A stretch of DNA of 25,643 bases, from contig JBHHYQ010000001.1 of the NCBI GenBank assembly GCA_046757595.1, positions 1-25,643 on the forward strand. The letters run 5' to 3'. Under the pieces are notes generated by a model. It had not been told where the DNA came from and ran no database searches. It saw only the letters and a program-made list of their open reading frames with translations. Positions 1 to 25,643 of the stretch are shown one piece after another. This DNA is from Candidatus Omnitrophota bacterium (GTDB taxonomy: Bacteria > Omnitrophota > Gorgyraeia > Ghiorseimicrobiales > Ghiorseimicrobiaceae). A program made the position numbers and the translations under genes. Position 1 is the stretch's first letter; every line of letters starts with the position of its first letter.

Positions 1-1305
1 GGGAGTAAGCTTATGTATCCGATAAAAAATATCCAAAGACGTCCCCTTGGCGTCCAGGCGCTTCTTTACCAATTCTATTCTCATGCGCATCTTTTCCACA
101 GCGTCGGACTTCTTTTCCGTGCGGGCTATATTTTGTTTTAGCCGGGCAAGGTAACCACTTTTGTTATAAATATTAATCAATACCGATAATGATCCGGACA
201 TAATCAAGGCGATAAACAATATTCCCATCCGCGTAAGGTGCCGGCGCTTTTCCTCGGTAGACCTTTGGATGCGCAGCTCGTTTGGGGTTAGGTCTATGTC
301 CGGCTGCCGGCGCGCCAAAGATAATCCGATAAGCGGCGAGACGGAGATGGGGCGAAACTTTTCGTCTTCCAGGGATGCCTTGTTTTTTATTTTGACGTTG
401 CCCGATGTCCCCGTGTTTAACACAGGTAGGCCTAATTTTACACTAAATACAGTATCTAAGCCTTCTATCCTTCCCGATGCCCCGGATAAAAACATCTTTT
501 CCGCGGCGCTTCCATTTTCTTCTGTCTTATATAACTCTGCAGAACGTCTCAGCTCCCCGATGAATTTATCCTGCCATTTATCCCGATCTTCCAACAAATG
601 ATTTGCTCCAATAAGAATACTGCGAGTAAACATCATCCTTTGCTTATGGATAACCATAAAATCGGAATAGTTGGAATCTATATCCAAAAGGATGATCGGT
701 CGAATCCCCACCTGGCCTGTCCCCGCGGACAAAATATTGCCTTTATCTTTGCTGTTAGGCTTAAGATAAGCCTGTATAAACCAATTGAATACTCCTTCCG
801 AACTTATGCCTACGTTATCTATCTCCAGGCCGGAATTTCTTAACACATCCAGCCGTTCATTAATCAGGCTATGCCGAACAATAACCAACATTATCCGGGA
901 GTACCCATCGTCTTCGGTATCTATAACCTTATACACCGAAACAATCTCCTGCTTGGAATAAGGCGTTTGTTTTCCCACCTGCAGGCTAACCATATCCTCT
1001 ATCTCTTTGGGGTTAGTCGAAGGAAACCTAAGGATTCTTATCGTTACCAAATGGCGGGGGATATAGGTAATTACCGGTTGCGCCCCTAATTTCAAGTCTT
1101 GGACAATGGCCGAGAGGGTTTCCGTCACAGGGCCCTTAATTTCGGCAAGTTTATTAAAGGCCATCTTATTGATAATCCACCCTCCGGATGAAGGAACGTT
1201 TTCGATAACCTTAAGCCAGTCGTTGCCTATCTCCACAGCAACAATCGGCTTTTTGTCCGCGGCATTTTTTAACCCATTTTTCTGTCCTAAATGCAGCTTA
1301 AACAT
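1..1305 (-). CDS. PilM (actin-like)-PilN fusion / GspL-like assembly protein, 3'-truncated at the window edge
   Basis: Not in the ORF track. Manual translation from the ATG at 1305 is open for 435 codons to base 1: MFKLHLGQK...VAVEIGNDWLKV...IRILRFPSTNPKEIEDMVSLQVGKQTPYSKQE...IILLDIDSNYSDF...MFTRSILIG...FIGELRRS...MFLSGASG...IDLTPNE. A TM segment (MGILFIALIMSGSLSVLINIY) and a coiled coil follow. It starts 8 nt after the gspK stop. Confidence 0.85.
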   Translation of the reverse strand, partial: MFKLHLGQKNGLKNAADKKPIVAVEIGNDWLKVIENVPSSGGWIINKMAFNKLAEIKGPVTETLSAIVQDLKLGAQPVITYIPRHLVTIRILRFPSTNPKEIEDMVSLQVGKQTPYSKQEIVSVYKVIDTEDDGYSRIMLVIVRHSLINERLDVLRNSGLEIDNVGISSEGVFNWFIQAYLKPNSKDKGNILSAGTGQVGIRPIILLDIDSNYSDFMVIHKQRMMFTRSILIGANHLLEDRDKWQDKFIGELRRSAELYKTEENGSAAEKMFLSGASGRIEGLDTVFSVKLGLPVLNTGTSGNVKIKNKASLEDEKFRPISVSPLIGLSLARRQPDIDLTPNELRIQRSTEEKRRHLTRMGILFIALIMSGSLSVLINIYNKSGYLARLKQNIARTEKKSDAVEKMRMRIELVKKRLDAKGTSLDIFYRIHKLTP

Positions 1306-1313
1306 AAAAAATA

Positions 1314-2330
1314 TTATTCCTCGCGCCAAAACATTATATCCCCGGCGCGGTTAACGACGAACTCTATGCGCCCGGCAGTCTTGCCGGCCAGTTTTGCCAC
1401 GCACCAACCCCGAAAATTATCCGAGACAACAGAGAGGGGCCCGGAGGATATTACCGCGCTCAATGCATCGGACTCTTGTGAAGACAACCCGGCATAATCA
1501 TCCAGCAAGGCAACTATCTCTCCCGCGGCGGTAAATACATTGTCGTCATCCGTCCCCTCGCTTCCGTCCGGGCCTTTACGGAAGGCAATCACCTTCTCCA
1601 CCAGGGCATCGTCCAGCCCCAAGCTCCGCAAAACAACCTTATCCGCGCTATTTATATTTACCGCGCCCTCGCCGTATAAGGTAATTACCTCTTTTATCTT
1701 ATCGAATATTTCCCGATTAATCCCCTTCACCAAAAGCAATTCTTCCCGCGCCTGAAAATCGGCATTTTTACAGGGGTAGGCCGGGCTGAGCGTAGAATAA
1801 TACCCGTCCTCGGCGCCGTTTTCCTGCGGCTCGCTATCTTCATCGCGCCAGTCAACAATCGCCGCGGCAACATCCTCTGCGTCCTGTCCGAACAGGCCCG
1901 CGGCTATCTCAAATAAGCCCTTTAGTGTAGCAAGGGAGGCCTTGTTAATATTTATCTTTCCTTCTTCGTCGCTAAGGCCGTAGCCGGGCGTATCCTGGGC
2001 CGAAGACGGGAAAGAGCCATCTTGCCCCCTGACCAGACTAAAACTCCCCTTCCCCAACAATACATTGGCAAAGGCCGGATTATTATTGCCCCAGCTGTCA
2101 TTCGCGGCGTCATAACTGCCCAGGCTATCCTTATACACCTCCAACATTGCCCGCTGGACACCGGCAAAGGCCAGATAATGCCCCTCGGCCCTACGTATCA
2201 ACCGTCGGGCCAGATCGATCTGCGGGCGCACATAAGCGCCGATTGCCACACCTAACATAGTCAGGAAAAATAACGACCAGAGAACAACAATAAGAATACT
2301 GCCTGGGGTGGATTGCCTGCTATTCAACAT
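1314..2330 (-). CDS. gspK: Type II secretion system minor pseudopilin GspK
   Basis: Prepilin-like N-terminus (GSILIVVLWSLFFLTMLGV), DEEGKININ, AIVDWRDEDS...GAEDGYY and ELLLVKGI motifs typical of GspK. Confidence 0.9.
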   Translation of the reverse strand: MLNSRQSTPGSILIVVLWSLFFLTMLGVAIGAYVRPQIDLARRLIRRAEGHYLAFAGVQRAMLEVYKDSLGSYDAANDSWGNNNPAFANVLLGKGSFSLVRGQDGSFPSSAQDTPGYGLSDEEGKININKASLATLKGLFEIAAGLFGQDAEDVAAAIVDWRDEDSEPQENGAEDGYYSTLSPAYPCKNADFQAREELLLVKGINREIFDKIKEVITLYGEGAVNINSADKVVLRSLGLDDALVEKVIAFRKGPDGSEGTDDDNVFTAAGEIVALLDDYAGLSSQESDALSAVISSGPLSVVSDNFRGWCVAKLAGKTAGRIEFVVNRAGDIMFWREE

Positions 2331-3381
2331 TGGGATATGAGCCCAAAACCCTTAAATAACTCGCCTGTCGGCTTAATTCTTTGAACGCCAAAGATACATT
2401 CTCATCTCGAATATGTCCGTTTAAGTCGACGAAGAAATAATAATCCCAGGCCTTCCTCTTGGAAGGGCGAGACTCTATCTTAGTAAGGTTAATCTTATGT
2501 CTTTTAAACGGCAAAAGCATCTTGTGCAACGCCCCGACCTTATCCTTTATGGAAAAAACCACAGAGGTCTTATCATTTCCCGTCGGGACGACATCATCTT
2601 TTCCTACGACCAAAAAGCGGGTAATGTTATGACGGGTGTCTTCTATGGACCGGGCGACAATCTTCAGCCCGTAAACCGACGCGGCCAAAGAAGAAGCGAT
2701 ACAGGCCGAATCATTCTCGTTAACACAACGTTCTGCCGCCCGACTGGTGCTGGAGACCTCCACTAATTCAGCCTGAGAAAGATTAGCCCTTAGCCACATA
2801 CGACACTGTCCGAAAACCTGGGGATTGGAATAGACTTTTTTGATCTTGCTTATTTTGTATCGCGAAATCAAATTATGCGATACGGAAAGATTAATCTGGG
2901 CGCAGATATTCAAAGAAGACTCCGCAAGCATATCCAGGGTATGATTTATTGCTCCCTCGATAGAGTTCTCCACCGGAGCCACGCCATAATCGCAGGCATC
3001 CTGCTCTACATCGATAAACACATCGCTGATGCTGTTAGACGGGACATATTCCACAGAAGAACCAAACCTCTTCAAGGCAGCCAGGTGAGTAAATGTTGCC
3101 TCCGGACCAAGATAAGATATCCTGAGGCCTTTCTCCAAAGAAAGACTGGAAGACATAATCTCTCTGTATATCGCCTCCATCGCCGAAGCGGCAATCGGGC
3201 CTTTGTTGCTACGACGAATTCGCGACAAAACCTTACTTTCCCTGTCGGGAGAATATACCGGCCGGTTATGCTTGGCCTTAATCCGGCCAATGGCCATACT
3301 AATCCCCGCGCGCTGGTTAAGTAATTCTATTATCCGGCTATCCAGTTTGTCTATGCGACTGCGTAAATTTTCTAAAGTCAT
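2320..3381 (-). CDS. pheA: Chorismate mutase/prephenate dehydratase (P-protein)
   Basis: LRSRIDKLD chorismate mutase domain, YLGPEATFTHLAA, PVENSIEG, NITRF, INLTKIESRP (ACT). Start moved to the ATG at 3381. Its stop overlaps the gspK start by 11 nt. Confidence 0.95.
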   Translation of the reverse strand: MTLENLRSRIDKLDSRIIELLNQRAGISMAIGRIKAKHNRPVYSPDRESKVLSRIRRSNKGPIAASAMEAIYREIMSSSLSLEKGLRISYLGPEATFTHLAALKRFGSSVEYVPSNSISDVFIDVEQDACDYGVAPVENSIEGAINHTLDMLAESSLNICAQINLSVSHNLISRYKISKIKKVYSNPQVFGQCRMWLRANLSQAELVEVSSTSRAAERCVNENDSACIASSLAASVYGLKIVARSIEDTRHNITRFLVVGKDDVVPTGNDKTSVVFSIKDKVGALHKMLLPFKRHKINLTKIESRPSKRKAWDYYFFVDLNGHIRDENVSLAFKELSRQASYLRVLGSYPNVE

Positions 3382-3394
3382 AAAAGACTGTTTT

Positions 3395-3487
3395 CTTGTA
3401 TTTCGGGACATAGTCCCAAAATACAAAACTCAATAAACTCAATAAACTCATATGTCCCAAAACACAAGACCTTGACACCTTGACACT
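3395..3487. repeat. Composite intergenic repeat: GGGAC/GTCCC palindrome plus 9-mer and 8-mer tandem repeats
   Basis: CTTGTATTTCGGGACATA (3395-3412) is inverted relative to GTCCCAAAATACAA (3413-3426) and TATGTCCCAAAACACAAG (3451-3468). AACTCAATA x2.7 at 3427-3450; CCTTGACA x2 at 3470-3485. Confidence 0.8.
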
Positions 3488-3501
3488 TTCTATAATAAGT
3501 A

Positions 3502-4038
3502 CTACTGAGAAGCATTGGCCAAGTTATCGAACTCTTCAACCTTGGGCAATTCCTTAAGCGAGCCCAAGCCAAAATACTGCAGGAACTGTTTAGTCGTGCC
3601 ATAAATAAATGGCCGTCCGGGAGCATCTTTTTTTCCCACAATACGGATTAATCTTTTGTCCAACAAATGCTTAACCACGCCCCCACTGTTTACCCCGCGT
3701 ATCTCCTCTACCTCCAAACGGGTTATCGGCTGGCGATAGGCGATTATCGCCATGGCCTCCAGGGCCGGTGAGCTAAGATGTTCCTTGTGTTTATGGCGGC
3801 AATACTTCTTCAGGTAATCGGCCAGCTCAGGATCGGTTATCATCTGGAAACCCCCGGCAATCTCGACAATGTGTATTCCCCGGCCGGCCTCTTTATATTC
3901 CTGCCTCAACTCCTGAATTAAGGCGCGAATGGCCTGCGCCTCCAGGTGTCCCAACACCTCCCTGATGTGTTCGATAACCAAAGGCCCATCGGAGACAAAA
4001 AGAAGGGCCTCGATCACGGCTTTGTCGCGGTTTATCAT
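3502..4038 (-). CDS. scpB: SMC-Scp complex subunit ScpB
   Basis: IEALLFVS, AGGFQMITDP, LSSPALEAMAIIAYRQPITR, GRPFIYGTTKQFLQYFGL. Confidence 0.95.
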   Translation of the reverse strand: MINRDKAVIEALLFVSDGPLVIEHIREVLGHLEAQAIRALIQELRQEYKEAGRGIHIVEIAGGFQMITDPELADYLKKYCRHKHKEHLSSPALEAMAIIAYRQPITRLEVEEIRGVNSGGVVKHLLDKRLIRIVGKKDAPGRPFIYGTTKQFLQYFGLGSLKELPKVEEFDNLANASQ

Positions 4039-4658
4039 TTTTTATGCTTATAGACCTCGTTAAGCAGGTCCTCGGCCGTGGCAATGCGCGGCGACCTCTT
4101 TAGCGCCGCTTCGATCATATCCCGCGCCTCATTCCTCCTGTATTGCAATTGAAGCAATACATCCAGGGCCTCCTGACGTAGCCTATCGGGGTGCTTGTCG
4201 GCATCGACGACAAATTCCTCATCCCGGATTAAACCGTATTTTCCCACCTTTCCCTGCAACTTGGCCACTATTTCCCTGGCCCGCTGCCGGCCGATGCCCG
4301 GCAGGCGGCAAAGGGCGGCAACATCGCCGTCATCTATGAATCGGGCGATAGACGATATCGGCTGGTTAAGGGCGCGCAACGCCGCTTTAGGCCCTATCCC
4401 GGAAACAGTAATAAACCTTTCGAAGAAGTCTTTTTCGATGTCGTTGACAAACCCAATCAGGACCGGCACGGCCTTAACCCGGTCCTGCTGCAGATAATGA
4501 TAGGTAATCAGGCTAACCGTGTTTTTCTCATCGACGACCCCCTCAACCTTTTCCAAGGTTATCGGGGCGGCCAGGATTTGATAGTGCATCCCCCGCACAT
4601 CGACCACCAGGTGATCGTCGCCCTTACGGACAAATCGTCCTTCTATGCGGATAATCAT
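4035..4658 (-). CDS. ruvA: Holliday junction branch migration protein RuvA
   Basis: MIIRIEG start with a GGAGGG RBS; FITVSGIGPKAAL and LPGIGRQRAREIVAKL helix-hairpin-helix motifs; ALDVLLQLQY domain III. The ORF-track start at 4718 lies inside a repeat element. Confidence 0.92.
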   Translation of the reverse strand: MIIRIEGRFVRKGDDHLVVDVRGMHYQILAAPITLEKVEGVVDEKNTVSLITYHYLQQDRVKAVPVLIGFVNDIEKDFFERFITVSGIGPKAALRALNQPISSIARFIDDGDVAALCRLPGIGRQRAREIVAKLQGKVGKYGLIRDEEFVVDADKHPDRLRQEALDVLLQLQYRRNEARDMIEAALKRSPRIATAEDLLNEVYKHKK

Positions 4659-4675
4659 AAAATGCCTCCCTCCGC

Positions 4676-4861
4676 TAATGAGACAAAAATTGACATTCAG
4701 ACTGTGCCACAATGTCATTGCGAGGAACCCTTTTGCGTAAAATTATGGCCATTTTTTGGGAGAGCATCTTTCCTCTATGATAACGCTTCGGTCGCTTTGC
4801 TCCACCGCAATGACAGGATGGGAATTGCGACACAGTCTGATTGTCGGTTTTTGTCTCATTA
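4676..4861. mobile_element. Non-autonomous MITE/REP-like element with nested inverted repeats
   Basis: Outer ~31 bp IR: TAATGAGACAAAAATTGACATTCAGACTGTG (from 4676) versus CACAGTCTGATTGTCGGTTTTTGTCTCATTA (to 4861), 3 mismatches. Inner perfect IR: TGTCATTGCG (4713-4722) / CGCAATGACA (4806-4815). No transposase ORF. Confidence 0.75.
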
Positions 4862-4900
4862 AGCAGGACGAATTTTGGCAACAACTAATGTCACAACGCA

Positions 4901-5392
4901 CTACCTGCCGGGCAAACAGGCCTTTTTTATCCAGGCATGGGCTATGGCCAGGGCCAGGGCATCGCTGATGTCAAAGGCAAAGGAGGCCTCTTTTATCCTC
5001 AATATTTTTCGAACCACATCTCTTACCTGGGCCTTGCCGGAATGCCCGCGTCCAACCACGGCCTTTTTTACCCGCGTAGGTAAATATTCAAATAACTGTA
5101 TCTTCTTTTGAGCTGCCAAAAGGCATATCACTCCCCGGGCATGACCCAGGAGAAAAGAGGTAGCCGGGTGACGATAATGGGCGTATATCTTCTCCAACAC
5201 CAATATCTGCGGTTTGAATTCTTCCGCTAATTTGTCCAAAGAGCCGTATATCGTATCCAAACGTTGTTGTATGGCCTGTTGGGAATTAGTAACAATCACC
5301 CCGGCCTGGACCAATTTCAGGTCAGGGGCGCTCCCCGTAATCAAGCCATAACCTGAGACGCGCAGGCCAGGATCCACCCCCAAGATCAACAT
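4901..5392 (-). CDS. ruvC: Crossover junction endodeoxyribonuclease RuvC
   Basis: ILGVDPGLRVSGYG, LVLEKIY, LGHARGV, VKKAVVGRG, DISDALALAIAH. Confidence 0.95.
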   Translation of the reverse strand: MLILGVDPGLRVSGYGLITGSAPDLKLVQAGVIVTNSQQAIQQRLDTIYGSLDKLAEEFKPQILVLEKIYAHYRHPATSFLLGHARGVICLLAAQKKIQLFEYLPTRVKKAVVGRGHSGKAQVRDVVRKILRIKEASFAFDISDALALAIAHAWIKKACLPGR

Positions 5393-6130
5393 CTATTCCA
5401 TATCCTCGTCGGGAATATCAAAATTAGCATGCACCTTTTGCACATCATCGTGGTCTTCCAAGGCCTCCACCAGGGCAAGGACCGTCTTCGCATCCTGCCC
5501 GGCAACCTTAACTAAAGAGCTGGGAACCATAGTTACCTCCGCAGACTGCAAGGATATCTTGTTGTCCGACAAGGCCTGCTTTACCGGCTCCAACCCCGCG
5601 GGGGTGGTGGTAATCTCGTAGCTGTCGCCCTCTACCTTCATATCCTCTGCCCCGGCATTCAGCACGATATCCATCAGCTTATCCTCACCGACCTGAGATT
5701 TATCCACCAGGATATATCCCTTCTTGCTAAACATCCAATTTACCGATCCCGCGCCGGCAAGATTGCCGTTTTTCTTGGAGAAGATATTCCGGATCTCGGC
5801 CGAGGCGCGGTTTTTATTATCGGTCACCGCCTCAACCATTATCGCAACCCCTCCCGGGCCATAACCTTCGTATGTCAACTCTTCATAAACAACCCCCGGC
5901 AACTCCCCCGTGCCTTTTTTTATTGCCCGGTCGATATTATCCCAGGGCATATTTGACCCCTTGGCCTTCTGCACCGCCGTGCGCAGGGAAGGGTTAGTCT
6001 CGAGGTTGCCTCCGCCGTTTCTCGCGCATATCGTTATCTCTTTGATTAACTTAGTAAACAACGCCCCTCTCTTGGCGTCTGTCGCCGCTTTCTTATGTTT
6101 AATACTTGCCCACTTCGAGTGCCCTGACAT
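5393..6130 (-). CDS. yebC: YebC/PmpR family DNA-binding regulator
   Basis: MSGHSKWASIKHKK, YEGYGPGGVA, LEDHDDVQKVHAN; GGAGG RBS. Confidence 0.97.
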   Translation of the reverse strand: MSGHSKWASIKHKKAATDAKRGALFTKLIKEITICARNGGGNLETNPSLRTAVQKAKGSNMPWDNIDRAIKKGTGELPGVVYEELTYEGYGPGGVAIMVEAVTDNKNRASAEIRNIFSKKNGNLAGAGSVNWMFSKKGYILVDKSQVGEDKLMDIVLNAGAEDMKVEGDSYEITTTPAGLEPVKQALSDNKISLQSAEVTMVPSSLVKVAGQDAKTVLALVEALEDHDDVQKVHANFDIPDEDME

Positions 6131-6160
6131 ATCAACCTCCTGTAATTATGCGGTAAGGAA

Positions 6161-6203
6161 AATAATGTTGCAGAAGCGACATTGTCACTTTTGTAACATT
6201 ATT
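6161..6203. other. Long inverted repeat abutting the rnpB 3' end (terminator or processing hairpin candidate)
   Basis: AATAATGTTGCAGAAGCGACA-T-TGTCACTTTTGTAACATTATT, a 21-bp stem with 2 wobbles and 1 mismatch. Confidence 0.55.
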
Positions 6204-6713
6204 GCCCCAAGAAAGGTAAGCCGGGTTCTGTGGTTACTCTTGTCAAGTAACGGTGGTTATTCCTCTGGAGCCGAATATTACTATTCGGCTTCCGGCAGTC
6301 TACCCAAGGCTTCCTCCGCCTATCGACGGAAACGAGCCAGGCCGGCTCGCGCCTCAAACCGATAAGGCGTTGCCTCCTTTATGACATTGCTCCGCGCAGA
6401 GATTGCCTGTTTCACCTCCTCCGCAACAAAAACCTGTTCCGCCGATTAGGCAAAAAAGGCTTTTTGCGCCGCGGATTACTCATCTCTGTGGCTCTCCCGT
6501 CCAATCGGCTATCTTGCCCAATCGAGACAGGCCCATTACCCGGAAAATGTTTCCCCGACAACGGGATCCGCTTGAGACAAAAACGTCCTTGTCCCAAGGG
6601 TGGGGATTACCCACTACGTCGCCTTTTGGAGCCCGGACTTTCCTCTTTCGGCCATAGTGGACAAATAAAAATGCCCTTATTTACCGAAAGCAACCACCTT
6701 CCTTTCTTGAGGC
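6204..6713 (-). ncRNA. rnpB: RNase P RNA (bacterial type A-like, atypical)
   Basis: Minus strand carries GAGGAAAGTCCGGGCTCC, GCCACAGAG, GGTGAAAC, GGAGCAA and ACAGAACCCGGCTTAC. P1 GCCTCAAGAAAGG/CCTTTCTTGGGGC, P2 GGTGGTT/AACCACC, P3 TTTCGGT/GCCGAAA, P18 GCCGAATA-GTAA-TATTCGGC, P19 GTTACTT...GAGTAAC. Confidence 0.97.
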
Positions 6714-7117
6714 GTTATCTCTCCCGCGCCCTGTTTAGCCAGTTTATCCGCGTCTTTATTGTGTTCGCGTCGTATATGCCTCATCTCCACAACGTCAAAT
6801 CCCTGCATCAAACGCACAGCCTGGACATAATACGGCCTCAACCCGCTATTTTTTACTCGATAGACTCCTTTAATCTGCCGATAGAGCAACTCGCTGTCCG
6901 TATTGATTGCAATCCGTGGCAGCTTTAGGCGCAAAGCCTCTTCCAGCGCGCATATCAGGGCGGAGTATTCGGCAACATTGTTGGTCGCCCGGCCGATACG
7001 CCGGGATATCTTCATAACTTCTCGTCCTGACGATGTTAATACCACGCCGATACCGCTAGGGCCGGGATTACCCGATGATGCCCCGTCGATAAAGGCCTCA
7101 GCTGTCGGACTGTTCAT
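6677..7117 (-). CDS. rnhA: Ribonuclease HI family protein
   Basis: FIDGASSGNPGPSGIG, TNNVAEYSAL, TDSELL, HIRREHNKDADKLA. Start moved to the ATG at 7117 (GAGGA RBS). Confidence 0.93.
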   Translation of the reverse strand: MNSPTAEAFIDGASSGNPGPSGIGVVLTSSGREVMKISRRIGRATNNVAEYSALICALEEALRLKLPRIAINTDSELLYRQIKGVYRVKNSGLRPYYVQAVRLMQGFDVVEMRHIRREHNKDADKLAKQGAGEITPQERKVVAFGK

Positions 7118-7823
7118 ACAATATCCTCGCGCACATATCGCAGACAATCAACCTCTCGTGCATCCTTATCTCGTTGACGACCTGATGGGGCACATTCATA
7201 AAACACCCCTGACAGGCATTATTTACGACCCTAACCAGGGCCAGGCCATGTTTATTCTCCAATATCCGTTCATAACGACCAAGAATATCCGGGGCGACAT
7301 GAGAAATTATTTGGCCCCGCTTGCCCCGCAAAACATCCAGCTTATCCCGCAAGACTTTTTCATCTTTTCTCAAACTGTCTTTTTCCCCGGCCAGCTTCTT
7401 TTCTTCTTCGGCCAGGAAAGATTTTGCCTTATCAGTCTCCTCTTTCAATTTATCTAAATCCATAAGAATGCTTAAGATTTTATCCTCGATGCAAGATTTA
7501 TCCGCATTGGATCCTTCTATTTCTTTAAGCATTGCCGTATATTCTTTATTGGTCTTGATCTGAGAAAGCTGTTTTTGTAATTTATCGATATTGCCTTCTT
7601 TGCTCTTTAGTTCTATTTCACTTTCATTCTTTTGCAGCAATAATTCTTTGGCCTTTTCTTCCAGCTGCCGCAACATAACCTTTTTTGCCGCAAACTCATC
7701 ATCTTTATTTTTTATCTCTTTCGGAATAGCATCCAATTTATGCTTTATATCGTATCTTAAGCTATCCAACTCCTGGAGATTGATCAAATAACCAACCTGC
7801 TCTTTTATGAATACCTGCGACAT
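7098..7823 (-). CDS. Coiled-coil protein with C-terminal C4 zinc ribbon (CT398/DUF164-like)
   Basis: LQELDS...KTNKEYTAMLKEIE coiled coil, then NACQGCFM...VCDMCARILY. This family is commonly found upstream of rnhA-rnpB. Confidence 0.9.
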   Translation of the reverse strand: MSQVFIKEQVGYLINLQELDSLRYDIKHKLDAIPKEIKNKDDEFAAKKVMLRQLEEKAKELLLQKNESEIELKSKEGNIDKLQKQLSQIKTNKEYTAMLKEIEGSNADKSCIEDKILSILMDLDKLKEETDKAKSFLAEEEKKLAGEKDSLRKDEKVLRDKLDVLRGKRGQIISHVAPDILGRYERILENKHGLALVRVVNNACQGCFMNVPHQVVNEIRMHERLIVCDMCARILYEQSDS

Positions 7824-8002
7824 ATTCTTTATTGAATTACCACAAAATCGAATCGTCTTCCAGGCGCTACCAATAGAAGACAAAAAGAAGCAGGGCTCTG
7901 TTAAAAATTAGCCACCTACAAAATTTATCTTCTTTATTCCCGACAAGTTACGCGCAAAAAAGGTTGGCTCTGATTTTTTTCTTGTTTTCCCTTATCTTTT
8001 CT

Positions 8003-8031
8003 ATTATAATTCAAAGAGTCAAGCCTGTCCA
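8003..8031 (-). promoter_or_regulatory. sigma70-type promoter for the Zn-ribbon-rnhA-rnpB unit
   Basis: TGGACA-17 nt-TATAAT on the minus strand. Confidence 0.6.
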
Positions 8032-8558
8032 GCATCTATTCCATAACACACTCCCTCAAGGCAAGCGCCAGACACGGGCGCCTTACCTTCGCGGCCTATT
8101 CTTTCTTGCTTTATGCCCAGTTGATGCCGTATTTTCCAGGGCCGCCTCGATGGCCTTGAATATTATCGGCGGCCCGGTCTTGGCCTTTATTAACCCTGAA
8201 AAAAGCGTAAAAATGCCCATTTTTTCAATCTTACCGACGGAGAAACTAACGAAACTTTCAACAAAGTCATCGAATTCTCAAGTGCTCTATATTGGTCAGC
8301 GCCCGGTGAAAAAGTTTCTGGTGAATATAACCCGTAGGGATCTTGAGTTCGTTTTATCCCCCAGAATAGACCAATCTTGTCGGCAAGACCAACGATTCGG
8401 TACGAATCGTCTGCAAGGCAGAACTCTGCCATTTGTTTGGCAGACACAGCCGCTTGAACCAAGTTGATAAGATCGCAGGCCAAAAGAATGAGATGGAAAT
8501 GAACCTGATTGGCCAAGAAACTGTGAGTAGGGATACTCCCCATCACAATAAATATATT

Positions 8559-8587
8559 ATTATATGACAACTAATAGCAAATAGCAA
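8559..8587 (-). promoter_or_regulatory. sigma70-type promoter upstream of the unexplained 8040-8550 segment
   Basis: TTGCTA-17 nt-TATAAT on the minus strand; overlaps an AATAGCA heptamer repeat. Confidence 0.55.
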
Positions 8588-8626
8588 TAGTTATTTTCTG
8601 ATTTTTTGGAAATGAGGGATGAACAT

Positions 8627-9163
8627 TTATGTGGATTGTTGAACATTAGCCAGAACAGACCCCTTGATTAAATTTCCCCAGGCCCCCCGATAAAGTAAAA
8701 AACAAATTCCGGAAAACAAAAACATAACGCGCAGAAACCAGCCCCAGGCGCGGATCTCGCGGCCTAAGGCCAAACTAAGCCCGCTATTGACAAATATTGC
8801 CACGGTTAGGATAATTCCCAGGGATAATGCCGGGCTCCCCCTAAACCCGCCTTGCAAAGAACGGACTAATACCGCCAGGCTGCTGTTGTTATAATCCCGC
8901 GTCAGGATAACCCCGGCCCGTTTATGCCCTCTTAACAGCCTATGAACGACATAACTATTTTGCCAAACCGCCAGAGAAACCACCGCTTCGCCGTTTAATT
9001 CCGTAATCCGGCCCAGAAAACTATACCTAAACCAAACAAACAATGTTGCCCTTGCCACCCGGAAAAGATAGTGCGTTTTGCTGTAAGCATAAACTTGGCC
9101 AATCCAGCGATCTGCGCCTCTAACCCCACGAACAACCAAACTATTATCCCAAATCGCGCTCAT
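8627..9163 (-). CDS. Hypothetical membrane protein (two C-terminal TM helices)
   Basis: 178 aa ORF on the operon strand; hydrophobic LGIILTVAIFVNSGLSLAL and WGWFLRVMFLFSGICFLLY. No family recognised. Confidence 0.65.
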   Translation of the reverse strand: MSAIWDNSLVVRGVRGADRWIGQVYAYSKTHYLFRVARATLFVWFRYSFLGRITELNGEAVVSLAVWQNSYVVHRLLRGHKRAGVILTRDYNNSSLAVLVRSLQGGFRGSPALSLGIILTVAIFVNSGLSLALGREIRAWGWFLRVMFLFSGICFLLYRGAWGNLIKGSVLANVQQST

Positions 9164-9294
9164 AAGCCAATAGAAGAAATGGAGGCGCTAAAAAGACAAA
9201 AAGAATACGAAACATTTTGGCTAACGCAGAAGGCGCAGAGAAAAACGTTCCCTGCTATCCTTCTGTATCATCTGAGGCGGCACATAGGGTATAT

Positions 9295-10305
9295 TTAACT
9301 ATTTTCAACCCTTAACTTTTCAACCTGCGGTTTGTCTGCCGGTCTTGCCTTTATGTTTATTTTTCCCTTTGGGCAGTGGCGACTCAGGATGACGAAATCC
9401 CGGCTATCCCCATCGCAATAATAAGCCACTATTGTCGCAGCCCGTTCCATACTCGTAACTTGTAACTTGTGATTTGTGACTTGTGACTTTCTAATTACCC
9501 CCACCGGCCCGGGCAACTCGTTAGACACAAAGTATGTATCTCCGTCATTAACCAGGCTCAGCAGACGTTCATTTTCTCGTTCATTCCTCCCCACAACCAA
9601 CTTAGACTTATCATTGAGACGAAAGTGTCTTCCCAGTTTTAAAAGTTCGACCTCCGGCATAGTTAATTCGCCATAACGCATCAAATCATTAAGGCGACGG
9701 GAAAAATTCTTGTCGGTCAACAGGCAGCCTCCGGCCGGACAGGGATAATCCTTTAAGCCTAACTCCCGGGCCATATTTATCTGGGGTGAACGCATCCTCC
9801 CGCTTAACCCCTGCAATGCCTCATTGCTGACCCAGCCCTCTTTTTCCGGCAGGCTCTGCGGCAAGACCCTGGCTGACAACGGGCGTAACACAAGCCCGGA
9901 CAATCCAGCCTCTTTTTCGATTAACTCCAGCTGCCGCCTTTGTTGCGACATCGGCCTCTGCCCCAGGACCTCGCCGGTAATAATAAACCTCGCCCCGATA
10001 TCCTCCATTACATCTTTAGCCTTTTTAAACATCATAATCCGGCAATCCAGGCAGGGGTTCATATTGCTTCCCCGGCCAAACTTAGGATGGGCAACAATCT
10101 GCAAATACTCCTCAGACAAAGAAACCAGGCGATAACCTATGCCCAATGCCTTTAAATGGGCCACGGCAGAACACCCGTCTTTTCTGTGGCAGCGGCAAAA
10201 CGGGCTGACAAAATTCAGGGCAAACAATTCTATGCCCGTCTTTTGGATAATCTTCATCGCCAATAAACTGTCCAGCCCCCCGGAAAACAATACCAGCGCC
10301 TTCAT
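9295..10305 (-). CDS. ThiI/MnmA-like PP-loop tRNA thiolation protein with C-terminal DUF814-like domain
   Basis: LFSGGLDS PP-loop, NPCLDCR, GEVLGQRPMSQ, CPAGGCLLTD, GRHFRL, VVGRNEREN. Confidence 0.85.
   Translation of the reverse strand: MKALVLFSGGLDSLLAMKIIQKTGIELFALNFVSPFCRCHRKDGCSAVAHLKALGIGYRLVSLSEEYLQIVAHPKFGRGSNMNPCLDCRIMMFKKAKDVMEDIGARFIITGEVLGQRPMSQQRRQLELIEKEAGLSGLVLRPLSARVLPQSLPEKEGWVSNEALQGLSGRMRSPQINMARELGLKDYPCPAGGCLLTDKNFSRRLNDLMRYGELTMPEVELLKLGRHFRLNDKSKLVVGRNERENERLLSLVNDGDTYFVSNELPGPVGVIRKSQVTNHKLQVTSMERAATIVAYYCDGDSRDFVILSRHCPKGKINIKARPADKPQVEKLRVENS
9451..9490. repeat. In-frame heptamer tandem repeat (ACTTGTR x~5.7) inside the CDS
   Basis: ACTCGTA ACTTGTA ACTTGTG ATTTGTG ACTTGTG ACTTT; encodes KSQVTNHKLQVTS on the minus strand. 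Confidence 0.9.
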
Positions 10306-10362
10306 CGCCTGCCTCGTCCGCTGCGGGCGGACAATTATTGCCCCCCCGCCAGGTCAAAGTAT

Positions 10363-11430
10363 TCAAATAATCACCCCTCCGCCCAAAACAATATCTCCGC
10401 GATAAAATACCACCGACTGCCCCGGAGATATTGCCCGTTGGGGATGGGCAAATTCCAGGGCTATCCTCTCTGGCCCCGTAAAGGAAAGGCGGGCGGGAAC
10501 CTCTTGTTGATTATAACGAATCTTCGCCTTTACGTTAATCGCCTTTTTTGGCTTCGGGACGATGAGAAGATTAACCTGCCTGGCAGACAACCGCGAAGAA
10601 TAAAGTTCTCTTTCCTCGCCGAGAATAATCGCATTCTTCTTGGCATCTATGCGGATTACATATAAAGGCCTCTTGCGCCCCCCGCCCAGGGCCCGACGTT
10701 GGCCTACGGTATAAAAGGCAATGCCGTTATGTTCTCCCAATACACGGCCATCAATGCGCAATATCGGCCCGGTTTTCGCCGCCCCCCGCCCCATCGTTCG
10801 CAGGATAAACTGCCGATATCCTCCGCCAGAGACAAAACAAATCTCCTGGCTTCCCGGCTTATCGCAAACCGGGAGTTTCATTTCCCGGGCAAGGCGGCGC
10901 ACCTCATCTTTGCTATATTTTCCCAAAGGAAAAAGCAGATAAGGCAAGGTATCACTGCTTATGGCATAGAGAAAGTAAGACTGGTCTTTGCGGTTATCCC
11001 GGCCTTTCTTAAGCAAATAATGTCCGCGGCTGCAGACAACACGGGCATAATGCCCGGTAGCCAAATAATCACAGGATAATTGCCGGGCCTTATCCAACAA
11101 TGCCCCAAACTTCAAAAATCGGTTGCAACGCACGCAGGGGTTGGGAGTGCGCCCGGATAAGTATTCCCGGCAAAAATTATCGATAACCCTCTGCCTGAGC
11201 AGGTGGCCAAAACTCAAGACATAATGGCGGATGCCCAGAACCGCGGCAATCCTACGGGCATCCTCGATGCTAGAGATATCACAGCAGGAAGGCCGCCGGA
11301 TATCTCCGCCCAGGGGCAGATTAAAACACATCGTAACACCGACTACTTCATAGCCTTTTTGCCGAAGCAGCCCCGCAGCCACCGCCGAATCCACCCCCCC
11401 GGACATCGCCACCAGAACGCGCCCTTTCAT
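10363..11430 (-). CDS. mnmA: tRNA-specific 2-thiouridylase MnmA
   Basis: VAMSGGVDS, PNPCVRCN, ATGHYA, KDQSYFL, SQEICF, ISPGQSVVFY. Confidence 0.97.
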   Translation of the reverse strand: MKGRVLVAMSGGVDSAVAAGLLRQKGYEVVGVTMCFNLPLGGDIRRPSCCDISSIEDARRIAAVLGIRHYVLSFGHLLRQRVIDNFCREYLSGRTPNPCVRCNRFLKFGALLDKARQLSCDYLATGHYARVVCSRGHYLLKKGRDNRKDQSYFLYAISSDTLPYLLFPLGKYSKDEVRRLAREMKLPVCDKPGSQEICFVSGGGYRQFILRTMGRGAAKTGPILRIDGRVLGEHNGIAFYTVGQRRALGGGRKRPLYVIRIDAKKNAIILGEERELYSSRLSARQVNLLIVPKPKKAINVKAKIRYNQQEVPARLSFTGPERIALEFAHPQRAISPGQSVVFYRGDIVLGGGVII

Positions 11431-12254
11431 TTTTCCGGTCCGGAAAAAAAGGGTTCGTTCATACTGCCGGAGCGATATCCTTCCAGGTCCAGAGTAACGT
11501 AGTCATAACCCAACTTTTTAAACAGGAAAACGACCTTTGCCCTCAACCCAGCCGTAAAATCGGCAATACGGCCTGTCTCTATCTCGATGCGTGCCAAATT
11601 ATCGTAATGCCGAACGCGCACCTGCGAAAACCCCAGCCCGCGCAAAAACTCTTCGGCGCTTTCAACCCGCTTCAACACCGCGGGGGTAATGTTTTGGCCA
11701 TAGGGCAAACGCGATGCCAGGCAGGCCAAAGAAGGCTGGTTCCAGGTAGAAAGCCCCATACGGCGAGATATCGACCTTATATCCTTTTTAGTCAAACCCG
11801 CCTCTTGCAGCGGAGAACGCACCTTACACTCTTTTGCCGCCCTGGCCCCGGGCCGATAATCGCGCCGATCGTCGTAATTTGCCCCATCGGCAATATATTT
11901 TATCCTGCGTTCTGCGGCGATCTTTTGCAGGCAAAGAAAAAGTTCACGCTTACAATAATAACAACGATTGCGGGTATTGGCGCAAAACCAGGGACTGTCC
12001 AGTTCGTTCGTCCTTATTGTCAGGAATTTTATTTTATGCCGACGAACAAACTCCTTTGCCCGAATAAGCTCCGATGACGTATATGTGGGAGAACGAGCGA
12101 GAACCGCCAAAAGGTTGTCTCCCAGGATATTCGCGGCAACCTTAGCCAATAAAGAACTATCCACCCCCCCGGAATAAGCCACCAACAACGAAGACAGAGA
12201 ACGAATAATCTCCCGTAATCTCTTCAACTTGTTCTTGAGCACGAAATCAGCCAT
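11427..12254 (-). CDS. larE: ATP-dependent sulfur transferase, LarE family (TIGR00268-like)
   Basis: AYSGGVDS, RCYYCKRELF, DGANYDD...RPG, CLASRLPYG, QVRVRH, GYRSGSMN. Confidence 0.92.
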   Translation of the reverse strand: MADFVLKNKLKRLREIIRSLSSLLVAYSGGVDSSLLAKVAANILGDNLLAVLARSPTYTSSELIRAKEFVRRHKIKFLTIRTNELDSPWFCANTRNRCYYCKRELFLCLQKIAAERRIKYIADGANYDDRRDYRPGARAAKECKVRSPLQEAGLTKKDIRSISRRMGLSTWNQPSLACLASRLPYGQNITPAVLKRVESAEEFLRGLGFSQVRVRHYDNLARIEIETGRIADFTAGLRAKVVFLFKKLGYDYVTLDLEGYRSGSMNEPFFSGPEK

Positions 12255-12317
12255 AATATACCCCCCCGGCCGATATTACACAATACAATATCGGCCTTTG
12301 CCTTATTAGGCGAAGGG

Positions 12318-13091
12318 CTAAATCAAAAACAAAAAGGATAATATCTTCTTGCCGTATAATAAGGCGACTATCGCCCCCAAAGACAAAAACGGGCCATAAG
12401 GGATGAGGTGGCTCTTACGACGCAACAACACGAATACCCCATATAGGGAACCGAATAACGGGGCAATAAAAAACGCCAACAAGGCAAACTTCCAGCCCAA
12501 AAATGCCCCGATACAGGCCATTATCTTTACATCGCCAAACCCCATCGCTTCTTTTCTAAAAACAATAGTCCCCAAAACCCCCGTAGAATAGGTAATCGCC
12601 GCTCCGCACAACATCCCCAGAAAAGACCAACCCAGCCCCTCAAGATGCCCCGCGGACTGCTGAATAACGGGAAAGAAAAAACTAAGGGCCAGGCCGCAGG
12701 CCGCCCCTCCCAGAGATACTTCGTCGGGGATAATCCGCCAGCGGATATCCACAAAGCTTGCGATAATCAACAGGCCAAAGAATAAACCATAAACCAACGA
12801 CTCCCCCGATACACCCCAACGCCAAAGACACAACAGAAACATTAACCCGGTAAGCATCTCCACGATAAAATAACACGGGTGTATAACCACATTACAATCC
12901 CGACAATGCCCGCGCAACAAGAGATAACTCAATAAAGGGATATTGTCATACCAGTTAATCCTGTTGTTGCAATAAGGGCAATGCGAACCAGGAAAAACAA
13001 TGGACAACCCGCGGGGCATACGCCAGATACAGACATTCAGAAAACTACCCACAATCGAGCCTAAGATAAAGACAATTATGGCCATAAGCAT
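12318..13091 (-). CDS. pilD: Prepilin peptidase / N-methyltransferase
   Basis: GSFLNVCIWR, SHCPYC...HCRDC, GFGDVK, IPYGPFL. Confidence 0.96.
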   Translation of the reverse strand: MLMAIIVFILGSIVGSFLNVCIWRMPRGLSIVFPGSHCPYCNNRINWYDNIPLLSYLLLRGHCRDCNVVIHPCYFIVEMLTGLMFLLCLWRWGVSGESLVYGLFFGLLIIASFVDIRWRIIPDEVSLGGAACGLALSFFFPVIQQSAGHLEGLGWSFLGMLCGAAITYSTGVLGTIVFRKEAMGFGDVKIMACIGAFLGWKFALLAFFIAPLFGSLYGVFVLLRRKSHLIPYGPFLSLGAIVALLYGKKILSFLFLI

Positions 13092-13152
13092 TCTCCGCTG
13101 TTATACCGCCTAAGCGATATGACAAATAATACCTCCTCGCTTTTGAGACAGT

Positions 13153-13181
13153 ATTATATCATATATTTGATTAATTGTTAA
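13153..13181 (-). promoter_or_regulatory. sigma70-type promoter for the pilD-larE-mnmA unit
   Basis: TTAACA-17 nt-TATAAT with an extended -10 TGn. Confidence 0.7.
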
Positions 13182-13190
13182 TATTTTTTC

Positions 13191-13360
13191 CACAACGCAC
13201 TACTGCGCTGTGACATAAATTTCCAACAGCGCATAAGGGGGTGTGGGTCCGGCCCCCGGACCAGATGGAGGCGAAGCCCCAAAATCATCCCCAAGGGGTG
13301 ACAGCGGAATAATGCGACGAAAAGGAGCATTATGGAGCGCCAGAGGGGCGAAGCCCCTAT
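13191..13360. repeat. Multi-hairpin REP/MITE-like element at the fdhD 3' end
   Basis: CACAACGCA-CTAC-TGCGCTGTG, GGTCCGG-CCC-CCGGACC, GGCGAAGCCCC twice (13270 and 13347), and an ATAATGC...GCATTAT IR. Confidence 0.7.
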
Positions 13361-14160
13361 GGAGTGGTGTCCCGTAAACCGTATTTTTCACCAGATACCC
13401 TTTGCCCTGCGGCGTAGATATTCATCCTCCGGCCACGGACAAACCCCACCAGGGTCATCGCAAAGTCACGGGCTAACTTTACCGCCTGGTCCGTAGGCGC
13501 GCTGCGGGAGGTGATTATAGGGATGCCGCCTTTTTTGGCCTTGAGCACTATCTCGCTGGACAGGCGCCCCGAGGTCAAGACAAGAGAACGGGAAAAATCC
13601 AACCCCTGCCTGAGCCCCGCGCCCAAGGCCTTGTCCAGGGCGTTATGCCGGCCAATGTCCTCCCGGAAAACAACAATCCTCTCCCCGTCCGACAACCCGG
13701 CGCAATGCACGCCGCCGCTACGTTTAAAGCCATCGGACATCACCTGCAACTCCTCGGCTAACCGCACCAGGCGGGCGCGGCCAACCCTGAAATCCGATGT
13801 TATCTTCCCACGGTGCAATATATCCAGGCTATTGTAAAAAAGCGCCCCCCGGCCGCATCCGGAGGTCCACATTCTCTTGAAAAACAACTCCTGCGACAGC
13901 CGTTTATCAACCAGGCGCGCATCCGCAACCCAACGCCGTGTATCCAAGACGATATCTTCTATGTCGCCGATACATCTTATCAATCCGGAAGAAAAAAGAA
14001 ATCCCCGGACCAAATCATCCAAATCTTTTGGGCTGCAAAGTAGCGTTACCAACTCCCGCTTATTTACATTTATCGTAAACGGCGCCTCGCAGGCCACCGT
14101 ATCTTGCCTTGTCTCCTCTCCATCTTCGCAAACCCTCTCAATCGTCAGGTCCCGAAACAT
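13357..14160 (-). CDS. fdhD: Formate dehydrogenase accessory sulfurtransferase FdhD
   Basis: VACEAPFTINVN, TSGCGRG, GGVHCAG, REDIGRHNALDK, TSGRLSSEIV, GFVRG. Start moved to the ATG at 14160. Confidence 0.95.
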   Translation of the reverse strand: MFRDLTIERVCEDGEETRQDTVACEAPFTINVNKRELVTLLCSPKDLDDLVRGFLFSSGLIRCIGDIEDIVLDTRRWVADARLVDKRLSQELFFKRMWTSGCGRGALFYNSLDILHRGKITSDFRVGRARLVRLAEELQVMSDGFKRSGGVHCAGLSDGERIVVFREDIGRHNALDKALGAGLRQGLDFSRSLVLTSGRLSSEIVLKAKKGGIPIITSRSAPTDQAVKLARDFAMTLVGFVRGRRMNIYAAGQRVSGEKYGLRDTTP

Positions 14161-14980
14161 AGCCCAATTCCTTAATTTGCCTGTAACTAAACACCGGGCC
14201 GTCCACACACACGAACTTTCCCCCAATGTCGCAATGCCCACATTTGCCTATGCCGCATTTCATATGCCGCTCCAGGAGAACGAATATCCGGTTATCGCGT
14301 AACCCGGCCCCGAGCAACCGCAGGGCCACACCGTTTATCATCACCGGCGGGCCGCAGACAAAGGCAAACGCCGCCGCTGGCCGGCGCGGGTTTATCTTGT
14401 CCCAGAGCCGAGTCACCAGGCCAACATCTTCTTTCCAGCCCGGGCCGGGGCGATCTACGGTCATAAGCACCCGGGTGTCAGGCATCTTTGCCCATTGCCT
14501 AAACTCGCCCCGAAAACACAATTGCCGCGCCGACCTTGCCCCATACAATATCCCCACCCGCCCGAACAAAGGACGATTATCAAAGACAAGATTTATCAGG
14601 CTGCGTAAAGGGGCCAGGCCTATTCCTCCGGCGATAAAATATAGGTCGCGGCCTTCAATCTCCCGCCAGGGAAAAGGACGGCCATAAGGCCCTCTCAACC
14701 ACAAATCTTTCCCTCGCCCCAAATTATGTATAACATCGGTAACCTTGCCTACGGCGCGGATACAAAATTCGATGTATCCCGGCCGAGAAGGAGACGATGT
14801 CATCGATATCGGCACCTCCCCTACCCCCGGCAGGCCCACCTGCATAAACTGCCCCGGCCGATAGGAAAATGAACGCGCCCTTTTTTCGTCTTCGAAGCGC
14901 ACACGAAACAGTTTCGTTCGTTCCGCCTGCCGGATAACCTGTTCTATTACCGCCGGATGCGATCGATAAAAATTAAGCAT
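14138..14980 (-). CDS. FAD/NAD(P)-binding 2Fe-2S oxidoreductase (AsrB / sulfhydrogenase gamma / PyrK family)
   Basis: PGQF, GEVPIS, LRGPYGRPF, IAGGIGLAPLRS, CGPPVM, ERHMKCGIGKCGHC...VCVDGPVF. Confidence 0.9.
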   Translation of the reverse strand: MLNFYRSHPAVIEQVIRQAERTKLFRVRFEDEKRARSFSYRPGQFMQVGLPGVGEVPISMTSSPSRPGYIEFCIRAVGKVTDVIHNLGRGKDLWLRGPYGRPFPWREIEGRDLYFIAGGIGLAPLRSLINLVFDNRPLFGRVGILYGARSARQLCFRGEFRQWAKMPDTRVLMTVDRPGPGWKEDVGLVTRLWDKINPRRPAAAFAFVCGPPVMINGVALRLLGAGLRDNRIFVLLERHMKCGIGKCGHCDIGGKFVCVDGPVFSYRQIKELGYVSGPDD

Positions 14981-16628
14981 TATCAATTTGTGTCACCCGG
15001 CGCACCTCGTCCGGGGTAGTGACCCCGGACCTAACCTTCTCCCAGCCGTCGTCACTTAATGTATTCATCCCCTCTTCTATCGCCTTCTTTTTTATTTCAT
15101 CGGCAGACCTTTTCTGTAACACCATCTTCCTTATTGCTTCGCTGACTACAAGAATTTCATATATCCCGGTCCGGCCGCTGTAGCCGCTATTATTGCAAGC
15201 CTTACACCCCTTGCCCTTATAATAGCCGCCGGCAAACGAATCATCGATAATCTTTTCCCCGCACTTATCACATATCACCCGAACCAACCTTTGGGCAATG
15301 AATGCCTCTACGGAAGAGGTGATCAAAAATGGATCGATGCCCATATCCACCAACCGGCTTATCCCCCCGGAGCTATCGTTAGTATGCAGAGTGGAAAAAA
15401 CCAAATGCCCGGTAAGCGCGGTCTGAATAGTAATCTGGGCAGTCTCCGTATCGCGGACCTCGCCAACCATAATTACATCCGGGTCATGACGCAAGATACT
15501 TCTCAGCGTCCGGGCAAATGTCAGATTTATTTTAGGATTAACCTGTATCTGAGATATCCCCCGTAGTTCATATTCTACGGGATCTTCAATAGTAACAATC
15601 TTTCTTTCCCGAGTATTGAGCCGCGACAGGCAACTGTATAAAGTCGTACTCTTCCCCGAACCCGTAGGGCCGGTCACAAAAATAATTCCGTAAGGTTTGG
15701 CAATTAATTTCTGCAACGCCTTATCGTCTTTTGCGGACATTCCCAAGTCCCGTCCATCAAAAAGCATCGTCGTAGGCAAAATTCGGATAACTACGTTCTC
15801 GCCATAAAGGGTAGGCAATACGGATATACGCAGGTCATATTCTTTTCCGGTGATGCGAACCTTCGCCCGTCCGTCCTGAGGCAGACGCCGTTCGATAATG
15901 TCCAGACCGGACATTATCTTTATCCGCGATATGATCGCCGAATATAAATATTTAATATTGTCCGAGACCTGGGTATCGTAAAGTATGCCGTCTACGCGGT
16001 AACGTAGGATAAGCTCATCGCGAAAGCGTTCGAAATGAATGTCCGTGGCCCGGTCGTCGATACCCTGCTGCAAGATCTGGTTGACCAGGTTCACTACCGA
16101 GGCATCCCCGGCCATCTTCTCCAGGTCCTCGACCTTTTCTTTGGGCTGGGCCTCGGCTTTTATCCCCTTGTCTTCCCCCAATATCTTTTCTATGGTATCC
16201 GCGCCCACGCCATAATGCTCGCGTATTGCCGCGGAGATATCTGCGGATGTAGCCAGGACCTTTTCCACGCGATAGCCTAAATTGGTCTCTAAGTCATCCA
16301 GCGGCCACATATCAAAGGGATCGGAGATAGCCACGGTCAGGACATTGCTGCTCAGCTCAAGAGGCATAACCTTATAATGCCGGGCAAGTTTTGCCGGAAC
16401 ATTCTTTATCGCATTCGGGTCTATCTTTGCCTCGCGCAGATCCACGAAAGGAATACCCTGCTGCTGAGAGAGGACCTCGAGAAGCTGGCGCTCGGAAACA
16501 AGCCCCATATTCACCAATATCTGGCCCAGGACCTCTTTGGTCTTGGCCTGCTCTTTAACCGCACTGTCCAGCTGTTCTGCGGTTATTATGCCCTTCTCTA
16601 CCAATATTTCTCCTAATCGTAAAGCCAT
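14973..16628 (-). CDS. gspE: GspE/PilB family secretion ATPase with N-terminal MshEN domain
   Basis: RLGEILVEKGII...EQ, ERRLPQDGR, GPTGSGKSTT, TIEDPVEY, DPDVIMVGEVRD, HLVFSTLH, CDKC...CKAC. Confidence 0.95.
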   Translation of the reverse strand: MALRLGEILVEKGIITAEQLDSAVKEQAKTKEVLGQILVNMGLVSERQLLEVLSQQQGIPFVDLREAKIDPNAIKNVPAKLARHYKVMPLELSSNVLTVAISDPFDMWPLDDLETNLGYRVEKVLATSADISAAIREHYGVGADTIEKILGEDKGIKAEAQPKEKVEDLEKMAGDASVVNLVNQILQQGIDDRATDIHFERFRDELILRYRVDGILYDTQVSDNIKYLYSAIISRIKIMSGLDIIERRLPQDGRAKVRITGKEYDLRISVLPTLYGENVVIRILPTTMLFDGRDLGMSAKDDKALQKLIAKPYGIIFVTGPTGSGKSTTLYSCLSRLNTRERKIVTIEDPVEYELRGISQIQVNPKINLTFARTLRSILRHDPDVIMVGEVRDTETAQITIQTALTGHLVFSTLHTNDSSGGISRLVDMGIDPFLITSSVEAFIAQRLVRVICDKCGEKIIDDSFAGGYYKGKGCKACNNSGYSGRTGIYEILVVSEAIRKMVLQKRSADEIKKKAIEEGMNTLSDDGWEKVRSGVTTPDEVRRVTQIDNA

Positions 16629-16643
16629 TTGAGTTTGTTGAGT

Positions 16644-18892
<2,249 letters not shown>

Positions 18893-18972
18893 TATCCCTC
18901 CTTACGCCGCTCGTATTGTCTATTGTCCCAACGACAAAAAACCCAATAATCTTTTCCACATTCAATATTGTT

Positions 18973-19001
18973 ACTATATCCCATTATCAAAAAGATGTCA
19001 A
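18973..19001 (-). promoter_or_regulatory. sigma70-type promoter for atpG-atpD-gspE-asrB-fdhD
   Basis: TTGACA-17 nt-TATAGT on the minus strand. Confidence 0.75.

Positions 19002-25643: not shown

What the first reader, a model, noticed from the sequence alone, without database searches (positions are those of the whole stretch)
6204..6713. Atypical ~510 nt RNase P RNA: P13/P14 deleted, P9 expanded to ~100 nt, extra helices near P16
Seen in sequence: GGTGAAAC runs directly into AGGCAATCTC (6387-6416), leaving no room for the P13/P14 helices of type A RNAs; this junction looks archaeal or type B-like. Yet P6, P15-P17, a GNRA-capped P18 and P19 are type A. Between P8 (GTGGG-TAATC-CCCAC) and GGAGAGCCACAG lies a ~100 nt multi-hairpin insert (~6500-6599) instead of a short P9. 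P12 is ~60 nt, and extra stems (CGCCTTA...TGAGGCG, TCCGTC...GGCGGA) flank P16/17. Established: L13-P12 and L14-P8 contacts stabilise the type A specificity domain. Inference: a distinct structural subclass in which the enlarged P9/P12 replaces the lost tertiary contacts.
Basis: partly seen in the sequence, partly recalled or inferred. Interest (0 to 1): 0.65.

Follow-up and report, generated by a model that had tools for sequence, protein, structure and literature searches.

The report
Omnitrophota RNase P RNA, type-C-like
This is the real gene for the RNA enzyme that trims tRNA precursors in an uncultured hydrothermal-vent bacterium; its odd shape (two standard helices missing, two extra hairpins elsewhere) is normal for its whole phylum and resembles a rare form so far known from Chloroflexi.

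Summary
A minus-strand bacterial RNase P RNA lies at 6204-6713 (RF00010, 136 bits, E 5e-42). It has no nucleotides at P13/P14 and about 100 extra nt between P8 and P11. It also has a long P3, a long P12 and extra hairpins inside P16.

The interpretation needs two corrections.

First, the insert is not an "expanded P9". It is a 31-nt P9, then the conserved CGGAU strand of P10, then two hairpins (X, Y) inserted in J10/11. That is the site of P10.1 in type B and type C RNAs. X and Y covary strongly across relatives: 93% of cells paired against 61% in shuffles, and 15 of 15 pairs show double changes.

Second, the RNA is not an outlier. The organism is Omnitrophota. At least 126 of 154 sampled Omnitrophota RNase P RNAs lack P13/P14, and about 34 carry the X-Y pair. 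Many relatives lack P13/P14 yet have a short P9 and P12 and no X-Y, so compensation is not obligatory.

The closest known form is the type C RNA of Thermomicrobium. I found no paper on Omnitrophota RNase P.

Side finding: RnpA is undetectable in this family and in about a third of the class, and is cleanly missing from rpmH-yidD.

Verdict: new variant of a known kind, moderate interest.

The parts
6204..6713 (-). RNase P RNA gene (rnpB), 510 nt including the full P1
   Evidence: RF00010 match at 6204-6709, 136.2 bits, E 4.8e-42. P1 was extended by direct reading of the sequence.
6701..6713 (-). P1 5' strand (GCCUCAAGAAAGG). It lies inside the last codons of rnhA.
   Evidence: 13 bp complementarity with 6204-6216.
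6204..6216 (-). P1 3' strand (CCUUUCUUGGGGC)
6644..6691 (-). P3, extended to 48 nt with a distal stem
   Evidence: CM alignment shows a 22-nt insert. Fold -18.3 kcal/mol, z -4.7.
6630..6645 (-). CR-I / P4 5' strand, GAGGAAAGUCCGGGCU
   Evidence: Matches the model consensus.
6621..6624 (-). P6 5' strand (AGGC) in J5/7
   Evidence: Complementary to GCCU in the loop of hairpin b (6339-6342). The same AGGC/GCCU pair occurs in G001 and G003. It is invariant, so there is no covariation test.
6600..6614 (-). P8 (GUGGG-UAAUC-CCCAC)
   Evidence: CM alignment.
6569..6599 (-). P9, a 12-13 bp hairpin with an ACGU loop (not GNRA)
   Evidence: Fold z -3.3. It is second in the P8 / P9 / GGA order shared by all relatives. 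Four strain-variant changes keep the pairing or fall in the loop.
6566..6570 (-). CGGAU, the conserved P10 5' strand
   Evidence: RGGA follows P9 in all 31 four-hairpin relatives. In short relatives the CM aligns it to model P10.
6532..6565 (-). Hairpin X (34 nt), the first of two helices inserted in J10/11 (P10.1 position)
   Evidence: Model R1 match at 6481-6570, E 1.8e-5. Helix 1: 7 of 7 pairs have changes on both sides, 93.3% of cells paired. Fold z -2.8. Strain variants U152C, U172C and C167U keep the pairing.
6496..6531 (-). Hairpin Y (36 nt), the second inserted helix, abutting P11
   Evidence: Helix 2: 8 of 8 pairs have changes on both sides, 92.9% paired. Fold z -3.9. Strain variants keep the helix, with the bulge shifted by one position.
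6476..6495 (-). P11 5' strand AGAGCC plus J11/12 (CR-II, ACAGAGAUGAGUAA)
   Evidence: CM alignment. Invariant in alignment A2.
6420..6475 (-). P12, 56 nt, three stacked stems
   Evidence: Fold -27.5 kcal/mol, z -4.1. A strain variant changes A249-U279 to G-C.
6400..6417 (-). Junction GGUGAAAC|AGGCAAUCUC: J12/13 (CR-III) runs directly into the P11/P10 3' strand, with no P13/P14
   Evidence: 43 model positions aligned to 0 nt. The same 8-9 nt spacing occurs in 126 of 154 Omnitrophota RNAs.
6306..6376 (-). P16 enclosing three hairpins: a (6350-6369), b (6333-6349), c (6313-6332). Hairpin b is P17 and its loop forms P6. Hairpin c has a GAUA loop.
   Evidence: Fold -36.5 kcal/mol, z -3.2. The homologous P17 (NNAACC-AGCCU-GGUUNN) is aligned in G001 and G003. 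The CM labelled hairpin c as P17, which I consider a misassignment.
6297..6305 (-). L15 3' side GGGUAG (the GGU that binds tRNA 3'-CCA) and P15 3' strand
   Evidence: Matches the model consensus CGGGUAgg.
6269..6290 (-). P18, 9 bp, GUAA tetraloop
   Evidence: Fold z -5.2. A strain variant changes A420-U441 to G-C and the loop GUAA to GCGA, which is still GNRA.
6233..6251 (-). P19 hairpin
   Evidence: Fold z -4.3.
6217..6232 (-). CR-V / P4 3' strand, CACAGAACCCGGCUUA
   Evidence: CM alignment.
6677..7147 (-). rnhA (RNase HI-like). It lies directly upstream on the same strand and overlaps the rnpB 5' end by 37 nt.
   Evidence: Pfam RVT_3 / RNase_H. Synteny with rnpB in 29 of 31 class genomes.

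Best explanation
The locus encodes the functional catalytic RNA of RNase P of an Omnitrophota bacterium.

Catalytic domain. It is ordinary type A: P1-P5, the P4 pseudoknot, P15 with the GGU that binds tRNA 3'-CCA, P16/P17/P6, a GNRA-capped P18 and P19. It should cleave pre-tRNA 5' leaders like other bacterial RNase P RNAs.

Specificity domain. It keeps the tRNA-elbow-binding core: P10/P11 with the AA bulge, J11/12, P12 and J12/13. It has lost P13/P14. It carries two covarying hairpins (X, Y) inserted on the 5' strand between P10 and P11, the site of P10.1 in type B and type C RNAs. The overall layout is therefore type-C-like.

Shown: identity, missing P13/P14, position and base pairing of X and Y, phylum-wide distribution.

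Inferred: X and Y brace the P10-P12 stack in place of P13/P14. They appear to be an optional stabiliser rather than a required replacement. The form arose inside Omnitrophota independently of Chloroflexi and Firmicutes, because some Omnitrophota lineages still have classical P13/P14.
For: Identity:
- RF00010 match, 136 bits, full length, all conserved regions matched.
- It is the only RNase P RNA hit in the assembly.
- No HARP over cut-off in the family.

Taxon: the best YebC matches are Candidatus Omnitrophota MAGs, up to 82% identity.

P13/P14:
- 0 nt in the window RNA.
- The same in all four family relatives and most of the class.
- 126 of 154 phylum RNAs have GUGAAA to GGCAA spaced 8-9 nt. 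18 were called as keeping P13/P14 and 10 were unclear.
- On inspection G084, which had been called as keeping P13/P14, also lacks it. So do four of the unclear ones, G056, G094, G097 and G150.

X and Y:
- The order P8 / P9 / RGGA / X / Y / AGAGCC was seen in 31 RNAs by folding. Three more near-variants bring the total to about 34, spread over 20 families and at least 2 classes.
- Model R1 and alignment A4: 93.1% of cells paired against 61.5% in shuffles (0 of 500 shuffles as high). 15 of 15 pairs have changes on both sides. Covariation score 0.679 against 0.198, and 0.09-0.15 for slid partners.
- The bases just 5' of AGAGCC vary freely while the 3' strand GGCAAUCUCU is invariant. P10 must therefore be formed by the conserved GGA, not by the strand the Rfam CM chose.

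Selection in this lineage. Variant contigs from two runs of a second vent sample differ by substitutions that keep the helices:
- two double compensatory changes, in P12 and P18;
- eight single G-U to G-C or A-U changes in P9, X and Y;
- L18 stays GNRA.

Literature. Type C is described as lacking P13 and P14, containing P10.1 and keeping P6, P16 and P17 (PMC2858038 Table 3; PMC7191817).
Against: - No RNA-level evidence: there is no transcript, no mapped ends and no activity assay.
- No type C sequence could be fetched, so the comparison with Thermomicrobium rests on published descriptions only.
- Type C and type B have one P10.1 helix, whereas here there are two.
- According to PMC2858038 type C lacks P19, which this RNA has.
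- X and Y are absent from two of the four family relatives. Their loops are not conserved: 7 of 31 and 3 of 31 are GNRA. A specific tertiary contact is therefore not supported.
- Alignment A4 was fitted to the model and contains five antisense matches of the same palindromic hairpins and one match elsewhere in a locus, which inflates the pair counts somewhat.
- The strain variants come from low-depth contigs (2.9-7.1x) of one sample.
Confidence: 0.82

Rival explanations
1. X, Y and the other inserts are neutral peripheral expansions. They fold because hairpins are the easiest way to tolerate extra RNA, and they contribute nothing to RNase P activity or stability.
For: - There is presence/absence polymorphism even within family f1: G002 and G003 lack X-Y.
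- Lengths range from 13 to 39 nt per hairpin.
- Loops are unconserved.
- 93 P13/P14-less relatives do without X-Y.
Against: - The insertion site and the two-helix format are the same in 20 families of at least 2 classes.
- Pairing is maintained by compensatory change in 15 of 15 pairs.
- Pairing is also maintained in strain-level variants.
- No RNA that keeps P13/P14 carries X-Y. By script this was 1 of 18, and that one (G084) was a miscall on inspection, so 0 of 17, against about 33 of 126 without P13/P14. These lineages are not phylogenetically independent.
Confidence: 0.25
2. X and Y are P13 and P14 themselves, moved to the other strand of the P10/P11 region. On this reading the RNA is a rearranged type A rather than a P10.1-type RNA.
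For: - There are two adjacent hairpins of P13/P14-like size.
- X-Y occurs only where P13/P14 are missing.
- In several relatives X and Y resemble each other (UCCGCC...GGCGGA, CCCGCC...GGCGGG).
Against: - The Rfam CM gives no alignment of X-Y to the P13/P14 positions.
- Most P13/P14-less relatives have neither element, so loss and gain are separable events.
- The mutual similarity of X and Y points to a local tandem duplication rather than a transposition.
- No conserved L13- or L14-like loop was found.
Confidence: 0.08
3. The gene is a decaying or non-essential RNase P RNA, and tRNA 5' processing is done by another enzyme.
For: - The score is low for the family: 136 bits against 280-311 bits for classical relatives.
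- RnpA is not detectable in the family.
Against: - All conserved regions and the P4 strands are intact.
- The score deficit is explained by the missing P13/P14 and the inserts.
- No HARP was found.
- Variants preserve the structure.
- The same architecture is kept across the phylum.
Confidence: 0.04

Closest known systems
Type C bacterial RNase P RNA (Thermomicrobium roseum / Chloroflexi; Haas and Brown, as summarised in PMC2858038 and PMC7191817)
   Same: Both lack P13 and P14, have extra helical material at the P10.1 position, and keep type A P6, P16, P17 and P18. Both carry additional helices in the P15-P17 region.
   Different: - This RNA has two tandem hairpins instead of one P10.1.
- P19 is present here, whereas PMC2858038 Table 3 lists it as absent in type C.
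- The phylum is different, and P13/P14-bearing relatives exist in that phylum, so the origin is presumably independent.
- The identity of the extra P16-region hairpins with P15.1/P15.2 could not be tested, because no type C sequence was available here.
Type B RNase P RNA specificity domain (Bacillus subtilis, RF00011)
   Same: P13/P14 are absent and a helix is inserted between P10 and P11.
   Different: The catalytic domain here is type A: P6/P16/P17 are present, there is no room for P5.1, and the best Rfam family is RF00010.
Reduced RNase P RNAs of Candidate Phyla Radiation bacteria (Lui, Nielsen, Arkin 2021, PMC8172020)
   Same: They are type A-derived RNAs from uncultured small-genome bacteria. 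[quoted passage not shown] They also have large helix extensions and low Rfam scores.
   Different: This RNA keeps P16/P17/P6 and the GGU motif. That paper describes no tandem J10/11 hairpins. The phylum is different.
Archaeal type A RNase P RNA (RF00373)
   Same: J12/13 runs straight into P11, with no P13/P14.
   Different: Archaeal RNAs lack P18 and depend on 4-5 proteins. This RNA has a GNRA-capped P18 and bacterial conserved-region sequences, and it scores best as bacterial class A.
Classical type A RNase P RNA (E. coli M1, Thermotoga maritima)
   Same: All catalytic-domain helices, the conserved regions CR-I to CR-V, L15 GGU, and L18 GNRA.
   Different: There is no P13/P14, so no L13-P12 or L14-P8 contact. 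L9 is not GNRA. It has extra X, Y and P16 hairpins, and a long P3 and P12.

Membership tests
Bacterial RNase P RNA class A (RF00010) | Covariance-model score above the curated gathering score | tested here: met
   136.2 bits against a cut-off of 100, full model 1-367.
Bacterial RNase P RNA class A (RF00010) | P4 strands and conserved regions CR-I and CR-V | tested here: met
   GAGGAAAGUCCGGGCU and ACAGAACCCGGCUUA match the consensus.
Bacterial RNase P RNA class A (RF00010) | P15 internal loop with GGU, plus P16/P17 with the P6 pseudoknot | tested here: met
   GGGUAG is retained. P16 and a P17 homologous to G001/G003 are present. The loop GCCU is complementary to J5/7 AGGC. P6 itself is invariant, so it is supported by complementarity only.
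Bacterial RNase P RNA class A (RF00010) | P13 and P14 helices between J12/13 and P11 | tested here: not met
   43 model positions aligned to 0 nt. The spacing is 8 nt.
Bacterial RNase P RNA class A (RF00010) | GNRA-capped P18 | tested here: met
   GUAA loop on a 9-bp stem. A natural variant has GCGA.
Type C RNase P RNA (Chloroflexi) | Absence of P13/P14 with retention of P6, P16 and P17 | tested here: met
   Definition taken from PMC2858038 and PMC7191817.
Type C RNase P RNA (Chloroflexi) | P10.1 helix between P10 and P11 | tested here: inconclusive
   Helical insert at that junction, supported by covariation. However, it is two hairpins, and no type C sequence could be aligned.
Type C RNase P RNA (Chloroflexi) | P15.1/P15.2 element; P19 absent | tested here: inconclusive
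   Extra hairpins a and c lie within P16, but their equivalence to P15.1/P15.2 is unknown. A P19 hairpin is present, unlike type C in PMC2858038 Table 3.
Type C RNase P RNA (Chloroflexi) | Common descent with the Chloroflexi RNAs | not testable with these tools
   No Chloroflexi RNase P sequence was reachable. Classical P13/P14 forms within Omnitrophota (17 genomes) argue for an independent origin.
Type B RNase P RNA (RF00011) | P5.1 and P15.1 present; P6/P16/P17 absent | tested here: not met
   J5/7 is 9 nt with no helix. P16/P17/P6 are present. The best clan member is RF00010.
Bacterial RNase P holoenzyme (RNA + RnpA) | An rnpA gene (PF00825) in the genome | tested here: not met
   No hit in G000 (78% complete) or in the four family relatives (89-93% complete), with either Pfam or a clade profile. 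rpmH is directly followed by yidD in G001-G004. For G000 itself the rpmH locus is not assembled.

The most novel reading that the evidence does not exclude
Omnitrophota hold a natural series of RNase P RNAs, from classical type A, through a bare P13/P14-less form, to a form with tandem P10.1-like hairpins. This would be a third independent invention of the type B/C specificity-domain solution.

In addition, one sub-clade that includes this genome's family has lost the universal protein subunit RnpA while keeping the ribozyme. Its RNase P would then work RNA-alone or with an unrelated, unidentified protein.
Probability: 0.2. Interest if true: 0.8.

Novelty: new variant of a known kind. Interest (0 to 1): 0.5.

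Why it matters
RNase P RNA is a textbook case of how a ribozyme changes its peripheral scaffolding while keeping its core. Until now the switch from P13/P14 to P10.1 was known from Firmicutes (type B) and Chloroflexi (type C).

Within one phylum, Omnitrophota shows three states: P13/P14 present, both elements absent, and P13/P14 absent with a double helix at the P10.1 site. The order of loss and gain, and whether the new helices compensate at all, can therefore be tested with natural sequence pairs. For example, G003 (351 nt) can be compared with this 510-nt RNA from the same family.

There is also a practical point. The Rfam model mis-assigns the insert to P9 and one hairpin to P17, and it scores these RNAs close to its threshold. 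Some Omnitrophota families give no hit at all.

If the missing RnpA is real, it would be the first bacterial lineage with an RNA-based RNase P lacking its canonical protein.

Tried and rejected
- Expression. The look-up of sequencing runs listed no RNA holder, so nothing can be said about transcripts or ends. The DNA holders all belong to one study of hydrothermal-vent metagenomes, one of them probably the source sample.
- Promoters and terminators. One promoter-like site, within chance expectation, lies downstream of rnpB. There is no terminator after the gene. The two 'terminators' on the minus strand lie inside P9 and P12.
- RnpA hit in G000 (C58, E 6e-4). It lies antisense inside guaA and contains a TGA, so it is spurious.
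- RnpA remnants between rpmH and yidD. None was found with hmmsearch --max.
- Protein comparison on the G002 intergenic stretch failed because of stop codons.
- HARP (PF08745). Only sub-threshold 16-17 bit matches inside ~338-aa proteins.
- MAFFT alignment of the whole P8-P11 region (A1) misaligned several rows and was not used. A narrower seed (A2) plus the CM was used instead.
- Haas and Brown 1998 could not be opened. Type C is therefore cited second-hand.
- Literature searches for Omnitrophota plus RNase P returned nothing relevant. A search for natural rnpA-less bacteria also returned nothing.
- GNRA docking loops on X and Y as the mechanism: rejected as a general rule.
- Order-level RnpA survey: the order contains only the five genomes of family f1.

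Full report
**What is there.** Rfam's class A RNase P model matches the minus strand at 6204-6709 over its full length (136.2 bits, gathering score 100, E 4.8e-42). Reading the sequence, P1 extends to 13 bp (6701-6713 with 6204-6216).

The alignment shows intact P4 strands (GAGGAAAGUCCGGGCU, ACAGAACCCGGCUUA). It also shows the J11/12 and J12/13 modules, the GGC-AA-UC strand of P11, J5/15, the L15 GGGUA motif and a GUAA-capped P18.

The 43 model positions of P13/P14 have no residue, so GGUGAAAC is followed at once by AGGCAAUCUC (6400-6417). Inserts are reported as follows:
- P3 loop, +22 nt
- 'P9', 96 nt against 13 in the model
- P12, +34 nt
- the P16-P17 region, +35 nt

Each of these elements folds much better than its shuffles, with z from -2.8 to -5.2.

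**Whose gene.** The flanking YebC protein finds Candidatus Omnitrophota MAGs as its best relatives, up to 82% identity. This agrees with two earlier notes on this window. The assembly is 1.17 Mb and 78% complete. It comes from hydrothermal-vent metagenomes.

**Not an outlier.** The same model finds an RNase P RNA in 37 of 41 related genomes and in 136 of 151 genomes drawn from the phylum.

The printed alignments show the 43 P13/P14 positions collapsed to 0-1 nt in all four genomes of the family and in four other families. The ninth RNA shown, G040, was aligned to those positions with many non-canonical pairs.

I extracted all 154 RNAs and measured the distance from GUGAAA to GGCAA:
- 126 have 8-9 nt.
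- 18 have 46 nt or more, meaning P13/P14 are kept.
- 10 were unclear.

On inspection G084, which the script had called as keeping P13/P14, also has the direct junction. So do four of the unclear ones, G056, G094, G097 and G150.

By the script's count, 40 of the 51 families include RNAs without P13/P14 and 12 include RNAs that keep them; with G084 corrected these are eleven families: f6, f13, f20, f28, f30, f46, f49-f52 and f54. The lack of P13/P14 is therefore the rule in Omnitrophota.

**The insert is not an expanded P9.** I folded the stretch between P8 and P11 in every RNA. There are two ways of being long.

- Some RNAs have one very long P9, followed by GGAUCAGAGCC.
- Thirty-one RNAs, including this one, have four hairpins in a row: P8, P9, then a conserved R-GGA-U, then two further hairpins that end directly at AGAGCC.

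In short relatives such as G002 and G003, the Rfam model aligns this same GGA to the 5' strand of P10.

In the long forms the bases just before AGAGCC differ freely between genomes (...GAAGU...AAAUG...AAUCG...CAAGU). The 3' strand GGCAAUCUCU does not change. Those variable bases therefore cannot form P10. They are the 3' strand of the second extra hairpin.

In the window the parts are:
- P9: 6569-6599
- CGGAU: 6566-6570
- hairpin X: 6532-6565
- hairpin Y: 6496-6531

The extra helices sit on the 5' strand between P10 and P11. This is the place of P10.1 in type B and type C RNAs.

**Test of X and Y.** I built a covariance model of GGAU-X-Y-AGAGCCACAG from 11 relatives (A2, R1). It matched the window at 6481-6570 (E 1.8e-5) and 33 other RNase P RNAs over its full length.

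On the resulting alignment:
- 93.1% of cells form standard pairs, against 61.5% in shuffles (0 of 500 as high).
- All 15 pairs show changes on both sides.
- The covariation score is 0.679 against 0.198 in shuffles.
- With the partners slid by 1-3 columns the score is 0.09-0.15.

There are two caveats. The alignment was fitted to the model. It also contains five antisense matches of these near-palindromic hairpins and one match elsewhere in a locus.

**Independent support from the same lineage.** Contigs from two runs of a second vent sample carry a variant of this gene. I placed its substitutions on the fold by hand.

- In P9, A120G, C134U and U135C each keep a pair.
- In X, U152C, U172C and C167U do the same.
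- In Y, G212A and U190C keep pairs. C184A with G209A moves the bulge by one base and leaves the helix continuous.
- In P12, A249-U279 becomes G-C.
- In P18, A420-U441 becomes G-C, and the loop GUAA becomes GCGA, which is still GNRA.

The remaining changes in these helices fall in loops, apart from U253A, which opens a terminal pair of P12, and indels near the tip of X. These are low-depth contigs from one sample, so the support is modest. It does concern this very RNA.

**Distribution and the compensation idea.** Counting three near-variants, about 34 RNAs in 20 families and at least two classes have X-Y. After correction of the miscalled G084, none of the 17 RNAs that keep P13/P14 has X-Y. 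That fits a link between the two features, although the lineages are not independent.

On the other side, about 93 P13/P14-less RNAs have no X-Y. Many of them also have a short P9 and a short P12:
- G003, from the same family, is 351 nt.
- G021 is 328 nt.
- G106 is 319 nt.

The loops of X and Y are GNRA in only 7 and 3 of 31 cases. In this RNA, L9, LX and LY are not GNRA.

At most, X-Y is an optional brace.

**The P16 region.** P16 (6306-6376) encloses three hairpins.

- The middle hairpin (6333-6349, CGAGCC-GGCCU-GGCUCG) corresponds to the P17 that the CM aligns in G001 and G003 (..AACC-AGCCU-GGUU..). Its loop GCCU is complementary to AGGC in J5/7 (6621-6624), which is the P6 pseudoknot.
- The CM instead labelled the third hairpin, which has a GAUA loop, as P17. 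I read that as a misassignment.
A hairpin 5' of P17 is also present in several relatives.

**Comparison with known classes.** Published summaries define type C RNAs of Thermomicrobium and Chloroflexi as lacking P13 and P14, containing P10.1, and keeping P6, P16 and P17 (PMC2858038). PMC7191817 adds P15.2 to that definition. That is the layout found here, so type C is the closest known class.

The differences are:
- two hairpins instead of one;
- a P19 hairpin, listed as absent in type C;
- another phylum, one that still contains classical forms, which points to convergence.

I could not fetch a type C sequence, so membership by alignment is untested.

Loss of P13/P14 in uncultured bacteria has also been reported for CPR and called 'not unusual' (PMC8172020). 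A 2026 accretion study treats P10.1 as a late, lineage-specific stabilising expansion (PMC12974513). I found no paper on RNase P in Omnitrophota.

**How it most likely works.** It is the cell's RNase P ribozyme.
- The tRNA elbow is read by the retained P10/P11, J11/12, P12, J12/13 core.
- The 3'-CCA is read by L15.
- Cleavage happens at the P4 core.
- L18 still has the means to dock on P8.
- X-Y probably packs along the P10-P12 stack, as P10.1 does in type B. This last step is inference.

**Side finding.** No rnpA is detectable in this genome or in its four family relatives, with Pfam PF00825 or with a profile built from 19 RnpA proteins of the class. The single weak hit in G000 is antisense to guaA.

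In all, 15 of 41 class genomes lack it. Most of these are 93-98% complete.

In 11 of 11 such genomes where the locus is assembled, rpmH is followed directly by yidD and yidC with no remnant. RnpA-positive relatives have rpmH-rnpA-yidD-yidC. HARP is not present either.

Nine of the nine RnpA-negative genomes with flanks have yebC right after rnpB, and none of the 22 RnpA-positive ones do. The RnpA-negative genomes are therefore probably one clade.

Either RnpA has diverged beyond recognition there or it is gone. I could not decide between these.

**Verdict.** The feature is real. It is correctly recognised as RNase P RNA without P13/P14. Its insert was wrongly parsed. It is typical of its phylum rather than atypical. 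It is a new variant of a known kind (type-C-like), of moderate interest, with one open and potentially more surprising side question about the missing protein subunit.

Noticed in passing
Whole genomes G000-G004, G006, G009, G011, G013, G016, G020, G029, G030, G033, G037, G039; loci L121-L124 and L262-L268: RnpA (PF00825, and a clade-specific profile) is not detectable in 15 of 41 genomes of the class, although most have rnpB. In 11 of 11 assembled loci rpmH is followed directly by yidD-yidC, with no rnpA and no remnant. No HARP was found in family f1.
   Followed up: partly
window 6130-7883 (minus strand) and loci L001-L030, L037: The gene order CT398-like zinc-ribbon protein, rnhA, rnpB is conserved in 29 of 31 class genomes. 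In the window the rnpB P1-P3 5' strands overlap the last 37 nt of rnhA. No convincing promoter of its own was found, which suggests co-transcription and processing.
   Followed up: partly
loci L004, L005, L024, L025, L027-L030, L037: yebC lies directly downstream of rnpB in 9 of 9 RnpA-negative genomes with flanks, and in none of the 22 RnpA-positive ones. The two traits mark the same lineage. A functional link is not implied.
   Followed up: no
G008 (L014) and G151 (L190), family f5: These are very small RNase P RNAs (291 and 302 nt). In G008 the usual ACAGA / GUGAAA modules around P12 were not found, and P12 looks like a short plain hairpin. This may be a further reduced specificity domain.
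   Followed up: no
G020, G030, G105, G141, G154, G163 and several other-class genomes: Genomes 94-95% complete give no RF00010 hit at all, including both sampled members of each of families f27 and f42. Their RNase P RNAs may be too divergent for the Rfam model.
   Followed up: no
window 6150-6760, runs X2/X3: A second strain or species with about 9% divergence across this gene coexists in another vent sample. Short conserved pieces (6159-6203 and 6599-6645) are shared with many other organisms' contigs at high depth.
   Followed up: partly
relatives G017, G040, G121, G160, G168 and others: In many relatives hairpins X and Y have nearly the same stem sequence (UCCGCC...GGCGGA, then CCCGCC...GGCGGG). 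This suggests that the pair arose by tandem duplication of one hairpin.
   Followed up: no
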